The notes below the pieces were generated by a model. That model saw only the letters and a program-made list of their open reading frames with translations, had not been told where the DNA came from and searched no databases. This document shows positions 1 through 64,000 of a DNA stretch of 64,000 nt, one piece after another (positions within the stretch are counted from its first letter, which is position 1; the number at the start of each line of letters is the position of its first letter). Position numbers and translations under genes: made by a program. Origin of the DNA: Candidatus Entotheonellaceae bacterium (GTDB lineage: Bacteria; Tectomicrobia; Entotheonellia; Entotheonellales; Entotheonellaceae); contig OZ250173.1 in the NCBI GenBank assembly GCA_965238075.1, positions 1,216,001 through 1,280,000 of the forward strand, in the 5' to 3' direction.

Positions 1-280
1 CTTCCGCAGCCTCGCCGTGAACGGTCGCCTGGTGACCTGCGGCGTCACTGCCGGTCATCGCGTCGACTTGCATCTGGGACAGGTGTTTACACGCGCTTTG
101 AGCATCATGGGGGTTGGGCGCGGCTCACCCGACGACATGCGCGAACTGCTGCGGCTCGTCGATCTGGGCCGCATACGTTCGGTCATCCACCAGCGTTTTC
201 CCCTGCGGGACGCCGCGGCGGCGCACCGCCTGCTGGAAAGCTCCGCGTTTTTCGGCAAGGTGGTGCTCAACCCGGCGTGA
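1..280 (+). CDS. 3' end of zinc-binding/quinone oxidoreductase (MDR family), truncated by window edge
   Basis: C-terminal 'GRLVTCGVTAG...VIHQRFPLRDAAAAHRLLESSAFFGKVVL' is typical of ADH_zinc_N_2 proteins. Confidence 0.75.
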   Translation, partial: FRSLAVNGRLVTCGVTAGHRVDLHLGQVFTRALSIMGVGRGSPDDMRELLRLVDLGRIRSVIHQRFPLRDAAAAHRLLESSAFFGKVVLNPA

Positions 281-341
281 TGCGCTGCAAGGCCGCTTTT
301 ATGGGCCTTTGCTCAAGACGCGTGAAAGGAGAGAAAGACGG

Positions 342-3300
342 ATGCCGAAACGGGACATTGAGACCTACGCGCATGCCGATAAGGAGCGCGTCAACAACCC
401 GCCTGTCGGCTTGGTCACGCCGGAGACCGACCGCGACGCGGGTCGCAGGACCTACGCCCACGACCCGCACCTGGACCCGCAACTCTCCTGGGCCGGCAAG
501 GCGGAGCATACGTCGTTCGAGGTGCCGACCGTGTCGCTGCACGTGCACGAACGGATCGACCCGCGCACCATCGTCGAAGCGGTGCGCAAGCGCAACGGCG
601 TGCAACCGCAGATGTCCTTGTTCGCCGCGCCGAAGGACAACCCGCCGCTGCGCCCGGCTATCGAGTTCTACCGGCACCGCCACAACTGGAGCAACCGCCT
701 GATTGCGGGCGACAGCCTGCTAGTCATGAACGGCCTGATCGAGAAGGAGGGTCTCGGCGGGCAGGTGCAGACGGTCTACCTCGACCCGCCCTACGGCATC
801 CGTTACGGCTCCAACTTCCAGCCCTTCGTAAACCGGCGCGAGGTCACCGACGGCAAGGACGAGGACCTGACCGGCGAGCCGGAGCAGATTCGCGCCTTCC
901 GGGACACCTGGGAACTCGGCATTCACTCCTACCTCGCGTACCTCCGGGACCGCTTGCTGCTGGCACGCGAGTTGCTGCACGCGAGCGGAAGCTGTTTCGT
1001 GCAGATAGGCGATGAGAACGTCCATTGCGTTGGCATGGCCATGGACGAGATCTTCGGGGCCGAGAACAGGGTGGCTACCATCTCCTACGCGACCACGGGC
1101 GGCAGTTCAGCCAACACGCTCCCGCAGGTGGCCGACTATCTGCTGTGGTATGCCAGGGATCGGAGGCGCGTGAAGTATCGGCAATTGTATGAACCTCTGA
1201 CGCGAGCCGAAGTGATCCAATTTTTCAGTTCATATGTCATGGTTGAGCTGCCCGGCGGAGAGTGCCGCAAACCGACCCTGGAAGAGTGTTTCGACCCAAA
1301 TAGTTATCTGCCGGAAGGGACGCGCATCTATCGCCGCATGCCTTTGTTATCGCGGGGCGGCTCCACGACCGGCCGCTCAGAGCCCTATGAGTGGAACAGT
1401 CAAGTCTTTCATTGCCCAACGGGTCAGCAGTGGCGGGTATCAAATCCGGAAGGGCTGGACCGGCTGGCTGAGTTAGGCCGACTGGATGCTGCTGGAGCCC
1501 AAAGTTCCTTAAGTTGGAAACGATACGAAGACGAGGTTCCCGGTCGGCGCATCAACAATATCTGGGCGCCGCCGATGTCGCCTAAAGACAAGCACTATGT
1601 AGTCGAAACCGCAACCAGCGTCATCCAGCGCTGCATCCTGATGACTACTGACCCCGGCGACCTAGTATTCGATCCTACCTGCGGCTCCGGCACCACCGCC
1701 TATGTCGCCGAACAATGGGGCCGGCGCTGGATGACCTGCGACACCTCGCGGGTAGCTATCGCTATTGCCCGGCAGCGGCTGATGACCTCAAATTACGACT
1801 ACTACGAGCTGGCCCATCCCGACGAGGGTGTCGGCGCCGGGTTCCGCTACCGCAGCGTTGCCACCGTCTCGGCGCGGATCCTGGGCTACGACGAGCCGCC
1901 CAATAGAACCCTGCTCTACGACCAGCCCCATAGCGACCGCAAGAAGGCCCGTGTCACCGGTCCGTTCACCGTGGAGGCGGTGCCGGCTCCCGTCGTCACG
2001 ACGGTAGACGAGATCATGGATGCTCCTCCTGCCCCTGACGTAAGCACCGCCGACCTGTCCATCGCCCGCTCCGGCGAAACCCTGCGGCAAAGCGACTGGC
2101 GCGACGAATTGCTCAAGACCGGCATTCGCGGCAAAGCAGGGCAGCGCATCTCGTTCGCGCGGCTGGAACCATTGCCGGGAACCCGCTGGCTGCACGCCGA
2201 GGGCGAGACGCACCCGGACGCCGCCGGCGCCGACCACGTGCATGAATCCGCCACCGCCTACGCGCCCACGCCTCTTGTGGTCTCGTTCGGGCCGCACCAC
2301 GCACCGCTGGAGCAGCGGCAGGTCGCCCGTGCCATCGAGGAGGCGCAAAGCCTCGTCCCGAAGCCGAAGATCATCATCTTCGCGGCGTTTCAGTTCGACC
2401 CCGAGGCGGCCAAGGACATCGACGAGACCCACTGGCCGGGCGTCACGCTGCTCAAGGCGCAGATGAACGCCGACTTGCTGACCGAGGACCTGAAGAAGAA
2501 GCGGGCAAGCAACGAGAGCTTCTGGCTGATCGGCCAGCCGGAGGTGGAAGTTTCGAGTTTTCAGTTTTTTGTTTTTGGTGAGGGGCAGCGGAGGATTGGC
2601 GAATATGGAGCGTTCAAGAAGCTATCGGGACTTGATCGTCTGGAAGAGATCAATCGGCTTGATTGGCAAGCTCTATTCCTATACGCGCTCCTTTCCCAGG
2701 GAAGAGACGTATGGCATTACCTCGCAGATACGCAGGGCTGGGATTTCGATAGCGGCCAATATCGCGGAAGGCCAGGCCAGAAACACGAGCGGGGAGTTCC
2801 GGCAGTTTCTTGGAATAGCCCAAGGCTCGTTGGCGGAATTGGAAACGCTACTGACGATCTCGCAGAATTTGGGATATATGACCTCGCCGGAGGCCGAAGG
2901 GTTATTCAGCGACTGCGAGGCGATCGGCAGGTTGTTGGCAGGCTTGCAGAAGTCGCTGAAGCCCTGAATTTTCCCATCCAACCCCGCACTCAAAACTATC
3001 AACTCAAAACTCAAAACTTGCACAGCCTCGCCGTGCACGGCTTCGACTACTACAACACCAAGACCGGCAACGTCGAATCCGGCGGCTCGGAACGTATCGC
3101 CCTGTGGATGCTCGACCCGGACTATGACGGGCGCAGCCTGTTTCCGCGCCAGGTGTTCTTCCCCACGGCCGGCGGCAATGGAGGCTGGGCGAGATTGGCC
3201 CGCCATCTCAAGGCCGAGATCGACGAGAGCCGGATGGAAGCCTATCGGGGCACCGTCTCGCTGCCGTTTGAGGCGGGGGAGCATCGACGGGCGGCGGTGA

Positions 3301-3353
3301 AGATTGTGGACGACCGCGGGATCGAGAGTTTGAAAATCGTGGAGTTGGGGTAA
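342..3353 (+). CDS. mod: Type III-like restriction-modification adenine methyltransferase (Mod), beta-class, with ~155-aa in-frame insertion near C-terminus
   Basis: AAGGAG RBS before ATG 342; motif IV 'YLDPPYGI' precedes motif I 'VFDPTCGSGTT'; C-terminal 'GFDYYNTKTG...WMLDPDYDGRS...AAVKIVDDRGIESLKI'; upstream of Res. Confidence 0.93.
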   Translation: MPKRDIETYAHADKERVNNPPVGLVTPETDRDAGRRTYAHDPHLDPQLSWAGKAEHTSFEVPTVSLHVHERIDPRTIVEAVRKRNGVQPQMSLFAAPKDNPPLRPAIEFYRHRHNWSNRLIAGDSLLVMNGLIEKEGLGGQVQTVYLDPPYGIRYGSNFQPFVNRREVTDGKDEDLTGEPEQIRAFRDTWELGIHSYLAYLRDRLLLARELLHASGSCFVQIGDENVHCVGMAMDEIFGAENRVATISYATTGGSSANTLPQVADYLLWYARDRRRVKYRQLYEPLTRAEVIQFFSSYVMVELPGGECRKPTLEECFDPNSYLPEGTRIYRRMPLLSRGGSTTGRSEPYEWNSQVFHCPTGQQWRVSNPEGLDRLAELGRLDAAGAQSSLSWKRYEDEVPGRRINNIWAPPMSPKDKHYVVETATSVIQRCILMTTDPGDLVFDPTCGSGTTAYVAEQWGRRWMTCDTSRVAIAIARQRLMTSNYDYYELAHPDEGVGAGFRYRSVATVSARILGYDEPPNRTLLYDQPHSDRKKARVTGPFTVEAVPAPVVTTVDEIMDAPPAPDVSTADLSIARSGETLRQSDWRDELLKTGIRGKAGQRISFARLEPLPGTRWLHAEGETHPDAAGADHVHESATAYAPTPLVVSFGPHHAPLEQRQVARAIEEAQSLVPKPKIIIFAAFQFDPEAAKDIDETHWPGVTLLKAQMNADLLTEDLKKKRASNESFWLIGQPEVEVSSFQFFVFGEGQRRIGEYGAFKKLSGLDRLEEINRLDWQALFLYALLSQGRDVWHYLADTQGWDFDSGQYRGRPGQKHERGVPAVSWNSPRLVGGIGNATDDLAEFGIYDLAGGRRVIQRLRGDRQVVGRLAEVAEALNFPIQPRTQNYQLKTQNLHSLAVHGFDYYNTKTGNVESGGSERIALWMLDPDYDGRSLFPRQVFFPTAGGNGGWARLARHLKAEIDESRMEAYRGTVSLPFEAGEHRRAAVKIVDDRGIESLKIVELG
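2548..3019. mobile_element. Intervening element inside mod: inverted heptamer-repeat arms enclosing a four-helix-bundle gene
   Basis: Left arm a-agtttcg-agttttc-agttttt-tgttttt-ggtg (2548-2580); right arm cact-caaaact-atcaact-caaaact-caaaact-t (2987-3019) is its imperfect reverse complement; interior is less GC-rich than flanking mod; separates 'WLIGQPEVE' from 'VHGFDYYN'. Confidence 0.8.
2605..2967 (+). CDS. Four helix bundle protein (23S rRNA intervening-sequence protein family, structurally related to DGR Avd), nested in mod in the +1 frame
   Basis: GGAGG at 2590-2594, ATG 2605; 120 aa with family motifs 'SYRDLIVW', 'FPREETYGITSQIRRAGISIAANIAEGQAR', 'FRQFLGIAQGSLAELET'. Confidence 0.92.
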   Translation: MERSRSYRDLIVWKRSIGLIGKLYSYTRSFPREETYGITSQIRRAGISIAANIAEGQARNTSGEFRQFLGIAQGSLAELETLLTISQNLGYMTSPEAEGLFSDCEAIGRLLAGLQKSLKP

Positions 3354-4135
3354 TGGCGCAAACGAAAAAAGGCAAGGCGCTTGAACGGTTGCGGAAAGCG
3401 CTGGATGAAATGCCTGAACTGAAACAATTTCGGCTGGACTCGCCATCATTCAAAAAATGGCGAAGAGATACAGAGGTGGCCATCACCAACACGTTTGATA
3501 GCGAATCAAGCCACATCAACGATTTCCAAAAAGAGATCCTTTCATATGTTAATGACGCATCCGATGCAGAGGTTCGGGAATCAGTGAAGGCGATACTCGA
3601 ATCCATGGTTGATGAGATCAACAAGTACTGGGGAGATGAAAGCGAGGCGTCGCGGTCTTCCGATAGTCACAGGGATGGACAGATAAACACGAAAGAAGTC
3701 TTCATTGTTCACGGCAGGAACAAAGGTGCCCGTGAAAAGGTAGCGAGGTTTCTGGAAAGGTTGGAACTCAAACCCGTGGTGCTGCACGAACAGCCGAATG
3801 AAGGCCGCACAATTATCGAAAAGTTTGAGGATTTTGCGCATGTCGGGTTCGCCGTGGTTCTGCTGACGCCGGACGACATAGGCAGGCTGCAAGACGATGC
3901 GGGCGACTTCAGACCTCGCGCAAGGCAAAACGTCATTTTCGAGTTCGGGTACTTTATCGGAAAACTCGGTCGGGAGCGTGTCTGCGCTTTGGTGAAAGGG
4001 AACGTGGAAAGGCCGTCGGACTACGATGGCGTTGTTTACGTTCCATTGGACGACCTGGGTGGGTGGGAAATGAAGCTTGTCCGGGAGTTGACAAGCGTTG
4101 GATACAAGATCGACCTGAACCGGTTAGTGACATGA
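3353..4135 (+). CDS. TIR-like domain nucleotide-binding protein (CAP12/Pycsar-type TIR) with N-terminal helical domain
   Basis: 'VFIVHGRN...VLHEQPNEGRTIIEKFE...FAVVLLTPDD...RARQNVIFEFGYFIGKLGRERV'; TAATG overlap with mod stop. Confidence 0.88.
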   Translation: MAQTKKGKALERLRKALDEMPELKQFRLDSPSFKKWRRDTEVAITNTFDSESSHINDFQKEILSYVNDASDAEVRESVKAILESMVDEINKYWGDESEASRSSDSHRDGQINTKEVFIVHGRNKGAREKVARFLERLELKPVVLHEQPNEGRTIIEKFEDFAHVGFAVVLLTPDDIGRLQDDAGDFRPRARQNVIFEFGYFIGKLGRERVCALVKGNVERPSDYDGVVYVPLDDLGGWEMKLVRELTSVGYKIDLNRLVT

Positions 4136-4443
4136 ACGCACGTATCGACATACCGTCTGACAAAATCGCTGCCTTCTGTCAGCGTTGGCAGATCACGCGC
4201 CTTGCGCTGTTCGGATCGATATTGCGCGACGACTTCGGGTCCGATAGCGATATTGATGTTCTCGTTAAATTCAATGAAACGGCGCACCCCACGCTGTTCG
4301 ACATGAGCCGAATGGAAGCAGAGTTGAAGGCGATTCTGGGGCGCGAGGTCGATCTCGTCAGCCAGCGCGGTGTAGAGAGGAGCCGCAATTTCCTGCGCCG
4401 AAAAGCGATATTGGAATCCGCGGAACTCGTCTATGGATCGTGA
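4132..4443 (+). CDS. Minimal nucleotidyltransferase antitoxin (MntA-like)
   Basis: 'LALFGSILRDDFGSDSDIDVLV' GS..D.D motif; ATGA overlap with TIR gene. Confidence 0.9.
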   Translation: MNARIDIPSDKIAAFCQRWQITRLALFGSILRDDFGSDSDIDVLVKFNETAHPTLFDMSRMEAELKAILGREVDLVSQRGVERSRNFLRRKAILESAELVYGS

Positions 4444-4774
4444 TACCGGATCTATTCTCGATATCCTCGAATCGGCCCGGACGATAATGGCCTATGTCAC
4501 AGGCGTTACGCGCCAGGAGTTTTTGCGGGCTACTCAAATTCAGGATTCCGTCATTCGTCGCCTTGAGATCATCGGCGAGGCAGCGGGACGCATCTCACCG
4601 GGATTTCGCGACACGCATCCGGAAATTCAGTGGTCCGAAATAAGGGGAATGCGAAACCGGATGACCCATGGATACGACGACATTGATATGGATATCGTGT
4701 GGGACACTGTTGAGCGCGATATCCCGCATCTCATTCAAATTATTGAATCACTTGCACCACCGAAGACCGAATAG
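4433..4774 (+). CDS. HEPN/DUF86 ribonuclease toxin (HepT-like)
   Basis: 'RRLEIIGEAA' and R-x4-H-x-Y motif 'RNRMTHGYDDID...VWDTV'; follows MNT gene. Confidence 0.9.
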   Translation: MDRDTGSILDILESARTIMAYVTGVTRQEFLRATQIQDSVIRRLEIIGEAAGRISPGFRDTHPEIQWSEIRGMRNRMTHGYDDIDMDIVWDTVERDIPHLIQIIESLAPPKTE

Positions 4775-7590
4775 TGGCCCAAACGACCATCGATCGCCTG
4801 ATCGTCAACTCGCCCTACGAAGAGCCGGCGAAGCACTGGCAGTACGACCGGGTCACGCGCTCGTTCGGCCTTGCGGAGGGCCGGCGACCGGCGGGGTATG
4901 TTGTCGCTTCCCAAGACTCCAAGGCGTTTGACGACCCCGGTGTGTTTGTCGAAATTCCCTTGGTCAATCAGATCCGGCCGCGTGTCAAGGCATGGCGTGA
5001 AGCCGGGTATCCGGGCGTCACCGGCATGACCAAGCGGCTGCTGGCGCACTGGACCGACCCGGAGGAGTTTGACAGCCGGCGGTTCTTCTTCTGCCAGCTC
5101 GAGGCGGTGGAGACGCTCATCTGGCTCATTGAGGCGCCGGCGGCTGAAAAGGTGGGCGTGCAGATTCCTTCCGCTGGCGGCGCGTTCAGGCGACTGTGCG
5201 CGAAGATGGCCACCGGCTCAGGCAAAACCGTCGTCATGGCAATGGTGGCGGCGTGGCACATCCTGAACAAGGTGACATCGCCCCAGGACACCCGATTCGC
5301 CAGGCACATCCTGGTTGTCGCGCCGGGGCTCACGGTCAGGAACCGCCTGGCGGTGTTGGAGCCGTCCCACCCGGAGAACTATTACGACGCCTTCCGAATC
5401 GTGCCGTCAGCCTTGCTTGACAAGCTGCGGCAAGGCAAGGTCGTGATCCGCAACTGGCACGCGCTCAACTGGGAGGGTGGGGGCAAAATCGCCGCCAAGC
5501 GCGGCGTGGACAAGCGCGGCGCCAAAAGCGACGAAGCGTATGTGCGCGACGTGCTCGGAGACATGGCGCGGGCGCGGAACATCCTGGTCATTAACGACGA
5601 GGCGCATCACGCCTGGCGCGTTCCCGCCGAATCCAAGATGAAGGGCGTGGCGAAGGCCGACATCGACGAGGCTACCAAGTGGATTGGCGGCCTCGACCGC
5701 ATCCACAGGGCGCGGGGCATTCTGACCTGCTACGACTTCTCGGCCACCCCTTTCGCGCCGTCAGGCAAGCGGAGTTCCGAGGAGGCGTTGTTCGGCTGGA
5801 TCGTGAGCGACTTCGGCCTGAACGACGCCATCGAATCGGGTCTGGTCAAGACCCCGCGCGTGGTGATCCGGGACGACGCGGTGCCCGATGCCAAGACTTA
5901 CAGATCCCGCCTCTATCACATCTACAACGATGCGGAGGTCAAAGACGACCTGAACCGCCACGCCAAGACGGAAGAACCGCTGCCCGATCTGGTCCTGAAC
6001 GGTTATTACCTGCTCGGCTACGACTGGCGCGAGACGGCGAAGGACTGGAGCGACAAGGGATTCCAGACCCCGCCGGTCATGATTACCGTTGCCAACCGCA
6101 CGGAGACGGCAGCTCGCATCAAGTACGCGTTTGGCCACAAGAGGGTCCATATCGAGGAACTATGCGACCCGGCGCGCACCCTTCACATCGACTCGAAGGT
6201 GCTCGAAGCGGCTGAGGCTGCTGAAGAAGTTTTAAGTGGCAAGTTTTCAGTGGATGCCAGCAAGGACGGTCTAAAAACTGAAAACGTAAAACCGCCAACC
6301 AAGAAGCAGCAAGCCGAGCTGCTGCGCCGGCAGGTGGACAGCGTGGGCCGGCTTGGCAAGGAGGGCGAGCGGATACAGAACGTGATTTCCGTTGGCATGC
6401 TCTCCGAGGGATGGGACGCAAAGACCGTAACCCACATCATGGGATTGCGCGCGTTCACCAGCCAGCTTCTCTGCGAGCAGGTGGTCGGCCGCGGCCTGCG
6501 TCGCACCTCCTATGAAGTGGACCCGAGTAGCGGTCTGTTCAAGCCGGAATACGTCAACATTTTCGGCGTGCCCTTTACGTTTCTGCCCCACGAGGGGGGA
6601 ACGGACGGCCCACCGCCGCCGCCGGAACCAAAGACGGCTATCGAGCCGGTAGCGGACCAGGCGGGTTTCGAAATCTCCTGGCCGAACGTGATCCGCATCG
6701 ACCACGGCTTCCGTCCGCACCTGTCCCTGGATTGGCAGGCGCTGCAGCCCCTGGAACTCGACGCCAGCCAGACGGCCAGGCTCGCCGAGCTTGCTCCGAT
6801 CGTCGAAGGCAAGCCCGACGTGTCGAAGATCGAGGCGATCGACCTGGGAAAGCTGGCGACAGAGTTTCGTACGCAGCGCATCGTCTTTGAGACGGCGCGG
6901 GACGTGTACGATCTGATGCAGCCGAACTGGCCGGGCGGCAAGGCGTTGCTGCTGGCCCAGCTGGTGCGGTTGATCGAGCAATTCATTCGCTCGGATAGCA
7001 TCAGGATTACCCCGGCCCTGTTCCGGCATGACGATCTCAAGCGCCGCCTCATCATCACGCTCAACATGACCAAGGTTGTGCAGCATGTCTGGGAGGGCAT
7101 CCGCTTCGAGAATACCGAAAGACTGGAGCCGGTGTTCGACCGGGACCGGCCCATCCGTTCTACGGGTGACATGGCGACGTGGTACACGGGCAAGCCGTGC
7201 GAACGCGCGGCACGCAGTCACATCAACTTCTGCGTCTACGACGGCACCTGGGAGGCAACGGAGGCCTTCGCCCTCGATCATGCCGACGAGGTGGCTGCCT
7301 GGGTGAAGAACGATCACCTCGGTTTCGAGGCGTTCTACGTTCACCGAGGCGTGGTGCGGAAGTACCGCCCGGATTTCCTGATCCGGCTCTCCTCGGGCGA
7401 CATGCTGGTTCTGGAGGTCAAGGGGCAAGACAGCGATCGGGACCAGACCAAGCGCCGATTCCTCGACGAATGGGTACGCGCCGTCAATGCCCATGGTGGC
7501 TTCGGTCGCTGGGCCTGGGACGTGTCGAAATCTCCCAGCGACATTCGCGACATCCTCGCAAAGCGCGCCCATGCGGCGTCTACTGCTTGA
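4774..7590 (+). CDS. res: Type III-like restriction endonuclease/helicase subunit (Res)
   Basis: Walker A 'MATGSGKT', 'NDEAHH', 'SATP', 'MLSEGWDA', 'EQVVGRGLRR', C-terminal PD-(D/E)xK 'YRPDFLIRL...LEVKG'; GTG start overlapping HEPN stop. Confidence 0.93.
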   Translation: MAQTTIDRLIVNSPYEEPAKHWQYDRVTRSFGLAEGRRPAGYVVASQDSKAFDDPGVFVEIPLVNQIRPRVKAWREAGYPGVTGMTKRLLAHWTDPEEFDSRRFFFCQLEAVETLIWLIEAPAAEKVGVQIPSAGGAFRRLCAKMATGSGKTVVMAMVAAWHILNKVTSPQDTRFARHILVVAPGLTVRNRLAVLEPSHPENYYDAFRIVPSALLDKLRQGKVVIRNWHALNWEGGGKIAAKRGVDKRGAKSDEAYVRDVLGDMARARNILVINDEAHHAWRVPAESKMKGVAKADIDEATKWIGGLDRIHRARGILTCYDFSATPFAPSGKRSSEEALFGWIVSDFGLNDAIESGLVKTPRVVIRDDAVPDAKTYRSRLYHIYNDAEVKDDLNRHAKTEEPLPDLVLNGYYLLGYDWRETAKDWSDKGFQTPPVMITVANRTETAARIKYAFGHKRVHIEELCDPARTLHIDSKVLEAAEAAEEVLSGKFSVDASKDGLKTENVKPPTKKQQAELLRRQVDSVGRLGKEGERIQNVISVGMLSEGWDAKTVTHIMGLRAFTSQLLCEQVVGRGLRRTSYEVDPSSGLFKPEYVNIFGVPFTFLPHEGGTDGPPPPPEPKTAIEPVADQAGFEISWPNVIRIDHGFRPHLSLDWQALQPLELDASQTARLAELAPIVEGKPDVSKIEAIDLGKLATEFRTQRIVFETARDVYDLMQPNWPGGKALLLAQLVRLIEQFIRSDSIRITPALFRHDDLKRRLIITLNMTKVVQHVWEGIRFENTERLEPVFDRDRPIRSTGDMATWYTGKPCERAARSHINFCVYDGTWEATEAFALDHADEVAAWVKNDHLGFEAFYVHRGVVRKYRPDFLIRLSSGDMLVLEVKGQDSDRDQTKRRFLDEWVRAVNAHGGFGRWAWDVSKSPSDIRDILAKRAHAASTA
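6228..6300. repeat. Gene-less heptamer inverted-repeat hairpin in frame within res
   Basis: agtttta-agtggca-agttttc-agtggat ... aaaaact-gaaaacg-taaaacc-gccaacc; perfect core gttttcagt (6243-6251) / actgaaaac (6277-6285); AT-rich patch in GC-rich gene. Confidence 0.65.
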
Positions 7591-7652
7591 AAATTCGGAG
7601 GGTTGACCGACTGCTTGCGCTGGAGGTCCTGGAGGTAGAATCAATCCCATGA
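7587..7652 (+). pseudogene. Possible internally deleted HicA-type toxin remnant (21 codons)
   Basis: TTG overlaps res stop and TGA overlaps HicB ATG; 'MKIRRVDRLL' resembles a HicA N-terminus; occupies the hicA position. Confidence 0.35.
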
Positions 7653-7894
7653 TCGACTTGAAATACGACCTAGTCATTGAAGCTACGGCCGACCCGAACT
7701 TCTTCGGGTTTTATTCTCCGGATTTGGAAGGGTTCACCGGGGTGGGACACTCGATAGAGGATTGCCTTTATAAGGCCAGATGGGGCATGGAAGAGCATGT
7801 TGGGTTGCTGCGCGAACAAGAAATGCCTGTCCCTGATATGAACGCTGCCCCGACGATCATCATCCGAAATGAGCCTGAGAAGGCTGTGGTATAG
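7649..7894 (+). CDS. HicB-like antitoxin
   Basis: 'FYSPDLEGFTGVGHSIEDCL...EEHVGLLREQEMPVP' HicB-like pattern; GGAGG upstream. Confidence 0.8.
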   Translation: MIDLKYDLVIEATADPNFFGFYSPDLEGFTGVGHSIEDCLYKARWGMEEHVGLLREQEMPVPDMNAAPTIIIRNEPEKAVV

Positions 7895-7924
7895 CCCGCA
7901 AGATCAAGTTGAATATCACTGCCC

Positions 7925-8773
7925 TCACGATTTGTCTGCCTGCAGAAAGCGGCGCAATTCGGACGCATCCATGACGTAGCTATGTGCCCCTGCCGGAAAT
8001 TCTCCCGCTTCCACCTCGCACCTGAACGCCTGCAAGGCTTGCAACATCGGCTCGCGCAACTGGGCGAATTGCTTGACGAATTTGGGCACGAAGCCGTCGA
8101 AAAGCCCCAGGACGTCATGGAACACCAGCACCTGCCCGGCGCAGCCCGCACCGGCGCCGATACCGATCGTGGGAACGCTCAGCTTCTCGGTCACCGCCTG
8201 CGCCACGGCGGACGGGACGGCTTCCAGCACGACGGCGAAACAACCCGCCTCCTGAAGGGCGAGGGCATCGTCGCGCAGCTTCAGGGCCGCCCCAGCGGTG
8301 GTCGCCTGCACCTTGTAGCCGCCCAGCTTGGTGGCCGTTTGCGGCGCCAGCCCCACGTGTCCCATCACCGGCACCCCGGCTGCGACGATGGCCCGCACGG
8401 TTTCCGCCACCTCGACGACGCCCTCCAGCTTCACCGCGTCCATGTGCGCTTCCTTCATGTAGCGCCCAGCGTTGCGGACTGCCTCTCGCCGGCTGACCTG
8501 GTAGGACATGAACGGCATATCGCCCACCAGCAAGGCGCGCGAAGCCCCGCGAGCCACGGCCTTGCAGTGATGCAGCATGTCGTCCACCGTCACCGACACC
8601 GTGTCGCGGTGACCCAGCACGGTCATGGCCAGCGTGTCGCCCACCAGAATGGCGTCCACACCGGCCTCGTCGACCAGCTTGGCCGCCGGGTAATCGTAGG
8701 CGGTGAGCATGGTAATCGGCTGGCCCTTGTCCCGTTTGCGCTGCAGGTCGTGGAGGGAAACTTTTCGTGGCAT
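7925..8773 (-). CDS. panB: 3-methyl-2-oxobutanoate hydroxymethyltransferase
   Basis: 'ITMLTAYDYP', 'ILVGDTL', 'VGDMPFMSY', 'AVKLEG', 'GIGAG'. Confidence 0.96.
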   Translation of the reverse strand: MPRKVSLHDLQRKRDKGQPITMLTAYDYPAAKLVDEAGVDAILVGDTLAMTVLGHRDTVSVTVDDMLHHCKAVARGASRALLVGDMPFMSYQVSRREAVRNAGRYMKEAHMDAVKLEGVVEVAETVRAIVAAGVPVMGHVGLAPQTATKLGGYKVQATTAGAALKLRDDALALQEAGCFAVVLEAVPSAVAQAVTEKLSVPTIGIGAGAGCAGQVLVFHDVLGLFDGFVPKFVKQFAQLREPMLQALQAFRCEVEAGEFPAGAHSYVMDASELRRFLQADKS

Positions 8774-9043
8774 GTGACGGCACCTTGCTGGAAGCAATTC
8801 GGTCGGCGGTTTATGGGAGTTGTTTCGGCGCAACCGTACCCCATCCGCTCCGGTGTGTCCAGACGGCGAGCCCGCTGCCGCAAGCCGCGCCGCTACCTTG
8901 ACATCAAAACACCGATAGCTTAATAGGTGGGACTTTCACGACGCATCCGAACGCGGTGGCGTACACACCGCAAGATAGCCCACAGGCAGCAACCGGCCGG
9001 CAGCAGGGAGGTCCATCGCTGCCCGGTCGGGAGGAAAGGAACG

Positions 9044-10660
9044 ATGAGAGGCGTACCCGAGATACATGCACCAGGGGTCGAGTTGAGTCGGCGGGAATTC
9101 GTGGCCGGCGCCGGCGGCGCCGTGGCTGGGCTATCGGCCCTGGGTCTGCCTGCCACCGGCGTCGAGGCGGCTACGCCGCAGCATGGGGGCTCGGTCAAGA
9201 TCGGTTTGCGGAGCGACGTCAGCCGCCTCGACCCGCATCCCCTCTTTCCCCCTTACCCTACGTCCAACGCTGCGGCGCTGCTCTACAACGGCATCACCGA
9301 GGTGGACGCCGACGCCAACATCGTCCCCGCTCTGGCGCATGCCTGGGAGGTCTCCGAGGACGGCCTGACGTGGACCTGGCACATCCGCAAGGACGTGACC
9401 TTTCACAACGGCCGCCCGATGACCGGCACCGACATCAAGGCCAACCTCGAGCGGGTGCTCAATCCCAGAGTCGGAGCGATCATTCGCGGCGAGTTGGACA
9501 TCATCGACCGCATGGACATGCTTGATGACTACACCCTGCGCATGACCCTGAAGTACAAGTACTACCCTCTCCCCTCCGTCCTGTCCAACCGCTGGCTGCC
9601 CATCCTCGACCCGCAAAGCTTCGACACCGCCAAGCAGCACCCCGTCGGCACCGGGCCGTTCAAGCTCGTCTCCTGGAAGCGCCTGCATACCACCGAGATG
9701 GTTCGGCACGAGGGGTATTGGGAAAAGGACGCCGACGGCAATACTCTGCCCTACCTCGATGAGCTTATCGGCAAGCCCTTGGCCGACGACACCGTGCGCC
9801 TCACGGCCCTGCGCACCGGCGAGGTGGACGTGGTTGACGCCGTCAGTTACCGCGACTTGGCGCGCTTCATGCAGGAGTGGACGGACCAGTTTGACACCTA
9901 CCTGATCAAGGCCATCGGCACCACCTGGTACTGTTTCAATACCCAGAATCCGCCCTTCGACGACGTGCGGGTGCGCCGCGCCGCCGCCCTGGCGCTGGAC
10001 AAGCAGGCCATTCTGGACAAGACCCTCTTCGGGCACGGCGAGATTATGAATCAGTACTACCCGCAAGCCTCGCCGTGGCATCTGCCGGTCGCGTCGTCGC
10101 GGGAGCAAGATGTGGAGGAGGCCAAGCGTCTGCTCGAAGAGGCGGGCGTCAAGCCGGGCACGCATCTCACCATGGTCACTTATGCGCGGTACAACTATGT
10201 GAAAGAGTCCAGCCAGATTTTCCAGCAGAACCTGCGCAATCTCGGCTTCTCCGTAGACCTGAAAATCCTCGATGCCGGCCCCCTGCGTTCCGCCCTATCC
10301 GGCCGCAGATTCCACATCTCCGGCCTGGGCACCGAACATCGCATGGACCCGCACGAGTACTATTTCAGGGAATTGAGCTCCAAGAGCCCGATACAGAAAC
10401 GGTTCTACAGCGCTTGGGTGAACCCGGATTATGACAAGCTGATCTACGAAGCCCGGCGCACCGCCGGCCGTGAGGCGCGCATGCAACTCTACGCCGAGGC
10501 CGAAAAACTCATCCAGGCGGATGTGCCCACCGTGCGCGTGATCAGCGCCCACACCCTGTCTGCCTGGCAGAACGGACTGCAGGGATACAGCCCGAATGTC
10601 GCCGGCAACATGACCTACAACCACGGAGGGCTGCGAACCGCCTGGCTCAAAACCGGCTAG
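9044..10660 (+). CDS. ABC transporter substrate-binding protein, family 5 (peptide/nickel type), Tat signal
   Basis: 'SRREFV' twin-arginine motif; 'LDPH', 'WEVSEDGLTWTWHIRKDVTFHNG', 'PVGTGPFKL'. Confidence 0.9.
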   Translation: MRGVPEIHAPGVELSRREFVAGAGGAVAGLSALGLPATGVEAATPQHGGSVKIGLRSDVSRLDPHPLFPPYPTSNAAALLYNGITEVDADANIVPALAHAWEVSEDGLTWTWHIRKDVTFHNGRPMTGTDIKANLERVLNPRVGAIIRGELDIIDRMDMLDDYTLRMTLKYKYYPLPSVLSNRWLPILDPQSFDTAKQHPVGTGPFKLVSWKRLHTTEMVRHEGYWEKDADGNTLPYLDELIGKPLADDTVRLTALRTGEVDVVDAVSYRDLARFMQEWTDQFDTYLIKAIGTTWYCFNTQNPPFDDVRVRRAAALALDKQAILDKTLFGHGEIMNQYYPQASPWHLPVASSREQDVEEAKRLLEEAGVKPGTHLTMVTYARYNYVKESSQIFQQNLRNLGFSVDLKILDAGPLRSALSGRRFHISGLGTEHRMDPHEYYFRELSSKSPIQKRFYSAWVNPDYDKLIYEARRTAGREARMQLYAEAEKLIQADVPTVRVISAHTLSAWQNGLQGYSPNVAGNMTYNHGGLRTAWLKTG

Positions 10661-10687
10661 AACCGATTCGGGTCATAACGGCCTATG

Positions 10688-10788
10688 GTCACTCTGGCGA
10701 AAGCCGGAGTCCAGAAGTTCGTCCGGGATAAGAACCTGCCACGAACTGGCTCCGGGACCGCTGGATTCCGGGTCAAACCCGGAATGAC
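10688..10788. repeat. RPE/REP-like palindromic element (two hairpins in inverted arrangement)
   Basis: gtcactctggcgaaagccggagtccag ... ctggattccgggtcaaacccggaatgac, matching the GTCATTCC...GGAATCCAG palindrome type. Confidence 0.75.
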
Positions 10789-10927
10789 GCTTTGGCACAC
10801 TGGATGGTTCATTCAGAGCCGAAAACGATCTAGGAGACCCTTGGCCCGCGTTTCCAGCAAACATGCAGATTGGTTCAGCGTACCGCCGCTACCGCCCTGC
10901 ACCCGAACGTGGCCGCAGAGGAGAATC

Positions 10928-12550
10928 ATGATGAAGGACCTGTCTGAAACACACGTGCCAGGAACCGAGTTCAGTCGGCGTGAGTTCGTGGCTGGCGCCG
11001 GCGGCGCCGTGGTTGGAATGTCGGCTCTGGGTCTGCCCGCCGGCAGCGCCGAAGCGGCGACGCCGAACTACGGCGGCTCGATCAAGATCGGCTTGCGGAG
11101 CGACATCAGCCGCCTCGACCCGCATCCCCTCTTTCCTCCTTACCCCACCTCCAACGCCATGGCGCTGCTCTACAACGGCCTTACCGAGGCGGACGCCAAC
11201 ACCAACATCGTCCCCGCTCTGGCACACGCCTGGGAGACCTCCAAGGACGGCCTGACGTGGACCTGGCACATCCGCAAGGACGTCACCTTTCACAACGGCC
11301 GCCCGATGACCGGCGCCGACGTCAAGGCCAACCTCGAGCGGGTGCTCACCCCCAAGGTCGGCTCCGTCATTCGCGGCGAGCTGGAAATCATCGACCGCAT
11401 GGACATGCTCGATGACTACACCCTGCGCATGACCCTGAAGGACAAGTACTACCCCCTCCCGGCCATGCTGACCAACCGCTGGCTGCCTATTCTCGACCCG
11501 CAGACCTTCGACACCGCCAAGAGACACCCCATCGCCACCGGGCCGTTCAAGTACGTCTCCTGGAAACGCCTGCACACCACCGTCATGGCCCGGCACGAGG
11601 GATACTGGGAAAAGGACGCCGACGGCAATACCCTGCCCTACCTCGACGAGATCATCGGCAAGCCGCTGGCCGACGACACCGTGCGCCTCACCGCCCTGCG
11701 CACCGGCGACGTGGACATGATCGACGCCGTCAGCTACCGCGACCAGACCCGCTTCATGCAGGAATGGACCGACCAGTTCGACACCTATCTGATCAAGGCC
11801 CTCGGCACCATCTGGTATTACTTCAACGCCGAAAGGCCGCCTTTCAACGACGTGCGGGTACGCCAAGCCGCCGCCCTGGCGCTGGACAAACGCGCCATCC
11901 TGAACAAGACCCTCTTCGGGCACGGCGAAATCATGCACCAATACTACCCGCAGGCGTCGCCGTGGCGGCTGTCCGGCACGTCGCCGTGGGAGCACGACGT
12001 CGACAAAGCCAAGCAACTGCTCAAGGAGGCGGGCGTCAAGCCGGGCACCAAGCTCACCCTGGTCACCTTCGCGCGCTACAACTACATCAAGGAGGGCGCG
12101 CAGATTTTCCAGCAGAACCTGCGTCAGCTTGGCTTGTTCGTGGACCTGAAAATCCTCGACGCTGGCCCCATGCGCGTCGCCCTGAAGAGTCGCGAGTTCG
12201 ACATCTTCGGCCTGGGCAGCGAGCACCGCATGGACCCGCACGAGTATTACTTCAAGGAACTGAGCTCCAAGAGCCCGGTGCACAACCAGTTCTACAGCGG
12301 CTGGGTGAACCCGGACTATGATCAGCTGATCGAAGATGCCCGCCGTACCGCGGACCGGGAAACCCGCAAGCGCCTGTACGCCGAAGCCGAAGGGATTATC
12401 CAGGCGGAAGTGCCCAAGGTGCGCTCGATAAGCGCCCACAATCTGTCTGCCTGGCAAAACGGTCTGCAGGGCTATCGCCCGAACGTCGCCGGCAACCTCA
12501 CCTACAATCACGGCGGCTTCCGCACGGCCTGGCTCAAAAACAGTGGCTAG
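10928..12550 (+). CDS. ABC transporter substrate-binding protein, family 5, Tat signal; tandem paralog of 9044-10660
   Basis: 'SRREFV'; colinear and highly similar to the preceding gene. Confidence 0.9.
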   Translation: MMKDLSETHVPGTEFSRREFVAGAGGAVVGMSALGLPAGSAEAATPNYGGSIKIGLRSDISRLDPHPLFPPYPTSNAMALLYNGLTEADANTNIVPALAHAWETSKDGLTWTWHIRKDVTFHNGRPMTGADVKANLERVLTPKVGSVIRGELEIIDRMDMLDDYTLRMTLKDKYYPLPAMLTNRWLPILDPQTFDTAKRHPIATGPFKYVSWKRLHTTVMARHEGYWEKDADGNTLPYLDEIIGKPLADDTVRLTALRTGDVDMIDAVSYRDQTRFMQEWTDQFDTYLIKALGTIWYYFNAERPPFNDVRVRQAAALALDKRAILNKTLFGHGEIMHQYYPQASPWRLSGTSPWEHDVDKAKQLLKEAGVKPGTKLTLVTFARYNYIKEGAQIFQQNLRQLGLFVDLKILDAGPMRVALKSREFDIFGLGSEHRMDPHEYYFKELSSKSPVHNQFYSGWVNPDYDQLIEDARRTADRETRKRLYAEAEGIIQAEVPKVRSISAHNLSAWQNGLQGYRPNVAGNLTYNHGGFRTAWLKNSG

Positions 12551-12588
12551 AGCAATTTCGGACCAAGCCAGCTTACAATGCGACGTTC

Positions 12589-12697
12589 TCCCCCTCACCC
12601 CAACCCTCTCCCGCCAGGGGAGAGGGAGCAGACTCCCTTGGCGAGGGGAGATTCAGCCCCCTGTCCCTCCCCCTCCGCGGGGGAGGGACAGGGAGAG
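12589..12697 (+). repeat. ~110-bp composite palindromic repeat (REP/MITE-like), copy 1
   Basis: ccccctcaccccaaccctctcccgccaggggagagggag...ccctccccctccgcgggggaggg; near-identical inverted copy at 25348-25457. Confidence 0.85.
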
Positions 12698-12818
12698 ACG
12701 GTCATCGAACGCACCGGCGGCAAGGGAGGGGCGGCATGAGCAAACGCGCGGACCACAGCTCACCGGAGCGTAGCGAAGGTGAACGTATAAGATCAGGCAA
12801 CGCGAGCGTCAGCGAGCG

Positions 12819-14063
12819 ATGCACGGCGGATCGCCTGACGCTGGCGCGCATGCGAACCGCGTGAGGAGCGCCACGCCCATGTCACGCCGCGCCTTCCGGC
12901 TCCTCAAGGCTTTCGGCCGGCGTTTGCGGCGCCGGGAGGCGAGAGAGCAGCTTATCGGGTACCTGTTCACGGCGCCCGCAGTCGCGATCATCGCGCTGTT
13001 CGGCCTGTTCCCGTTGGGTTATGCCTTCTACATGAGCTTTTACGCCTGGCGGGTGCGGCAGGGACCTTTCCGGGGTCTGCGCAACTACGGCAAGGCGCTG
13101 GGCGAGCCGCAAGGTATCCTCATCTTTGCCGGCGCCGTTGCTCTGCTGGCGCTGGCCGCGTGGATGTGGAGGCGGGCTCGCCAGACAGTTCCCGGACGTC
13201 GGCTGCCTGGCCTGCTGGCCGCCGTCGTGTTGTTGGCGGCGGCCGGTGCGGCAGCGGTCACCGGCTGGGGCCGCATGCTGGAAACGGGCGACGTGAAGTT
13301 CCTCAACGCCCTGCCCGTCACCGTCTACTACGCCCTCGGCAGCATCCCCCTGCAACTCGCCATCGCCCTGGCGTTGGCTTGCGTGCTGTTCCAGAACCTG
13401 CGCGGCAGCGCCTTTTTCCGCATGGTCTTCTTCCTGCCGTACGTCATGCCGACCGTCGCCACCGCCACCGTCTTTCGCAGCATATTCAGTTCGCGCGACA
13501 CGTCGATGGCCAACCAGTTTCTGGCGCTGTTCGGCCTCGAACCCCAGCAGTGGCTGGCCGAATCCCGGCCGGTCCTTGAAATCCTCTTCGGCTGGCAACT
13601 AGGGGGGGCGGAACCAGGCTTGCCAGCCACGGGCGGCCCCAGCCTGGCCCTGGTGTCCATCATTCTCTTCGGCGTCTGGACCTTCGTGGGCTACAATGTC
13701 GTCATCTTCCTCGCCGGCCTCGGCTCCATCTCGGGCGAGTTGTACGAAGCCGCCGAGCTCGACGGCGCCAACCGCTGGGACGTGTTCCGCCATATCACCT
13801 TTCCGCTGCTCTCGCCGGTCACCTTCTATTTGGCGCTCATTGACTTCATCGGCGCCCTCAAGGCGTTCAATCATATTTTCGTGATGCGCTCGCCGCTGGC
13901 GCAGGGCACGGTGAACACCGCCAGCATGGTTATTTTCGACACCTTTTACCTGGCCAACCAGTACGGCTACGCGGCGGCGCAAGTCGTCCTGCTGTTCCTG
14001 ATGATCCTGGGCGTGACGTACGCGCAGAACCGCGTTTTCGGAAGGAGCGTGATCTATGATTGA
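12819..14063 (+). CDS. Carbohydrate ABC transporter permease (CUT1); start may be 12879
   Basis: EAA loop 'LYEAAELDGANRWDVFRHITFPLL'; multiple TM segments. Confidence 0.9.
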   Translation: MHGGSPDAGAHANRVRSATPMSRRAFRLLKAFGRRLRRREAREQLIGYLFTAPAVAIIALFGLFPLGYAFYMSFYAWRVRQGPFRGLRNYGKALGEPQGILIFAGAVALLALAAWMWRRARQTVPGRRLPGLLAAVVLLAAAGAAAVTGWGRMLETGDVKFLNALPVTVYYALGSIPLQLAIALALACVLFQNLRGSAFFRMVFFLPYVMPTVATATVFRSIFSSRDTSMANQFLALFGLEPQQWLAESRPVLEILFGWQLGGAEPGLPATGGPSLALVSIILFGVWTFVGYNVVIFLAGLGSISGELYEAAELDGANRWDVFRHITFPLLSPVTFYLALIDFIGALKAFNHIFVMRSPLAQGTVNTASMVIFDTFYLANQYGYAAAQVVLLFLMILGVTYAQNRVFGRSVIYD

Positions 14064-14940
14064 GAGCGCCGTGCAACGGCGGGGCGCCCCGCAATCCAAG
14101 ACGGCGCGACTGCATGTCGGGCGCCTAAGCCTGTATCTCGTTTTGATAGCAGGCGCGGTGGTGGTGGCGCTACCGTTTTGCTGGATGGTCTCCACCTCGC
14201 TGATGACCCTGGGCGAGACAATCAACCGGCAATGGCTGCCGGGCACGCCGCGCTGGCAGAACTACCAGACGGCCTGGACGGAGGCGCGCTTCGCGGTCTA
14301 CTTCATGAACAGCGTGATCATTACGGTCACCTCGCTCGCGGGGCTGCTGACGACCTCCATCCTGGCCGCCTACGCCTTTGCGCGCCTGCAATTCGCCGGC
14401 CGCGAGATCATTTTCTTCGGCCTGCTGAGCACCATGATGATCCCCGAGGCCATGACCCTGCTGCCCAGTTTTCTGGTCATCCGCGGCGACGTCATCCCCC
14501 TGCCGGGCGGCTCGTGGCTGAACACTCTGCAAGGGCTGACGGTGCCGTTCATGGCCAGCGCCTTCAGCATTTTCCTGCTGCGGCAGTTCTTCAGACGCCT
14601 GCCCGTGGAGTTGTGGGATGCCGCCTGCATCGACGGCTGCGGCCACCTGCGCTTTCTCACCACCGTGGCGTTACCGCTCAGCAAGGCGCCGCTGCTGACG
14701 GTGTCGCTGTTCGGCTTCATTGCCTCGTGGGACGCCCTGCTGTGGCCGCTGCTCGTCACCACGCGCGAAACCTGGCGCCCCCTCATGGTGGGCCTGTGGT
14801 CGCTGGTCACCGAAGCGGGCCCGGAAACCCAGCTTTTCATGGCCGGGGCCACCATCACCCTGCTGCCCATCCTCGTGATCTACTTCCTGGTGCAACGACA
14901 GTTCACCGAGGGCATTATGACCTCGGGTCTCAAGGGATGA
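14056..14940 (+). CDS. Carbohydrate ABC transporter permease (MalG-like)
   Basis: 'AAYAFARLQF', 'FLLRQFF', 'ELWDAACIDGC', 'VQRQFTEGI'. Confidence 0.9.
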   Translation: MIESAVQRRGAPQSKTARLHVGRLSLYLVLIAGAVVVALPFCWMVSTSLMTLGETINRQWLPGTPRWQNYQTAWTEARFAVYFMNSVIITVTSLAGLLTTSILAAYAFARLQFAGREIIFFGLLSTMMIPEAMTLLPSFLVIRGDVIPLPGGSWLNTLQGLTVPFMASAFSIFLLRQFFRRLPVELWDAACIDGCGHLRFLTTVALPLSKAPLLTVSLFGFIASWDALLWPLLVTTRETWRPLMVGLWSLVTEAGPETQLFMAGATITLLPILVIYFLVQRQFTEGIMTSGLKG

Positions 14941-14975
14941 CCTGACAACGTTCAATCGAAGGAGTGCCGTACCCC

Positions 14976-16325
14976 ATGCCACACCGCATCATACTGTCCC
15001 TGACAGCCACTATTGCACTCACCGTCAGCTTTCTCGTTATGCCGGCCGGCGCGCAGTCCGACCCGTGGGCCAAGGTCGATCCGAGCAACCAGAGCCTGGT
15101 GTTCTGGCACAACCACACCCGCAGCCGTCAGGATGCCCTGCAAGCCATCGTGGAGACCTTCAACGAAAGCAACCCTTACGGCATTACCATCGCCCAGGAA
15201 ACCCAGGGCGCCTATGCCGACATTTTTCGCAAGATGCTGGGCCTACTCGGCACACCGGAGGTCCCCGACCTGGTGGTGGCCTACCAGAACCAGGCGGCCA
15301 CCTACCAACTGCGCGACGCCCTCGTCGACATGACCTCGCTGATGCAAAGCCCGAAGTGGGGGCTGTCGGCGGAGGAACAGGCCGACTTCTTCCCCGCCTT
15401 TTTCCGGCAGGATATCTTTCCCCTGTTCGATAACGCCCGCCTGGGCCTGGCGCCGAACCGCTCGATGGAGGTCCTGTATTACAACCGCGACTGGCTGGCG
15501 GAGCTCGGCTACGACGAGCCGCCGAGCACGCCGGAGGCGTTCAAGGCCGTGGCGTGCAAGGCCGCCCACACACCCTTCAGCAAGACCGCCGGCAGCGGCA
15601 CAATGGGCTATCAACTCAGCCTCGACGCCTCGCGCCTGGCAAGCTGGACCTTTGCCTTCGGCGGCGACATTTTCGATTACCAGACGCGCCTGTACACATA
15701 CGACAGCACCGCCACCCAACAGGCCATGGCGTTCCTGCAAGACCTGTATGCCGAGGGCTGCGCGAGACCGGCCAGCGAACGCGGCGGTGCCCTGGCCGAT
15801 TTCAGCACCGGACGCCTGCTGTTTACCTCGGCGTCCAGTTCGGGCCTGCCATTTTTCAAGGCGGCCGTCGGCGCCGGCGCCAAGTTCGACTGGAGCGTCG
15901 CGCCGCTGCCGCACACCACGGCGACGCCCGTCACGAACGTCTACGGCGCCAGCGTCAGCATGCCCAAGAGCACCCCGCAGCGCGAGCTGGCAACGTGGCT
16001 GTTCATCAGGTATTTCACCAGCCCGGAGGTGCAGGCGGGTTGGGGACAGGCGGCCAATTACTTTCCGGTACGGCAGAGTGCCGCGCAGCGTCTGGGTGAC
16101 TATTTTCAGCGTCACACTGCCTACAAAACCGCCTTTGATCTGCTGCAATACGGCCGCCACGAGCCGCCGGTGCCGGGCTACGACTTCGTGCGCGCCATGG
16201 CCGAGGAAGCCCTGGCTGCAATCTTCGCGCAGGGCCGCGACGTGGAGAAGACCTTGATCAGACTGAATCGGAATGCCAACGTCAGCCTCAGGGAGCAGCT
16301 GGAGTATCTGCCGTCAGCGCAGTGA
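14976..16325 (+). CDS. Extracellular solute-binding protein, family 1 (UgpB-like)
   Basis: Signal peptide; 'LVFWH', 'VLYYNRD', 'APLP'; adjacent to CUT1 permeases. Confidence 0.85.
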   Translation: MPHRIILSLTATIALTVSFLVMPAGAQSDPWAKVDPSNQSLVFWHNHTRSRQDALQAIVETFNESNPYGITIAQETQGAYADIFRKMLGLLGTPEVPDLVVAYQNQAATYQLRDALVDMTSLMQSPKWGLSAEEQADFFPAFFRQDIFPLFDNARLGLAPNRSMEVLYYNRDWLAELGYDEPPSTPEAFKAVACKAAHTPFSKTAGSGTMGYQLSLDASRLASWTFAFGGDIFDYQTRLYTYDSTATQQAMAFLQDLYAEGCARPASERGGALADFSTGRLLFTSASSSGLPFFKAAVGAGAKFDWSVAPLPHTTATPVTNVYGASVSMPKSTPQRELATWLFIRYFTSPEVQAGWGQAANYFPVRQSAAQRLGDYFQRHTAYKTAFDLLQYGRHEPPVPGYDFVRAMAEEALAAIFAQGRDVEKTLIRLNRNANVSLREQLEYLPSAQ

Positions 16326-16341
16326 GGGCGTGGCAGGGAGG

Positions 16342-17583
16342 TTATTCCGCAACGTGTTTTTGCGGGCAGGCGAGCCAGAAGATTCCCGACAGCACCAGCA
16401 GGCCACCGCTGACGACGGCCAGGGTGCGGGGCGTCAGCGCGGCGGAATCCAGCCCCCAGGCGGTGGCCAGGATGGACAGCGTCATGATGACGGTGAAGAG
16501 CATGAAATCGGCCGCGAAGACCCGTCCGCGGTAGGTATCCGGAACGCTGATCTGCAGCAGCGTTGAACTGAACACCCACAGCACGTTGGACGCCATCGTC
16601 CCCATGAAGAGCGCCAACGCAGCCCAGGCCAGGGTCGGGGTGGCGCCAAACAGCACGTAAAACCCGCCGGTCATCACAAAGGCCGCGCCGATGGTTCCCA
16701 CCATTGTTTGCGGCTCCTCGCCGACCAGCCGCCGGGCCAGCAGCGGTCCGAGCAGCGCGCCGAGGCCGCGGGCCATGAACAGCATTCCCATGCCGATGGC
16801 GCCCGCCTCGAAAATGTTCTCGGCAAACAACGCGATGAGAATCACCATGCCGCCGGCCAACCCGACGCTGCACGCCTTCACGGAAAGCAGCCGCAGGACA
16901 TAGGGCCGCGCCGCCATATAGCGTATGCCGCCGCGAAACGTCTGCCAGCCGGTATGACCCGCGTCCGATGCAGCGGCGGCGGGCGGAATGGCCACCCGCA
17001 TGATGCAGCCGGCCGACACCATATAGCTGAAGGCATCGATCAGAAACGCCTCGGTGGTGCCCAGCCAGGCGGTCACGAGGCCGCCGAGGGCCGTGCCGAT
17101 GGCCAGCATGGCGGCCCAACTGGCGCTGCCCAGGGCGTTGGCTGCCACGAGCTCCCGGCGCGTGGTGATGTTGGGAATGGTGGCCGCGTAAGCAGGGTGG
17201 AAGAAGGCCGAGACCGACATCATGACCGCGGTCAGCGCATACACCAGCCACAGCCGTTCCGCCGAGGTGATGAACAGGAATCCGAGCGCCATCACCGCCC
17301 GCACCAAATCGGCCCCGACCATGATCCGCTTACGGCTGAAGCGGTCAGCCGCCACGCCGGCCACGGGGCTGAGCACGAACAGTGACGCCGTCTGCGCGAT
17401 CATGACGCCGCCCAGCGCCAGACCGGAAGCGCCGGTGAGTTTCAGCACCAAGTGATACAGCGCCATGGTGCGGAACCAGTCGCCGATCATGCTGGCAGCC
17501 AGTCCCAACCATAGGCGCCGGTAGCTGGGGTTGTCGCGCAGCAGCGCCCAGTAGCCTGCGGACTCGGTTACGAACAGGGCCAT
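16342..17583 (-). CDS. MFS transporter
   Basis: 'AGVAADRFSRKRIM' motif A; hydrophobic TM pattern; 'YRGRVFA'. Confidence 0.88.
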   Translation of the reverse strand: MALFVTESAGYWALLRDNPSYRRLWLGLAASMIGDWFRTMALYHLVLKLTGASGLALGGVMIAQTASLFVLSPVAGVAADRFSRKRIMVGADLVRAVMALGFLFITSAERLWLVYALTAVMMSVSAFFHPAYAATIPNITTRRELVAANALGSASWAAMLAIGTALGGLVTAWLGTTEAFLIDAFSYMVSAGCIMRVAIPPAAAASDAGHTGWQTFRGGIRYMAARPYVLRLLSVKACSVGLAGGMVILIALFAENIFEAGAIGMGMLFMARGLGALLGPLLARRLVGEEPQTMVGTIGAAFVMTGGFYVLFGATPTLAWAALALFMGTMASNVLWVFSSTLLQISVPDTYRGRVFAADFMLFTVIMTLSILATAWGLDSAALTPRTLAVVSGGLLVLSGIFWLACPQKHVAE

Positions 17584-17625
17584 GGCTCGCTCCCACTCGC
17601 CTGGCTTGGCGCGCCGGGCGCGCCC

Positions 17626-18900
17626 CTAGGCCAGATGCGGGTGCATCCAGGCGGCCACGGCTAGCAGATGATCGTCGGCGCCGAGCGGTCCTACGGCCTG
17701 CACGCCGACGGGCAAACCCTGCGGCCCGCTGAGGCCGGGCAGACTGATGACCGGGGTGTGCAGCAACGTCCACATGCGGTTGAACAGCGGATTGCCGGTG
17801 GCCCCCAGGCCGGCGGGCGCTTCGCCGGGCGCGCTGGGCACCAGCAGGACATCGTGCGCGGCGAACACGGCGGGCAGCGCACGGCGGCAGGTTTCGGCCA
17901 GCTGCAGAGCCGCCTTGTATTCGGTGTACGACAGCCTTTCCCCCGGCTCCAGCAGTTGCTGCGTGCTGGAGCTCAACTGGTCGCGGCGCTGTGTCAACTC
18001 ATAGGCGCAACAACGCACGCCCTCGAATATCTGCACCGTCGTTTGCGCCTCTACCAATCCGTCGAACTCGGCGGGCAGCGTCACCTCCTCCACTTGCGCC
18101 CCGGCGTCGGCGAAGCGCCGTGCGGCCATTTCCACTGCCTCCTGCGTGGCGGCCGTTGCCTGCGGCCATTGCGGCGTGCGGCACAGGCCGATGCGCGGCG
18201 GCTCCGTCAGCACCGTCAACTGTGGCGGACTGCCCATCAGCACCGCCCGCAGCAGCGCCAAGTCCTGCACGCAGCGGGCGAAGCCGCCAAGCGTATCCAG
18301 CGTCTGCGACAGCAGCTTGATGCCGGCCAGTGAGAAATCGCTGTGCGTCGGCTTGTAACCCACCACGCCGCAGAACGACGCCGGGCGCACGATGGAACCG
18401 GCCGTCTGGCTGCCCAGCGCCAGCGGCACCATCTCCGCCGCCACCGCCGCCGCCGAGCCGCTGGACGAACCGCCCGGCGTGTGCGCCGGGTTGTGCGGAT
18501 TGGCCGTCTTGCCGGGCTCGTACATGGCGAACTCGGTGCTCACGGTCTTGCCCATAACCACCGCCCCGGCCTGCCGCAGCAGCGCCACGCAGGCGGCGTC
18601 CCAGGCCGTTTGATGAGCGGCGTAAATCGGCGATCCGTAGGTCGTCGGCATATCCGCGGTATCGATGATGTCCTTGATGCCCACCGGCACGCCGTGCAGC
18701 GGCCCGCTCGCAGGTGCACGATCGCGGTCGCGGGCTTGTGCCAACGCCTGCTCCGGGTCGAGATGGGTCCAGGCTGCAATCGCAGGGTCGCGCTCGTCGA
18801 TGCGCTCCAGGCAGGCGCGCACCAGCGCTTCGCTCGTCAGGTTGCCGGAGGCGATGGCCTCGGCGGCTTCCCAAGCGTTCAGGGTATGGCTTGATGGCAT
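17626..18900 (-). CDS. Amidase signature family protein
   Basis: 'GPLHGVPVGIKD', 'TPGGSSSGSAAAVA', 'GSQTAGSIVRPASFCG'. Confidence 0.93.
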   Translation of the reverse strand: MPSSHTLNAWEAAEAIASGNLTSEALVRACLERIDERDPAIAAWTHLDPEQALAQARDRDRAPASGPLHGVPVGIKDIIDTADMPTTYGSPIYAAHQTAWDAACVALLRQAGAVVMGKTVSTEFAMYEPGKTANPHNPAHTPGGSSSGSAAAVAAEMVPLALGSQTAGSIVRPASFCGVVGYKPTHSDFSLAGIKLLSQTLDTLGGFARCVQDLALLRAVLMGSPPQLTVLTEPPRIGLCRTPQWPQATAATQEAVEMAARRFADAGAQVEEVTLPAEFDGLVEAQTTVQIFEGVRCCAYELTQRRDQLSSSTQQLLEPGERLSYTEYKAALQLAETCRRALPAVFAAHDVLLVPSAPGEAPAGLGATGNPLFNRMWTLLHTPVISLPGLSGPQGLPVGVQAVGPLGADDHLLAVAAWMHPHLA

Positions 18901-18989
18901 GGCGAATCCTCACGCTTCAGGGTGTCTGCAGCAATTGGGGTGCCACCATAGCGCATTCCCAAGGCACGGGTCCAGGACACGGTGCTGGT

Positions 18990-21900
18990 TCAATGCCAGT
19001 CGTGCGCCTCGGGCATGCGCGCGCGGGTGTCGATGGCCTTCAGGTCGGAAACGATGACGTTGGGGGTGCCGTCGTAGCGCGACACCACCCCCTTGACCAG
19101 CACCACCTGGCTGCGCAGCTGGCGCCGGCAGCGCTCGGCCACGTCGGCCCACAGGGTAACCTGCTGGTCGCCGTGCTCGTCCTCGATAGTCACGAACACC
19201 ACGCCGTTTTTGCCCCTGGGGTGCTGCCGGGCCACCGGCCAGCCGGCCACCTGCACCTCCTCCCCCTCCTTGCACGCTTCCACCGCTACGGTCGGCAGCA
19301 CCTTTTTGCTCAGCCGCGGCCGGATGAATTCCATCAAGTGGCCGCGTGGATAGATGCCCATGACGCGGTACTCGCCGGCCATCTTTTCGTAATCCGTGAA
19401 GTCCGCCAGCCCGTCAACGCGCTCCTCCGTCTTCAGCGCCAGCCCCACCTGACCCTCGTGCGACGGACGCACCGCCAACCCGGCCTCCCACAACGCGGCG
19501 CGGCGGTTGGAATTGAGGCCGTCGAACGCCCCGGCCCGCACCAGCGACAGCACCGCCTGCGGCTTGAGGCCCGTGCGCCGCACCAGATCACCGGCGCTGC
19601 CGTAGCTGCCGCCGCGCTGCCGCTCTTCCACGATCAGCCGGGCAGAACTCGTACCAACGTCCTTGATGAACCGCAGGCCCAGCCGCAGGGCGCCCGCCTC
19701 GGGCACGCAATCCGCCTGGCTGAGGTTCACGCAGGGATTGCGGAAGGCGACGCCGAAGCGACGCGCATCCTGCTTGAGTGTCTCCAGGGGGTAAAAGCCC
19801 ATCGGCTGGTTGTTGATGAGGGCGACGAAGAACGCCAGCGGGTAGTAGCACTTCATCCAGGCCGCCTGGTAGGCCGTAATGCCAAAGGCGAAGCTGTGCG
19901 ACTCGGGGAACATGTAGTGCCCGTTGATCTTGCCGAATATCTTCTCGCCGACCTCCTTGGGCACGCCGCGCTGCCGCGCCTGTTCCAGAAAGCGTTGGCG
20001 GTGCGCGGCGATGAGGTGCCGGTTGTTCGGCTTGGCGAAGGCGCGGCGGATTTCGTCGGCCTCGGCGGCGCTCATGCCCGCCACGTCCATGATGAGTTGC
20101 ACCACCTGCTCCTGCCACACGATGATGCCGTAGCCGCGCTCCAGGGCGCGCTTTTCAAGGGGGTGATCGTAGTCCCACGGGGCGCCGTGGCGGTAGCGCT
20201 CGACGAAGTTGGACACCGCGCTGCCCTGCGTGCCCACGCCGGGGCGGATGAGGGCAACCTGATAGGCCAGGTCCAGCAGGTTGCGCGACCGCAGGCGCTG
20301 GCCCATCTTGAGTTGCGCCGGCGATTGCAACAGGAAGACGCCCTTGGAGCGGCCCGCGTTGATCAGGTCGTAAACCTTGGGGTCGTCCGGGTCGATGCGG
20401 CTGAGATCCGGGCGCCGGCCTTCCTTCGCCTCGATCAGGTCCAGGGCTTCCTCCAACTGGTCCAGCACCGGCAGGGAGAGCAGGTCGATCTTGGCAAAAT
20501 GGGCGTCCGCCACGCTGTCCTTGTCCCAGTCCATGATGAAGCGCCCCCGCGTGGCGCCGGCGCGCACGGGCACCATGTCCGGGATCGGCGAGCTGCTCAG
20601 CACCATGCCGCCGACGTGCTGGCTGAGCAGCTTGGGAGCACCCATGAGTTGCGGCGCCAACCGCAGTAGGTCGCGCCAGCCGGGAGCACGCATGCGACCG
20701 CGAAAGGTGTCGAGCGCCAACATCTCCCGCCGCAGGTCGGAAGCGTCGCGAGAGTGCAGTTGCTTGGAAAGATGCGACAGTTCCTTGCGCGGCAGCCCGA
20801 GGGCCTTGCCGAGGTCCTGGATAATGCCCTTCACGGTGTAGGTATGGATGGCGCCGGCGAGGACGGCAAAGTCCGGCCCGAAATGGCTGTGCACCCGTTC
20901 GATCAGCGCCTCGCGCAGGCTGCGGGGGAAGTCGAGGTCGATGTCCGGCAGGCTCGTCATGTCCTCGGAGATGAAGCGCTCCAGCGTCAGGTTCCACTTG
21001 AGCGGATCGACGTGGCTGATACCGATCAGGTAGCCGACCAGCAGGGACACCGAAGAACCGCGCCCGCGGCCTGGCGTGCGCTCCTCCAGAGGCGTTTCCG
21101 GGAGCGTGAGGCCGCGCTCCTGCATCAGTTGCTGGGCGATGAGTACGATCTCCCGGTACAGCAACAGGAAGCCGGCCAGATGGTGCCGCTGGATGAGGCG
21201 CATTTCCTCTTCGAGGCGTGCCTCCAGCTCCGGGGTGATGGAACCGTAGCGCCGGATGGCGGCTTCGAGGCAAAGCTGCTTCAGGTAGCTCTGCGGGGTG
21301 TAGCCCATGGGCACGTCGGGCTCGGGGAGGGCGTAGCCGAGGTCGGTGCTCAGGTTGAAGGTGCAGCTTGCGGCGACATGCGCGCTATTGGCAAGGGCCT
21401 CAGGGCAATCGCTGAACAACTCGGCCATCTGCGGCGGCGATTTCAAGGACAGGTGCGGATTGGGGCTGATGAACGGCAGGGCCTGGTCGATGGTCAGGTT
21501 GTGTTTGGCGGCGACCAGGGCATTTTGCAGCCGGTAGCGCTGTGGGGCGTGGTAATGCACGTCGTTGCTGGCAATCAGGGGGACGCCGTGCTCGCGGGCC
21601 AGGCGGCTGAGTTCGCGGTTGCGGGCGGTATCGCCGCGCAGGAAGTTTTGTTGCAGTTCCGCGTAGACCGAGCCGCTGCCGTACCATGCCAGGCAAGCGC
21701 GAAGCAGGCGCGCGGCCTCCTGACGACGGCCTTCCTGCACCAGATGCGAGAGGCGCCCGCCGCGCCCGCCGCACAGCAGCACGACGCCTTCGGCATGCGC
21801 CGGCAGATGCTCGGGGTCGAGCCGCGGCTCACGACGGTCGACGGCGCTGGCCAGGGTGAACAGGCGTGAGATGTTGGTGTAGCCCCGTCTCGTCTTGGCG

Positions 21901-22136
21901 AGCAACGTCAGACGCGAGCCGTCCTGCAGGGTGAACTCGCCGCCGGTGATGGGCTGAATGTCCAGGGAATTGGCCAGGCGGGCGAACTCGAGGGCGCCGC
22001 ACAGGTTGGTGTCGGTCAGGGCCAGGGCGCGGTAACCGTGCGCCTTGGCCTGCGTCAGCAATTCGTGGACGTGCGAAGCGCCGAGACCGAACGAGTAAAA
22101 GCTCTTGGCGTGCAGTTCGACGTACGCGGCACCCAT
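18990..22136 (-). CDS. dnaE2: Error-prone DNA polymerase III alpha subunit
   Basis: 'YVELHAKSFYSF' PHP start, 'GRGSS', 'PDIDLDF', 'SQHVGG', 'FPESHS', 'NNQPMGFY'; downstream of imuB. Confidence 0.93.
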   Translation of the reverse strand: MGAAYVELHAKSFYSFGLGASHVHELLTQAKAHGYRALALTDTNLCGALEFARLANSLDIQPITGGEFTLQDGSRLTLLAKTRRGYTNISRLFTLASAVDRREPRLDPEHLPAHAEGVVLLCGGRGGRLSHLVQEGRRQEAARLLRACLAWYGSGSVYAELQQNFLRGDTARNRELSRLAREHGVPLIASNDVHYHAPQRYRLQNALVAAKHNLTIDQALPFISPNPHLSLKSPPQMAELFSDCPEALANSAHVAASCTFNLSTDLGYALPEPDVPMGYTPQSYLKQLCLEAAIRRYGSITPELEARLEEEMRLIQRHHLAGFLLLYREIVLIAQQLMQERGLTLPETPLEERTPGRGRGSSVSLLVGYLIGISHVDPLKWNLTLERFISEDMTSLPDIDLDFPRSLREALIERVHSHFGPDFAVLAGAIHTYTVKGIIQDLGKALGLPRKELSHLSKQLHSRDASDLRREMLALDTFRGRMRAPGWRDLLRLAPQLMGAPKLLSQHVGGMVLSSSPIPDMVPVRAGATRGRFIMDWDKDSVADAHFAKIDLLSLPVLDQLEEALDLIEAKEGRRPDLSRIDPDDPKVYDLINAGRSKGVFLLQSPAQLKMGQRLRSRNLLDLAYQVALIRPGVGTQGSAVSNFVERYRHGAPWDYDHPLEKRALERGYGIIVWQEQVVQLIMDVAGMSAAEADEIRRAFAKPNNRHLIAAHRQRFLEQARQRGVPKEVGEKIFGKINGHYMFPESHSFAFGITAYQAAWMKCYYPLAFFVALINNQPMGFYPLETLKQDARRFGVAFRNPCVNLSQADCVPEAGALRLGLRFIKDVGTSSARLIVEERQRGGSYGSAGDLVRRTGLKPQAVLSLVRAGAFDGLNSNRRAALWEAGLAVRPSHEGQVGLALKTEERVDGLADFTDYEKMAGEYRVMGIYPRGHLMEFIRPRLSKKVLPTVAVEACKEGEEVQVAGWPVARQHPRGKNGVVFVTIEDEHGDQQVTLWADVAERCRRQLRSQVVLVKGVVSRYDGTPNVIVSDLKAIDTRARMPEAHDWH

Positions 22137-22147
22137 GCGTCCTGCCC

Positions 22148-23440
22148 TTATGCGCCCTGACGGTACCAGCCGTTGTCCCTGTGGTTGCGGAACACCGTCA
22201 GTTGCCTGCCGTCACCGGGACTCATGCGGTAATAGGTTCGCGTCAACGGTTCTGGCAGCCACCACAGGTCGAACGACCAGCGGTCATCGATGCGGGCCAC
22301 CGGGCACCATTGCCGCTCCAGGCGAACTGCCAGCGGCTGCCGGTTCGGGCCTTCGCGCACCGCCACCGGGGTCGGCAGCGCCAGGGGCTTGATGGCGTCC
22401 TTACCCGCCGGGTCGATGGGGATTTGCAAGGCACGCCTTTCCGGCGCCGGATGCCAGGGGGCCACCGTGACCACGCGGTACAGCGCGTGACGACCCTGCA
22501 TGCGGAAGCGCAGACACCGTTCCGCCTCCAGCAGGCGGCGCTGGCGGTCCGCGTGCGGGGTCGGCAGCAGGCTCAACTGCACGCCCATCGCCGTGGTGAA
22601 GTCGGAAAGCGCCAGCTTGACCGCCTCGACCGGAGCATACGGCGGGTTACCCTCGACCTGATGGTTGACGATGAAAGCGGCGCGCTCCAAAGCGAGGATG
22701 TTTTCCTTGAAGTGGATGGTGTGCGTCCACGGCGGGGCGTCGCTGACAGCGCATTCCAGGTCGGCCCGACCCGGGCAGCGGCCGCGCATGCGGGGGTTCG
22801 CATAGGCCCGGCGCAACAGCGTGTCGACGGCGGCGCGCAGGACTTGCAGGGAAGTGGTGTGGAAGGGCAGCGACAGGCATTCGACGATGGGCTCCTCGCG
22901 CTTGAGCGGTATCACGGGGCTGTCGTCGATACCGCGGCACAGGCGCCACGCCCGCCGGCCGTCGAGGCCGAACTGGTCCAGGAGCTGCCCCTCTTGCAGG
23001 GCCGCCACGCTGCCCAAGGTGTGCAGGCCAAAGCGGCTAAGGCCGTCGCGCACCTCTTCGGGAACCGGTAGCAGATCAACGGCGTACGGCGCCAGGAAGC
23101 CCGGCGCGTCAGCGGGGACAGTGGTCACGCCCGTGCTGCTGCTCGCTGCCACAAAGGCGGGGAATTTGCCGTTTGCCACGCCGACGCGCAGTTCCAGTCC
23201 TTGCGGGATGGCGTCGAGCAGCGCCTTCAGCAACTGCGCCTCGCCGCCGTACAGCTTCTCCAGGCCGTCCAGCCGCACGTACGCGATGCCAAGCGCCGCT
23301 TCGACGCGGTCACTGATCGCTGCGAAACCGTCCACCACTTGGCTGAACACCTCACAGTCGTAGGACGCGTCGGTGTCCGGCATGGTGCGCTTATCGGCCC
23401 TGGCCTGCAGATGCGAAATGACGATACAAGCAACCCTCAT
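22148..23440 (-). CDS. imuB: ImuB-like Y-family polymerase homolog with shortened N-terminus and small C-terminal appended domain
   Basis: 'SDRVEAALGIAYVRLDGLEKLYGGE', 'RVGVANGKFPAFVAA', 'FGLHTLG', C-terminal 'DRWSFDLWW...RTYYR'; upstream of dnaE2. Confidence 0.75.
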   Translation of the reverse strand: MRVACIVISHLQARADKRTMPDTDASYDCEVFSQVVDGFAAISDRVEAALGIAYVRLDGLEKLYGGEAQLLKALLDAIPQGLELRVGVANGKFPAFVAASSSTGVTTVPADAPGFLAPYAVDLLPVPEEVRDGLSRFGLHTLGSVAALQEGQLLDQFGLDGRRAWRLCRGIDDSPVIPLKREEPIVECLSLPFHTTSLQVLRAAVDTLLRRAYANPRMRGRCPGRADLECAVSDAPPWTHTIHFKENILALERAAFIVNHQVEGNPPYAPVEAVKLALSDFTTAMGVQLSLLPTPHADRQRRLLEAERCLRFRMQGRHALYRVVTVAPWHPAPERRALQIPIDPAGKDAIKPLALPTPVAVREGPNRQPLAVRLERQWCPVARIDDRWSFDLWWLPEPLTRTYYRMSPGDGRQLTVFRNHRDNGWYRQGA

Positions 23441-23492
23441 GATACCCACCCGTTGATGGTTCAGCGTCTGTCATAGAAAACCGAGGGGTAAA

Positions 23493-23522
23493 ATGATAAT
23501 GAACATTTGTGCAGTATGTCAA
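23493..23522 (-). promoter_or_regulatory. Sigma70 promoter of imuB-dnaE2 with overlapping LexA-like box
   Basis: Minus strand TTGACA (23522-23517), 18-nt spacer, TATCAT (23498-23493); GAACATTTGTGC at 23501-23512 matches GAAC-N4-GTTC with one mismatch. Confidence 0.7.
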
Positions 23523-23674
23523 ACAGATTCGACGAGGGTTGTGTCAGATATCGGGTTCCAGAGGATGGACGATAAACCGCAGGTTTACGGACACAGATGA
23601 TCGGGATGTTCAAGGGGTGTCATCGGGCGAGAGAATTCAAGGCGCGATATTCTGAAAGGATCAAAGAGCTCCCC

Positions 23675-25255
23675 TCAGTCCCTCTTGCGCAATTGAAAAC
23701 GTTGGATTTTACCCGTCGCCGTCTTGGGCAGATCGTCGACAAAATGAATCCAGCGGGGGTACTTGTAGCGTGCCAAGCCGTCCTGGCAGTGCGTCGACAA
23801 CTCATTCGCCATGGCGTCACTGGCATCGCCGGCGTCACGCAACACGATATAGGCCTCGGGCTTGATGAGGTCGTCGTCATCGGCACGGCCGACGACCGCG
23901 GCTTCGAGGACTTTGGGATGCTCGACGAGGCGGCTCTCGATCTCCACCGGGGAACACCAGATGCCGCCGACCTTCAGCATGTCGTCGCTGCGCCCGCAGT
24001 AGACGTAGTAGCCCTCGTCATCCTGCAAATAGGTATCGCCGGTGTTGACCCACTCGCCGCGCATCGTGGCCGCCGTTTTTGCCGGGTTGTTCCAGTAACA
24101 GCGCGCCGCCGAATCGCCTTTGACCAGTAAGCGACCCACCTCACCCGGCGCTACCGGGGCATCATTCTCATCGACAATCTGCATCTCATAACCCGGCACC
24201 ACCCGGCCGCTGCAGCCCGGCTTGTAGTCCTCAAGACGATTGGAAATAAAGATGTGCAACAGCTCCGTGGAACCGATTCCGTCCAAAATAACGAGGTTCG
24301 TCAGGGCCTGCCAACGGCGAAAAATATCAGGCGGCAGCGCCTCTCCGGCTGAGACGCAGAGGCGCAGCGACGACACGTCGCGCGGCGTCTGCTCCAGCTC
24401 TCGCAGTTGGGCGGCGTAGAGCGTCGGGACGCCAAAATAAAGGGTGGGCTTAAAACACTCGATAAGATCGAAGGTCACCTCTGGGGAGGGGCGCTGATCA
24501 CTCAACACCGCCGTTGCCCCAGCCCAGAGCGGAAAGGCCATGGCGTTGCCCAGACCGTAGGCAAAAAACAATTTCGCGGCGGAAAAACAGATATCCCCCT
24601 CGCCCATGCCCAGCGTATCCACCGCGTAGTGCACACACGTGACCACGATATCGCGATGCCGGTGCACGGCGCCTTTCGGTCGTCCCGTGGAGCCGGAGGA
24701 ATAGAGCCAAAAGCAGTCGTCATCCGCCGCCGCGGCGACCGCATCAAGCGCCGTCGAGGCCCGCGCCAAACGCGCCTGAAGCGCGGCATCATCACCTGCG
24801 GTCGCAAAGACTTGCGGACGCCGGGCGGCGGAGGCAAGGGCCGGCACCGCTTCCGCCGCATACTCCGGTGAATAGACGACTGCCGCACACGCCGAATCAT
24901 CGATCATGTATTGATAGTCGGGCGCGCGCAGCAGGGTATTGACGGGCACCGGTACGACCCCGGCCTTGATCGCCCCCCAGAACAAGTAAAAGAACTCAGG
25001 GCAATCCTTGACGATCATCAGCAGGCGATCACCCGACACGAGCCCCATCTCGCGCAAGACATTGCCACAACGGTTGACCTGCTCGGCGAGCTCGCCGTAA
25101 GTCACGTCGCCCGCAACGGTGCGAATGGCCGCCTTCTCCGACCGTCCTTCTGAGAGGTGACGGTCAATGAAGGGAACCGCCACGTTAAAGATCGGCGCAA
25201 ACGCGATCGTAGACGGCGTCGGGGCGCGATCAGCAACGACGGTATGGTCCTGCAC
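23675..25255 (-). CDS. Benzoate-CoA ligase family protein
   Basis: 'FWLYSSGSTGRPKGAVH', 'SAAKLFFAYGLGN', 'DGIGSTE', 'KTATGKIQRF'; downstream of boxB. Confidence 0.9.
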   Translation of the reverse strand: MQDHTVVADRAPTPSTIAFAPIFNVAVPFIDRHLSEGRSEKAAIRTVAGDVTYGELAEQVNRCGNVLREMGLVSGDRLLMIVKDCPEFFYLFWGAIKAGVVPVPVNTLLRAPDYQYMIDDSACAAVVYSPEYAAEAVPALASAARRPQVFATAGDDAALQARLARASTALDAVAAAADDDCFWLYSSGSTGRPKGAVHRHRDIVVTCVHYAVDTLGMGEGDICFSAAKLFFAYGLGNAMAFPLWAGATAVLSDQRPSPEVTFDLIECFKPTLYFGVPTLYAAQLRELEQTPRDVSSLRLCVSAGEALPPDIFRRWQALTNLVILDGIGSTELLHIFISNRLEDYKPGCSGRVVPGYEMQIVDENDAPVAPGEVGRLLVKGDSAARCYWNNPAKTAATMRGEWVNTGDTYLQDDEGYYVYCGRSDDMLKVGGIWCSPVEIESRLVEHPKVLEAAVVGRADDDDLIKPEAYIVLRDAGDASDAMANELSTHCQDGLARYKYPRWIHFVDDLPKTATGKIQRFQLRKRD

Positions 25256-25347
25256 GACGTCTCTCCATGGCCAATGGCCCTTTGACGTTGCCAGAGCATT
25301 TCCGTTTCAGATTGCATCAGGAAGATATTCGACAGCCCATACGCCCC

Positions 25348-25457
25348 CTCTCCCTGGCCCTTCCCCGCGGAGGGGGGAGGGGACGGAGGGCTGAACTCCC
25401 CTCGCCAAGGGAGTTTGCTCCCTCTCCCCTGGCGGGAGAGGGTTGGGGTGAGGGGGA
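25348..25457 (-). repeat. ~110-bp composite palindromic repeat, copy 2 (inverted relative to 12589-12697)
   Basis: Reverse complement aligns to copy 1 with few differences. Confidence 0.85.
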
Positions 25458-25494
25458 AATCCCGGATGACACGCCGTTTTGATTCGAAAGTGCT

Positions 25495-26922
25495 CTAGGA
25501 GGCAAAGCGAACGTAATCAAAATCAATAGGTTGGCCGTTAATGCCACGTGACGGGAGGCCGATCCAACTTGCCATCTCGCCCGGCGCCGTCACCGGTTTC
25601 ATGAGCGACTCGACAAAGCCGTGATCCGCATCTGACGGCAGCCAGTCATGGGTCTGACGCGCCCAGGCATCGGCCGACACAATGTTCCCGGCCGGGGAGA
25701 CTTCGATATCGGCAAACACGCCAATGCGACGGTTGAAGCCGCGGTGCGGCAAGGTTAATTGATAATCGACGCCACGCTGGGTAATGGCTCGATTCCACCG
25801 GTCGATGCCGCGCTGGCTATCGACGATAAACGCATCCCGCAAGCGCTCGTTGAGCGCCAGCAGCGCGGGCTGATCTTCACGAACAATCGTTCCATCTTGC
25901 GGCACATACACGGGCCACAGGTCCTCGGTCAGCCGGTGATCGTCATCAATGCGCGTTTCCTGAAACCGCCCTTTGAGCCCGGTGGTGAAATAATTGGCGG
26001 CATTGGTCGAGCGCTCCTGGCCAAAGAGATCGAGCGAGACGCTGTAGTGAAAATTCAAGAAACGCTGAATGGTGGGTAAATCAATGACGCCGGCGGCCCG
26101 GATCCGTTCAGGATCATCGGTTTTGAGCGCGGCCATGACATCGCACGTGCGTTCGACGACGCGCCGAATTCCCGTCTCGCCAACGAACATGTGATGCGCC
26201 TCCTCCGTCAGCATAAACTGACAGGTGCGCGCCAGCGGATCGAACCCGGACTCGGCCAGTGAGGCGAGCTGGTATTTGCCATCACGGTCGGTGAAATAGG
26301 TAAACATGAAGTACGCTAGCCAATGCGGCGTTTTTTCATTAAACGCCCCCAGGATGCGCGGTCGATCGGGGTCCCCCGAGTGACGCTGCAGCATCTCCTC
26401 CGCCTCTTCTCGGCCATCGCGGCCAAAATAGGCGTGCAGCAGATAGACCATCGCCCACAGGTGCCGCCCCTCTTCGACATTGATTTGATACAAGTTACGC
26501 AGGTCGTAGAGCGACGGACACGTCGCGCCCAAGTGGCGCTGCTGCTCCACCGAGGCCGGTTCCGTATCACCCTGGGTGACGATGAGACGGCGCAGCGCAC
26601 TGCGATATTCCCCCGGAACTTCCTGCCACGCCGGCTCCCCTCGGTAGTCGCCGAACGCAATGGTGCGCTCCGCCTGCGGCCTGGCAAGAAAAATCCCCCA
26701 GCGATAATCCGGCATCTTGACGTAGCCAAAATTCGCCCAGCCATCGCTTTCCACGCTCATCGCCGTGCGTAGATAGACATCATGGGTCAGGGCGCCTTCC
26801 GGCCCCAGCTCATGCCACCAGCGCAAATAATTCGGCTGCCACGACTCCAAGGCGCGCTGCAGGCGACGGTTGTCCGCCAGCGACACGTTATTGGGAATGC
26901 GTTCGCTATAATCGATGGACAT
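25495..26922 (-). CDS. boxB: Benzoyl-CoA 2,3-epoxidase subunit B
   Basis: 'MSIDYSERIPNNV', 'QGDTEPASVEQQR', di-iron 'EEGRH' and 'EEAHH' motifs. Confidence 0.95.
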   Translation of the reverse strand: MSIDYSERIPNNVSLADNRRLQRALESWQPNYLRWWHELGPEGALTHDVYLRTAMSVESDGWANFGYVKMPDYRWGIFLARPQAERTIAFGDYRGEPAWQEVPGEYRSALRRLIVTQGDTEPASVEQQRHLGATCPSLYDLRNLYQINVEEGRHLWAMVYLLHAYFGRDGREEAEEMLQRHSGDPDRPRILGAFNEKTPHWLAYFMFTYFTDRDGKYQLASLAESGFDPLARTCQFMLTEEAHHMFVGETGIRRVVERTCDVMAALKTDDPERIRAAGVIDLPTIQRFLNFHYSVSLDLFGQERSTNAANYFTTGLKGRFQETRIDDDHRLTEDLWPVYVPQDGTIVREDQPALLALNERLRDAFIVDSQRGIDRWNRAITQRGVDYQLTLPHRGFNRRIGVFADIEVSPAGNIVSADAWARQTHDWLPSDADHGFVESLMKPVTAPGEMASWIGLPSRGINGQPIDFDYVRFAS

Positions 26923-26924
26923 CC

Positions 26925-28625
26925 CTACACTCTTCTTTTGTCGAATGACGTCTTTTTTCCGGTGCCATACAGCGTCAGGGCACCGCCCTCGCCCACGGCG
27001 TTGGGCCGTTGGAAAATCCAGTTTTGCCACGCACTCAAACGGCCAAAAATCTTGCTTTCCATGGTTTCCGGGCCGGCAAAGCGCAGGCTCCCCTCCATAC
27101 CCGTCAACGCGTCCGGCGAGAAACTCGCGCGCTCCTCCAATGCTAAACGCACCTCGTCTTCCCAATCGATATCGTCGGGGATAAACGTCACCAGTCCAAG
27201 CGCATCGGCTTCTTCCGCGTCGATCGCTTCTCCGGCCCGCGTTTGCAAATACGCGACGTGCTCGGGAGCGGACAGAAAACGGCTTTGTAGCCGCGTCAAG
27301 CCATTCACCGTCGGGAAAGGCCCGAAATTCAGTGGGGAAAGTCGTATCGCAGCCGGGGGAAACTCGCTCTCTTCAAAAACCCCGTCAAGCATATAAACGC
27401 GGTCCGCCGCAAGCACCAATTCCAGCAACATTCCGGCAAAACAACTGCCGGGCTCGACCAAGGCCATCAGGCTGCGCGAACTGACCTCCAAGCGTTTTAG
27501 CGTTCGCTTCCAGTACAGCAGAATTTCACGCACCAGCCAGTCGTCAGGTTGCTCGATCAGAACCTTCTCCATCGCTTCCACCGATGCGTGCGCCCCCTCA
27601 CTGCGAAACACCCACGTGCCAATGTCGCCTTCGTTCAGGCGCAGATGCAGAATGGCGTCATCGAGCGTCCGCGTCATGGCCAATGGCCACCAATACACGC
27701 CGGCCTGGCGCATCGTCTCCAGCGTTGCCGGGGCAGCTTTGGCCGGCGCCTGGATCGTCAACGTCGCCGCGGCCAATTCCCGATCGATGTCAACGGTCAA
27801 GGTGTCATAGCAGATACGGTCGGCCTCGATGGTACGCGACAAAGGCGTGAGCGTGATGCCCGTCGCATCGGCCGGCCGGTTCGATTGTGCGGCGCGTTCG
27901 AGGGCCCGCGCACGCACCACCTCGTCAAACCGGGAGCGCGGCGCCAGGGCATCTACAAGTCTCCACTCCAGAGCCCGCTGGCCCCGCAAGCCCTCGGACG
28001 TGGTACAGAAAAAATCGGCGCGATCATGCCGGACACGACGTTTGTCAACGAGCCGTGTCAACCCGCCCGTCCCAGGCAGCACCGCCAGTAGCGGCAACTC
28101 CGGAAGAGACACCGCACTCGCGCCATCGTCAATGAGAATGATGTCGTCACACGCCAGGGCAAGCTCATAGCCGCCCCCCGATGCCGTGCCGTTCACGGCG
28201 CAGAGGTACGTCTGCCCCGAGTGCTCAGTGGCGTCTTCGATGCTATTTCTCGTTTCGTTGGTGAATTTGCAAAAATTAACTTTATGGGCGTGCGATGCGC
28301 TGCCAAGCATGCGAATGTTTGCCCCGGCACAAAACACCTGCGGCTTGGCGGATACGATGACCACGGCCGCAACTTCCGGGTACTCGAAACGCAGGCGCTG
28401 TACGACATCGTAAAGCTCGATATCCACCCCGAGGTCGTACGAATTGAGCTTGAGCTCATACCCCGGAACGAGCGGCGCCTCTTCTTGTACATCCAGCGCC
28501 AGCGTCGCCACCCGACCGTCAACCGTGAGCGTCCAGTGCCGATAGTGATCGGGATGCGTGCGGAAATCGACGAACGGCTCTTGTCGTGCCGATGGCGTCT
28601 GGGTGAGGCTATCGCGGGTCGCCAT
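26925..28625 (-). CDS. boxC: 2,3-epoxybenzoyl-CoA dihydrolase
   Basis: 'YELKLNSYDLGVDIEL', 'FCAGANI', 'KVNFCKFTNETRN', 'LSAWQNWIFQRPNAVG'. Confidence 0.95.
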   Translation of the reverse strand: MATRDSLTQTPSARQEPFVDFRTHPDHYRHWTLTVDGRVATLALDVQEEAPLVPGYELKLNSYDLGVDIELYDVVQRLRFEYPEVAAVVIVSAKPQVFCAGANIRMLGSASHAHKVNFCKFTNETRNSIEDATEHSGQTYLCAVNGTASGGGYELALACDDIILIDDGASAVSLPELPLLAVLPGTGGLTRLVDKRRVRHDRADFFCTTSEGLRGQRALEWRLVDALAPRSRFDEVVRARALERAAQSNRPADATGITLTPLSRTIEADRICYDTLTVDIDRELAAATLTIQAPAKAAPATLETMRQAGVYWWPLAMTRTLDDAILHLRLNEGDIGTWVFRSEGAHASVEAMEKVLIEQPDDWLVREILLYWKRTLKRLEVSSRSLMALVEPGSCFAGMLLELVLAADRVYMLDGVFEESEFPPAAIRLSPLNFGPFPTVNGLTRLQSRFLSAPEHVAYLQTRAGEAIDAEEADALGLVTFIPDDIDWEDEVRLALEERASFSPDALTGMEGSLRFAGPETMESKIFGRLSAWQNWIFQRPNAVGEGGALTLYGTGKKTSFDKRRV

Positions 28626-28665
28626 TACTTCAAGGTCCCTTTCTCATGCTGAACGCAATTCGTCT

Positions 28666-28760
28666 ATGAACCCGAGAAAACCCTGTCCAACCGGTCTCCC
28701 CGATGAGCAGGGGGACGTGCTCAAGCCCATGTTACCACCCGATCAGCCAAGAGGACCAAA
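28666..28760 (+). pseudogene. Possible degenerate IS5-family transposase N-terminal fragment
   Basis: 'MNPRKPCPTGLPDEQGDVLKPMLPPDQPRGP' resembles the RKPYPTDLTDEQW..L.PLLP...RGRP start of IS5 transposases. Confidence 0.45.
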
Positions 28761-28787
28761 AACAGCGTGTCGTTATTTTGAAGTATT

Positions 28788-30098
28788 TCAGGCTTGGGTC
28801 GTGCGGAGGGGGGAGGGAGTTTCGACGACTGGTGCAGACGCCGCGGCCTGGGCTCTTTCGTTCTGCGCCATCAGGTCCATGGCCAGCAGCGCCGACACCA
28901 GCCCGGCGGCGAAGCTGATCATCCAGGAGACGGCGTAGCCGTTCGAGATATCGTAGAGATAACCGCCGAGGAAGCCGCCGGTGGCCATGCCCACCATCGC
29001 AAAGCACATCTGGCCCGAATAGCCCGGCCCGAAGCCGCGCGACCCGTATATTTCGCGCGCTACCACGCCGTATTGCGTGTTCACGCCGCCATAGCCAAAA
29101 CCCCAGAACACCGCGTACAGGAAGAAGATCGCCGGGTCCTCGGCGTTAACCAGCCACAGAACCAAGGTGCCCTGTATGAACAGGGTGAAAATGAGTGTCA
29201 GGCGTGCGCCATGGCGGTCGGCGAAAACGCCCCAGGCGACCCGCCCGGCCACCGCCGACAGCGACATGAGGCCCAGCACCCAGGCCGAGGCGAAGGTGGA
29301 GAGGCCGGCGTGCTGGGCGAACACCACGATGTGCACCAGCGGCACGGAGTGACACATGCAGCAGAAGAAGTTAATGACGGCGAGGGTCCAGAAGCCCTCC
29401 ATGCGCAGGATGTCGCGCCACACCGAGCCCAGCGAGCGGGTGGGCCGCTTGCTGCTGGCTGTCGTCGACGCGGCGTCCGAAGCGGCGCCGAAGGGCACCA
29501 GGCCCATCTCGTGCGGATAGTTGCGGATGAACAGGCAGGCCAGCACCGATGCGGACGTTACCGTCAGGCTCAGCATCACGAACGCCGTCTGCCAGTCCCA
29601 GCGCAGAATCACCCAGGTGACCAGGGGCGAGAAGATAAACGGCCCCAAGCCGTTGCCGGCCATTGTCAGGCCCATCGCGAAGCCTTGGCGCTTTTCGAAC
29701 CAGCGGGCGATCAGAGCAGCGGTCGCAATCAGGAACACGCTGCGGCCCACCGAGGTCACCAGGCCGTACCAGAAATAAAAGCCTTCCACCGTGGTCACGG
29801 TGCTGGTGGCATACAGGCCGATGCCGTGAATCAGCGTGCCGAGCAGCAGCAGCTTGCGCACGCTGTGGGTGTGCATCAGCGATCCGACTCCCAGGATACC
29901 GAGGCCGCTGACGATGGCCGAGAGGGCATAGGTGAACGACAGGGCGCTGTGCGACCAGCCCATGTCGTCGGCCATCGGGTTGATGAACACGCCGAAGGCC
30001 ATCATGGTGCCGGAGGCCAGGAAGGTGATGAGAAAGCAGGCGGCCAAGACGATCCAGCCAAAGAAGAGTCGCTCGGTGGGGGCAATCTGGGGTGCCAT
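28788..30098 (-). CDS. MFS transporter (OFA/MCT-like)
   Basis: 'FFGWIVLAA', 'IARWFEKRQGFAMG', 'GVFADRHG'. Confidence 0.88.
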   Translation of the reverse strand: MAPQIAPTERLFFGWIVLAACFLITFLASGTMMAFGVFINPMADDMGWSHSALSFTYALSAIVSGLGILGVGSLMHTHSVRKLLLLGTLIHGIGLYATSTVTTVEGFYFWYGLVTSVGRSVFLIATAALIARWFEKRQGFAMGLTMAGNGLGPFIFSPLVTWVILRWDWQTAFVMLSLTVTSASVLACLFIRNYPHEMGLVPFGAASDAASTTASSKRPTRSLGSVWRDILRMEGFWTLAVINFFCCMCHSVPLVHIVVFAQHAGLSTFASAWVLGLMSLSAVAGRVAWGVFADRHGARLTLIFTLFIQGTLVLWLVNAEDPAIFFLYAVFWGFGYGGVNTQYGVVAREIYGSRGFGPGYSGQMCFAMVGMATGGFLGGYLYDISNGYAVSWMISFAAGLVSALLAMDLMAQNERAQAAASAPVVETPSPLRTTQA

Positions 30099-30322
30099 TC
30101 ACATTATCCTATATTCACAGCGGGCTGCGGCGTTGGCAGTGTGGAACCGTCATTCGCCCGTGGCGCAGGGAGCGAGCATACAGGGCCGCAGCGCGCCCGT
30201 CAAACGGCGATACCGGCGCCATTTGACCGCCCCGGCGGACACCCCTTACAATCCTCTGATCCAATCCGAAAGCCCACAGACTGCCTTGTGCAAGGCCGGG
30301 GCATCTCTCCTGGAGTTTCTCG

Positions 30323-31084
30323 ATGAAGCTGATTTCGTGGAACGTGAACGGCATCCGCGCGGTGCTGCGTAAAAACCTTTTCCTGCCGTTCGTGGCGGAC
30401 CACGACCCGGACGTCATCTGCCTGCAGGAGACCAAGGCGCACCCGCAGCAGGTGGAGCTCGAGCTGCCGTCCCACCCCTACCAGTACTGGCACAGCGCCG
30501 AAAAGAAAGGCTACGCCGGCACGGCGATTTTCTCCAAGCGCGAGCCGGTGTCCGTGAGCTACGGCATCGGCGTGGCATCCTTCGACAGCGAGGGGCGCCT
30601 GGTCGCCGCGGAGTTCGACGACTTCTACGTCGTCTCGGTGTACGTGCCCAACTCCAAGCGCGACCTGAGCCGCCTGGATGAGCGCCAGGAGTGGGACCGC
30701 GCCTTTCTCGCCCATTTGAAGGGTCTGGATAAGCACAAGCCGGTCGTATTCAGCGGCGATTTCAACGTCGCGCACACCGAGATCGACCTCGCCCGGCCCA
30801 AGGAAAACGAGGGCCATCACGGCTATACTCGGGAAGAGCGCAGCGGCTTTGAGGGCTTCGTCAGCGCGGGCTTCATCGACACGTTTCGCCGCCTGCACCC
30901 CGACGAGCGTCACCAATACACCTGGTGGCGGCAGATGGGCGGCGCGCGTGAACGCAATGTCGGCTGGCGTATCGATTACGTCATGATATCTGCCGCCCTG
31001 CTGCCTCGCCTGGAGTCCGCCTCGATCCTGTCGGACGTATACGGATCGGACCACTGCCCGGTCGGCATTACATGGAGTCAATAG
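30323..31084 (+). CDS. xth: Exodeoxyribonuclease III
   Basis: 'SWNVNGIRA', 'CLQETK', 'GDFNVAH', 'GWRIDY', 'GSDHCP'. Confidence 0.95.
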   Translation: MKLISWNVNGIRAVLRKNLFLPFVADHDPDVICLQETKAHPQQVELELPSHPYQYWHSAEKKGYAGTAIFSKREPVSVSYGIGVASFDSEGRLVAAEFDDFYVVSVYVPNSKRDLSRLDERQEWDRAFLAHLKGLDKHKPVVFSGDFNVAHTEIDLARPKENEGHHGYTREERSGFEGFVSAGFIDTFRRLHPDERHQYTWWRQMGGARERNVGWRIDYVMISAALLPRLESASILSDVYGSDHCPVGITWSQ

Positions 31085-31123
31085 CACCTTTATACCCGCA
31101 TCGCCTCTTGAGGAGAAAATGAC

Positions 31124-32047
31124 ATGCGAATCGTTGTCCACGGTCAACAAGCCTTCGGCAAAGGCATTCTGGAAGCGCTGCTGAACCGCGGCGAGGACGT
31201 CGTTGGCGTGTTCTGCGCCCCGGCTGCCCCCGGTGGGCGCGTCGATCCGTTGCAGGAAGCCGCTGAGAGCCACAACTTGCCGGTGTACCAACCCAAGTCG
31301 TACCGCAAGCCGGAAGTGCGGGACACCTTTGCAGCACTGGAAAGCGACCTGTGCGTGATGGCCTACGTGACGCTGTTCGTCCCCGAAGAGGTGTTGAATC
31401 TGCCGCGCCTCGGCACCATTCAGTACCACCCGTCGCTGCTGCCGCGCCACCGCGGGCCGAGTTCGATCAACTGGCCGATCATCTGGGGCGAGAAGCGGAC
31501 AGGCCTGACGATTTTCTGGCCGGACAACGGGCTTGATACGGGGCCGGTTCTGCTGCAGAAGACCGTCGATATCGCCGATACGGATACGCTGGGAAGCCTC
31601 TATTTCGACCAGCTTTACCCCCTGGGGGTGGAGGCGATGCTGGAAGCGGTGGATCAGGTCCGGGATGGTACGGCGCCCAAAATTCCGCAGAATGAGACGG
31701 ACGCCACCTACGAAGGCTGGTGCCGCAAGGAGCAGGTCGAGATCGACTGGAGCCAGCCCCTCGACGCGGTTTGGAATCTCATCCGCGGCGCCGACCCGCA
31801 GCCCGGCGCCTGGAGCACGCACGCCGGACAGGAGGTACAGATCCACGATGCCCGCAGACTCCCCGGCACATCCGCCAGCCATCCCGGCGAAGTGACCGCC
31901 GTGGATGAAAACGGCATCACCGTTGCCGCTTTAGGCGGCCACCTTGCCATCCAGCGCGTCAGGCCCGCCGGCGGCAAGAAAATGGCCGCCGGCGCCTTTG
32001 CCCAGGAAGCCGGACTGCGCCCCGGCGCCCGACTGGGTGGCAGTTGA
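31124..32047 (+). CDS. Fmt-like formyltransferase / 10-formyl-THF hydrolase-like protein
   Basis: 'YHPSLLPRHRGPSSINW', 'FWPDNGLDTGP', C-terminal 'IRGADPQPGAWS'. Confidence 0.8.
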   Translation: MRIVVHGQQAFGKGILEALLNRGEDVVGVFCAPAAPGGRVDPLQEAAESHNLPVYQPKSYRKPEVRDTFAALESDLCVMAYVTLFVPEEVLNLPRLGTIQYHPSLLPRHRGPSSINWPIIWGEKRTGLTIFWPDNGLDTGPVLLQKTVDIADTDTLGSLYFDQLYPLGVEAMLEAVDQVRDGTAPKIPQNETDATYEGWCRKEQVEIDWSQPLDAVWNLIRGADPQPGAWSTHAGQEVQIHDARRLPGTSASHPGEVTAVDENGITVAALGGHLAIQRVRPAGGKKMAAGAFAQEAGLRPGARLGGS

Positions 32048-32054
32048 GAAACAG

Positions 32055-32837
32055 CTACCCCGCCGTAGCGCCGCCGTCGACAGGCAGCGCCACCCCGGTC
32101 ACGAACGATGCCTCGTCCGACAGCAGAAAGAGCGCCGCGTTGGCGATCTCCTCCGGCTTGCCGGGGCGGCCCATGGGCACGCGGTCCTGGCGCCTGTGGA
32201 TCAGTTCCTCCACGTCGAGGTCCTCGGTTCCCGGCTGGTCCGGGCGCTTGACGAAAACGCGCAGCATGGGCGTGTCGATAGGACCGGGGCAGATGGAATT
32301 CACCCGGATGTTGTCGGGCGCCAACCGCAAGGCGAGCGCTTTCATGAAGCCGTTGACGCCGAACTTGGCGGCTGAATAGATTGGACTCATGCGCGAGCCC
32401 ACCAACCCGGACACCGAGGCGGTGAACAGCAAGGCGCCGCCGCCTCTCGCCCGGAGCTGGGGAATGGCGGCCTCGGTCGTCACGATCACCGAGCGCACGT
32501 TGAGGTCCATGGCCAACTCGTAAGCCGCCCAATCCACCCCTTCCACTGCGGCCGGACCGGGATGGCCGACGTGATTCCAAACGAAATCGAGCCCGCCGAA
32601 GGCGTCGCCGGTCTCAGCGATAATGCGGCGGGCGTCCGCATCCTGCCGCAGGTCGGCGATGATCCCCGTGGCGCGCCCGCCGGCGCTAACGATCTCCGTT
32701 ACCACGCGCTCAACGGCCTGCGTGTTGATGTCCACCACGCCAACGGACGCCCCTTCCCGCGCAAAGCGCAACGCCCCGGCCCGCCCCATGCCGGAGCCTG
32801 CCGCCGTCACCACGCCGATCTTGCCGTCCAGTCTCAT
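32055..32837 (-). CDS. SDR family oxidoreductase
   Basis: 'VTAAGSGMG', 'YSAAK', 'NSICPG', 'VDGG'. Confidence 0.9.
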   Translation of the reverse strand: MRLDGKIGVVTAAGSGMGRAGALRFAREGASVGVVDINTQAVERVVTEIVSAGGRATGIIADLRQDADARRIIAETGDAFGGLDFVWNHVGHPGPAAVEGVDWAAYELAMDLNVRSVIVTTEAAIPQLRARGGGALLFTASVSGLVGSRMSPIYSAAKFGVNGFMKALALRLAPDNIRVNSICPGPIDTPMLRVFVKRPDQPGTEDLDVEELIHRRQDRVPMGRPGKPEEIANAALFLLSDEASFVTGVALPVDGGATAG

Positions 32838-32901
32838 CGTGCCTCCCTTTATCCGCGGGCCGGGCAGCCGCGCCCGCGCGCCGTGTTTTGGATCCCCTGC
32901 T

Positions 32902-33390
32902 TTAATTCGAAAATGGCGGCGGCCCGAAAATCTCGATCTCGCCGACCATGCCCGCCTCGGTATGCCCCTCTTTATGGCAGTAGAGGCGCAGGCCCTTGCC
33001 CTTGGTCATCGGATAGAAGTACCAGGCGAGGGTGGCGCCGGGGAGCAATTCCATGTCGCGGACGTCGCCGTGCACCTCCGCCACCGTGCTGCCGCTGCCG
33101 TCGATGAATTCCACTTTGCGCGTGAAGACCCGCGTCGCCAAGCCGTCCGAGGTGAAGTAATGCGCCTGGCTGCTGGGATTGTGGATGACCAGCTTGTAGT
33201 ACTTGCCGCGCTGGAACCGGAGCTTGTCCGGTACGAACCGCAGGTGCCCATCCTGACTGCCGGTCTCCACTCGCACCTCGATCGTCTCGGGCTGCCCGAC
33301 TGCTAAGCTGATGGGCCACAGCATGGCGAGGGTTCCTGAAACCAGCAGACTTATCGCCCAAAGCAGCTTTCCTTGCAATTGCCTGTGCAC
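32902..33390 (-). CDS. Secreted cupredoxin-like (blue copper) protein
   Basis: Signal peptide, 'LRFVPDKL', C-terminal 'YCHKEGHTEAGM' C-x4-H-x4-M ligands; GTG start inferred. Confidence 0.75.
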   Translation of the reverse strand: MHRQLQGKLLWAISLLVSGTLAMLWPISLAVGQPETIEVRVETGSQDGHLRFVPDKLRFQRGKYYKLVIHNPSSQAHYFTSDGLATRVFTRKVEFIDGSGSTVAEVHGDVRDMELLPGATLAWYFYPMTKGKGLRLYCHKEGHTEAGMVGEIEIFGPPPFSN

Positions 33391-33538
33391 GTTCAGACTC
33401 CCTTCGTTGGTGGTTTCATAGGCGCCTTGCGGCGCTTCCAAAGGTGCGGGCCTGAGTATATGATGAACCGCCGCGCCGCAAAACAGGCGGCTCACACCAG
33501 CTTATCAGCCACACGTCATTTCCCTGAGAGGAGACATC

Positions 33539-34192
33539 ATGCTCTACGAATCACGTGTCTACTACACCGTGCCGGGCCGCTTGGCGGCTCTGAACGCGCG
33601 CTTCGCCGACCACACCATGGGGTTTTTCCGCAAACACGGCATCGGCATGCTGGGATTCTGGACCGACGAAATCGGCATCAGCAACCGGCTGACGTACATC
33701 CTGACGTTCGACAGCATGGCGGACCGCGAGGCCAAGTGGGGCACCTTTCAGGCCGATCCGGGCTGGCAGCAGGCGCGCTCGCAGACGGAAGCCGACGGCC
33801 CCATCGTGGCGCAGGTGGTGAATACCTTCATGCGGCTGACGCCGTATTCGCCCGAGCCGCGCATCGACACCAACGTGCAGGAATTGCGCGTCTACGACGC
33901 TATGCCGGGCAAATTGCCGAACCTGAACGACCGCTTCGCCAACCACACCATGAAACTCTTCGAAAAGCACGGCATCGCCAACATCGCCTATTGGGTCGAG
34001 GACGTGGGCACGAGCAACCGTCTGGTCTACCTGCTGGGGCACCCGGACCTGGGATCGCGCGAGAAGAGTTTCACGGCGTTTCAGGCCGATCCGGACTGGC
34101 AAAAGGCGCGGGCGGACTCGGAGGCCGAGGGCGCTCTGGTACGCGCCAGCCAGCATTGCATCCTGCGCCCGACGGCGTACTCGCCGCGCTGA
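33539..34192 (+). CDS. NIPSNAP family protein (two domains)
   Basis: Two repeats of 'E.RVY...PG.L..LN.RFA.HT...F.KHGI...FQADP.WQ.AR..SE'. Confidence 0.88.
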   Translation: MLYESRVYYTVPGRLAALNARFADHTMGFFRKHGIGMLGFWTDEIGISNRLTYILTFDSMADREAKWGTFQADPGWQQARSQTEADGPIVAQVVNTFMRLTPYSPEPRIDTNVQELRVYDAMPGKLPNLNDRFANHTMKLFEKHGIANIAYWVEDVGTSNRLVYLLGHPDLGSREKSFTAFQADPDWQKARADSEAEGALVRASQHCILRPTAYSPR

Positions 34193-34204
34193 CCACCCGC
34201 ACAC

Positions 34205-34232
34205 CCCGGCCCGCTCCCAGGGAGAGGGAGGG
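34205..34232. repeat. Partial copy of the CCC..CTCCC/GGGAGAGGG palindrome between convergent genes
   Basis: ccccggcccgctcccagggagagggagg. Confidence 0.4.
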
Positions 34233-35174
34233 TTATGCCCCATCGGTGGTGACACCGGCAAAGAGATCGTCCTCCGGCAGCTTCGTCGGCACCGCGCTGC
34301 GGGCCAGGATATAGTCGTCGTAAGGGTAGGCGGCCCGGTCCACCTGTGGCGGCAGGCCGAACCAGTGCCGCGAGTTGGGATCAACCTGCGTGGCGTGGGC
34401 GCGCAGGGCGTTGCGGGTCTGTTCCCAATGATCGCCGACGAACACCTTGGTGGTCAGGAAATGATCCATGGAGCGGCGCCGCTTCCAACGCTTGGGGTTG
34501 AGCGGCGACGGCAGGCCAAGCTGCGTGAACGCCTTATGGCGAGCCACCAGGCGGGCGCGCGACCACAGGATGTAGTACAGCTTCTGCGGCGCCCACGGTT
34601 CACCCAGCTCGGGATGAAACGCCGGATCGCGGGCCGCCCTGTAGGCGGGCAGCGAGGCGTCGTGCACCCGCAGATGATCGGGGTGCCGGTAGCCGCGCTG
34701 GTTGGCGGGGTAGGTCACCATCACGTGGGGCCGCTCCCGGCGGATGAGACGCACCAACGCTCGCACCGTTTCGTCGAGCGGCGCCGCCGCAAAGGTGCCC
34801 GGCTCATTGCTCGCCGGTATGTTGGAGTCCCCGTAGCCGAGCATCCACACGCGCTGATAGCCGAGATGGGCCGTTGCCTCGATCAATTCCCGGCGGCGCA
34901 GCTCCGGCAGGCGTTCCTTGACCTCCGGCTGATCGAGCGCCGGATTGAGAACGCTACCGGCTTCCCCCCCGGTGCAGCAAACGAGCACCACGCCGACGCC
35001 GGCCGCTGCATAACGCGCCGCGCTGCCGCCGCCCTTGGAAGCTTCGTCGTCGGGGTGAGCGTGGATGGTCAGCATGCGACGCTCGCACTTGGCGGGGTCG
35101 CCGTCCTGCCGCAAGACTTCAGGCTCCGGGATCACGGCATCCACCTCGTGCGGGTGGCCGCTGCGCTTCGGCAT
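34233..35174 (-). CDS. PIG-L family deacetylase, mycothiol conjugate amidase (Mca)-like
   Basis: 'HAHPDDEASKG', 'CCTGGEAG', 'GYRHPDH', 'ALRAHATQVDP'. Confidence 0.8.
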   Translation of the reverse strand: MPKRSGHPHEVDAVIPEPEVLRQDGDPAKCERRMLTIHAHPDDEASKGGGSAARYAAAGVGVVLVCCTGGEAGSVLNPALDQPEVKERLPELRRRELIEATAHLGYQRVWMLGYGDSNIPASNEPGTFAAAPLDETVRALVRLIRRERPHVMVTYPANQRGYRHPDHLRVHDASLPAYRAARDPAFHPELGEPWAPQKLYYILWSRARLVARHKAFTQLGLPSPLNPKRWKRRRSMDHFLTTKVFVGDHWEQTRNALRAHATQVDPNSRHWFGLPPQVDRAAYPYDDYILARSAVPTKLPEDDLFAGVTTDGA

Positions 35175-35202
35175 TCCATGTGTCAGGCTTCCTCTCACAG
35201 AA

Positions 35203-37470
35203 TCAGGTCAGGGTCAGGGGAACGGGCGTGGCCGTCACGTACACCCACGACGTACGCCACGGCACGATCTGATCAAGCAGTTGCTGGCGGTAGCACGCCT
35301 CAACACGGTTGACGTCGTCCGCGTTCAGGCACTTCAGCAGGTGTTGGGCATAGGACGGGCGCCGAGTTGCCGCCTGTCGGTCGAACCAACGCGCCAACGC
35401 CTCGGCGGTGATGCGGCGCTCCTCGTCCTGTGCCTCGGCGCCCAGCGGCGTTCGCAATTCGAACCCGGCCAGGCGCAAAATCGCTTCCAGATCCGGTGCG
35501 TCCCAGTTGACCAGAGGGTCGTCGTCCGCTTGGTACATGGCAACCTCGGCTGCCTGTAAGCGGGCAACCAAATCCTCCCCCAGAGTCGCCGGATCGACCA
35601 ACGCCGAGAGGCGCTGCGCACGCCGCGGCACGACCTCGGCCAGGCACAGCCGCCCCGTGTCCCGCAGGCAGGCGCGCAGCACGGCGCACACACTGGATTT
35701 ATCCGCGTGTCCGCTCAAGACGTTGCGGCCCACCACCGCGTCGAACCGCACCGCCTCATCCCCGCATGCCTTGAGCAGTGCCGGTAAATCCTGAGCGCCG
35801 CCGACCAGCAGCCGCGGACGTTGCAGCTCCGGCAGCCGCGCCGCCTGTTGCCGCACCGCCTCGGCGCTGCGCCCGTCGTGCGCCAGCGTCCAGACGCCGC
35901 CCTCCGGGGCACGCCGCAGGGCTTCCCAGGTCAGCAGGCCGGTGTTGGCATTGGCGTCCAGCACCAAGCTGTGGCGTTGCAGGGCTGCCGCGTCCAGCAC
36001 GCGGTCGCGCAGGGCGCCGAGATGCTGCCCGGCGCGGCTGACCGTGCGCTGCAGCCAGCGGTCGTGGGCGCGCCCGGCATCGCTGTAGGTGAACACCTCG
36101 CCCACCGCCTCGCCGTCGACGTCCAACATCGCCTCAAGCTGCGCCTCGCGGTGCCCCATCACCTGCTGGCGGATGCCTTGCTCATAGCCCAGAGCGCCGG
36201 GCTCGTAAAACACCTTGCCCTGCATGTGGGTGGGCAGGTACTGCTGCGCCACCCAATGATCGCGGTAAGCGTGCGGGTAGAGATACCCCTCGCCGTGCCC
36301 GAATTGCTTGGCGTCCCGGCTGGCGTCCTTGAGATGGGCGGGCACGTCGCCCTCGCGCTCGTTCTCGATCACGCCCAGCGCGTCGAAGAACGCGAAGATC
36401 GAGTTGGATTTCGGCGCCGTGGCCAGGTAGAGCGCTGCCTGCGCCAGGGGAAAGCGGCCCTCCGGCAAGCCGACGCGGTCGAACGCGGTGGCGCAACTCA
36501 AGGTCACCGTCACCGCGTGCGGGTCGGCAAGCCCGACGTCTTCGCTGGCGAAAATGAGCATGCGGCGGAACAGAAAGCGCGGGTCCTCGCCGGCGTACAC
36601 CATCTTGGCCAGCCAATACATCGCCGCGTCGGGGTCCGAGCCGCGCAGCGACTTGATGAACGCCGAAATGGTGTCGTAGTGGTAGTCGCCTTCCTTGTCG
36701 TACAGCACGGCACGTTGCTGGATGCTCTCCTCCGCCACCTGCATGTCGATCACGAAACGCCCGTCGGCCTGCGGCGGGGTGGTTTCAACCGCCAGTTCAA
36801 GGGCGTTGAGAACGCCGCGTGCATCGCCATTGGCCACCCGCACCAAGTGCGCCATGGCGTCCTCGTGCACGTCGACGCAGCGACCGCCGTAGCCGCGCTC
36901 CGGGTCCCGCAGCGCCTGCTCGGCGATAGCGTGCAGATCGGCGTCGCCCAGCGAGCGCAACTGAAAGATTCGGCTGCGGCTGGTCAGGGCGCGGTTGACC
37001 GCAAAGTACGGGTTCTCGGTGGTGGCGCCGATCAGGATGATGGTGCCGTTTTCGACGTGCGGCAGTAGCGCGTCCTGCTGCGCCTTGTTGAACCGGTGCA
37101 CCTCGTCGACGAACAGGATGGTGCGCTGTTGCAAGCCTTCCGCGCGCTGCCGCGCCTCGGTGATGGCGTTGCGAATGTCGGCGACGCCAGCCAGCACCGC
37201 GTTGATGGTGAGGAAGTGGCTGCGGGTGGTGTTGGCAATCACCATCGCCAGGGTGGTTTTGCCGGTTCCGGGGGGGCCGTAGAAAATCAGGGAGGAGAGC
37301 TGGTCCGCCTCAATGGCGCGGCGCAGCAGGCGGCCGGGGCCGACGATGTGGTCTTGGCCGATGAACTCCTGCAGGGTACGCGGGCGCAAGCGGGCGGCCA
37401 GGGGCTGCCCGCCTTCAGCCGCCGTGCTGGGTGGACCGGATGGCACGCCGAGGCTCCTCTCCGAAGGCAT
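35203..37470 (-). CDS. rarA: Replication-associated recombination protein RarA/MgsA AAA+ ATPase fused to a C-terminal methyltransferase-like domain
   Basis: 'PLAARLRP', 'GPPGTGKTT', 'VDEVHRFNKAQQD', 'SAFIKSLRGSD', 'YLYPH'. Confidence 0.88.
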   Translation of the reverse strand: MPSERSLGVPSGPPSTAAEGGQPLAARLRPRTLQEFIGQDHIVGPGRLLRRAIEADQLSSLIFYGPPGTGKTTLAMVIANTTRSHFLTINAVLAGVADIRNAITEARQRAEGLQQRTILFVDEVHRFNKAQQDALLPHVENGTIILIGATTENPYFAVNRALTSRSRIFQLRSLGDADLHAIAEQALRDPERGYGGRCVDVHEDAMAHLVRVANGDARGVLNALELAVETTPPQADGRFVIDMQVAEESIQQRAVLYDKEGDYHYDTISAFIKSLRGSDPDAAMYWLAKMVYAGEDPRFLFRRMLIFASEDVGLADPHAVTVTLSCATAFDRVGLPEGRFPLAQAALYLATAPKSNSIFAFFDALGVIENEREGDVPAHLKDASRDAKQFGHGEGYLYPHAYRDHWVAQQYLPTHMQGKVFYEPGALGYEQGIRQQVMGHREAQLEAMLDVDGEAVGEVFTYSDAGRAHDRWLQRTVSRAGQHLGALRDRVLDAAALQRHSLVLDANANTGLLTWEALRRAPEGGVWTLAHDGRSAEAVRQQAARLPELQRPRLLVGGAQDLPALLKACGDEAVRFDAVVGRNVLSGHADKSSVCAVLRACLRDTGRLCLAEVVPRRAQRLSALVDPATLGEDLVARLQAAEVAMYQADDDPLVNWDAPDLEAILRLAGFELRTPLGAEAQDEERRITAEALARWFDRQAATRRPSYAQHLLKCLNADDVNRVEACYRQQLLDQIVPWRTSWVYVTATPVPLTLT

Positions 37471-37595
37471 GAACAGGGCGTTCCGCAAGCCGCGCCATCC
37501 AATGCGTAGGGGGCCGGAATAGGCTATAGTGAGGCCCATTCAGCGTCCAACCCATCCCCAGCTTCTGGCTAGCAAGCTTTAATAAAGGACCGCCC

Positions 37596-39611
37596 ATGGC
37601 TGCTCCCGTCCTCGTTACCAGTGCGCTGCCGTACGCCAATGGCAGCATTCACCTCGGCCATATGCTCGAATATATCCAGACGGACATTTTGGTGCGTTTT
37701 CTCAAGATGACGGGGCAGGACGTTGTGTACATGTGCGCGGATGATACGCACGGCACGCCGATCGAGGTCAACGCCTGGCGCGCCGGGGTGACGCCAGAGG
37801 AATACATCGCGCCTTTCTACGTCGAGCACCAGCGGGATTTTGCCGATTTTTCCGTCGCCTTCGACTGCTTCTACACCACCAACAGCCCGGAAAATCAATA
37901 CCATTCGGAGACTATCTTCGAGCGCCTGCGCGAGCGGGGCCACATTGTAACGCGGCCCGTGACGCAATACTACTGCGAGCGGGACGGCCGCTTTCTGCCC
38001 GACCGCTTCATTCGCGGCACCTGCCCCAGTTGCAAGGCGGCGGAGCAGTACGGCGACGTGTGCGAGGTGTGCGGCACCACCTACAGCCCCACCGACCTCA
38101 GCGACGCCCACTGCGTGCTGTGCGGCGCCGAGCCGACGATGCGGGAATCGGTGCACTACTTTTTCACCATGAGCGCCTACGAGGACTTTCTGCGCGACTG
38201 GGTTGGCACGCCGGGTCGGGTGCAGCCGGAGGTGCGGCGCTTCTTGGAGACGTGGATCAACGAGGGGCTGCGGGATTGGGACGTGAGCCGCGACGGTCCG
38301 TATTTCGGATTCAAGATCCCCGGCGAGGACGACAAGTACTTCTACGTCTGGCTCGACGCGCCCATCGGCTACATCGCCACCACGCAGAAGTTCTGCGGCG
38401 ACACGGGGCGCGATTTCGACGCCTACTGGCACAACCCGGAGGCGACGATCTACCACGTGGTCGGCAAGGACATCACGTATTTCCACGCCCTGTTCTGGCC
38501 CGCCATGCTGCACGGCGCCGGCTACACACTGCCGAAGAAGGTGCTGGTGCACGGCTTCCTCACCGTCAACGGCGAGAAGATGTCCAAGACGCGCGGCACG
38601 TTCATCACGGCGCGCACCTACCTCGACCACCTCGACCCGCAATACCTGCGCTACTACTACGCCGCCAAGATCAACGGGCGCATCGACGACCTCGACCTCA
38701 ACCTGGAGGAGTTCGTGCATCGGGTCGATGCCGAACTGGTGAACAAGATCGCCAATCTGGTCAGCCGCGTGGTACCGTTCGTGAACCGGCACTTCGAGGG
38801 CCGGCTCGGGCGGCTCGATGCCGCCGTGCAGCCGCTCATCGACGATATCCGGGCACGCTTGCCGCGGGTACGGGCGTCCTATGAACGCCTGGAGTTCAAC
38901 CGCGCCGTGCAAGAGATCGTGGCGATTGCCGAGGTCGGTAACAAGTATTTTCAAGACGCGGCGCCGTGGGAACTGGTTAAGCAAGACCCGCAGGCGGCGC
39001 AGGCGGTGTGCACGTTCGCGGTGAATTGCTGCCGTACGGCGGCGGCGCTGATCAAGCCGGCGCTGCCGAAATACGCCGCGGACGTGGAGGCGATCCTACG
39101 CGTCGAGCCGCTGCTGTTTGACGATACGGCGCGCTTCGATCTGGAGGCGCACGAGATCGGCGCTTTCGAGCGGCTGATCGAACGGGTGGACGCCAAGCAG
39201 GTCAGCGCCATGGTCAAGGCCAGCAAGGAAAACCTCGATGCTATTCCCGCCAGCCCGACGGCGCAACCGGTCGAGGCGCTGGAGCCTCAGATCGATATCG
39301 ATGCCTTCAGCCGTGTCGATCTGCGGGTGGCAACCGTGCTGCAGGCCGAGACGGTGGAAGGAGCGGACCGGCTGCTGCGCTTAAAGGTCGACATTGGCAG
39401 CGAGCAGCGGACCATTTTTGCCGGCATTCGGCAGTCGTACGCCCCCGAAAAGCTCCTCGGCAGGCAGGTCATCGTGGTCGCCAATCTGCAACCCCGCAAG
39501 ATGCGGTTTGGCGTCAGCGAGGGCATGCTGCTGGCCGCGGGACCCGACGGCACGGACGTGGTGGTAGCGGAGTTTGCCCAGCCGCGTCAGCCGGGACAGC
39601 GGGTACGATAA
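37596..39611 (+). CDS. metG: Methionine--tRNA ligase with C-terminal tRNA-binding domain
   Basis: 'ALPYANGSIHLGH', 'KMSKTRG', zinc knuckles, 'VANLQPRKMRFGVSEGMLL'. Confidence 0.97.
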   Translation: MAAPVLVTSALPYANGSIHLGHMLEYIQTDILVRFLKMTGQDVVYMCADDTHGTPIEVNAWRAGVTPEEYIAPFYVEHQRDFADFSVAFDCFYTTNSPENQYHSETIFERLRERGHIVTRPVTQYYCERDGRFLPDRFIRGTCPSCKAAEQYGDVCEVCGTTYSPTDLSDAHCVLCGAEPTMRESVHYFFTMSAYEDFLRDWVGTPGRVQPEVRRFLETWINEGLRDWDVSRDGPYFGFKIPGEDDKYFYVWLDAPIGYIATTQKFCGDTGRDFDAYWHNPEATIYHVVGKDITYFHALFWPAMLHGAGYTLPKKVLVHGFLTVNGEKMSKTRGTFITARTYLDHLDPQYLRYYYAAKINGRIDDLDLNLEEFVHRVDAELVNKIANLVSRVVPFVNRHFEGRLGRLDAAVQPLIDDIRARLPRVRASYERLEFNRAVQEIVAIAEVGNKYFQDAAPWELVKQDPQAAQAVCTFAVNCCRTAAALIKPALPKYAADVEAILRVEPLLFDDTARFDLEAHEIGAFERLIERVDAKQVSAMVKASKENLDAIPASPTAQPVEALEPQIDIDAFSRVDLRVATVLQAETVEGADRLLRLKVDIGSEQRTIFAGIRQSYAPEKLLGRQVIVVANLQPRKMRFGVSEGMLLAAGPDGTDVVVAEFAQPRQPGQRVR

Positions 39612-39615
39612 TCGG

Positions 39616-40179
39616 ATGACGGCACGCCCCATGATGGCCCGGCTCAAGACCAGTGCCTCCCTGATTCTGGGCGCCATCGTCCTCATCTGGGCCGTGGAAT
39701 TGGTGAACTTCCTGTCGGTCCGCCAACTCTACAGCCTGGGAATTCTGCCGCGCCGCCTTTCGGGGCTGATCGGCATCCCGCTCAGCCCCTTCATACATGG
39801 CAGCGTAGGCCATGCCATGGTCAACACCGTGCCCTTCCTGGTGCTCGGCGGCCTCGTCGCCCTGCGCGGCATCAAGGCGTTTGCGGCCGTCTCCGTCTTT
39901 GTCATCCTGTGCGGTGGGGCGGCGTTGTGGCTCTTTGGGCGGGCTTCCTACCACATCGGGGCGAGCGGCCTGATCTTCGGATACTTCGGCTATCTGTTAG
40001 CGCGCGGCTGGTACGAGCGCAGCACCGGGGCCATCCTGGCGACGCTGCTGACCCTGTTCTTATACGGCGGCCTCGTCTGGGGCGTTCTGCCCAGCCGCTC
40101 CTTCATTTCCTGGGAAGGCCACCTGTTCGGAATGCTCTCCGGCGTCCTGGCTGCCCGGTTGCAAGGGCATCAGGAGTGA
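39616..40179 (+). CDS. Rhomboid family intramembrane serine protease
   Basis: 'PFIHGSVGHAMVN', 'GASG', 'SWEGHLFG'. Confidence 0.9.
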   Translation: MTARPMMARLKTSASLILGAIVLIWAVELVNFLSVRQLYSLGILPRRLSGLIGIPLSPFIHGSVGHAMVNTVPFLVLGGLVALRGIKAFAAVSVFVILCGGAALWLFGRASYHIGASGLIFGYFGYLLARGWYERSTGAILATLLTLFLYGGLVWGVLPSRSFISWEGHLFGMLSGVLAARLQGHQE

Positions 40180-40466
40180 TCAGACCCCTTTTGTCCGCTT
40201 GCCTGCCTTAATCCATAACTGGCAAGACATCGCGTGGGATGAGGAGGAGTGTCGAACGGGATGCACATTAGAATCGCTTCCATACCGCGCCTGACCAGCA
40301 GTTGGGAATCAGGGGCGCCGACCCATTCGCGTCTCTTTCGTGGCGCTGTGGTTCCACAACGCCGGGTAGGTCGCGGTCGGGCTGGGCGATGTTTTGGTGA
40401 ACGGGCCGCGCGGCGGCGGGCCGGTGATGTCGCGGTGAACCAAGCGGAGTTTGCCGACCACACCCA

Positions 40467-40671
40467 TATGAGGATGTGTTCGACGTTGTTGAGAATCCCG
40501 ATCTTATCCTCCGTGGTTATCGCGGCTCATTGGTTGCGGTGCGGAACTACGGGCACCAGCGATATTTGATGGTTGTCTATCGGCAGGTGTCTGGTGAAGA
40601 TGGTTTTATCATTCACGGCGTATTTCACACGCAACATTGACAGGAGGAAGGCTCTATGGAGCAGGTCCTGA
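40467..40671 (+). pseudogene. Frameshifted, 5'-eroded putative toxin gene upstream of DUF2283
   Basis: 'YEDVFDVVENPDLILRGYRGSLVAV...YLMVVYRQVSGEDGFII' continues in the +1 frame as 'TAYFTRNIDRRKALWSRS*', overlapping DUF2283 start. Confidence 0.6.
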
Positions 40672-40925
40672 CCCCTGAGCAGGCCCTTTCGCTCGCACGG
40701 GCAGTACCCTTCGGTTTTCCGGCTTCTCGGTACTGGGTGGATTATAATCGGGAGGCCGATGTGCTCTATGTCAGCTTTGTCCGTCCGCAGCAGGCCACGG
40801 ATACGGACATGACGGACGAAGGTTTCCTGTTGCGCTACCGGGATAACCAGATTGTGGGTGTCACCGTACTGGATGCCTCTACGCGCATGCCAACGCGAGG
40901 GCTTTTTGATCCGGTAGAGCTTTAA
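40656..40925 (+). CDS. DUF2283 domain protein (putative antitoxin)
   Basis: 'VDYNREADVLYVSF...IVGVTVLDAS'. Confidence 0.85.
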   Translation: MEQVLTPEQALSLARAVPFGFPASRYWVDYNREADVLYVSFVRPQQATDTDMTDEGFLLRYRDNQIVGVTVLDASTRMPTRGLFDPVEL

Positions 40926-40952
40926 GTCGGATTAGCGAAACGTAATTCGGCA
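40923..40952. repeat. Degenerate half REP-like hairpin related to 42218-42305
   Basis: taagtcggattagcgaaacgtaattcggca. Confidence 0.45.
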
Positions 40953-41000
40953 TTCCACCGCGCTATGGATGGCCAGGCTCTGGAAGAGGAGAACAGCAGT

Positions 41001-41390
41001 ATGGAAAAAATGGCATTGCTGAGGAAATTCGCAAAGCGAGCCTCTTTAAAGGACTTCCCGACGATTGCCAGGAAACTCGGCGCCATGAACCGAGGCCCTA
41101 TGGTGAAAATATGGGACAAAGTTCAGTTGTTGTGGAGTTTCATAAAGGACCCGAACGTGGCCTGGGGCAAGAAGGCCGCAGCCGTTGGCTCTCTCGTCTA
41201 CCTGATTTCCCCCTTGGATGCAGTACCGGATTTCATCCCAGGAGCCGGCCTGCTCGATGACGTGGCCGTTATTCTCTTTGTCGCCCAGATGCTGGCCGAA
41301 TCACTTAAGACTTACGCCGCAGATGCCGCATCGGAGACCGCGGAAATCAAAGCGGGGGTAGAAATCGAGCATCGTCAACAAAGTCAATGA
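41001..41390 (+). CDS. YkvA/DUF1232 domain protein
   Basis: 'YLISPLDAVPDFIPGAGLLDD'. Confidence 0.85.
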   Translation: MEKMALLRKFAKRASLKDFPTIARKLGAMNRGPMVKIWDKVQLLWSFIKDPNVAWGKKAAAVGSLVYLISPLDAVPDFIPGAGLLDDVAVILFVAQMLAESLKTYAADAASETAEIKAGVEIEHRQQSQ

Positions 41391-41420
41391 TGTAGCGTGC
41401 CGAAAGGCTCGATTCCGGTG

Positions 41421-42014
41421 TCAACGTGGGGGTGGCCATGACCCGACGCCGCGGTTGGTCGCATTGAGGCATGCTTCCGGATTGGTGAAAACGAGGTCGG
41501 ATTCACTCTCCGGGTTTGGCGTTTCGAAAATAGTAGCGTGCATACAGCGGACTTTGGCTTCCCGGATGGCCCGGCCGGAGGACCGCCGGGCGTTGCGGGT
41601 GAGGCATTCGTCGAGGCTGGTGGGCATGACGACGGCCAAGCAGAGGCGGTCGGGGGCATATCGCTCAACAAGGGTTGTCACGCGGGCTCTAGCCCTGGCT
41701 GAGAGGTGGGTGCGGTCGAGAATGATGACGGCAACTGTCTGTAGGTATCTCCGCAGGGTACGTCTGTAATGGTGTTCGGCGGGTCGGCTCAGGTTGTCAA
41801 ACAGTTCGTTGTAAGTCCTTTGCTGTCGCCTGGCTTCCTTTTCAATCAAGCAGTCGGTTGAAAGGATGCGGACATCCGTAGCGGGCCGCAGGCGGGCGGC
41901 CAGCCTTCTGGCGAAGGTGGTCTTGCCGCTGCCGGGCAGGCCGACGAGGAGAAAGAGGAGGCGGCGGTTGGCAGCAAGGGCTTCCTGCAGAAGGACTTGG
42001 GCGTCGTCTGGCAT
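41421..42014 (-). CDS. P-loop kinase (AAA_33, polynucleotide-kinase-like)
   Basis: 'LLVGLPGSGKTTFA', 'ILSTD', 'IILDRT', 'CLTRNARR'. Confidence 0.7.
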   Translation of the reverse strand: MPDDAQVLLQEALAANRRLLFLLVGLPGSGKTTFARRLAARLRPATDVRILSTDCLIEKEARRQQRTYNELFDNLSRPAEHHYRRTLRRYLQTVAVIILDRTHLSARARARVTTLVERYAPDRLCLAVVMPTSLDECLTRNARRSSGRAIREAKVRCMHATIFETPNPESESDLVFTNPEACLNATNRGVGSWPPPR

Positions 42015-42217
42015 AGGCGGTGAGGGGCATCTCCTTAATTTGGACGATGCCGCGTGGTAAAACCGACCCGTCTGGTTGACAAGCGGCCTGAGCGGAGGCG
42101 TCGGGAACACGGCACGCCCGATGTGGATATCGTTGACGATCACTGGCACTACAGGTGAAGTGCGGGATTGGGGGCAACCGCGTACCGGGAGCACAACCTG
42201 GCGCTACCGGCGATTAA

Positions 42218-42305
42218 GTAGATCGGGTTGGCCGTAGGCGTAACCCGACAGCAGAAAGCCGCTGAGCGCAGCGGAATGTCGGCTTACGGTTCGCTATCGA
42301 CCTAC
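42218..42305. repeat. GTAG-type REP doublet (inverted pair)
   Basis: gtagatcgggttggccgtaggcgtaacccgac ... gtcggcttacggttcgctatcgacctac. Confidence 0.7.
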
Positions 42306-42490
42306 AGGTTGATACGAAAACGTTCTGTCTGTTGCCGAAGTTAACCGGATGACGCCATGTGCGCTTAACCTGTAGCGGGCCGTGCCGCGGCTTGCTTCAG
42401 GCATGCCCTGACGTTTACAATGCCAGAATTGGTTGCCCGCCTGGACTGAAGCGTCCTCACTTGCTCGTTGCGCCGTAGAAAGGAAACCCA

Positions 42491-43120
42491 GTGGGACTGG
42501 AAACGATCTTTGGGAGCGGATTCATCACCTCGCAGCTCAACAAAATCATCAATTGGGGCCGCAAGAACTCCTTCTTTCCCCTGCCCTTCGTGACCGCTTG
42601 CTGCGGCATGGAATTCATGGCCACCTGGGGATCGCATTACGACGTTGCCCGTTTCGGCGCGGAACTGCCGCGGTTTTCGCCCCGGCAATCGGACCTGCTC
42701 ATGGTCGTCGGCACGATCAACCACAAGATCGCACCGGTTCTCAAGCGCGTTTACGATCAGATGTGCGAGCCGAAGTGGGTGATCGCCTTTGGGGCCTGCG
42801 CGGCTTCGGGAGGGTTTTACCGGAATTACGCCACCGTACAGGGCATCGACCGCATCATTCCGGTGGACGTGTACATCGCAGGTTGCCCACCGCGCCCGGA
42901 GGCGGTGCTGGAGGGGCTCATGCTGCTGCAGAAGAAGGTTGAGGGCGAGGACGTTCTCAATCGAAGCGCCCCCATCATGGTGAACGGCCAAGCCTATTCC
43001 GAGGATCGCCTGGTTCACGTCGAGCCGCCGGTGGACCGCCGGGCCGATCACGTTGTCGCGTCGCACGAGGGGCCGGGCGTGCACCCCTGGCAAGGCTTCG
43101 AAGAAACCGAACGCCGCTGA
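42491..43120 (+). CDS. nuoB: NADH-quinone oxidoreductase subunit B (stand-alone)
   Basis: 'TACCGME', 'SPRQSDL', 'QMCEPKWVIAFGACA', 'VDVYIAGCPPRPE'. Confidence 0.93.
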   Translation: MGLETIFGSGFITSQLNKIINWGRKNSFFPLPFVTACCGMEFMATWGSHYDVARFGAELPRFSPRQSDLLMVVGTINHKIAPVLKRVYDQMCEPKWVIAFGACAASGGFYRNYATVQGIDRIIPVDVYIAGCPPRPEAVLEGLMLLQKKVEGEDVLNRSAPIMVNGQAYSEDRLVHVEPPVDRRADHVVASHEGPGVHPWQGFEETERR

Positions 43121-43144
43121 TCCACTCACCCGCCGGCGCCGGCC

Positions 43145-44047
43145 TCAATTGTCCTTTGGCGGCCGGCGCACCTGCATTCCCAAATTATCCTCTAACACCT
43201 GCATCATGCCGCTCAAATCGTTCCCGCCGCGGCCGTTGGCGCGTGCCTGACGCATCAGGTTGATACACACGCTGCCCATCACCAACGGCACCGACAGCTC
43301 ATCGCCGAGCTCCAGCGCCAGACGCAAATCCTTGTGCGCCAAGTCGATGGTGAAGCCGGGGGAGAAATCCCCGGCGAAAATCTTGTGGGGAAACTGCCGC
43401 ATGGCCCAGCTGGCGCCGCTGCTGGATTGAACGATGTCGTGCAGAATCTGCGGGTCGACGCCCGCCTTGACGCCCAGCAGCATGCCCTCGAATGCCGCCA
43501 TGGAGTTGACGAAGGCCAGCATGTTGTTGACCACCTTGGCCACGCAGCCACTGCCGCTATCGCCGACCCGGAAAACATTGGCGCCGATGTGCTGCAGCAG
43601 GGGCCGGACGGTTTCAAAGGCACTCGCGTCGCCGCCCACCATGACGGCCAGCGTGGCTCCCTCGGCGCCCGCCACGCCGCCGCTCACCGGCGCATCCAGC
43701 ATTGTGACCCCCTTGGCCGCAAGGGTGGCGCACAGCCGTTGCGCCACGGTCGGGGAATTGGTGCTCAGATCGACGTAGATCAGGCCCGGGCGCGCGGCGT
43801 CCGCAATGCCGTCGGTCCCCAGCGCCACCTGCTCGATTTCCCGCGGCCCCGGCAGCGAGCTGAACACGATGTCGCACGCCAGCGCCACCGCCTTGGGGCT
43901 CTCGGCCTGCTGAGCGCCCAGGCTGACCATGCGTGCCAAGTTCGATGGATGCACGTCGAATACCAACACGTCATGGCCGGCCTCGATCAGGTGGCGACAC
44001 ATCGGCGTGCCAATGTTCCCGACCCCGATAAATCCAAGTTGCATCAC
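43145..44047 (-). CDS. 3-hydroxyisobutyrate dehydrogenase family NAD(P)-dependent oxidoreductase
   Basis: 'GFIGVGNIG', 'DAPVSGG', 'AKVVNN', 'HKDL'. Confidence 0.9.
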   Translation of the reverse strand: MMQLGFIGVGNIGTPMCRHLIEAGHDVLVFDVHPSNLARMVSLGAQQAESPKAVALACDIVFSSLPGPREIEQVALGTDGIADAARPGLIYVDLSTNSPTVAQRLCATLAAKGVTMLDAPVSGGVAGAEGATLAVMVGGDASAFETVRPLLQHIGANVFRVGDSGSGCVAKVVNNMLAFVNSMAAFEGMLLGVKAGVDPQILHDIVQSSSGASWAMRQFPHKIFAGDFSPGFTIDLAHKDLRLALELGDELSVPLVMGSVCINLMRQARANGRGGNDLSGMMQVLEDNLGMQVRRPPKDN

Positions 44048-44262
44048 GATTCCCCTCTCGCAGGTAGGAATTGCCGGCCCATCCGGCGCCGTGCGGTTTT
44101 GTGAAGGCGCCCATCGTACACACCCGGAAAGGAGCGCTCAAGACCACGCGGATCGCTTCCCGAGGTGCCTGGAACGGCTTGACCCTGCCCATGCCCCTTG
44201 CTAGAGTGAGCCGCGAATTTGGCTGTCAACCTGTCCTCCCTCCAATCGAATCAGGAATAATT

Positions 44263-44736
44263 ATGAATTCGGCTCCAGTCAGCAAAGAAGCGGTCGTCCT
44301 CAAGTTGTTGGCAGAGGGAGACACCATGCTGTGCCTTGATGCGCGCCACCCCGACGTCTGCGTTCCGCCGCACCAAGCCCAGAACCCGGCCCTGCGACTG
44401 ATCCTCAATCGCGATTTTCCGCGCCCCATCGACGTGACTGAGGACGGTATCAGCGTCAATCTGTCGTTCGGCGGGCGGCGATTCGATTGCTACGTCGCCA
44501 TGGACGCGCTGTGGGCGGCGTTCAATCCGCACACCATGGAAGGCGCCCTGTGGCAAGAAAGCGCCTCGCCCGAGGTACTGGAAAGTCTCAAGGCTCAGTT
44601 GCAGGTGAAGCAGACCGCCGCGCCAGCTCCTGACGCAGCGCGCAAGCTAGGGCCGAAAGCGTTGCCGCGCGGCAACGGCGAGGCGCCAGCCTCCCAAACG
44701 CCTCGCAAACGGGGGCACCTGCGTTTGGTGAAGTAA
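44263..44736 (+). CDS. ClpXP adaptor SspB-like protein
   Basis: 'LDARHPDVCVP...LRLILN...GISVNLSFGG...W'; C-terminal 'GHLRLVK' ClpX-binding motif. Confidence 0.75.
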   Translation: MNSAPVSKEAVVLKLLAEGDTMLCLDARHPDVCVPPHQAQNPALRLILNRDFPRPIDVTEDGISVNLSFGGRRFDCYVAMDALWAAFNPHTMEGALWQESASPEVLESLKAQLQVKQTAAPAPDAARKLGPKALPRGNGEAPASQTPRKRGHLRLVK

Positions 44737-44770
44737 CCCGGCCGATGCCCTCCGGACGCGGAATCACACC

Positions 44771-45868
44771 ATGGCCAAACTCGACGCCTTCTTCAAGCTC
44801 ATGACGGAGCAGGGGGCGAGTGACCTGCACCTGGCCTCTGGCTCCCCGCCCCTATTGCGAGTCAATGGCGACCTGCAGCGCGTGCGTTACCCCGCCTTGA
44901 GCAACGACGACCTCAAGACCATGCTGTATGAAGTCACCCCGGCGACCCTGGTGAAACAGTTTGAGGAAACGGGGGACGCTGATTTTGCCCACGCGCCGCC
45001 CGGCTTGTCGCGTTACCGGGTCAACCTGTTCCTGCAGCAACACGGCGTCGCAGCGGTGTTCCGACAAATTCCCACCACCATTCCCAGCCTCGAAGCACTC
45101 GGGCTGCCGCGCATCCTGCTCAAATTACCCCTCTTGCCGCAGGGGCTCGTGCTGGTCACCGGGCCGACCGGGAGCGGCAAATCCACTACCTTGGCAGCGT
45201 TGATCGATTACGCCAACACGCACCGCAGGGACCACATCCTGACCATCGAGGACCCGGTGGAATTCGTCCACGCCAACAAAAACTGCGTGGTCAATCAGCG
45301 CGAGGTCGGCAGCCATACGCGCACGTTCGCCGCGGCGTTGCGGGCGGTGTTGCGAGAGGATCCGGACATCATCATGGTGGGCGAAATGCGCGATTTGGAA
45401 ACGATTCGCTTCGCCATCGAAGCGGCCTCGACCGGGCATCTGGTGTTCGCCACGCTGCACACCCGGAGCGCCGCCGCCACCATCAGCCGCATGGTGGATC
45501 TGTTCCCCGCCGCGCAACAGTCTTTGATTCGTGCAACCCTGGCCGACTCGCTACAGGCCATCGTGGCGCAGGTGCTGTTGAAGCGGCGCGATGCCGCCGG
45601 CCGCTGCGTCGCGCTGGAAATCCTTCTCGCCACCCCGGCGGTGCGCGCCCTCATTCGGGACGGCAAAACCCACCAGATTCCCACCGTGCTGCAAACCGGT
45701 AGGGCGCACGGCATGCAAGCGCTCGACGACGCGCTGCTGGAACACGTGCAGAGCGGGCGTATTCGTGCCGCGGAGGCCTATCCGCACGCCACGGACAAGA
45801 CTCGCTTCCGAGTCTTCCTGGACAACGCCGACAACCCTGCCGACACAACTTTGATATTGGGAGAATGA
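44771..45868 (+). CDS. pilT: Type IV pilus retraction ATPase
   Basis: 'GASDLHL', 'GPTGSGKST', 'TIEDPVE', 'LREDPDIIMVGEMRD', 'TGHLVFATLH'. Confidence 0.92.
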   Translation: MAKLDAFFKLMTEQGASDLHLASGSPPLLRVNGDLQRVRYPALSNDDLKTMLYEVTPATLVKQFEETGDADFAHAPPGLSRYRVNLFLQQHGVAAVFRQIPTTIPSLEALGLPRILLKLPLLPQGLVLVTGPTGSGKSTTLAALIDYANTHRRDHILTIEDPVEFVHANKNCVVNQREVGSHTRTFAAALRAVLREDPDIIMVGEMRDLETIRFAIEAASTGHLVFATLHTRSAAATISRMVDLFPAAQQSLIRATLADSLQAIVAQVLLKRRDAAGRCVALEILLATPAVRALIRDGKTHQIPTVLQTGRAHGMQALDDALLEHVQSGRIRAAEAYPHATDKTRFRVFLDNADNPADTTLILGE

Positions 45869-45939
45869 TGGATGGGTGAGGCGGCCGGAACGGCCGCCAA
45901 CCGTAGGGATAGAGCAAGCAGCACGATCCCGCAAGGCGC

Positions 45940-46419
45940 TTATCTTTTGAACCGCTCCTCTTTGGGTTTACGGAACGGCTTGTGGCAGTCGCCACAGGCT
46001 TTGCCGAGGTTCTTCACCTGCGCGCCGATGGCCGCCATATCGCCGGCGGAAGCGACATCGGCCAGCTTGGCGCCTTCTTCCTGGAGCGTCTCTGCCGCGG
46101 CCACGAATTTGTCCCAATCCTGCCAGACCTCGGGCTTGGCATCGGTACGCCCCTCGGTGATCTCTTTCTCAAATGCCCCGGCAATCACCGCGCCCATGCG
46201 CGAGATATCACTGGCATGCACCCCGATATGGCCTGCAAAAGGCAGCTTGTGCTTCAAAATGTCGCCAATCGCCCCCATGCTGGCCCCCATGGACTTCATC
46301 ACCTTCTGCCGATAGCCCAAGAAATGCTCATCGTCTTGCGCCTGTGCGCCGGTCAGCATGAGAACCAACCCGAGCATGCCAATCAGCAGCGCCATCAGTG
46401 TAAGTTGCCTGCGTCTCAT
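45940..46419 (-). CDS. Cytochrome c' / c556
   Basis: Signal peptide; 'RQKVMK', 'AKPEVW', C-terminal CGDCH. Confidence 0.9.
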   Translation of the reverse strand: MRRRQLTLMALLIGMLGLVLMLTGAQAQDDEHFLGYRQKVMKSMGASMGAIGDILKHKLPFAGHIGVHASDISRMGAVIAGAFEKEITEGRTDAKPEVWQDWDKFVAAAETLQEEGAKLADVASAGDMAAIGAQVKNLGKACGDCHKPFRKPKEERFKR

Positions 46420-46755
46420 AAAATTTCTCCCCCGTGATGCGATGGACCTTAATAGCCGTGTTCGATTGAACCTTCCTCGCCCAGGACACCGTGCTGCTTT
46501 GCGCCGGAAAGTAGCACCCCCGGCTTTTCCATGTCAAGCCACGACAAGGCGCTCGGATGGGCCGGATTGACGCACCAACGGAGGCGGCAACGCCCCTTTT
46601 TGAGAGGGTATTGGCCGCCAAATGGCGATGCAGGGGCTTTACAAGCGTGATATACTGCTGCTCCATCGTGGTTGGCGATCTGTAGCAGCCAAAACCGCGA
46701 CCCCACAGAGCCACGACTTGACCTATCACTTGCCTGATAGGAGGCAGCAGAGCAT

Positions 46756-47490
46756 ATGGCTTCATACTTTGGTGCCGGCTTGCAGAACATTATCCCGATG
46801 CTCGCAGGTCTCGGTACGATTGTGCAGCTCCTTGTTCTGAGTTCCCTTGTTCTCGCCTCTGTCGTCTGCTGGGCTATCATCTTCAACAAATCGCGTCAGC
46901 TCCGCCGTGTGCAGCGGTATGACCGGCGCTTTCGGCGTGCCTTCCAGTCGGCGCAGGATTTTGCCTTCCTGGCAGCCGCGGCGCGGCGCTTCTCGCAGTC
47001 GCCGATGGCAAGGCTATTGCGTACCGCGCATCGGTATGCCGCGGTATCGAGCAACGGCAGCGCGCCCGGCCTCTCCGGAAGGGGCTTGGACCGCTTACGC
47101 CAGACGCTCGACGCACGGTTGGCGGTCGAAACGGGAGAGCTTGAGGTCGGCCTGCCCTTTCTGGCCACAACCGCCAGCGTCACGCCTTTCATCGGTCTCC
47201 TAGGCACCGTATGGGGCATTATGCAGTCATTTCACGCCGTGGGTCAGGGAGGCAGCGCCTCGCTGGTCGTGGTGGGGCCTGGAATTTCCGAGGCGCTGGT
47301 GGCGACCGCCGCCGGCTTGGCGGCGGCCATCCCCGCCGTTATCGCATACAACTATTTCCTCAACCGTCTACACCGGATGGAAAGCGACATGCAGGGCTTC
47401 ATCGAGGAGCTCCTGCAGATGTTCGAGGCGGTGCCAATGGCAGAATCCGAGATGCCGACGGCCGGCGGCCATGTGCCGTTGCAGCATTGA
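46756..47490 (+). CDS. tolQ: TolQ
   Basis: 'FLATTASVTPFIGLLGTVWGIM', 'GISEALVATAAGL'. Confidence 0.92.
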   Translation: MASYFGAGLQNIIPMLAGLGTIVQLLVLSSLVLASVVCWAIIFNKSRQLRRVQRYDRRFRRAFQSAQDFAFLAAAARRFSQSPMARLLRTAHRYAAVSSNGSAPGLSGRGLDRLRQTLDARLAVETGELEVGLPFLATTASVTPFIGLLGTVWGIMQSFHAVGQGGSASLVVVGPGISEALVATAAGLAAAIPAVIAYNYFLNRLHRMESDMQGFIEELLQMFEAVPMAESEMPTAGGHVPLQH

Positions 47491-47505
47491 TGAAGGATAC
47501 CCACC

Positions 47506-47925
47506 ATGGTAAGCGGTCGATCATCCCGTCGCGCGGCCCTTGCCGAAATCAACGTGACGCCGTTGGTTGACGTCATGCTGGTGCTGTTGATCATTTTCAT
47601 GATCACGGCACCCATGCTGCAGCACGAGGTGGAAGTCAACCTACCGGAAGTCACCAACAAGCCCCACAACACGCAGTCGGAGGAGCAACTCGTCCTCACC
47701 GTCACCAAGGAAGGAAGCGTTTTTCTCAACCGCAAGGCCTATACCCTGGAGGCATTGCGTCCACATCTACAGGTGCTGTCGCAGGCGCAGCCCGACCAGG
47801 AAATGTTTCTACGCGCCGATGCCGAGGTGCCGTACGGCAGAGTCGTCCAGGTCATGGACGCCGTCAAAAAAGCCGGCATTCTCAGGCTGGGGATGATTAC
47901 ACAACCTGAGCCGGATACACGATGA
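47506..47925 (+). CDS. tolR: TolR
   Basis: 'EINVTPLVDVMLVLLIIFMITAP', 'LRADAEVPYG'. Confidence 0.92.
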   Translation: MVSGRSSRRAALAEINVTPLVDVMLVLLIIFMITAPMLQHEVEVNLPEVTNKPHNTQSEEQLVLTVTKEGSVFLNRKAYTLEALRPHLQVLSQAQPDQEMFLRADAEVPYGRVVQVMDAVKKAGILRLGMITQPEPDTR

Positions 47926-48800
47926 AAGCCGTCAAAGTCTCACATCAACCGGGTCATGCCAGACAGAGGCTGTTCGCCACCTCCTTTGGCGTTTCTGTGT
48001 TGATCCACGGCTTGGTGATTGGCTGGATGCTCAGCGGCAGTGGCGCAGCCCGCTCGCTGCTGTCGGATGTGCCATCGTTTCATACGGTCTCCCTGGTTGA
48101 TGCCCCTGGCTCTAATCTGCCTCCTGAGCCGGAATCGCAACCGCAAGCCATTGCCAAGCCGGCACCGGCGGCTAAGCCCAAGTCCGTTGAAGAGCCCGAG
48201 AAGCCAGCGGCAGTCGAAACCCGGGTCAAGAAGCCCGCACCGGCCAAAGCATCCGTCAAAAAGCCAGCACCAACCCAAACGTCCGTTAGAAAGCCAGCGC
48301 CGGCGGCGCCCAAGGTCGCTGCTGCGCAACCCAAGGCAGCACCGGCAGCCAAAGCCACCGCAAAGCCTAGATCGCCAGCCGGCCGCAACTCACCGCAGGC
48401 AGCGGCGCGCGCCCAACGGGCGGTCGCCAACATGCGACGCGCCCAGGCTCGCGTTCAAGGGACGAGCACGAACCAGACGCACAGCAGCATTGCCGCCCGG
48501 ATGCAGAACATACAGTTGCAGGCTTACCAGGGAATTGTGCAGGCGCGTATCACCAAGGCCTGGCATCTACCGATGATGAAAAAGACTGCGCAGGCGCTTC
48601 AGGCCGTTGCGCTGCTGATCATTGACCGTGAGGGGCAAGTGATTCGATATCAGTTGACCACGTCATCCGGCAATCGGCCGTTCGATGACGCCTTGAAACG
48701 GGCAGTGCGGGCTTCGTCGCCTTTACCGCCGCTACCGGAGTTTTTTCCGGGGGACATCCTGGAAGCTGAGATCCACTTTACACCGCCAGCGTCTTCGTGA
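47922..48800 (+). CDS. tolA: TolA/TonB family protein
   Basis: N-terminal TM with 'SVLIH', Pro/Lys/Ala-rich linker, 'SSGNRPFDDA' C-domain; position in operon. Confidence 0.8.
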   Translation: MKAVKVSHQPGHARQRLFATSFGVSVLIHGLVIGWMLSGSGAARSLLSDVPSFHTVSLVDAPGSNLPPEPESQPQAIAKPAPAAKPKSVEEPEKPAAVETRVKKPAPAKASVKKPAPTQTSVRKPAPAAPKVAAAQPKAAPAAKATAKPRSPAGRNSPQAAARAQRAVANMRRAQARVQGTSTNQTHSSIAARMQNIQLQAYQGIVQARITKAWHLPMMKKTAQALQAVALLIIDREGQVIRYQLTTSSGNRPFDDALKRAVRASSPLPPLPEFFPGDILEAEIHFTPPASS

Positions 48801-50128
48801 GGACAAGCATGCGAATCGTGTCTCGCAATTGCGGCATTTTGGCCCTAGTACTCGTGTTGTGCTGGGTTGTCGACCCGGCGTCCCAGGAACGCATCCGTAT
48901 CGACATCAATCAGGTGGGCGACTACCTCCTTCCCATTGCGCTTCCGAAACTCAAGGGGGAAATGGTAGACCCGGTGCTGGGACAGCAAATCCGCACCGTG
49001 ATGCAGCGCGACCTCGAACGTACCGGGCTGTTCCGCATCATTGAATCAAACGGCAATAGCGTCCAGACGATCAAGACGTTACCTTATGGCGACTGGTCGA
49101 GTCTGGGGGCTGCGGGCGTTATCGCCGGTCAACTTGACGTGTCCCAGGGCCGGGCGCCGCTTACCTTGCAGCTCACGCTCCACGACGTCGCCCAACAATT
49201 GATGCTGTTCGGCAAGGTCTACCAGGGCTCCCGCGAGGGGCATCGGCGTATGGCCCACCGCTTCAGCGACCACGTGCTACAGGTCTTCACCGGCGAGCAG
49301 GGACCGTTCGACACCCAAGTCATGTGTGTCAGCCCCGTGCCGGATAGCAAGGCGACCGAGATCGTACGCATGGACTATGACGGCCACGGCGCGCGGCGCC
49401 TCGTCGCCAACGGCGCCTTGAATCTGGCCCCTGTGCTGTCGCCCGATGGCAGCGTTTTGGCGTACACTTCGTACCGCGCCGGCTCGCCGGACATTTACCT
49501 GCTGAACCTGCGCGACGGCCAGGAGGAACGCCTGACGAGCGAGCCGGGCCTGGCGCTGGCGGGTTCTTGGTCGCCCGACGGGCGCTATCTGGCCTTGAGC
49601 CGGACGATCGACGGCAACAACGACCTCTTCCTTTATGACACCCGGCGTCGGCGTTTCAAGAGACTGACGAACGATCCGGGCATTGACGTGTCCCCCAGTT
49701 TCGCCCCGGATGGCCGCCGTCTGGTCTTTACCTCGGACCGTGGCGGTTCGCCGCAACTTTATCTCACCAACGTGAAGGGAGGGAGGCCTGCCCGTCTGAC
49801 ATTTGAAGGGACCTACAATACCGCCCCGGCGTGGTCGCCGCGGGACGATACCATCGCTTATGTAGGACGCGGTGAGGATCGCGCGATGGCCATTTACACG
49901 ATCCATGCCGAAAGTCGCCAACGTCAGCGCCTGAGTTTCGGACCCCGTCAGTATGAGGCGCCGACTTGGGACCCGCACGGCCGTTTCTTGATGCACACCA
50001 GCAGGGTCGGAGACGCATGGCAACGCTACATTGTGCGCCAGGACGGACATGATAAAATACTTTCTGCCGCCAATGGGCTCGCCTGTCTCTCACCCCAATG
50101 GGTAACGCGCGCAAAACCATCGTCCTAA
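48797..50128 (+). CDS. tolB: TolB beta-propeller protein
   Basis: PD40 repeats 'SPDG', 'FTSDRGGSPQLY'; operon position. Confidence 0.9.
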   Translation: MRTSMRIVSRNCGILALVLVLCWVVDPASQERIRIDINQVGDYLLPIALPKLKGEMVDPVLGQQIRTVMQRDLERTGLFRIIESNGNSVQTIKTLPYGDWSSLGAAGVIAGQLDVSQGRAPLTLQLTLHDVAQQLMLFGKVYQGSREGHRRMAHRFSDHVLQVFTGEQGPFDTQVMCVSPVPDSKATEIVRMDYDGHGARRLVANGALNLAPVLSPDGSVLAYTSYRAGSPDIYLLNLRDGQEERLTSEPGLALAGSWSPDGRYLALSRTIDGNNDLFLYDTRRRRFKRLTNDPGIDVSPSFAPDGRRLVFTSDRGGSPQLYLTNVKGGRPARLTFEGTYNTAPAWSPRDDTIAYVGRGEDRAMAIYTIHAESRQRQRLSFGPRQYEAPTWDPHGRFLMHTSRVGDAWQRYIVRQDGHDKILSAANGLACLSPQWVTRAKPSS

Positions 50129-50150
50129 ACCGTATAGGAGAATCAGCGTC

Positions 50151-50768
50151 ATGGTCTTTCAACTGTTGCGAATCACGGTAATTGTTTTCCTGTCAACGAT
50201 CCTTTTGGCAGGCTGTGGGCGTAAAGCCGGTTCGGTGGCGCCGGAGCCCCCCGCCGATATGGCGGCCTCGTCCGAGGAGGCTGACGCCGAGGCAGGCATG
50301 CCAGACGGAATGGGTGATGACGGGTCGATATCGGAAGAAGACATGCTCACCGAACGCGCCATGGTGGCCGAGGGGCAGGCTCGTCAGGCAGAAGCCATGC
50401 GCCAAGCCGAAATGGCCGAAATGACTCAGGCGGCTTTCGTAAACGAGGACATCCACTTTGCATTCGACAGCTTTCTGCTCGCCCCTGAGGCCGAACGCAT
50501 TGTCGGGGAGAAGGCTTCGTGGCTACAGGACAATGGCGGCGCCAGCATACAAATCGAGGGGCACTGCGACGAGCGCGGTACCAGCGCCTACAACCTTGCC
50601 CTCGGCGAACGCCGGGCCAACGCTGTGCAGCAGTACCTGACGGTGCTGGGCATTGCCCCCGACCGCCTCTCGACCATCAGTTATGGCGAGGAGCAGCCTC
50701 TGGATCCCGGCCATGACGAGGCGGCGTGGAGCCGTAACCGGCGGGCTCACTTCGTCGTTATTCAATAA
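50151..50768 (+). CDS. pal: Peptidoglycan-associated lipoprotein
   Basis: Lipobox 'LAGC'; 'IEGHCDERGTSAYNLALGERRA', 'NRRAHF'. Confidence 0.95.
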   Translation: MVFQLLRITVIVFLSTILLAGCGRKAGSVAPEPPADMAASSEEADAEAGMPDGMGDDGSISEEDMLTERAMVAEGQARQAEAMRQAEMAEMTQAAFVNEDIHFAFDSFLLAPEAERIVGEKASWLQDNGGASIQIEGHCDERGTSAYNLALGERRANAVQQYLTVLGIAPDRLSTISYGEEQPLDPGHDEAAWSRNRRAHFVVIQ

Positions 50769-50778
50769 ATAGAGAGAG

Positions 50779-51759
50779 GTGTTGCGTATGCGACGGTTTA
50801 CCTTATTTGCCAATCTTCTCATGGCCGGTCTCCTGTCCGGCTGCACGAGTGAAGTGGACATGGCCAATATGCGCGACAACACGTTGCATAGCACGCAAAT
50901 TCGATCCGATCAGGTCACGACGATACAGAACCGTGTGGCACGGTTGGAGGCGTCCGAAGAGGGGAGGCAGCGCAGCTTGATCCGTCTGACTGCCGCCTTG
51001 GATGAACTGCGTCTTGAGCAGCGGAAATTACGCGGCGAACTCGAGGAATTGCAGTACCATCAAGAACAAGTCAGAACCGGTCTGGATTACAGGCTGACTG
51101 CCCTGGATCAGCGTTTGCGAATCCTGGAGACTCGCTCCGGAGTGGGGGGCATCGCCCCAGGCCAACTTGACTCTGGTAGCGAGCCGCCGCTCCCTTTCGA
51201 TCCAGGCTCCGAGATTGAGCCGCCCGTGGAACCCGTCGCCGAACCGACTTTGCCAGCACCTCAGTCGGAACCCGTTGCAGTAGAACCGCCGGCAACACCG
51301 GAGCCAGAGGTCGTCGAGGCGCCGCCAACACCAGAACCGAAGCCTGTCGTAAAGCCGCCGGCCTTGCCACCGGAGAAAGATCCCGAAGCCATACGGCTGT
51401 TCCAGCGCGCCCGTGAAGATTACCAACAGGGCAACTACGAGGTGACGATCATTCTCTTCAAGCAGTACTTACGGCAGTATCAACAGTCCGCCCAAGCGGG
51501 GAACGCACAGTACTGGGTTGGCGAATCGCTATACGCGCAGAAGGAATATAATGCGGCCATCGTCGCCTTCGATGAGGTGATTCAGCAATATCCACAGAAC
51601 GAAAAAGTCCCGGCGGCAACGCTGAAGATCGGCCTATCGTTCGCCCATTTGGCTGACAAGCCGAACGCACGGTTCTTTCTGCGACAGGTTCAGGAAAAAT
51701 TTCCCAACAGCGCCGAAGCGCAGCTGGCCACCGAGAAGTTCAAGCAATTGCGACGTTAA
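50779..51759 (+). CDS. cpoB: Tol-Pal system protein CpoB/YbgF
   Basis: Lipobox 'LSGC', coiled coil, TPR 'NAQYWVGESLY', 'KFPNSAEA'. Confidence 0.88.
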   Translation: MLRMRRFTLFANLLMAGLLSGCTSEVDMANMRDNTLHSTQIRSDQVTTIQNRVARLEASEEGRQRSLIRLTAALDELRLEQRKLRGELEELQYHQEQVRTGLDYRLTALDQRLRILETRSGVGGIAPGQLDSGSEPPLPFDPGSEIEPPVEPVAEPTLPAPQSEPVAVEPPATPEPEVVEAPPTPEPKPVVKPPALPPEKDPEAIRLFQRAREDYQQGNYEVTIILFKQYLRQYQQSAQAGNAQYWVGESLYAQKEYNAAIVAFDEVIQQYPQNEKVPAATLKIGLSFAHLADKPNARFFLRQVQEKFPNSAEAQLATEKFKQLRR

Positions 51760-51778
51760 CGGCGCGAGGAGAGCACTG

Positions 51779-52534
51779 ATGGGACGACTGGACGGTAAGG
51801 TGGCGTTGATCAGCGGCGGCGCGCGCGGCCAAGGCGCCACCGAGGGGCGGATGTTGGCACAGGAGGGCGCCAAGGTGGTCCTGGGCGACATCCTGGACGA
51901 GCAGGGCCGTGCGGTCGAAGCGGAAATCCGCGCTGCCGGCGGCGCGGCGACTTACGTGCACCTGAATGTCACCAGCGAGTCGGATTGGCAATCAGCGGTG
52001 CAAACAGCCGAAAGCACGTACGGCGGCTTGCACGTGCTGGTGAACAACGCCGGGATTTTGATCCGCGCCACAATCGAGGAGACCACGGAGGACGATTTTG
52101 ACCGCATCATGGCCGTCAACGTCAAGGGGGTATTTCTCGGCACGAAGCACGCCATACCGGCCATGCGCCGCGCCGGCGGCGGCTCGATTGTCAACATCTC
52201 GTCGGTCGCCGGACTCGTCGGAAGCCCCGGAGAGACCGCAGCGTACTCCGCCACCAAGGGCGGTGTGCGCCTGTTTACCAAGTCCACCGCGATTCAACAC
52301 GCCAAAGACAACGTTCGTTGCAATTCCGTGCACCCCGGTCCGATCGCCACCGACATGATCAAGGACATGCTCGAAGACCCAGAGCAGTGGGAGCAGCGGA
52401 TGCGGCGCCTACCCCTCAAGCGCCCCGGCAGGCCGGAGGATATCGCTTACGGCGTTATCTATCTGGCCTCGGATGAATCGTCGTACGTTACCGGCGCCGA
52501 ACTGGTGATTGACGGCGGCACCACGGCCGAGTAA
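51779..52534 (+). CDS. SDR family oxidoreductase (3alpha,20beta-HSD/cyclopentanol dehydrogenase-like)
   Basis: 'SGGARGQG', 'NNAG', 'YSATKG', 'NSVHPG'. Confidence 0.9.
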   Translation: MGRLDGKVALISGGARGQGATEGRMLAQEGAKVVLGDILDEQGRAVEAEIRAAGGAATYVHLNVTSESDWQSAVQTAESTYGGLHVLVNNAGILIRATIEETTEDDFDRIMAVNVKGVFLGTKHAIPAMRRAGGGSIVNISSVAGLVGSPGETAAYSATKGGVRLFTKSTAIQHAKDNVRCNSVHPGPIATDMIKDMLEDPEQWEQRMRRLPLKRPGRPEDIAYGVIYLASDESSYVTGAELVIDGGTTAE

Positions 52535-52550
52535 CGCTTCCCGCCGAAGC

Positions 52551-53132
52551 CTACTTCTTGAGTTTCGTCACGAATGCCGCAAGTTGTGCGCCGAGCCCTT
52601 CAACACGGGCCTGCAGCCCCTCGTCCTGAAGACCCCCGTCCGGCTGAAAAGCCCGCATCGCCTGAGAAATCGTGACCTGATCGGGCAACACCAACACACC
52701 GATATTCCCCAAGATCGTGCGCACGTGCGTCAGCGATCGCACACCGCCGAAACCGCCTGCCGCAGCACTCATCAGCGCCGCCGCCTTACCCTGAAACGCC
52801 ACCAGTCGCGGCTCATCGGGTACCGGGCGCGACACCCAATCAATGGTGTTCTTCAGCACCGCGCTGATGGAACTATTGTATTCGGGCGCCGCGATCAGGA
52901 AACCGTCATGCGCGATCATCAATTGCTTGAATGCTTGCGCCGCCGCGGGCAGCCCCTCCGCCGCCTCCAGGTCGCCGTCGTACAGCGGCATGGCATAGTC
53001 CCGGAGGTCGACCAGGGTGACCTCCACCCCGGCGGCGCGCCCCCCATCCGCGGCGATACGGACTATCTTCTTGTTGAATGAATCTGCGCGCGTGCTACCG
53101 GCAAATGCGAGAATACTTGGTTGGTCTGCCAT
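52551..53132 (-). CDS. NADPH-dependent FMN reductase
   Basis: 'GSTRADSFN', 'APEYNSSISAVLKNTIDWVSR'. Confidence 0.92.
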   Translation of the reverse strand: MADQPSILAFAGSTRADSFNKKIVRIAADGGRAAGVEVTLVDLRDYAMPLYDGDLEAAEGLPAAAQAFKQLMIAHDGFLIAAPEYNSSISAVLKNTIDWVSRPVPDEPRLVAFQGKAAALMSAAAGGFGGVRSLTHVRTILGNIGVLVLPDQVTISQAMRAFQPDGGLQDEGLQARVEGLGAQLAAFVTKLKK

Positions 53133-53259
53133 TTCTTTCCTTCCTATATGCTATTCCGCCTGCATGCCGTCCGCCGTTTTCCGAACCCCGTGAGTCGGCG
53201 GCGGCATTCTAGCACATCGGCCTGCCCCTTCGGTTCCTTCTTTCGCCATCAGCTTGTTC

Positions 53260-53287
53260 TTGACAGCATAGAAAATAGCAGTAGGCT
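53260..53287 (+). promoter_or_regulatory. Putative sigma70 promoter for PQQ dehydrogenase gene
   Basis: TTGACA (53260-53265), 16-nt spacer, TAGGCT. Confidence 0.35.
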
Positions 53288-53376
53288 AGGCTCTCTTCAG
53301 TTCGCCAGTGGCATAGGTGGGGGGTTGGGAATGAAGCACAGACGTACCTGAACTTCTTAGCTTTAAGGAGAGAGAC

Positions 53377-55161
53377 ATGGATGAGCGGAAACGTTTAAGG
53401 TCTCTGATCGCTTTGCTGACCGTCGCCTTGCTCGTCATCTGGGGCGGAACCGCCATGGCGGCTTCCCACGAGGAGGGAGAGGACGCATCGCGTTTCTCAT
53501 CTGAAGAGATCGAAGGCGAGGAAGAAGGAGCACGTATCGAAGTCCTGGAGGGATACGTCTCGCCGGGCATCATCACCGATTCCATGTTGCTGAATGCCGG
53601 CAAGGATCCGAACAACTGGATTTTGTACGGCAAGGACTATTCCCACACCCGTTACAGCCAACTCGACCAGATCAACACCGAGACGGTGCGGAACCTCGTG
53701 CCCAAATGGATGGTGTCGTTTGGCTCGCTGGACAGCCAGGGCAGCCAGACGATTGCCTTCAATGGCAACCTGTTCGTCAGTTCGTCGCACAACCGCTTTT
53801 TCCGCGTCGACGGGCGGACGGGCCGCACCGTGTGGCGCTACGACCATCCACTGCCGGGCGACGTCGCCCCGCACCTGTGCTGCGACGTGATCAACCGCGG
53901 CCCGGCGCTTTACGGCGACAAAGCCTACGTGGCGACCCTGGACGGCCATCTGGTAGCGCTGGATACGGCAAGCGGCCAAGTCGTCTGGGATCAGACGGTG
54001 GCGGATTACAAAAGCTCGTACAGCTTCACCCTGATGCCGCTGGCACTGGACGGCAAGATCATCATCGGCACCTCGGGGGCGGAGTTCGGCATTCGCGGCT
54101 TCATCACCGCGCGCGACGCCGAGACGGGCGAAGAAGTGTGGAAGACGCACACCATTCCTGCCCCCGGCGAGCCGGGCGGCGACACCTGGCCGGGTGATAC
54201 CTACAAGTACGGCGGCGGTTCGGCGTGGGTGACGGGAGCCTATGACCCCGTCCTCGACACCATCTACTGGGGCGTCGGCCAGCCTGGCCCCTGGGACCGT
54301 CAAGCCCACCCGGGCGACAACCTGTACACCAACTCCACCGTCGCGTTGGACCCTGCCTCCGGGGCTATCAAGTTCCACTTCCAGTACACCCCGAACGATC
54401 CGTATGACTACGACGGCGTGAACGAAACCATCCTGGCCGACATCGACGGTCAGCAGGTTTGGCTCCACGCGGACCGCAACGGGCATTTCTACTCCATCGA
54501 TCGCACCAACGGCAGTTTCAACTACGCCGTGCCGCTAGGCAAGGTCACTTGGAACCGGGGCTTCGATCCTGAAACCGGTCGACCGATCTTCGCCTATCCG
54601 GAGATGGACGTTGGTTATGACAAGGTGACCGAGGGTATCTACCCTGCCCTGTTTGGCGGCAAGGAATGGAACCCCATGGCTTACAATCCCGAGACCCAGA
54701 TCGCCTACGTGCCCGCCTTCGGCGACCACAGCATGGACCTGCAGGCGAAGGTGGAGAAGTATACGCGCGGCGAGCTCTACCTCGGCATCAAGACCATGAA
54801 GTTCTACGGCGGTGGCGGCGAGTTGCGTGCCATCAACGCCAAGAACGGCGAGTTGGTTTGGGTACACAACAACCCGATGCCGTTCCGCAGCAGTGTCATC
54901 ACCACCGCCGGAAACCTGGTGTTCGCCGGTGATACGGAGGGTTACATCAAGGCATTCAACGCCACCACCGGCGCGCAGTTGTGGAGTTTTAACTGTGGCA
55001 CCGCCGTCATGGGCGGCGTCAATACCTTCACGGTGGACGGCGAGCAACTCCTCGCCGTTGTCGCCGGCCAGGCCGGCACGGCTATCGAGACGGGCCTGGA
55101 TCAGGACTGGCCCAAGAAACACCAGAAGGGCGGTTATCTGATCACCTTCGGGCTGCACTAA
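53377..55161 (+). CDS. PQQ-dependent alcohol dehydrogenase (methanol/ethanol family), probable lanthanide type
   Basis: Signal peptide; 'RYSQLDQIN', vicinal 'CCDVINRG', 'SGAEFG', 'YDYDGVNE', 'GGKEWNPMAY'. Confidence 0.88.
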   Translation: MDERKRLRSLIALLTVALLVIWGGTAMAASHEEGEDASRFSSEEIEGEEEGARIEVLEGYVSPGIITDSMLLNAGKDPNNWILYGKDYSHTRYSQLDQINTETVRNLVPKWMVSFGSLDSQGSQTIAFNGNLFVSSSHNRFFRVDGRTGRTVWRYDHPLPGDVAPHLCCDVINRGPALYGDKAYVATLDGHLVALDTASGQVVWDQTVADYKSSYSFTLMPLALDGKIIIGTSGAEFGIRGFITARDAETGEEVWKTHTIPAPGEPGGDTWPGDTYKYGGGSAWVTGAYDPVLDTIYWGVGQPGPWDRQAHPGDNLYTNSTVALDPASGAIKFHFQYTPNDPYDYDGVNETILADIDGQQVWLHADRNGHFYSIDRTNGSFNYAVPLGKVTWNRGFDPETGRPIFAYPEMDVGYDKVTEGIYPALFGGKEWNPMAYNPETQIAYVPAFGDHSMDLQAKVEKYTRGELYLGIKTMKFYGGGGELRAINAKNGELVWVHNNPMPFRSSVITTAGNLVFAGDTEGYIKAFNATTGAQLWSFNCGTAVMGGVNTFTVDGEQLLAVVAGQAGTAIETGLDQDWPKKHQKGGYLITFGLH

Positions 55162-55293
55162 ACCCTGTTCGTTAACTAGCTGCAGGCTGCTATGGGTCGC
55201 CATGATCCGTAGCAGCCTCATTTTTATGAAAGCTGCTCAGGCAAGCGGGCTGTACGAGACGGCACGGCAAATCAATTGCAAGAGAGGAGAATC

Positions 55294-56049
55294 ATGGGCG
55301 TACGGGGCAAGGTGTGTGTCATCACCGGAGGAGGGAGTGGGATTGGCCGGGGCGCCGCTTTGATGATGGCGGAGCAGGGCGCCAAAATCGTTCCGGTGGG
55401 TCGCACGGCGTCAAAGGTTGAAGCCGTACGGGACGAGATTGCCTCGCTTGGCGGTGAGGCGCTGGCTTTCGGCCTCGACGTTGCCGACTACGATGCGGTT
55501 CGCGCCATGGTCAAGGAGGTATTGGACGCCTTCGGGTGCGTCGACGTCCTCATCAACAACGCCGGGCACAGCTCGCGCCATCGCCGCATTCTGACCACCC
55601 CGCCGGACGAAATCCGCTCCGTCATCGATTCCAATCTCGTGGGGTCGATCTACTGCACGCAGGCGGTGCTGCCGTCCATGCTGGAAGCCAAGGACGGGCT
55701 GATTCTCAACGTCGCCTCATTAGCCGGGGTGCATACCAGCTACCTCGGGGGCATGATCTACAGCGCCGTGAAGGCAGGCGTCATTCATTTCACCCGCTTC
55801 CTCAATTTTGAACTCACTAACACCGGTGTGCGGGCCAGCGTGCTGATTCCCGGTGAAGTGGACACCCCGATCATGGAAAAGCGGCCCGTGCCGCCGACAT
55901 CGGACGACCGCACAACCATGATCGGTATTGACGAGTGCGCCGAAACCTTGACAATGATCGCCGGGCTACCCAAGCGCTCTTCCATATCCGAACTGATCAT
56001 CCGGCCCACCATGATGCGGAACGCCACCGAGGTCGCCGATTTTCCGTAA
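55294..56049 (+). CDS. SDR family oxidoreductase
   Basis: 'TGGGSGIG', 'NNAG', 'YSAVK'. Confidence 0.88.
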   Translation: MGVRGKVCVITGGGSGIGRGAALMMAEQGAKIVPVGRTASKVEAVRDEIASLGGEALAFGLDVADYDAVRAMVKEVLDAFGCVDVLINNAGHSSRHRRILTTPPDEIRSVIDSNLVGSIYCTQAVLPSMLEAKDGLILNVASLAGVHTSYLGGMIYSAVKAGVIHFTRFLNFELTNTGVRASVLIPGEVDTPIMEKRPVPPTSDDRTTMIGIDECAETLTMIAGLPKRSSISELIIRPTMMRNATEVADFP

Positions 56050-56086
56050 GGCAGCCGCCTTCCGGCTGGCCCGGCGGTTTGATCCC

Positions 56087-57262
56087 CTATTCCTTCGGTA
56101 GTCCCAGAACCCGCTCGCCGATGATGTTCCGCTGAATCTCCGACGTCCCCGAAAAGATGGTCTCGGCCCGGCTGTAGAGGAAGTAGTACTGCAGGTCCAC
56201 CGGCGTGGGATAATACGGCGACTCCGGGGAAAGCTGGGAGAGCGGACCGAGCAGTTCCTGGCCGATCTCCTGCATGTACTGATCCGTCTCGCTCCAGTAC
56301 AGCTTGTCCAACGACGCCTCGGGCCCCGGCTCCTTGCCGCGCAGGTGGCTGGTGATGGTGCGGTAGTTGTTCAGGCGCATCAGATCGACGCGGATGTAGG
56401 CGTCGGCGAGCTTCTGGCGCACGATGGCGTCGGCGCTGAGCGGCTTGCCCTTGCGGGTGGTCTTCCGCGCCACGTCGACAATGTCGTCGAGGCGGCGCTT
56501 AACGGTGACTTGGGTCCCGAACGACGCGGTGCCGCGCTCGTGGGTGAGGGTCGTCATGGCGATGCCCCAGCCGGCGTTGAGTCCGCCCAGGAGCTGCGAT
56601 TTGGGCACCCGAACATTGTCGAAGAAAACCTCGTTGAATTCGGAGCCTCCGGTGATCTGTTTGAGAGGCTTGACGGTGACGCCGGGGCTGTGCATGTCCA
56701 CCATCAGATAGCTGATCCCCCGGTGCTTCGGCGCCTCCGGGTCGGTGCGCACCAAGAGGATGCACATGTCGGCGTGCTGGGCCATGCTGGTCCAGATCTT
56801 CTGGCCGTTGACGACAAAATCATCGCCGTCCGCCACCGCGCGGGTCTGCAGCGAGGCGAGGTCGGAGCCGGAGTTGGGCTCGGAAAACCCCTGGCACCAA
56901 ATTTCCTCGCCACTCAGAATTTTGGGGATATAGCGTTTCTTCTGGGCTTCCGTGCCGTGCGACATGAGCGTCGGGCCAACGATCATCAGTCCCAACAGAT
57001 TGGCCATCTCCGGCGCCTCGGCACGGGCCATCTCCTCCGAGAAAACGGCCTGTTCGATCAGCGTCGCACCGCGTCCGCCGTATTCCTTCGGCCAGTGGAT
57101 GCCCGCCCAGCCCGCGTCGTACATCTTGCGCTGCCAGGCACGGCGGTACTGAAAGGCCTCGTCCGGGTCCTTCGGCATCGGCTCCTTCGGCGCGTTGGCT
57201 TCCAGCCAGCTGCGGATGGTCTGCTGAAACGCTATCGCATTGTCGTCAAAACGAATGTCCAT
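56087..57262 (-). CDS. Acyl-CoA dehydrogenase family protein
   Basis: 'WCQGFSEPNSGSDLASL', 'NGQKIWTS', 'FNEVFFDNV', 'GTSEIQRNII'. Confidence 0.93.
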   Translation of the reverse strand: MDIRFDDNAIAFQQTIRSWLEANAPKEPMPKDPDEAFQYRRAWQRKMYDAGWAGIHWPKEYGGRGATLIEQAVFSEEMARAEAPEMANLLGLMIVGPTLMSHGTEAQKKRYIPKILSGEEIWCQGFSEPNSGSDLASLQTRAVADGDDFVVNGQKIWTSMAQHADMCILLVRTDPEAPKHRGISYLMVDMHSPGVTVKPLKQITGGSEFNEVFFDNVRVPKSQLLGGLNAGWGIAMTTLTHERGTASFGTQVTVKRRLDDIVDVARKTTRKGKPLSADAIVRQKLADAYIRVDLMRLNNYRTITSHLRGKEPGPEASLDKLYWSETDQYMQEIGQELLGPLSQLSPESPYYPTPVDLQYYFLYSRAETIFSGTSEIQRNIIGERVLGLPKE

Positions 57263-57394
57263 GGTGAACAGGCCCTCTCACACGGTTAACTTGCCATCGC
57301 CATCTCACGTGGGTCGAAATCGCGCGGTATCATACTGTGCAGCGCCCAACGGCACAACAGGCACTGAACTCGCTTCCCTGGAGGCTCCTAACGC

Positions 57395-58432
57395 ATGCAG
57401 GCGTTCTGGCACGCGCTTCCAAAACCGTTCTTCATTCTGGCGCCGCTTGCCGGTGTGACCGATCCCGCCTTCCGGCGCCTCATCGCCAAGCACGGCAAAC
57501 CGCACGCCATGTGGACGGAGTTCACCTCCGCCGATGGCCTCTGCGCGACCGGCCGCGACCGGCTGCTGCGCGGCCTGGTATACGCGGAAAGCGAACGGCC
57601 CATTGTGGCGCAATTGTTCGGGGCCAAGCCGGACATGATGGAACGGGCAGCGGCTCTGATAGCCGAGTTGGGCTTTGACGGCATTGACATCAACATGGGA
57701 TGCCCGGATTGCAGCGTGGAGAAACGCGGCGCCGGCGCGGCGCTGTGCAAGCGACCCGCCCTGGCTCAGGCGATGGTTCGGGCGGCCAAGCGCGGTGCCG
57801 GCGGCCTGCCCGTATCGGCAAAAATCCGCCTCGGTTACGAGCGCAACGAGCTCGCAATCTGGTTGCCCGCGCTTCTGGAAGCCGAGCCGGTTGCCATAAC
57901 CATCCATGCCCGCACCCGCCAGGAGATGTCGCAGGTGCCCGCCCGCTGGAACGCAATCGCCCAGGCCGTGGACATCCGCAACCGTCTCGGCGCCCCCGCT
58001 TATATTGTCGGCAACGGCGACGTCACCGACCTTGCTGATGCACGCCGCAAAGTGCGCGCCACTGGCACCGACGGCATCATGCTCGGCCGCGCCATATTCG
58101 GCAATCCGTGGCTGTTTGATGAGCGGCGCGCCCTTACCGATGTTCCACCAGCGGAAAAGCTCCGGGTGCTACTCGAACATACGCGCCTGTTTGAGGGACT
58201 TCTGGGGGATATAAAAAGCCTTGACACCATGAAGAAGCACTACAAGGCATACCTGAAGGGCTTCGATGGTGCCAAGGCTTTGTTTTTGCAGCTTATGGAA
58301 GCGCGCGGCGTCAATGAGGTCGAGAGGCGTGTGCGCGCCTGTCCTATCCTCCGAAAAGCACCCTGGGAAGCCACAGAGCCACTTCTGGAAAAAAGAACAC
58401 AACCAGCAGTCCTACCACCTGCAGGACCATGA
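57395..58432 (+). CDS. dus: tRNA-dihydrouridine synthase
   Basis: 'LAPLAGVTD', 'DINMGCP', 'TIHART', 'GNGDV', 'MLGRAIFGNPWLF'. Confidence 0.9.
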   Translation: MQAFWHALPKPFFILAPLAGVTDPAFRRLIAKHGKPHAMWTEFTSADGLCATGRDRLLRGLVYAESERPIVAQLFGAKPDMMERAAALIAELGFDGIDINMGCPDCSVEKRGAGAALCKRPALAQAMVRAAKRGAGGLPVSAKIRLGYERNELAIWLPALLEAEPVAITIHARTRQEMSQVPARWNAIAQAVDIRNRLGAPAYIVGNGDVTDLADARRKVRATGTDGIMLGRAIFGNPWLFDERRALTDVPPAEKLRVLLEHTRLFEGLLGDIKSLDTMKKHYKAYLKGFDGAKALFLQLMEARGVNEVERRVRACPILRKAPWEATEPLLEKRTQPAVLPPAGP

Positions 58433-59705
58433 ACTGCATCATGCCGTTGTAGATGTCCGACAGCTCCCACTCCGGCGCAACGCCCTTGAGGTAGTAGGCG
58501 GCCATCGCCACCGGCGGCGACAGGAAAGCCGTCTGCAGATTCACCGCCACCAGTGTACAGAACCAGACCAGGGTCGCCTGCGGCTCGATGCCCGGCAACA
58601 GTGGGTTGGCCGGGTCCGATTGCAGGGCTTCGACGACGGGGAGGAAAATCGGCACGAAGATCAGCACGATCGCCGGCCATTCCAGCGGCCAACCGAGCAC
58701 GAAGATGACCACCATCAGGATGATGATCATGGCCATCGGCGGCACTGGCAGGGCCAGCATGGTTTCGGTGATGAGCGTCGCCGTGCCCAGGCGGGCGAAT
58801 ACGGATCCGTAGATGTTCGAGGCCACGGCCAGGAACAACACCATGCTGGAGGTTCCGAGCGTGCTCAGGGTCGCTTCGCGCAGCATGGACCAGTTCAGCC
58901 GCCCGTACAGCGCGGCCAGCAACAGGGCGCCCAAGGCCGCCATAGCAGACGCCTCGGTCGGCGTCGCCAGCCCGGCAATGATACTGCCCAAGGCGGCGAA
59001 TACGACAACCGCCAGCGGCACGATGCCCAGGAAGAATTCGCGGATCACCATCCAGAAAGATTCCGGTTGCTCCTCGGGTGGCAGCGGCGGCCCGAGGTCT
59101 GGATCGATCTGGCAGCGGATGAACGTGTAGCCGAAATACAGCCCGGAAAGAATGAGACCCGGCACGATCGCGGCGGCAAAAAGCTGTACCACGGACACCC
59201 CGACCACCGGTCCCAGAACGACCAACAACACACTGGGCGGAATGAGGATACCCAGGCAGCCGCCAGCCGTGATGACGCCAGCGGACAGGGCCGTGTTGTA
59301 ACGGCTGCGTATCATCGCCGGCGCGGCCAGCAACCCCATGACGGTGACGGAAGCGCCGATAATGCCGGTCGCCGTGGCAAAAATCGTCGACACGAACAAC
59401 ACGCCGAGGAACAACGAACCCTTGACCCGCGCCAGGATGAACTGGAACGATAGAAAGAGGCGCTCCATCAGCCCCGCCTGCTCCAGGAGGTGCCCCATGA
59501 ATATGAACAGAGGCACGGCGGCCAGGGTCTCCTCTTTCATGATCTGCCAGGTCTGGAAAAACATCAGGAAGAAGACCACCTTGCCGAAGCCGATGTACCC
59601 GAACACGACGGCGAGGATGATCAGGGTAAAGGCAATCGGAAAGCCGATGAAAATACACGTGATGAGGGCGACAAGAAGGATCAGGCCAAGGTATTCCGGA
59701 TTCAT
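58344..59705 (-). CDS. dctM: TRAP transporter large permease
   Basis: 'AVPLFIFMG', 'GILIPPS', 'ATPTEA', 'FLSPP'. Confidence 0.92.
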   Translation of the reverse strand: MNPEYLGLILLVALITCIFIGFPIAFTLIILAVVFGYIGFGKVVFFLMFFQTWQIMKEETLAAVPLFIFMGHLLEQAGLMERLFLSFQFILARVKGSLFLGVLFVSTIFATATGIIGASVTVMGLLAAPAMIRSRYNTALSAGVITAGGCLGILIPPSVLLVVLGPVVGVSVVQLFAAAIVPGLILSGLYFGYTFIRCQIDPDLGPPLPPEEQPESFWMVIREFFLGIVPLAVVVFAALGSIIAGLATPTEASAMAALGALLLAALYGRLNWSMLREATLSTLGTSSMVLFLAVASNIYGSVFARLGTATLITETMLALPVPPMAMIIILMVVIFVLGWPLEWPAIVLIFVPIFLPVVEALQSDPANPLLPGIEPQATLVWFCTLVAVNLQTAFLSPPVAMAAYYLKGVAPEWELSDIYNGMMQFMVLQVVGLLVVFFFPEVALWLPRVLFGG

Positions 59706-60301
59706 AGGATGTCGCCTCTCAGAACGGGTGGCTCGCTTTTAATGAGGGGTTCGCCTTTAATGGCGGCGTACGCGCTCTTCATGAACTCCGAGGCCCCTTG
59801 GAGGATCAGGAGGCCCGCGGCGACGGGCACGACGGTTTTGAAGGGATAGATGATCGGGCGCCACGGGCTGGCATCCGAGCGCTCGCCAATTCCCCACGAT
59901 TGCATTGCCTCTGCCCAGCCGGCAAACATGAAGAAGAGCATCCCCGGGAAGAAAAAAAACAGGTACATGCTCGCATCCACGATGCCTTTCCATTGCACGG
60001 TGAACTTCTCGTACAGCATGTCGGTGCGGATGTGGCTGCCTTTGTACAGGGTGTAGGCAGCACCCAACATGAAGTGAGAACCGTACAGGATGTACGTCAC
60101 GTCATAGGCCCAGATGGTGGGCGCGTTGAAGAGATAGCGGGCAAAAACCTCGTAGCACAGGCCGCCCACCATGGGCAACACAAGCCCGGCAAAGAGCAGG
60201 CCCGACCCCCGCCCGATGACGGTATCGATGATGCGCACCGCAAGAACCAGCGCCTTGGGCGGCACCTCTTCCGGGGATGCGGTCTCGTTTTCAGCAACCA
60301 T
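59702..60301 (-). CDS. dctQ: TRAP transporter small permease
   Basis: 'YEVFARYLFNAPTIWA', 'HIRTD'; four TM segments. Confidence 0.9.
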   Translation of the reverse strand: MVAENETASPEEVPPKALVLAVRIIDTVIGRGSGLLFAGLVLPMVGGLCYEVFARYLFNAPTIWAYDVTYILYGSHFMLGAAYTLYKGSHIRTDMLYEKFTVQWKGIVDASMYLFFFFPGMLFFMFAGWAEAMQSWGIGERSDASPWRPIIYPFKTVVPVAAGLLILQGASEFMKSAYAAIKGEPLIKSEPPVLRGDIL

Positions 60302-60339
60302 GCTGGGCTCCCATCCTGGCAGCGGGAAAAGATAGACGC

Positions 60340-60386
60340 TAACACGCCCAAGGCCCGTTTGTGCAACCGGCCCTTGGGCGTGTTGT
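60340..60386. terminator. Strong stem-loop between dctP and dctQ (terminator or mRNA-stabilising hairpin)
   Basis: aacacgcccaagg ... ccttgggcgtgtt perfect 13-bp inverted repeat. Confidence 0.6.
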
Positions 60387-60410
60387 TACCTCACTCTCAA
60401 GGGGCTTTCC

Positions 60411-61535
60411 TTACTTCAGGAAAATCAGGTCTTTCCAGTAGTAGTCACCGGCGAACTCGTACGGCGGCCACACGGAGCGCCGATACGGAACCAGCAACGA
60501 GGCATACGCCTTTTGGGATTCGACCACACGCTTGATGAAGGGATCCTCGGCCACTTTCTGCGCGAGGATTTTGTCGTAGGTCTTGAGAAAGGTGATGAGG
60601 ATGTCGTCCGGCGTGCGGCGGACCTCGACGCCGTGCTTCTCCACCATTTCCTTGTACGCCTCGGCGTTCTGGCGCTGCCAGCTTACCCACCAGTGGAAGA
60701 AAGTGGCCTGCGTCGCGGCGCGCACGATCTCCTGGAGGTCGGGTGCCAAGCTATCCCAGGTGCTCTTGTTGATCAGCAGGTCACCAACGGTGGTAGGTTC
60801 GTGCATGCCGGGGGTGTAGTGATATTTCCAGACATTGTGGAAGCCGAGCTTGAGGTCCTCGATGCCGCCCACCCATTCGGCGCCGTCGATGACGCCGCGC
60901 TCGGCCGCCGGCAGAATTTCGGCGCCCGGCAGGGTCACGACGGTCATGCCCGCCTCTTTGAACACGTCGGCGCCGATGCCATAGATGCGGAACTTGACGC
61001 CCTTGAAATCATCCCACCCCTCGATAGGCTTCTTGAACCAGCCCAGGGCCTGCGGCGCCGCCGCCAGGATGGGGAAGCTGACGACATCGAGCCGCAAGAC
61101 TTCCTGGTACCATTCGTTGATCAGCTCCAGGCCGCCGCCTTCCCAGATCCAGCCGAACATGTCAATGGTGTCCATGCCGAAGAGCGGCCCGTGGGACAGC
61201 GGCACAGCAGCCCAGTGCTTGCCGATGTAATAGCCGGGCGCCGTGTGGCCGCCGTCGATGACGCCGCGCGCCGTGGCGTCGAGGACCTCGAACGGCCCCA
61301 CCACGGTGCCGGCGGGTAGCGTGTTAATCTTCAACCGGCCACCCGACATTTTGTCTACCTTGTCGGCGAACATCTCGAAATTGTCGTACAGCGTCAGGCC
61401 CGACGGCCAACTGGCTTGAAACGTAAGTGTTTTGCTCTGCGCCAGGGTCTCCGGCACCTCCCCGGGACCCAAGCCAAACATGAGTGCCAGCACAACCAGC
61501 GCGCTGCTCATCCCGACCCACATCCGTCTACTCAT
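60411..61535 (-). CDS. dctP: TRAP transporter substrate-binding protein (TakP-like)
   Basis: Signal peptide; 'MSGGRLKI', 'GWFKKPI', 'GVIDGAEW', 'PGMHEP'. Confidence 0.9.
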   Translation of the reverse strand: MSRRMWVGMSSALVVLALMFGLGPGEVPETLAQSKTLTFQASWPSGLTLYDNFEMFADKVDKMSGGRLKINTLPAGTVVGPFEVLDATARGVIDGGHTAPGYYIGKHWAAVPLSHGPLFGMDTIDMFGWIWEGGGLELINEWYQEVLRLDVVSFPILAAAPQALGWFKKPIEGWDDFKGVKFRIYGIGADVFKEAGMTVVTLPGAEILPAAERGVIDGAEWVGGIEDLKLGFHNVWKYHYTPGMHEPTTVGDLLINKSTWDSLAPDLQEIVRAATQATFFHWWVSWQRQNAEAYKEMVEKHGVEVRRTPDDILITFLKTYDKILAQKVAEDPFIKRVVESQKAYASLLVPYRRSVWPPYEFAGDYYWKDLIFLK

Positions 61536-61638
61536 TCCCGCTTCTCCTTCGAGTAAGGTCTTCCCAAAAAAGTGCGCCATCCTAACAAAGATGGAACCGC
61601 TGTCAACCCCGATCCCCCGCACCTTGGCCGCGTCGGAA

Positions 61639-62286
61639 TCAGGACGAGATCACCCATTTTTCATCGTTGGCAACCCGCTCAATCTCCCCTTCCAGCTGCC
61701 GGAAGGCATCCAGCCCGCGCAGAGTTTGAAAATCTTTGATATGCACAGACACTTGCTGTAAGTGGGTGGGCAATTTTCTGGCAAATTGTTTCAATCGGCG
61801 GCCTTGGAGACCACTCGCATCACGCATGAGGCCGTAGAGGGTTTCTTTGGGGTCTTGTAAAGCTTCTAGGTCATTCACATCCGGTAGGCTCAACGGTTGG
61901 CTGCCATTGGGATTTCCAGCAGCGCGCCGCAACGCAGCTTCGTCGATGAGCAACCAAGCTTCCAACATTCGCACCGGAACAACGCAGACAAAAGGTGGGG
62001 GAGCTTGCAGCCCGCTTTTTTCCACAGCCTGGCAGATCTCTTCCACACGCTTGCCAACTGACTCTCCCTCCGCGTCCCGGTGCACAAATAGCAGATCACA
62101 AGGATATAGTTTAATGCTTTGTTGAATCCGCTCGGAAAGTTTTTTCGGAGGTTCCGGCAGATCCCGTAGATCAGCAAACGTCGGTATGATTACCTCACAG
62201 TACCGGCGCAGCAGCCACGTGAGAATCGGTATGACAGCCCGGTCGGAAGATCCGTCACCCAGCAGTGTATAACGCAGTCTTTGCAT
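61639..62286 (-). CDS. DUF4276/RloB-like TOPRIM-type protein
   Basis: 'GDGSSD', 'FVHRDAE', 'VPVRMLEAWLL', 'DPKE'; follows ATPase. Confidence 0.65.
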   Translation of the reverse strand: MQRLRYTLLGDGSSDRAVIPILTWLLRRYCEVIIPTFADLRDLPEPPKKLSERIQQSIKLYPCDLLFVHRDAEGESVGKRVEEICQAVEKSGLQAPPPFVCVVPVRMLEAWLLIDEAALRRAAGNPNGSQPLSLPDVNDLEALQDPKETLYGLMRDASGLQGRRLKQFARKLPTHLQQVSVHIKDFQTLRGLDAFRQLEGEIERVANDEKWVISS

Positions 62287-62298
62287 TTGACACCAGAT

Positions 62299-63792
62299 TT
62301 ACCAAGCAGACGACAGAAGCAGTTGCTGTGCATCTTCCCTGTCGACCACCCGTCTCCCTTCCACTGGTGTCTCCAGTCGATCCTTTGGGAGCACCGAGTT
62401 CAAATAAGCGAGCAGATCACCGGGGGCTACTTCATTCGATTCCTCAATTCCTCTGGTTCTCCACGTGTCCGGCAACCAACAGAAGTGGGCTGTTTTGAAC
62501 AAATGCCCCGCCCCGTCCATAGCCTCTACCGTCTTTACGAATAAAACGCTCTCGTCCAGGACCTGCTTAAACACCGCCGGCGAGTGCGTGTTAACGATCA
62601 CCTGGCGTAGCGGATTATCGGGTCCTATGGCTTCCCGGGTATCCACTGCAATATCGCGCAGCAGATCCAGGATGGACGGAATCCGCGCTGGGTGGATGCC
62701 GTTCTCGGGTTCTTCCAAACAAAGCACGCCTTGGTTTTGCGGATCCATTTCCAGAACGGCCAGGGCCAAGAAGCGCAGGGTACCATCCGACAGTGCCTGG
62801 GCAGGATGCGGGGTTCCACCTCTGTCCTTTACGTACAAGGTCAACAATTCTCGTTTTTCATCCCTGTCGATATAGAGGTCGTACACATCATCAATAAGTT
62901 CAATCAATCGGTTGGCGATCTGACTATATGTCTGGATTATTTTTGCCTCTTCCACCAAACCGTTGCCTTCTCCTTTTCCGGCATCGCGAGCCAAGCGGTA
63001 CAACGTGGCCGCCAAATGGCTGCCATCCGTCCCCAGACGCGTGGAGGAGGAGAATTCATCTGGCCGCCTGAGCGCCGCGGGTTCCAGCTGCAGCATTCGC
63101 CACGCTTCCATTTCCCGACGGGCCACTAGAACAGTAGGGCTTTCGGCAGCGTTTGCTACCGAAAGGACGGTGCGAGGCAAGTTGGCCGCCGGCCTAGGCA
63201 AGGGGCGGCCACTGCTCCCGCCATCCTGATGCAAGTTTATAATTCTGTTCTCGCCTTCTATCTTGGTGGAAATGAATGGCGCGTTTGTGCGCCGGCCGTC
63301 CACGACCGACTCTCGCCAATGCTTTGCGCTATGAGGGAATAACAGGTGCTTCAAGGCGTCCCGCTGGGAAATGTGCACCAGCTCCTCTTTCATAATTTCG
63401 AGAGCTCCTGGTAACAGACTGTCGCCAGTCTCTCGATAGGCTAGTTCCAGGGAATAGCGCAAAAACGTGATGGTGGCCTTGGCTTCCTGACCCAGATCGT
63501 CGACGGCTTTCCTCGGCACGAGCATCTCGGCCTCAAAGGACATCTTTTTGGCATAGAGGTCACCCATGCGATGAAAGAGGCTGCGCATATTCGCCGTACG
63601 GCCGTCCTGGTCCCGTACGGAGGCGGCGGCCTCCATAAGCGTGTGATTGGCCAGCACACTCAGAAACCGGATCGCGTCGAAGAGATTCGATTTGCCCACT
63701 GCATTGGGCCCGACCACACAGGTGAACGGACCAAAGCGTACATCCACGTCTACAAGGTTCTTGAAACCAGAGACTTTCAGTCGGGTCAGCAT
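62299..63792 (-). CDS. ABC/AAA_21-type ATPase
   Basis: 'LKVSGFKNL', Walker A 'GPNAVGKSN', signature 'LSDGT', Walker B 'LEEPENGIHP', H-loop 'NTHSP'. Confidence 0.9.
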   Translation of the reverse strand: MLTRLKVSGFKNLVDVDVRFGPFTCVVGPNAVGKSNLFDAIRFLSVLANHTLMEAAASVRDQDGRTANMRSLFHRMGDLYAKKMSFEAEMLVPRKAVDDLGQEAKATITFLRYSLELAYRETGDSLLPGALEIMKEELVHISQRDALKHLLFPHSAKHWRESVVDGRRTNAPFISTKIEGENRIINLHQDGGSSGRPLPRPAANLPRTVLSVANAAESPTVLVARREMEAWRMLQLEPAALRRPDEFSSSTRLGTDGSHLAATLYRLARDAGKGEGNGLVEEAKIIQTYSQIANRLIELIDDVYDLYIDRDEKRELLTLYVKDRGGTPHPAQALSDGTLRFLALAVLEMDPQNQGVLCLEEPENGIHPARIPSILDLLRDIAVDTREAIGPDNPLRQVIVNTHSPAVFKQVLDESVLFVKTVEAMDGAGHLFKTAHFCWLPDTWRTRGIEESNEVAPGDLLAYLNSVLPKDRLETPVEGRRVVDREDAQQLLLSSAW

Positions 63793-64000
63793 GAGCTATC
63801 TCCAAATTTTGGGCTTTAGCTACGTCAACTGAGGTGTCTCCGCAGAGACGGCTCGGTTCGTCGGCTGGTTTAAGGAGCCTGACCTAATCTCTGCCCACCA
63901 AGCGATGAAGATTGTTACCGCACCAAGTGCTCATACACCGCCTGCAGGCCCGCGCGGCCGATGCGCTGGCGGGCGAAACGCATGCTGCTGACGCGGCGGT

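Follow-up and report, generated by a model that had tools for sequence, protein, structure and literature searches.

An IVS-type four-helix-bundle gene with heptamer arms nested in the reading frame of a Type III-like Mod methyltransferase

How can a methyltransferase be made from a reading frame that holds a second, complete gene? This question is raised by a locus in the window, a 64,000-nucleotide stretch of a Candidatus Entotheonellaceae bacterium genome (GCA_965238075.1, contig OZ250173.1, positions 1,216,001 to 1,280,000), to whose forward strand all coordinates refer. The initial annotation had described a block of ~470 nt that splits the Mod gene, and had placed three mechanisms side by side: excision from the RNA, bypass by the ribosome, and read-through. 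Read-through is favoured here, by a Mod frame under selection and by RNA-library contigs in which the block is unexcised; excision and bypass are not. We consider it probable that the block is a promoterless cassette of the intervening-sequence (IVS) type, made up of (i) an S23p/PF05635 gene with its own ribosome-binding site (RBS) and (ii) heptamer arms, and that, in a Type III-like Mod, it stands in place of a beta-hairpin tip within the conserved C-terminal domain and is translated straight through.

Anatomy of the cassette and its host gene

The features of the locus are as follows.

342..3353, + strand: Mod methyltransferase ORF, 1003 aa, PF01555 (E 5.9e-25), ATG at 342 and stop at 3353; spans the cassette
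2547..3020, + strand: cassette, 474 nt between conserved Mod anchors, where empty alleles have 39 nt (13 codons)
2544..2585, + strand: left arm, about four AGTTTNN heptamers in an array, with the Mod-frame reading VEVSSFQFFVFG
2590..2594, + strand: GGAGG Shine-Dalgarno-like motif, 10 nt before the nested ATG
2605..2967, + strand: nested four-helix-bundle gene (S23p / 23S_rRNA_IVP), 120 aa, +1 frame relative to Mod
2982..3023, + strand: right arm, the complementary heptamer array NCAAAACT; one unit fewer and two units more in congeners
4774-7590: Res gene (PF04851), downstream of Mod

The block splitting Mod is real and measures 474 nt. Read as an ORF, the Mod frame passes through it without a stop, between ...NESFWLIGQPEVE and LAVHGFDYYNTKTG... 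on its two sides. The methylase (PF01555, 342-3353) and Res (PF04851, 4774-7590) lie in one operon, as the Type III Mod assignment calls for, with a TIR gene and an MNT/HepT pair between them. PF01555 was the sole family that a Pfam scan found in the Mod-frame protein, and an Rfam search of 2400-3150 at E up to 1 returned no family, neither intron nor rRNA; an intein or self-splicing intron was rejected on these two grounds. A promoter scan found no promoter-like site in 2300-3400. Transposases, integrases and reverse transcriptases are absent from the six proteins scanned in 342-7590, and for this interval the initial annotation was correct on that point.

The complete 120-aa four-helix gene that had been predicted in the +1 frame, with its GGAGG RBS, was likewise confirmed. 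Its protein scored 121.3 bits against PF05635 (cut-off 33.8), 119.3 bits against TIGR02436 (cut-off 24; model positions 1-109 of 109 covered) and 138.6 bits against NF008911 (cut-off 137), with HMM E-values of ~1e-35. A purine-rich motif equivalent to GGAGG is also visible in other nested copies. By protein search, the window cassette is the sole copy of its type in its own genome; an HMM search of that genome found one more copy, distant and free-standing.

The inverted arms of heptamer units measure 42 nt each, where 33 nt had been estimated, and are 79% complementary. They are paired in the MFE fold of the block, which as a whole is mildly unusual (z = -2.08; 3 of 100 shuffles were as good). 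Arrays of this kind recur among the relatives of the cassette: of the 84 whose flanks are complete, 73 show a period-7 array on one or both sides (both in 38), against 4 of 180 random windows from the same loci. Duplex energies of the flanks averaged -48.3 kcal/mol for cognate and -39.9 kcal/mol for non-cognate pairs, with 24 of 85 cognate pairs below the 5th percentile, but this test is blunt because many elements have similar heptamers, and we used a comparison of consensus heptamers in its place. With a rotation distance of at most 1 counted as a match, the two arms of one element are mutually reverse complementary in 28 of 38 cases, compared with 10.5% of non-cognate pairs. Inverted heptamer arms are thus a shared hallmark of these cassettes and co-vary within each element. 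A general account of heptamer arms beyond Coxiella was not found in the literature.

Recurrence of the cassette at one permissive site in Mod

Three more genomes of the genus, 8 genomes from other phyla and 6 metagenome contigs have the same structure, and both junctions are bridged by contigs of four runs from two studies. Together with the HMM E-values of ~1e-35, these observations make a misassembly, a chimera or a chance +1 ORF vanishingly improbable, and they dispose of the worry about misassembly that had accompanied the initial annotation. Empty alleles without the cassette make up 69 of 77 Mod loci of other species. The earlier suggestion of non-disruptive residence in a protein-coding defence gene is supported. 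An alignable domain of ~155 aa in homologs had been expected to speak against an insertion. Such a segment is literally present at the cassette site in 82 of the best 120 protein matches, but what aligns is this same cassette as translated in the Mod frame and not an ordinary domain, with the four-helix gene in the +1 frame in every DNA locus checked.

Nesting in the same relative frame was also found in a second Mod family, in Eco57I-type methylases and in a Toprim protein. The read-through peptide did not lead to further host families: a search of longer proteins returned 44 matches, all of which look like this Mod family. Every match with a methylase domain carries PF01555, and some short proteins among the 44 have no Pfam domain, or just PF04480/PF18741. 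The short forms gave no slippage signal, as they start at various upstream points and not at the arm. The majority of cassette relatives sit in spacers of housekeeping operons, so that the proposed mobile element of defence genes was drawn too narrowly; no sign of transposition was seen, and what stands of that proposal is a patchy distribution at one site.

On the Mod tree, filled alleles are scattered among empty ones, with 9 changes, at least 5 of them forced by well-supported branches, and with filled/empty sister pairs at 99-100 support, while the nested-gene tree clusters by host; both trees were built by a quick method and leave many forks unresolved. Exactly the same Mod site is occupied by the same cassette lineages in alleles of many phyla. 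Allele exchange through the nearly invariant codons on either side would best account for the patchiness on the Mod tree.

The site itself tolerates insertion. It is a permissive hairpin tip of 13 residues in empty alleles, and in other Mod loci the same position holds unrelated in-frame insertions, 75-150 nt long and in some cases palindromic. A nucleic-acid hairpin as the target was rejected, since 12 empty sites folded as DNA gave z values from -1.98 to +0.86 and no hairpin was evident. In an AlphaFold2 model of the filled protein, strands 733-745 and 888-905 form one long hairpin; in this prediction the arms would lengthen the beta-hairpin, and the sequence between them would be a mostly helical excursion of Mod.

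Selection on the Mod frame and the fate of the transcript

Within the nested CDS, the Mod-equivalent (+2) frame is free of stops in 24 of 24 nested copies (15 from this Mod family, 5 from the second Mod family and 4 from other hosts), which are related by descent and do not represent 24 independent events. Free-standing copies (n=64) have a mean of 4.7 stops in this frame, and zero in 4 cases; in the +1 frame the nested classes have 7-8 stops and the free-standing class 6.5. Permutation of synonymous codons in the window's nested gene left the Mod frame stop-free in 3.4% of 2000 trials, and the window block therefore exceeds chance expectation. Over the copies, the median P(no stop) was 0.036 and the maximum 0.25, with values of 0.15-0.25 for GC-rich copies. 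Among Mod loci recruited blind to frame, 8 of 8 filled genome loci and 6 of 6 metagenome loci have an insert that is divisible by three in length and free of stops inside; one of the eight, L017, has a TAG just past the right junction. Read-through is not always preserved, as 3 of 18 Mod-hosted copies are disrupted (L017 by this TAG, G008 by -7 nt and G011 by +14 nt). In the intact Mod-hosted copies the insert length is always a multiple of three.

Of the two frames, that of the nested gene is under the stronger constraint, and the gene is subject to purifying selection: differences at its codon positions 1/2/3 are distributed as.27/.24/.49 (.29/.19/.52 in free-standing copies), and amino-acid identity is higher in the nested frame than in the Mod frame in 104 of 105 pairs. 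Selection also holds the Mod frame open across the cassette. Since such selection would be needless if the block were excised or bypassed, plain read-through is favoured. Mod would then be made by ordinary translation straight across the cassette, and the four-helix protein probably by ribosomes that initiate internally, in the +1 frame, on the same mRNA; splicing, excision and a ribosomal hop would all be unnecessary.

Contigs from RNA libraries cross both junctions with the block in place, that of run X7 over 1908-3068 and those of runs X6 and X9 over 2460-3068. These are assembled metatranscriptome contigs, which are blind to RNA ends, strand and cleavage and may include DNA. Joints that skip ~490 nt also occur, and we rejected them as splicing: their sides are short (~30 nt) with undetermined letters between them, their loose ends match the hairpin tip of other organisms' empty alleles, and one such joint is also present in run X1, whose kind is not on record. 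The arms are able to pair, as is required by the idea that the cassette is removed at the RNA level, either excised by RNase III with rejoining or bypassed by the ribosome, to give Mod without the insert. Removal, however, would leave the stop-free frame and the multiple-of-three length unmaintained, yet both hold, and neither the ~490-nt joints nor Rfam, with no intron family match, lends it support. We know of no bacterial pathway that rejoins RNase III products of an mRNA, and we consider removal very improbable.

Cleavage could accompany read-through, and the long stem in the mRNA is a plausible candidate substrate of RNase III. In the excerpted account of the Coxiella 23S IVS (PMC4990558), there are a 28-bp terminal stem and tandem heptamers upstream of the S23p ORF, the heptamer count differs from strain to strain, and the first repeat is where RNase III cuts. 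The stem in Mod resembles this one. Cassettes of the family lie in transcribed operon spacers and no promoter-like site was found for the window copy, which fits a life off host transcripts. RNase III might thus cut a fraction of transcripts, destroying that Mod message and freeing a stable four-helix mRNA, and so tune Mod dosage while uncut transcripts still give Mod by read-through. We regard such regulation as unlikely, given that no cleavage was seen, in contigs that are blind to RNA ends, and that the fold of the block as a whole is only slightly better than those of its shuffles (z = -2.08).

Insert lengths across four congeneric genomes are 474, 474, 467 and 488 nt. The two deviating lengths reflect the loss (-7 nt) or gain (+14 nt) of entire heptamer units in the right arm, and in these two of the four congeners the C-terminal anchor of Mod falls out of frame. 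The heptamer arms are probably prone to slippage, and gain or loss of units, as seen between these species, can throw the C-terminus of Mod out of frame. Such arrays might serve as a contingency switch that turns Mod off and on, like the repeats of phase-variable Type III mod genes, and the heptamer copy number of the IVS varies among Coxiella strains in the excerpted account. The length differences, though, are between species representatives and not inside a population, and all 14 Mod-hosted copies outside the genus keep an insert length divisible by three. No indels at the arms are listed in the run contigs examined, though contigs lose rare variants, and the frameshifted copies may be merely decaying genes. 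On balance, a switch of this kind seems quite improbable.

The cassette's translation in the Mod frame may by now have been exapted as a functional, folded domain of Mod, so that ~120 codons would specify two selected proteins. At matched identity of the nested protein, Mod-frame identity is higher in nested than in free-standing pairs (.379 vs.251 in the bin 0.6-0.7, and.585 vs.324 in the bin 0.7-0.8), and differences have moved toward the third codon position of the Mod frame (.239 vs.189). AlphaFold2 pLDDT, at 73-84 for residues 731-790 and 63-85 for residues 841-900, is above that of much of Mod. However, part of the signal could also arise from a relaxation of constraint on the nested gene, and Mod-frame identity is far under that of the nested frame (0.40 vs 0.61). 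Residues 801-820 have pLDDT below 50, a Foldseek search of the PDB found no solved fold like the read-through segment (best E 0.67), and 69 of 77 Mod alleles manage without the insert. We keep exaptation as a tentative possibility, with the balance tilted against it.

To our knowledge, IVS elements have since about 1990 been regarded as curiosities of rRNA genes only, with origin and function unknown. Their architecture extends well beyond rRNA genes. One lineage in protein-coding genes uses ~120 codons in two frames, an arrangement that is stable and spans more than ten phyla. It provides a natural example in which long-lasting overlapping coding in bacteria can be tested, and possibly a new on/off route for restriction-modification. 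It also marks a blind spot of annotation: gene callers keep the long Mod and omit the nested gene, or the reverse, and the arrangement may have been overlooked because they report one of the two frames. We can sketch a wider picture, more as a conjecture than as an expectation. S23p-type IVS cassettes might be a widespread promoterless class residing in host transcripts (rRNA, operon spacers and ORFs), one lineage of which became a dual-coding module in methyltransferase genes. Its arms would form a beta-ribbon and also work as a slippage switch for Mod, its shifted frame would be a selected helical excursion, and it would spread between Mod alleles by recombination through the invariant flanking codons, as a form of homing without a nuclease.

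Comparison with known systems

In the literature searched we found no description of a methyltransferase ORF that contains a four-helix-bundle or IVS gene. The S23p-type IVSs of 23S rRNA (Coxiella, Leptospira and others), as far as the excerpted accounts describe them, have a PF05635 ORF in the loop of a long terminal stem and tandem heptamers of variable number in the arm upstream of the ORF; they lack a transposase, lie inside a host transcript and take the place of a hairpin tip. The S23p/PF05635 ORF, the terminal stem and the heptamers, as in the Coxiella IVS, bear out the initial description of the block as IVS-like. The window cassette differs in that its host is a protein-coding gene and not helix 25/45 of 23S rRNA, in that it replaces a protein beta-hairpin, at a site that does not fold as a nucleic-acid hairpin when empty, and in that the host frame runs through it and is kept open, with no excision required.

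In phasevarions, phase-variable Type III mod genes carry a simple repeat tract near the 5' end. They have in common with the present locus a tandem repeat inside mod whose unit is not a multiple of three, such that unit changes shift the frame; the repeats here are instead the arms of an inserted cassette, and the length changes are between congeners. Tandem heptamers are also shared with the STRR of heterocystous cyanobacteria, which may be linked with heptamer-armed cassettes; the papers returned by a literature search refer to STRR no more than incidentally. Cyanobacterial plasmids carry four-helix-bundle genes that have inverted heptamer arrays on both sides; one such gene lies between the ribonucleotide reductase genes of a Nostoc plasmid.

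The DGR accessory protein Avd belongs to a homologous four-helix-bundle fold family according to the excerpted source (PMC10053308), but the nested protein falls below the Avd cut-offs (34.2 vs 40 for PF22296 and 21.4 vs 80 for NF033474), and a reverse transcriptase is absent among the six proteins scanned in 342-7590. Rickettsia palindromic elements (RPEs), in the excerpted account of them (PMC10969869), are palindromic, lie in frame in ORFs and are translated with their hosts at fold-compatible positions. The cassette shares with RPEs and in-frame MITEs the character of an inverted-repeat element that sits in frame and without stops. RPEs are ~150 bp long, geneless and present in multiple copies per genome, whereas the cassette holds a complete, conserved 120-aa gene in another frame, is the sole copy of its type in its own genome, and recurs at one homologous site across phyla.

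Structure of the cassette and its host operon

We find that an S23p-type cassette, of the kind known as an intervening sequence (IVS) of 23S rRNA genes, lies in frame inside a methyltransferase gene, that both overlapping frames are maintained, and that other methylases harbour nested relatives of the cassette. The arrangement is real and unusual. The host gene, mod, opens an operon (342-7590) that is a Type III-like restriction-modification system with passengers, namely the three genes (a TIR gene and a nucleotidyltransferase/HepT pair) that occupy 3353-4774 between Mod and Res.

Features of the mod operon and its cassette
342-3353, + strand: Mod DNA methyltransferase, 1003 aa, from ATG 342 to the stop at 3353 (PF01555, E 5.9e-25)
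2544-2585 and 2982-3023: inverted arms, 42 nt, 79% complementary, made of heptamer units
2590-2594: GGAGG motif
2605-2967: nested ORF, 120 codons, +1 frame relative to Mod
3353-4135: CAP12/Pycsar-type TIR-domain gene (PF10137, E 2e-40)
4132-4774: nucleotidyltransferase/HepT toxin-antitoxin-like pair
4774-7590: ResIII-type restriction subunit

The block of 474 nt (2547-3020) separates the Mod motifs ESFWLIGQP and GFDYYNTKTG, and the Mod frame is stop-free throughout it. The nested ORF scores 121.3 bits with PF05635 and 119.3 bits with TIGR02436, and falls under the curated cut-offs of both models for Avd, the accessory protein of diversity-generating retroelements. The initial annotation, which had described the arms, the GGAGG motif, the four-helix ORF in the +1 frame and the open Mod frame, was right in all these particulars, and the profile scores bear out its family assignment.

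Filled and empty alleles, and the open host frame

For Mod residues 520-1003 we took the 120 best protein matches, a list biased because the insert was in the query and gene callers give open frames only. In 82 of these relatives the read-through translation of the block has an alignable counterpart (30-98% identity); the other 38 give no such alignment. Where the block is absent, its place is taken by a 13-residue hairpin tip of the type ...IEIK-RVTEGEDEGK-YHISV... Several cassette-bearing relatives (P0005, P0007, P0008, P0019 and others, ~1200 aa) carry an N-terminal DUF559/MTES_1575 endonuclease-like extension (PF04480, PF18741). Because of the bias in the list, we gathered DNA loci with a Mod alignment, blind to frame, which gave 79 loci from different species, 77 of them with both anchors, the conserved motifs on either side. 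The empty alleles that the initial annotation had proposed to look for are the majority: the cassette is absent in 69/77, mostly with a 39-nt or 27-nt tip, and a PF05635-like gene lies in the +1 frame in the other 8. In all eight, the insert length is a multiple of three and the insert holds no stop; in one of them (L017) the nested gene is broken and a TAG lies just past the junction on the right. The same tip carries unrelated in-frame insertions of 75-150 nt in six other loci, some visibly palindromic, which marks it as a permissive site. Those of L011, L031 and L071, from other species, are palindromic or tandem-palindromic and resemble read-through copies of REP or MITE-type repeats.

Scanning metagenome contigs with an alignment of the nested four-helix proteins gave 80 loci. 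At 16 of them a further frame stays open along the full nested gene and well past it (at least 262 aa, or to the contig end); counted from the nested gene, this is the +2 frame in 16/16, as in the window. Hosts are the same Mod family (six loci), a second, distantly related N6_N4 methylase family whose C-terminal hairpin is homologous (five loci and L081), Eco57I/MmeI-type methylases (three loci, with one relative of the Eco57I-type ones broken at the right arm) and one Toprim protein. L081 (G011:C1, about 3523865) comes from a congener of the window's organism, where it is a second cassette and has AGTGGNC-type arms; its host is a different, distantly related N6_N4 methylase, and it sits at the equivalent hairpin.

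Within the nested coding sequence, the Mod-equivalent frame contains 0 stops in 15 copies from this Mod family, 5 from the second and 4 from other hosts, against a mean of 4.7 in free-standing copies of similar GC content (n=64, stop-free in 4/64). For the +1 frame the corresponding figures are 7-8 (the three nested classes) and 6.5 (the free-standing class). This count leaves out L097 and L140, which have an interrupted nested frame, as well as L017, L082 and L090. When synonymous codons were permuted within each nested gene, the median probability of no stop was 0.036 (window 0.034; maximum 0.25); the 24 nested copies are related and so are not 24 independent events. Down to ~50% protein identity, not one nested copy has acquired a stop in the host frame. 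As a purely descriptive point, where a unit of AGTGGNT-type arms would set a TAG in the host frame, the sequence is GAA-CAG or GAA-GAG instead; free-standing arms retain TAG in every unit.

Probable read-through, and constraint on the two frames

In three metatranscriptome runs of a closely related strain, contigs extend across both junctions: X7 spans 1908-3068, and X6 and X9 span 2460-3068 with 8 differences. As assembled contigs show neither ends nor strand and RNA libraries can hold DNA, they lend a little support to transcription through the block. Some joints skip ~490 nt. We rejected splicing as their source: their sides are ~30 nt, the letters between the sides are undefined, one also turns up in X1, a run of unrecorded kind, and their loose ends correspond to the tip found in empty alleles of other organisms. 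We read them as empty alleles of other community members. Of the three fates initially suggested for the passenger gene, we favour tolerated read-through over RNA-level excision and ribosomal bypass, both of which are disfavoured.

Differences between nested copies fall at nested-gene codon positions 1/2/3 in proportions of 27/24/49% (free-standing copies, 29/19/52%), and nested-protein identity exceeds Mod-frame peptide identity in 104/105 pairs (means 0.61 vs 0.40); the four-helix gene is therefore live and not a relic. At equal nested-protein identity, Mod-frame identity is higher in nested than in free-standing pairs (.379 vs.251;.585 vs.324), a hint that the Mod frame may be constrained beyond mere stop avoidance. 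The AlphaFold2 model points the same way: the arms form a hairpin extension (strands 733-745 and 888-905) and the cassette interior is helical, with pLDDT 73-84 at residues 731-790 and <50 at 801-820 (mean pLDDT 61.5; region-only model 67.6, pTM 0.62). Both the identity excess and the modelled hairpin and helices would suit exaptation, in which the Mod-frame translation of the cassette is itself selected in Mod; a search of solved folds with the model returned no match, which speaks against it, and we treat exaptation as a rival to tolerated read-through.

The cassette family, its probable movement and its precedents

A period-7 tandem array flanks at least one side of 73 of the 84 copies with full flanks (metagenome and genome loci), and both sides of 38, compared with 4/180 random windows from the same loci. 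The heptamer varies by element (AGTTTTN, AGTGGNT, AGTTCTC, AGTACCC, AGTAGCT and others), and within an element the consensus unit upstream is the reverse complement of the one downstream in 28/38, vs 10.5% of non-cognate pairs. Inverted heptamer arrays are therefore a defining feature of the family and co-vary within each element. Cyanobacterial plasmids show the same architecture; on Nostoc edaphicum plasmid pNe_5 (L174, 1400-1890) the four-helix gene lies between both ribonucleotide reductase genes, on the opposite strand, with about eight GTAGGGA/GTGGGGA units upstream and five TCCCTAC units downstream.

Free-standing copies occupy spacers of ordinary operons (104 flanking ORFs scanned with Pfam), including trpE-trpG (7 loci), YegS-type kinase and S49 peptidase (4), YchF and ZIP (4), cheA-cheB, flhA, ATP synthase and others, and have no special link to defence genes. 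A second, distant PF05635 gene in the window's own genome (77.7 bits; G000:C1:882924-883217) is free-standing between Type I hsdR (EcoEI_R_C) and hsdS (Methylase_S), with no obvious heptamer arms. A metagenome copy of the window's own clade (L095) adjoins a PAS/GAF histidine kinase gene; it lacks heptamer arrays, its +2 frame is nevertheless stop-free, and it may have left a Mod gene.

On a quick IQ-TREE of the nested protein (88 rows), nested copies group by host, the Mod-hosted label changing 5 times vs 14.1 when shuffled (0/500 as low). For the Mod-flank tree (insert left out, 75 rows), rows with <250 aligned residues left or <95 right were dropped, among them 3/6 A-type and 2/10 B-type hosts. 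Here filled alleles are scattered among empty ones, with 9 changes, at least 5 forced by well-supported branches; the label does no better than shuffled (54/500 as low), and filled/empty sister pairs have support of 99-100. The conserved 13-residue tip could not be restored by a deletion, so it is simplest to suppose that filled and empty versions were swapped by recombination through almost invariant flanking codons. Repeated site-specific insertion at the tip would be a less simple account; we saw no target duplication or transposase, and no second copy of the window's cassette type in its own genome.

The anchor distance in four genomes of the window's genus is 474, 474, 467 and 488 nt; the two departures (-7 and +14 nt) correspond to whole right-arm units and shift the C-terminal anchor to another frame, which shows that the heptamer arms expose mod to frameshifts. 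Such shifts might serve cells as a switch. In a third congener (L085, G009) Mod is intact and the nested stop codon is gone (TGA to TGG), the nested frame continuing for 256 codons. Across the frame-blind searches, 15/18 Mod-hosted copies are intact. A Mod fragment (P0128) starts inside a left arm that appears duplicated, with two successive VFSxxFLVF segments, suggesting that arms may expand by more than single units.

Our search of open-access papers found no published account of such an arrangement. Its nearest precedents are the rRNA IVS itself and, for in-frame insertion, the Rickettsia palindromic elements (PMC10969869). The only description of heptamer arms that we found concerns the Coxiella 23S rRNA IVS; there, a 28-bp terminal stem accompanies tandem GACAGAT repeats upstream of the S23p ORF, their number differs between strains, and RNase III cuts at the first repeat (PMC4990558).

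Follow-up and report, generated by a model that had tools for sequence, protein, structure and literature searches.

The stretch of DNA analysed here (hereafter, the window) comprises 64,000 nt of the forward strand of Candidatus Entotheonellaceae bacterium (assembly GCA_965238075.1, contig OZ250173.1, positions 1,216,001–1,280,000). On its plus strand, a type III-like Mod DNA methyltransferase (342..3353; 1003 aa from the ATG at 342) lies within a single continuous open frame running from 114 to 3353. The translation matches PF01555 (5.9e-25) and PADLOC MTase_III (3.4e-145) and contains the DPPY and DPTCGSGTT motifs, so that a domain for N6/N4 methylation and an AdoMet-binding motif are both present and DNA methylation by this Mod is predicted. 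A homologue with an empty site in place of the insert described below matched the type III Mods 6k0w and 4zcf in a PDB sequence search, over the catalytic domain only. Downstream, and also on the plus strand, follow a TIR-domain gene (3353..4135; PF10137, 2e-40; PADLOC PDC-S35, 5.9e-85), whose start overlaps the Mod stop as TAATG; an MNT/HepT toxin–antitoxin pair (4132..4774; MNT from the ATG at 4132 to 4443, HepT 4433–4774; PF01909 and PF01934), with an ATGA overlap at the TIR stop; and a BPTD_3080-family restriction endonuclease (4774..7590; NF046055, 1120.8 bits; PF04851), the Res helicase-nuclease partner of Mod in the same operon. From gene to gene the stop codon overlaps the next start, and TAATG and ATGA would fit translational coupling from Mod to the downstream genes.

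An insert of 157 stop-free Mod-frame codons (2550..3020, +) interrupts the methyltransferase where homologues have the tip of a β-hairpin. It is bounded by two arms of 42 nt each, 79% complementary, that form an inverted repeat: a left array of AGTTTTN-type heptamers (2544..2585, +), which in the Mod frame reads VSSFQFFVFGEG, and a right array of complementary NAAAACT heptamers (2982..3023, +), which reads TQNYQLKTQNLH. The predicted arm duplex has an energy of −53.0 kcal/mol compared with −32.9 for shuffled sequences (z −4.7); across the 23 loci tested, z ranged from +0.1 to −6.8 and was negative in 22. Between the arms lies a complete gene of the four-helix-bundle family associated with 23S rRNA intervening sequences (IVS; 2605..2967, +; ATG to TGA, 120 aa), read in a frame one base after that of Mod and preceded by a ribosome-binding site, GGAGG (2590..2594, +), 10 nt 5' of its ATG. 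Purine-rich motifs also occur at this position in other loci; across the 24 loci whose arms were compared, the units are AGTTTTN in 10 and AGTGGNN in 14. The nested protein matches PF05635 (2.6e-35), TIGR02436 (8.5e-35), NF008911 and PDB 2GSC (1.3e-22), and both PF05635 genes of this genome sit in restriction-modification loci. The flanks of the nested gene are lower in GC than the window as a whole (0.624): 0.455 on the 5' side (2550–2604; left arm and ribosome-binding region) and 0.396 on the 3' side (2968–3020; right arm). By its sequence features the insert is a 23S-IVS-type cassette, with heptamer-repeat hairpin arms enclosing a PF05635 gene that has its own ribosome-binding site: it combines a PF05635/TIGR02436 protein, terminal inverted repeats able to form a long stem and heptamers flanking the ORF, but its location is the Mod ORF and not a helix of 23S rRNA. 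After it, the conserved C-terminal domain of Mod (3021..3353, +) resumes in phase with upstream Mod.

Within 2550–3020 the Mod frame contains no stop in 157 codons, the third plus-strand frame contains eight, the three minus-strand frames contain three, seven and five, and the nested frame contains only its own. An earlier note on this DNA had described the Mod frame as open across the entire foreign gene, with the C-terminus resuming in frame, and the stop count and a frame offset of 0 bear this out. Twenty-eight nested codons start with AA, AG or GA and none of them is preceded by a codon ending in T, in a gene where 15 of 121 codons do so. When the synonymous codons of the nested gene were permuted 5000 times, as the earlier note had proposed, the Mod frame stayed open in 3.5% of permutations, a marginal signal for a single locus. 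A lone open off-frame at GC 0.55 is weak evidence because of this value (P(open) = 0.035) and because three of 19 free relatives with GC ≥0.52 are open as well. The argument that the off-frame of a moderate-GC gene should normally hit several stops consequently carries little weight here, and it is the relatives, not this locus alone, that support the selection for read-through inferred from it.

Among the 80 closest PF05635 loci, 23 lie at this very position within homologous type III Mod genes, spread over many phyla; their Mod flanks break off at query residue 735–736 just upstream of the gene and pick up again at residue 1–5 just downstream, with a Mod identity to this locus of 28–92%. Together with the present locus, these 24 Mod-nested loci contain a single Mod-frame stop, in one locus, where synonymous permutation predicts 69.6, under a null that overestimates stops ~1.5-fold in copies outside Mod (195 observed versus 287.4 expected in the same frame of 54 non-Mod loci, after L040, L058 and L069 were dropped for nested ORFs below 100 codons, that of L069 having 12). 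The contrast holds at every base composition: the frame is open in eight of eight Mod-nested loci versus one of 12 others at GC <0.45, where non-Mod loci average 6.4 stops; in three of three versus one of 23 at GC 0.45–0.52; and in 12 of 13 versus three of 19 at GC ≥0.52. In codon alignments omitting L033 and L062 (as did those for the synonymous-site, cassette-tree and overlapping dN/dS analyses), T occupies 1 of 628 stop-making third positions in Mod-nested copies against 399 of 1991 (20%) elsewhere, compared with 195 of 1573 against 1108 of 4829 in other loci. The 24 loci are related and so do not amount to 24 independent trials; with 10 clusters at 70% identity, each represented by its least significant member, Fisher's combined p is 1.7e-6. 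Avoidance of Mod-frame stops across the Mod-nested relatives is thus far beyond chance. The earlier note had asked whether other intragenic insertions of this family keep the host frame, and all but one of the 23 further loci do; it had also named frequent chance openness in free-standing genes of similar GC as grounds for doubt, which three of 19 partly bears out at GC ≥0.52 and the family as a whole contradicts. A second host type, a PglX/type IIG methylase (L110), holds a cassette with its own frame open. A database search with the read-through peptide yielded 25 proteins, each encoded by one long ORF and none of them named. Outside Mod, the copies L052, L074, L036 and L066 have an open or stop-depleted alternative frame.

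Phase is kept as well as openness. The Mod C-terminus continues in the upstream frame in 23 of 25 cassettes, and in the 19 hosts in which the segment from GxPD to GxD could be measured it takes six lengths, none of which breaks the phase (157, 158, 164, 165, 169 and 170 residues); cassette lengths taken from alignment ends repeat the frame-offset information and were replaced by these residue lengths and not counted separately. Among cassette-bearing pairs, divergence of the C-terminus at codon positions 1/2/3 is 0.057/0.057/0.406 for L059–L070 and 0/0/0.112 for L081–L088, and this excess at third positions shows that the Mod C-terminal domain is under purifying selection with the cassette in place. 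Because the Mod frame is stop-free across the nested gene, Mod can apparently still be made whole; we infer that the full-length protein is produced and active.

The nested four-helix-bundle protein is likewise under purifying selection (dNN/dSN ~0.20). In the Mod frame, overlapping-gene estimates of dNN/dNS are 0.61 [0.43–0.91] in the arm group of this locus and 1.05 [0.83–1.34] in the other, with free-copy controls at 0.77–1.79, and a Pfam search of the 157-aa read-through peptide matched no family. Constraint on the peptide is at most weak, and the description of it as a junk loop is roughly right. Both frames are open in 23 of the 24 Mod-nested loci, which would fit dual-coding pairs; in L033 a premature stop truncates the nested gene while the Mod frame is still open.

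Empty-site Mods carry a 20–24-residue hairpin at the position of the cassette, modelled with confidence (pLDDT 87–93). When the model of an empty-site C-terminus was compared with the PDB by Foldseek, no structure matched at E ≤0.001. Of the comparison of Mod models with and without the insert that had been proposed, the half without it thus yields a clear hairpin, whereas the full-length model with it (mean pLDDT 56, pTM 0.35) is too poor to judge the fold and was used only for the secondary structure of the flanking strands; part of the insert is modelled there as helices at pLDDT 60–75. Given the quality of that model we can only infer the geometry of the loop, in which the cassette would replace the tip of the β-hairpin and the arms would extend its two strands.

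The cassette is patchily distributed among close relatives. G003, of the same genus, has an empty site with 13 codons in place of the cassette, and on the Mod tree five Mods with empty sites fall between others that carry the cassette. Arm type and emptiness are interleaved on this tree, where the starred branches require a minimum of 3, 5 and 5 changes. On the cassette tree, copies from outside Mod branch within the Mod-nested set, which requires three changes or more. As read from these trees, the cassette is repeatedly gained, lost or swapped at one site, probably by recombination that also carries adjacent Mod sequence; L034 is a mosaic whose Mod identity is 59% overall and 85% beside the cassette. 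Within the genus of this locus, four Mods bear the cassette and two of these have lost phase, G001 by +14 nt and G005 by −7 nt, both through indels of heptamer units within the right arm. G005 has lost both the frame and Res, in a decaying locus from which Mod residues 241–400 and most of Res are deleted; G001 has lost the frame with its Res ORF intact, and G002 has kept the frame with an early stop in Res. This mixed pattern does not bear out the suggestion that a lethal Res partner enforces read-through.

Four other explanations were weighed against a cassette that is translated through. Were the off-frame of a 120-codon gene open by chance in GC-rich DNA, with Mod merely interrupted, then P(open) = 0.035, the three open frames among 19 non-Mod relatives at GC ≥0.52 and the long open frames on the opposite strand (e.g. 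2679–3449) would be unsurprising; but the open frames in all eight Mod-nested loci below GC 0.45, against a mean of 6.4 stops outside Mod, the 1 in 628 stop-making positions with T, the intact phase of 23 cassettes out of 25 and the purifying selection on the Mod C-terminus leave chance extremely improbable, and the Mod-nested loci are not near-copies of one recent event, because their Mod identity reaches down to 28%. Equally hard to credit is removal of the cassette before translation, by RNase III-type excision and rejoining of the RNA or by excision of the DNA, which would render the inner Mod frame irrelevant. The long arm stem does resemble the 23S rRNA IVS stem cut by RNase III, as described in PMC4990558, and joints skipping 486–492 nt occur among RNA-library contigs. 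However, an untranslated interior would be under no selection against stops or for phase, so that the selection observed counts against excision, and an Rfam scan of 2300–3300, intron families included, gave no match at E ≤1; nor did Pfam detect intein or homing-endonuclease domains in either frame. The joints themselves have a shorter side of 23–48 nt with the intervening sequence not known, and loose ends beside them show other arm types or empty-site hairpins, fitting other Mod homologues. As reads were counted from 90% likeness, such homologues are probably the source of the joints, which are probably not products of splicing or excision. One contig (X8 record 25, 2007–3068) passes without a break from Mod into the cassette and out again into Mod, and X7 record 21 and X12 record 14 also bridge the cassette; these RNA-library contigs may include DNA, are silent on translation and RNA ends, and carry a depth per contig that was left unused as a measure of expression.

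Domestication of the cassette we consider unlikely without dismissing it. In this reading the nested protein, the peptide read through it or the two together would serve restriction-modification, for example by regulating it or by giving Mod an extra domain, and each frame would be truly functional. It would account for the Mod-frame ratio of 0.61 [0.43–0.91] in the arm group of this locus; for the lower third-position divergence of the nested gene (0.093) than of the Mod C-terminus (0.364) between G000 and L033; for the greater sharing of synonymous sites at equal nested identity in Mod-nested pairs (0.53–0.63) than in free ones (0.38–0.45); for the location of both PF05635 genes of this genome in restriction-modification loci, and of another copy in PglX; and for the part of the insert modelled as helical (pLDDT 60–75). 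Yet the other arm group gives 1.05 [0.83–1.34] within the range of the free controls (0.77–1.79), the peptide has no Pfam match, L033 keeps Mod open around a broken nested gene, many close Mod relatives work free of the cassette, including the five empty-site Mods interleaved on the tree, and a more recent exchange of cassettes would likewise reduce their divergence. Phase-variable type III mod genes are known and provide the model for a switch in which each 7-base unit that the arms acquire or lose moves the Mod frame by one and toggles the C-terminal domain. The sole two out-of-phase cassettes do differ by two units (+14 nt) and one unit (−7 nt) in the right arm, but the arrays are short and imperfect, arm-length variants are absent from four RNA-library runs (in contigs, which drop rare variants), G005 is a decaying locus and phase is kept in 23 of 25, making such a switch very doubtful.

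With both frames open, stops avoided, phase kept, the nested protein and the Mod C-terminus under purifying selection and the cassette patchily distributed, we put at about 0.8 the probability that this is an IVS-type cassette translated through in the turn of a Mod hairpin, its frame kept by selection. Under this reading, the cassette would occupy the turn of a surface β-hairpin directly 5' of the conserved C-terminal domain, and one stretch of DNA would yield two products, the small protein initiating at its own ATG while Mod ribosomes pass both arms and the nested gene one base out of step before reaching the C-terminal domain. The arms would be translated as extensions of both hairpin strands, and the read-through segment of ~150 residues would be mainly a tolerated spacer. 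Selection on Mod would purge T from nested third positions that precede AA, AG or GA codons, and only changes in arm or cassette length that are multiples of three would persist, in a cassette that is mobile or exchangeable, with many gains, losses and swaps at one site. A broader proposal, to which we would give a little less than even odds, is that PF05635 heptamer-armed cassettes are selfish gene carriers that can live unspliced in protein-coding genes as a surface loop of the host, their two arms and one alternative frame staying in phase and stop-free, and favouring defence methyltransferases (type III Mod, PglX) as a safe harbour because imprecise loss of the cassette would cost protective methylation; L052, L074, L036 and L066 would then be recent escapees.

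The arrangement shares features with several known systems. As in same-strand overlapping genes of viruses and bacteria, both frames are open, one is clearly under purifying selection and its synonymous sites are constrained by the other; unlike them, the Mod frame here is constrained mainly to openness and phase and not in sequence, and the overlap would have arisen by insertion of a mobile cassette and not by overprinting. Inteins and group I/II introns are likewise selfish inserts at a fixed site of a conserved gene, patchy among close alleles, whereas the cassette, judging from its sequence, lacks RNA or protein splicing and would stay in the protein. The cassette also resembles the ORF-bearing intervening sequences of 23S rRNA, as in Coxiella burnetii (S23p ORF) and Leptospira, which PMC4990558 describes as having terminal inverted repeats that form a long stem and ORF-adjoining heptamers, and as excised by RNase III; the PF05635 family, the long-stem inverted repeats, the ORF-adjoining heptamers and a length of ~430–470 nt are held in common with the elements described there. 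Here, the host is protein-coding and not rRNA: RNase III excision would presumably destroy the Mod mRNA, and the cassette must be translated through, which, unlike in 23S rRNA, calls for a stop-free alternative frame and a length in phase. Palindromic elements inserted in frame in host ORFs are also translated within the host protein, apparently compatibly with its fold (reviewed in PMC10969869, citing Ogata et al. 2000), but those described there are ~150 bp long and do not bring along a gene in a second frame, whereas the present cassettes carry a complete, selected out-of-frame gene and recur in many phyla at a single position of a single gene family. A literature search, with supplementary files outside its scope, found no paper on a PF05635 cassette within a protein-coding gene.

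If correct, translation through the cassette would be a third route by which a mobile element can reside in an important gene and leave it working, besides introns (RNA splicing) and inteins (protein splicing), and protein-coding genes would join 23S rRNA as hosts of the unexplained intervening sequences with their four-helix-bundle proteins. The position of the cassette points to a site where this Mod family tolerates insertions, and database ‘methyltransferases’ of ~1000 residues conceal an unannotated nested gene. Selection on the host writes its signature in the synonymous sites of the element, with T at 1 of 628 stop-making positions as opposed to 20% elsewhere, and the family thereby offers a natural, replicated dual-coding system in which the strength of a constraint to stay open may be measured.

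Mod, the type III methyltransferase of the window, reads on the forward strand from an ATG at 342 to 3353 (1003 residues; frame open over 114–3353), carries a PF01555 N6/N4 methylase domain (5.9e-25) and matches the PADLOC type III methyltransferase model (3.4e-145). Four genes with overlapping stop and start codons lie 3' of it: a TIR-domain gene (PF10137; PADLOC PDC-S35, 5.9e-85), which is a candidate defence gene, and an MNT/HepT toxin–antitoxin pair are wedged at 3353–4774 between Mod and the last gene, the Res subunit (BPTD_3080 family, 1120.8 bits); the operon of the same-genus genome G002 is without the MNT/HepT pair. Nested within Mod, and read on its strand one base later than the Mod frame, a gene of 120 residues (2605–2967), with a GGAGG motif 10 nt upstream of its ATG, encodes a four-helix-bundle protein of the 23S rRNA-intervening-sequence family (PF05635, 2.6e-35; TIGR02436, 8.5e-35; PDB 2GSC, 1.3e-22). 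It is flanked by two arms of 42 nt (2544–2585 and 2982–3023), 79% complementary and composed of heptamers (AGTTTTN in the left arm, the complement in the right). T runs (CAGTTTTTTGTTTTTGG) lie in the left arm at 2562–2577, inside the Mod frame, and from ~2551 onward the nested frame, too, is open; slippage at these runs, which are absent from arms of the other type (AGTGGNN units), could in principle fuse the N-part of Mod to the small protein. According to PMC4990558, ORF-bearing 23S rRNA intervening sequences share with this cassette the protein family, stem-forming terminal repeats, heptamers and size, but lie in rRNA, where RNase III excises them; Rickettsia palindromic elements are likewise translated in frame inside host genes, but are without a gene of their own (review PMC10969869). 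We found no description in the literature, supplementary files aside, of a PF05635 cassette within a protein-coding gene.

The earlier note had described a Mod frame running unbroken through the cassette, and the 157 codons of 2550–3020 indeed hold no stop (the third forward frame has 8, the three reverse frames 3, 7 and 5), the conserved C-terminal domain resuming at frame offset 0 and the 157-residue read-through peptide matching no Pfam family. A T before a codon starting with AA, AG or GA makes a Mod-frame stop, and none of the 28 such codons of the nested gene (GC 0.548; 15 of 121 codons ending in T) is preceded by one. At this GC, the expectation that an off-frame should run into several stops holds only weakly, because 3.5% of 5000 synonymous-codon shuffles kept the Mod frame stop-free (2.4 stops expected), a marginal result, and because the same frame is open in 3 of 19 relatives outside Mod with GC of at least 0.52. 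From the window locus alone, openness exceeds chance marginally.

A scan with the nested protein, one genome per species, confirmed 469 relatives, of which the best 80 were kept and sorted purely on tblastn matches of their flanks to the N-part and C-part of Mod. Homologous Mods, 28–92% identical to that of the window, host 23 of these best 80, in genomes recorded as Planctomycetota, Bacteroidota, Spirochaetota, Pseudomonadota, Poribacteria and others; in all 23 the N-part stops at query residue 735–736 directly before the gene and the C-part begins at residue 1–5 directly after it. Together with the window, these 24 Mod-nested loci contain a single Mod-frame stop (in one locus, L092) against 69.6 expected by permutation, compared with 195 against 287.4 in the alternative frame of 54 other loci. 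Open frames number 8/8 Mod-nested versus 1/12 other loci at GC <0.45, 3/3 versus 1/23 at 0.45–0.52, and 12/13 versus 3/19 at 0.52 or more. The mechanism of stop avoidance is visible at single third-position sites: of the third positions that precede an AA, AG or GA codon, T occupies 1 of 628 in Mod-nested genes, versus 399 of 1991 remaining third positions, and 195 of 1573 versus 1108 of 4829 in the others. Since related loci are not independent, we grouped them at 70% identity into 10 clusters and kept from each the member of lowest significance, which still gave Fisher p = 1.7e-6. With the host frame stop-free in 23 of 24 Mod-nested loci, window included, the proposed selection for read-through is strongly supported across the family. 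The 54 non-Mod loci are themselves short of stop-making T (12.4% versus 22.9% at remaining third positions), which could be dinucleotide bias or the trace of a past life inside genes.

When G002 is added to the 24 Mod-nested loci, the C-terminal domain lies in the frame of the upstream Mod in 23 of 25 cassette-bearing Mods, even though the GxPD-to-GxD segment takes six different lengths, 157 to 170 residues, in 19 measurable hosts. Divergence of this domain at codon positions 1/2/3 (0.057/0.057/0.406 for L059–L070, 0/0/0.112 for L081–L088 and 0.109/0.073/0.364 for the window's genome and L033) has the pattern of translated, selected sequence, as it should if the cassette is read through by ribosomes. 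The two out-of-phase cassettes both belong to the window's genus and carry right-arm indels (L031/L023, L032/L024; ~window 2988–3010) of +14 nt, or two heptamer units, in G001 and −7 nt, or one unit, in G005; a slip of one heptamer unit in an arm moves the Mod frame by one. In one study, contigs of three RNA libraries span Mod, cassette and Mod unbroken, which fits co-transcription, with DNA carry-over possible. Cassette-skipping contig joints are probably other Mod homologues and not splicing, given their short sides and the other arm types or empty hairpins at loose ends in the same data. Rfam gave no match at the cassette region. Public-run contigs with Mod flanks at least 90% like the window turn at window 2545 and 3031–3042, entering AGTGNNN-unit arms or an empty-site hairpin exactly at the cassette position, suggesting the co-occurrence in those runs of Mod alleles that carry another cassette or none.

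The site is empty in the same-genus genome G003, whose flanks are 92–94% identical in DNA. Both arm types and empty sites interleave in the Mod tree (25 rows, cassette columns left out), where starred branches require no fewer than 3, 5 and 5 changes; in the 76-row tree of cassette proteins, non-Mod copies fall among Mod-nested ones, which requires 3 or more changes. The nearest non-Mod copies, their alternative frame open (L052, L074) or stop-depleted (L036, L066), look like recent departures from a Mod site. Identity to the window's Mod is 59% over the whole of one Mod, L034, and 85% adjoining the cassette, a mosaic suggesting that recombination transferred the cassette along with adjacent Mod sequence. 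A related cassette lies in a PglX/type IIG (BREX-type) methylase (L110), the host frame staying open over 183 codons on the upstream side and 209 on the downstream side. The G001 Mod carries a second insertion of ~600 nt (L023 2338–2965), bordered by GC-rich inverted repeats, which encodes, in the same frame as Mod, a DUF559/MTES_1575 endonuclease-like domain; 4 of 25 database proteins matching the read-through peptide also contain PF04480. The sole other PF05635 gene of the window's genome (L002 1453–1845; C1:882876–883268), without obvious heptamer arms, overlaps the upstream stop with its start (ATGA) and lies between type I hsdR-like and hsdS-like genes, so that both copies are in restriction-modification loci.

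A lethal Res had been proposed to enforce the open frame, a proposal on which the pattern within the genus is mixed: the frame is kept with Res intact in the window's genome, and kept in G002, where Res has an early stop within the first ~60 codons (L030 1812–1998) and continues as an 894-residue ORF starting at TTG; it is lost in G001, with the Res ORF intact and the TIR gene frameshifted, and in G005, with most of Res deleted. The nested gene of L033 is cut short by a TAG at codon 87 (CAG in the window) and its 1032-residue Mod frame is open, suggesting that, of the two frames, it is that of Mod whose loss is not tolerated.

Mod homologues without a cassette have 20–24 residues between GxPD and GxD (e.g. 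GEPDIDVQETGDGCMRVKINGVDVF). Structures were predicted with and without the insert: in the model of the G003 C-terminal region with its empty site (mean pLDDT 83.7, pTM 0.72), a beta-hairpin lies there (strand DVEIKR, loop VPEGEDEGK, strand YRISVQGFDYYN; pLDDT 87–93), and by this model the cassette stands in place of the hairpin loop, the arms in the Mod frame prolonging both strands in the alignment; full-length Mod with the insert is modelled with strands at 733–745 and 888–904, but this model is poor (mean pLDDT 56). We estimated dN/dS for overlapping genes with a procedure written for the present analysis, in the style of OLGenie. The nested frame of Mod-nested copies (0.19–0.20) is clearly under purifying selection. 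The Mod frame gives 0.61 [0.43–0.91] in the window's arm group and 1.05 [0.83–1.34] in the other, and copies outside Mod give 0.77–1.79, pointing to weak constraint on the read-through peptide at most. At third positions the nested gene is less divergent than the Mod C-terminal domain, and, protein identity being equal, synonymous sites are shared more often between Mod-nested pairs than between free ones; both point to extra constraint, and more recent cassette exchange would equally give them. The suggestion that the read-through peptide would be a junk loop mostly stands, the loop being mainly a spacer, and selection for read-through is probable at the window locus itself.

What the first reader, a model, noticed from the sequence alone, without database searches (positions are those of the whole stretch)
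6228..6300. Second, gene-less heptamer hairpin in frame within the partner res gene
Seen: an AT-rich patch with AGT recurring every 7 nt (6228, 6235, 6242, 6249), a ~20-nt loop and a complementary AAC-periodic arm. The 9-bp core gttttcagt/actgaaaac is perfect, and 'agttttcagt' also occurs in the left arm of the mod element. It encodes 'VLSGKFSVDASKDGLKTENVKPPT' in what looks like a variable linker. Inference: this is a non-autonomous or collapsed derivative, or a scar, of the same element. Two hits in one operon suggest repeated targeting of RM genes, or a binding site through which the four-helix protein co-regulates mod and res.
Basis: partly seen in the sequence, partly recalled or inferred. 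Interest (0 to 1): 0.8.

Follow-up and report, generated by a model that had tools for sequence, protein, structure and literature searches.

The report
In-frame heptamer hairpin in Res
A short hairpin-forming repeat made of 7-base units sits in frame inside a restriction-enzyme gene, replacing a floppy linker; it belongs to a widespread family of hairpins that normally lie between genes, and the same piece turns up in unrelated versions of this gene.

Summary
At 6220-6296 the res gene (4774-7590) carries an AT-rich, in-frame segment: AGT every 7 nt on the left, AAAAC every 7 nt on the right, and a perfect 9-bp inverted repeat. A 9-bp inverted repeat alone is ordinary. The paired, phased heptamer arrays are not: there is 1 such locus in 3.35 Mb and none in 5 simulated genomes.

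Three same-genus orthologs have an ordinary GC-rich linker at this site. The arms belong to a large family of (AGTTTTC)n-loop-(GAAAACT)n hairpins. These are almost always intergenic, number dozens in one Pyrinomonadaceae genome, and in some cases enclose four-helix-bundle (rRNA-IVS-type) genes, as the mod cassette here does.

The same hairpin-encoded peptide occurs in 17 other Res clusters that fall in three separate clades (AU test rejects one clade). One clade-A protein is 24/24 identical to clade B in the segment at 81% identity elsewhere. The window's copy has 8/24 changes and only a modest stem.

Best reading: a decaying, translated, RPE-like selfish hairpin insert of the IVS/heptamer family, passed between Res alleles as a short tract. 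Direct descent from the mod cassette and binding by the four-helix protein are unsupported. DNA of the other carriers could not be fetched.

The parts
4774..7590 (+). res gene (938 aa), BPTD_3080-family type III-like restriction endonuclease/helicase that hosts the hairpin
   Evidence: ORF list. Pfam ResIII at residues 107-282. NCBIfam NF046055 at 1120.8 bits against a cut-off of 800, covering residues 7-931.
6220..6296 (+). AT-rich in-frame segment that stands where same-genus orthologs have an ordinary GC-rich linker (77 nt; Res residues about 483-508)
   Evidence: Alignment A1 with G001, G002 and G003: identity is lost after about 6219 and resumes at about 6297. GC 0.44 and GC3 0.35, against 0.63 and 0.81 for the gene. 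Codons that are rare in the rest of the gene: TTA 0/73, CTA 1/73, ACT 2/47.
6227..6253 (+). left arm: four AGT-phased heptamers, equal to two 14-nt units (AAGTTTTNAGTGG)
   Evidence: Sequence. Direct-repeat family D1, 92% alike.
6243..6251 (+). 5' half of the perfect 9-bp inverted repeat (GTTTTCAGT)
6252..6276 (+). loop between the perfect arms (25 nt; 20 nt in the 22-nt register), with a small inner stem in the predicted fold
6277..6285 (+). 3' half of the perfect 9-bp inverted repeat (ACTGAAAAC)
6271..6292 (+). right arm: AAAAC at 6274, 6281 and 6288 (three phased heptamers). The units are altered so that no TGA falls in the res frame.
2548..3020 (+). related element in the partner mod gene: a four-helix-bundle gene (2605-2967) between a left heptamer arm (about 2549-2578) and a right heptamer arm (about 2985-3018)
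   Evidence: Sequence. TIGR02436 at 119.3 bits and NF008911 at 138.6 bits. Long-range stem in the fold, z -2.08. Absent from the G003 ortholog.

Best explanation
The segment at 6220-6296 is an ORF-less member of the heptamer inverted-repeat hairpin family, (AGTTTTC)n - short loop - (GAAAACT)n. This is the same design that encloses four-helix-bundle (23S-rRNA-IVS-type) genes elsewhere. Here it sits in frame in the variable linker of the Res helicase, in place of the ordinary acidic linker.

It is translated straight through as a roughly 24-residue linker. It survives because this frame has no stop and the site tolerates almost any sequence (inferred).

It did not arise in this lineage. The same segment, down to the loop-encoded residues, occurs in three separate Res lineages. 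It was therefore passed between Res alleles as a tract of about 100 nt or less. The route could be short-patch recombination or an element-specific copy-in; which one is not shown.

In the window the copy is decaying towards host composition, and its stem is now only 9 perfect base pairs. I take it to be a selfish or neutral passenger, comparable to Rickettsia palindromic elements inside genes, and not a working regulatory site.
For: (1) Foreign and insert-like.
- Three same-genus orthologs (89-91% protein identity) have a GC-rich linker of nearly the same length at exactly this place.
- GC3 is 0.35 against 0.81, and the segment uses rare codons.

(2) Family membership.
They are mostly from Pyrinomonadaceae/Acidobacteriota, Flavobacterium and Planctomycetota, with up to 7 per genome.
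- 41 more came from JGI metagenomes.
- One Pyrinomonadaceae genome has 81+96 matches to (GTTTTNN)x3, against 11+13 for the reversed control. The window's genus has 0-4 per genome.

(3) Link to four-helix-bundle genes.
- The mod cassette here.
- L023 and L117, where the gene abuts AGTTTTC-type arms.
- L137 and L138, where other heptamers form the inverted arrays.

(4) Spread between alleles.
- 18 of 120 listed Res homologs carry the hairpin peptide.
- A search with that 40-residue stretch alone found 15 proteins, all Res of this family.
- On trees built without the linker columns the carriers fall in 3 clades and need at least 4 changes.
- The AU test rejects one clade: dlnL 369, p 1.2e-5. It still rejects it with only about 140 flanking residues each side: dlnL 103, p 0.0008.
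- P0005 (clade A) is 24/24 identical to five of the seven clade-B proteins at 0.81 identity elsewhere.
- Ordinary linkers are only 0.40 identical at 0.75-0.80 overall identity.

(5) Decay here.
- The window's copy is 16/24 identical to P0005, against 0.947 for the rest of the protein.
- The RNA fold is no better than shuffles at 91 nt.

(6) Real DNA.
- Contigs of four runs from four studies bridge the segment with 2-19 other letters, and no insertion or deletion is listed inside it.
Against: - The DNA of the other carriers was never seen. That their peptides are encoded by a hairpin is inferred from residues such as FSSQFSV and LKTEN, which AGTTTTC/GAAAACT arrays encode.
- Within clade B the segment is 24/24 identical between proteins that are 0.90-0.92 identical elsewhere. 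That is more conserved than the folded domains. It could mean purifying selection on a function and not recency.
- The segment replaces the old linker at nearly equal length instead of adding to it, which a simple insertion does not predict.
- No transposase, target-site duplication or other means of movement was found.
- Typical family members are intergenic: 86 of 95 lie in no ORF of 100 aa or more. In the 5 spanning frames that had a Pfam hit, the hairpin lies ahead of the domain. An in-frame mid-gene copy is therefore an exception.
- The 49-nt core does fold better than shuffles (z -2.46, 1 of 200).
Confidence: 0.6

Rival explanations
1. The hairpin is a working cis-element. As RNA or as DNA it is recognised by RNase III or by the four-helix-bundle protein made from the mod cassette, and through it Res output is tuned relative to Mod.
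For: - Two heptamer elements share arm motifs within 3.7 kb in one operon.
- The canonical segment is strikingly conserved: 24/24 within clade B, and between P0005 and clade B.
- The 49-nt core folds better than 199 of 200 shuffles.
- 3 of the 4 four-helix-bundle genes I checked lie in RM operons.
- rRNA IVS stems are RNase III substrates (PMC4990558, passages read).
Against: - G001 and G002 carry the mod cassette but no res hairpin, so the pair is not required together.
- The window's copy has lost 8 of 24 canonical residues.
- Only 9 perfect pairs remain, and these are AU-rich.
- The 91-nt fold equals shuffles.
- There is no Rfam match.
- A contig from an RNA library runs through the segment unbroken. 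Contigs cannot show cleavage, so this is weak.
- An earlier scan note claiming that the protein reads its own arms was later marked as partly fallen.
Confidence: 0.15
2. The hairpin is the collapsed remnant of a full four-helix-bundle cassette that once sat at this Res site, or a copy of the mod cassette that lost its gene.
For: - The arm motifs resemble those of the mod cassette: left 14/18 (3 of 500 shuffles score as well) and right 13/15 (8 of 500).
- Both filled and ORF-less hairpins exist in this family.
- Earlier scan notes report sites that are filled, empty or scarred. These are leads only.
Against: - There is no similarity between the res loop and the inner ends of the mod cassette.
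- The right arms use different heptamers: CTGAAAA in res, CTCAAAA in mod.
- None of the 120 listed Res homologs has an insert of 15 or more residues at the linker.
- None of the 25 viral, 7 + 2 genomic or 1 plasmid relatives read has one either.
- ORF-less hairpins are by far the commoner form, so a gene-bearing ancestor is not needed.
Confidence: 0.1
3. The peptide itself is what selection sees, as a preferred linker or an interaction motif. The nucleotide periodicity is then only a trace of its origin.
For: - The peptide is conserved across three clades.
- It keeps the length of the ordinary linker.
Against: - The position is otherwise the fastest-evolving part of the protein: 0.40 identity at 0.75-0.80 overall.
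- In clade A the peptide drifts as freely as any linker: 0.50-0.88 at 0.85-0.95 overall.
- The AlphaFold model shows coil with pLDDT under 50 at this point, but the whole model is poor (mean 52.6), so this is weak.
- Rare AT-rich codons persist in a gene with GC3 of 0.81.
Confidence: 0.1
4. Chance: an AT-rich patch that happens to look periodic and palindromic.
For: - 9-bp inverted repeats are common: 30 in the window.
- The 91-nt fold has z -0.02.
Against: - Paired phased arrays occur once in 3.35 Mb and 0 times in 5 simulated genomes.
- The motif gives 8 matches against 1.4 expected; 0 of 100 shuffles reach 8.
- The same design is found in more than 160 loci elsewhere.
- The same peptide is found in 17 other Res clusters.
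Confidence: 0.02

Closest known systems
Rickettsia palindromic elements (RPE) inside protein-coding genes (Ogata et al. 2000, 2002, as summarised in the MITE review PMC10969869; passages read)
   Same: A short palindromic repeat sits in frame inside a working gene. It is translated as extra or replacement peptide at a tolerant site, and its relatives lie elsewhere in genomes.
   Different: - RPEs are about 150 bp, specific to Rickettsia, and present in many copies in the same genome.
- This element is 77 nt and built of 7-nt units. It is the only copy of its kind in its genome apart from the arms of the mod cassette.
- It replaces a linker instead of adding to it.
- Its family is otherwise intergenic.
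Intervening sequences (IVS) of 23S rRNA, with or without an S23p/four-helix-bundle ORF (Coxiella, Leptospira, Salmonella; PMC4990558, passages read)
   Same: - A stem-loop replaces a small loop of the host molecule.
- The distribution among relatives is sporadic, yet the sites are conserved.
- Forms with and without the ORF exist.
- Composition is lower in GC than the host.
- The partner cassette in mod carries a gene of the IVS protein family.
   Different: - The host is an mRNA/protein-coding gene, not rRNA.
- The element is read through by the ribosome.
- Excision by RNase III is not shown, and the remaining stem (9 bp) is short for that enzyme (recalled requirement).
- The arms are tandem heptamers.
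Tandem heptamer repeats of bacteria: TAACTGA repeats of Beggiatoaceae, Cyanobacteria and Bacteroidetes (MacGregor 2015, PMC4679880; abstract and passages read); cyanobacterial STRR (recalled)
   Same: - They are 7-nt units; TAACTGA read on the other strand is AGTTATC, one base from AGTTTTC.
- They are mostly intergenic and close to gene ends.
- Their spread over phyla is patchy.
- In one orientation they carry stops that limit overlap with genes.
   Different: - Those are described mainly as direct repeats upstream of start codons. That genome held only one inverted set.
- Here two inverted arrays form a hairpin, and the copy lies in the middle of a gene.
REP/MITE-like intergenic hairpin repeats
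   Same: Short, dispersed, hairpin-forming and non-coding, they fill intergenic gaps. The median distance here is 6 nt to a neighbouring stop and 20 nt to a start.
   Different: No terminal inverted repeats of a transposon type, no target duplication and no cognate transposase were seen. The AAGAAG at 6224-6229 and 6301-6306 is host sequence present at empty sites too. The arms are arrays of variable unit number.
Phase-variable simple-sequence repeats in type III mod/res genes
   Same: Short tandem units inside an RM gene.
   Different: The units are not identical (AGTTTTA, AGTGGCA, AGTTTTC), so slippage is unlikely. No length variant is listed in contigs of four runs. I reject this reading.

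Membership tests
Heptamer inverted-repeat hairpins of the AGTTTTC type | Left arm of two or more phased 7-nt units | tested here: met
   AGT at 6228, 6235, 6242 and 6249. GTTTT in 2 of 3 units. A 14-nt unit repeated at 92%.
Heptamer inverted-repeat hairpins of the AGTTTTC type | Right arm of phased units complementary to the left arm, after a short loop (about 10-40 nt) | tested here: met
   AAAAC at 6274, 6281 and 6288. 9/9 perfect pairs and 16/22 in the long register. Loop of 20-25 nt. It fails the exact scan pattern only at the flanking units.
Heptamer inverted-repeat hairpins of the AGTTTTC type | Intergenic position, abutting gene ends | tested here: not met
   It lies at codons 483-508 of a 938-codon gene. 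By contrast, 86 of 95 distinct family members lie in no ORF of 100 aa or more.
Heptamer inverted-repeat hairpins of the AGTTTTC type | Many copies in the same genome | tested here: not met
   One paired locus in 3.35 Mb. Compare 81+96 triple-unit matches in one Pyrinomonadaceae genome.
IVS-like four-helix-bundle cassette | A TIGR02436/PF05635-family gene between the arms | tested here: not met
   The loop is 20-25 nt and holds no ORF. The mod element at 2548-3020 does meet this feature.
23S rRNA intervening sequence | Lies in a 23S rRNA helix and is cut out by RNase III | tested here: not met
   The host is a protein-coding gene, and there is no rRNA or other Rfam match in 1-9000. Cleavage is not testable with contigs.
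Rickettsia palindromic elements | Palindromic repeat inserted in frame in a functional gene and translated | tested here: met
   The frame is open through the segment, and only that frame is open. The Res match to NF046055 is full-length. Translation itself is inferred.
Rickettsia palindromic elements | Sequence family of about 100-150 bp shared among many Rickettsia genes | tested here: not met
   77 nt, built of heptamers, in a different host. The peptide is found only in Res of this family: 15 of 15 hits.
MITE | Terminal inverted repeats plus a target-site duplication | tested here: inconclusive
   The flanking AAGAAG (6224-6229, 6301-6306) corresponds to the host EE and KK codons, which empty-site homologs also have. 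It is therefore not a duplication made on entry. No transposase was looked for beyond the window's ORFs.

The most novel reading that the evidence does not exclude
Heptamer hairpins are a mobile DNA family that can copy themselves, as a tract of about 100 nt or less, into the same codon-level site of homologous genes in different bacteria. This would be a homing-like cycle of entry, decay and re-entry without any encoded enzyme of their own. The four-helix-bundle proteins carried by the gene-bearing members would be the factor that acts on the arms. The Res linker would then be a natural record of that cycle: identical copies in 81%-identical hosts, and a decayed copy in a 95%-identical sister.
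Probability: 0.25. Interest if true: 0.8.

Novelty: new variant of a known kind. Interest (0 to 1): 0.55.

Why it matters
In-frame selfish palindromes have been described in detail mainly for Rickettsia. This case shows the same outcome for a different and much more widespread family, the heptamer-armed hairpins that also wrap the four-helix-bundle genes of rRNA intervening sequences.

The case also comes with a datable natural experiment. The site is empty in sister species. Copies are identical in distant alleles. The copy here is decayed.

If the transfer between alleles proves to be element-driven, it would give a handle on how these hairpins move. It would also bear on what the very common four-helix-bundle proteins of unknown function do.

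My six literature searches returned no paper that describes heptamer hairpins inside genes, or their link to these proteins. This scan, however, has noted the cassette design in hundreds of genomes, and an in-frame copy once before. Within the project it is therefore not a first.

Tried and rejected
- DNA of the other carriers. I looked for it in seven places and no carrier turned up.
  - A hairpin pattern over species-representative genomes.
  - A Res-tuned pattern over JGI metagenomes: 0 of 41 in Res.
  - Viral contigs: 30 Res relatives, 25 linkers read.
  - 400 Acidobacteriota genomes: 4 close relatives. Two were read as acidic, one has a scaffold gap, and one I failed to display.
  - 400 'relatives' genomes: 7 further linkers read.
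  - Plasmids: the best hit, from Planktothrix, is acidic.
  - Cluster look-up: no names or accessions.
- Covariation of the stem could therefore not be tested.
- Structure. The AlphaFold model of Res is poor (mean pLDDT 52.6). No solved relative was found by sequence.
- Rfam: nothing near the site.
- Promoter scan of 5800-6700: 0 sites. The terminator-like sites are on the minus strand just beyond the segment or overlapping only its last bases (the nearest spans 6291-6310), and I give them no weight.
- Distant Res paralogs in G000-G002 have a structured helical stretch here and no heptamers.
- Phase variation by slippage is rejected, because the units are unequal and no length variants are listed.
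- Depth along the stretch in the laid runs is lower over 2662-3023 and 6101-6281. The tool warns that such dips are no finding, and I draw nothing from them.
- P0009's extra 122 residues are an internal duplication, not a cassette.
Full report
**What is there.** The window opens with a composite defence operon:
- mod (about 342-3353, N6_N4_Mtase);
- a TIR-domain gene (3353-4135);
- an MNT/HepT pair (4063-4774);
- res (4774-7590), a full-length match to the BPTD_3080 restriction endonuclease family at 1120.8 bits.

The finding lies at Res codons 483-508.
- AGT at 6228, 6235, 6242 and 6249;
- GTTTTCAGT at 6243-6251 facing ACTGAAAAC at 6277-6285;
- AAAAC at 6274, 6281 and 6288;
- the motif AGTTTTCAGT again at 2556 in mod.

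The repeat finder adds that the left arm is two copies of a 14-nt unit. The arms can also pair in a second register, 22 nt at 73%.

**Is it more than chance?** The inverted repeat by itself is not. The window holds 30 perfect 9-bp inverted repeats with short loops, against 14.5 +/- 4.9 in simulations. The periodic arms are another matter.
- Triple GTTTT-phased units occur at 3 loci in the 3.35-Mb genome, and two of these are the mod and res elements.
- A left array followed by an inverted right array occurs once in the genome, here, and never in 5 simulated genomes.

As RNA the hairpin is modest. It equals shuffles at 91 nt. It is better than 199 of 200 shuffles only for the 49-nt core, at -12.7 kcal/mol.

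**It is an insert-like replacement.** The segment has GC 0.44 and GC3 0.35 in a gene of 0.63 and 0.81. It uses codons almost unused elsewhere in res. The three same-genus species that have the ortholog (89-91% identity) show an ordinary GC-rich linker of 71-74 nt between the same flanks. Contigs from four runs of four studies bridge the segment with few differences, and no length change is listed. It is therefore not an assembly artefact.

**The family it belongs to.** A narrower pattern found 41 in JGI metagenomes.

These are (AGTTTTC)n - loop - (GAAAACT)n hairpins, often with variant units such as AGTGTTC, AGTGGAC or AGTTATC. One Pyrinomonadaceae genome has 81+96 triple-unit matches, arranged as facing pairs, against 24 for the control. 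The window's genus has 0-4 per genome.

Their position:
- None of the 165 loci is in a Res or Mod gene.
- Of 95 distinct copies with enough flank, 86 lie in no ORF of 100 aa or more.
- They abut genes closely, at a median of 6 nt from a stop and 20 nt from a start.
- Where a long open frame spans a copy and has a Pfam domain, the hairpin lies ahead of the domain, that is, in the leader.

The published TAACTGA repeats (PMC4679880; abstract and passages read) are the same kind of unit, one base different on the other strand. They are described as intergenic direct repeats of unknown function.

**The link with the four-helix-bundle gene.** The mod cassette (2548-3020) is a TIGR02436/NF008911 gene between heptamer arms. 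Other cases I examined:
- In L023 and L117 such a gene abuts AGTTTTC-type arms.
- In the Pyrinomonadaceae genome both genes of the family are bracketed by inverted arrays of other heptamers. One lies between a DNA methylase and a ResIII helicase. The other lies between hemE and hemH.
- The window genome's second copy lies between hsdR and hsdS and has no arms.

Gene-bearing and ORF-less hairpins are thus two forms of one design, as with rRNA intervening sequences (PMC4990558; passages read). Earlier notes of this scan say the same for hundreds of genomes. I treated them as leads, and my four loci agree with them.

The res hairpin is nonetheless not shown to descend from the mod cassette.
- Similarity is confined to the arms, 14/18 and 13/15.
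- The two elements do not travel together. G001, G002 and G005 have the cassette. G003 has a 13-residue loop in its place. None of G001-G003 has the res hairpin.

**Distribution among Res proteins.** Of 120 listed homologs, 18 carry the hairpin-encoded peptide. The canonical form is EEVFSSQFSVDTSKDNLKTENAKLTT. The rest have an acidic linker of the same length. A search with the 40-residue stretch alone found 15 proteins among 5.8 billion clusters, all of them these Res proteins.

On trees made without the linker columns, the carriers form three clades.
- At least 4 changes are needed, 3 of them forced by well-supported branches.
- The data reject a single clade: dlnL 369, p-AU 1.2e-5.
- They still reject it when only about 140 residues on each side are used: dlnL 103, p 0.0008.

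I named the group from the linker, but I had seen a first tree before running the test.

Ordinary linkers evolve fast: 0.40 identity at 0.75-0.80 overall. The canonical segment behaves differently.
- It is 24/24 identical between P0005 (clade A) and five of the seven clade-B proteins at 0.81 overall.
- It is 24/24 identical within clade B at 0.90-0.92 overall.
- Other clade-A copies drift like any linker, at 0.50-0.88.
- The window's copy differs from its 0.947-identical sister P0005 at 8 of 24 residues.

No raised identity is seen in the adjacent 30-residue windows. The shared tract is tight.

**Reading.** The simplest account is one origin of the segment, followed by transfer between Res alleles as a short tract, and neutral decay afterwards. 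The window holds a decayed copy.

What is shown:
- the anatomy;
- the absence from sister species;
- the family and its usual intergenic place;
- the patchy, tree-discordant distribution of the peptide.

What is inferred:
- that the other carriers have the hairpin at DNA level;
- that the segment is merely tolerated;
- how it moves.

The strongest point against a pure passenger is the perfect conservation within clade B.

**What could not be done.** Stem covariation and synonymous-site conservation, which would decide between spread, constraint and peptide selection, remain untested. I did not consult supplementary files of any paper.

Noticed in passing
window 2548-3020; L180, L181/L185, L182, L183: The four-helix-bundle cassette in mod is read through in frame in G000 and G002. 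In G001 and G005 the mod match changes frame at the right arm: G001 has a 14-nt duplication of an arm unit and G005 a short deletion. G003 has a 13-residue loop (IKRVPEGEDEGKY) instead. Read-through of the cassette is therefore not conserved, and Mod may be split or disabled in some species.
   Followed up: partly
window 2542-2549 to 3033-3039: Contigs in all four laid runs join across the mod cassette. One of them has 33 other letters between the two sides. These are alleles without the cassette, probably from related organisms, since the reads were laid at 88% likeness.
   Followed up: no
window 3353-4774: A CAP12/Pycsar-type TIR-domain gene and an MNT/HepT toxin-antitoxin pair are wedged between mod and res, making a composite defence operon.
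   Followed up: no
P0070 and P0104 (Res homologs), linker: Their linker reads SGQWIVDS ... LSLSTIHKP. Phased AGTGGAN units and their complement would encode this (my back-translation; the DNA was not seen). It may be a second, different heptamer hairpin at the same Res site.
   Followed up: no
L138 (Pyrinomonadaceae genome G041) about 1380-1900; L023 1980-2480: Both show the architecture left arm - short loop - right arm - four-helix-bundle gene - second right arm. In L138 the unit is ATGATGA and the element lies between an N6_N4 methylase and a ResIII helicase. In L023 the units are AGTTTTC-type. The gene looks inserted into one arm of an existing hairpin.
   Followed up: partly
window 6224-6229 and 6301-6306: AAGAAG flanks the segment on both sides. 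Both copies are host codons (EE+G and KK) that empty-site homologs also have, so this is not a target duplication. It could still serve as microhomology.
   Followed up: partly
G000:C1:111508-111540 (outside the window): An unrelated array of four GTTTTGC units is the only other triple-heptamer locus in the genome.
   Followed up: no
L006 (G002) and L012 (G005): The G002 res ortholog carries one in-frame TAG. G005 keeps only a 49-residue res fragment with a stop. The system is decaying in some species of the genus.
   Followed up: no
P0009: This 1060-residue Res homolog owes its extra length to an internal duplication of about residues 530-680, not to an insert at the linker. It may be an assembly artefact.
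   Followed up: no
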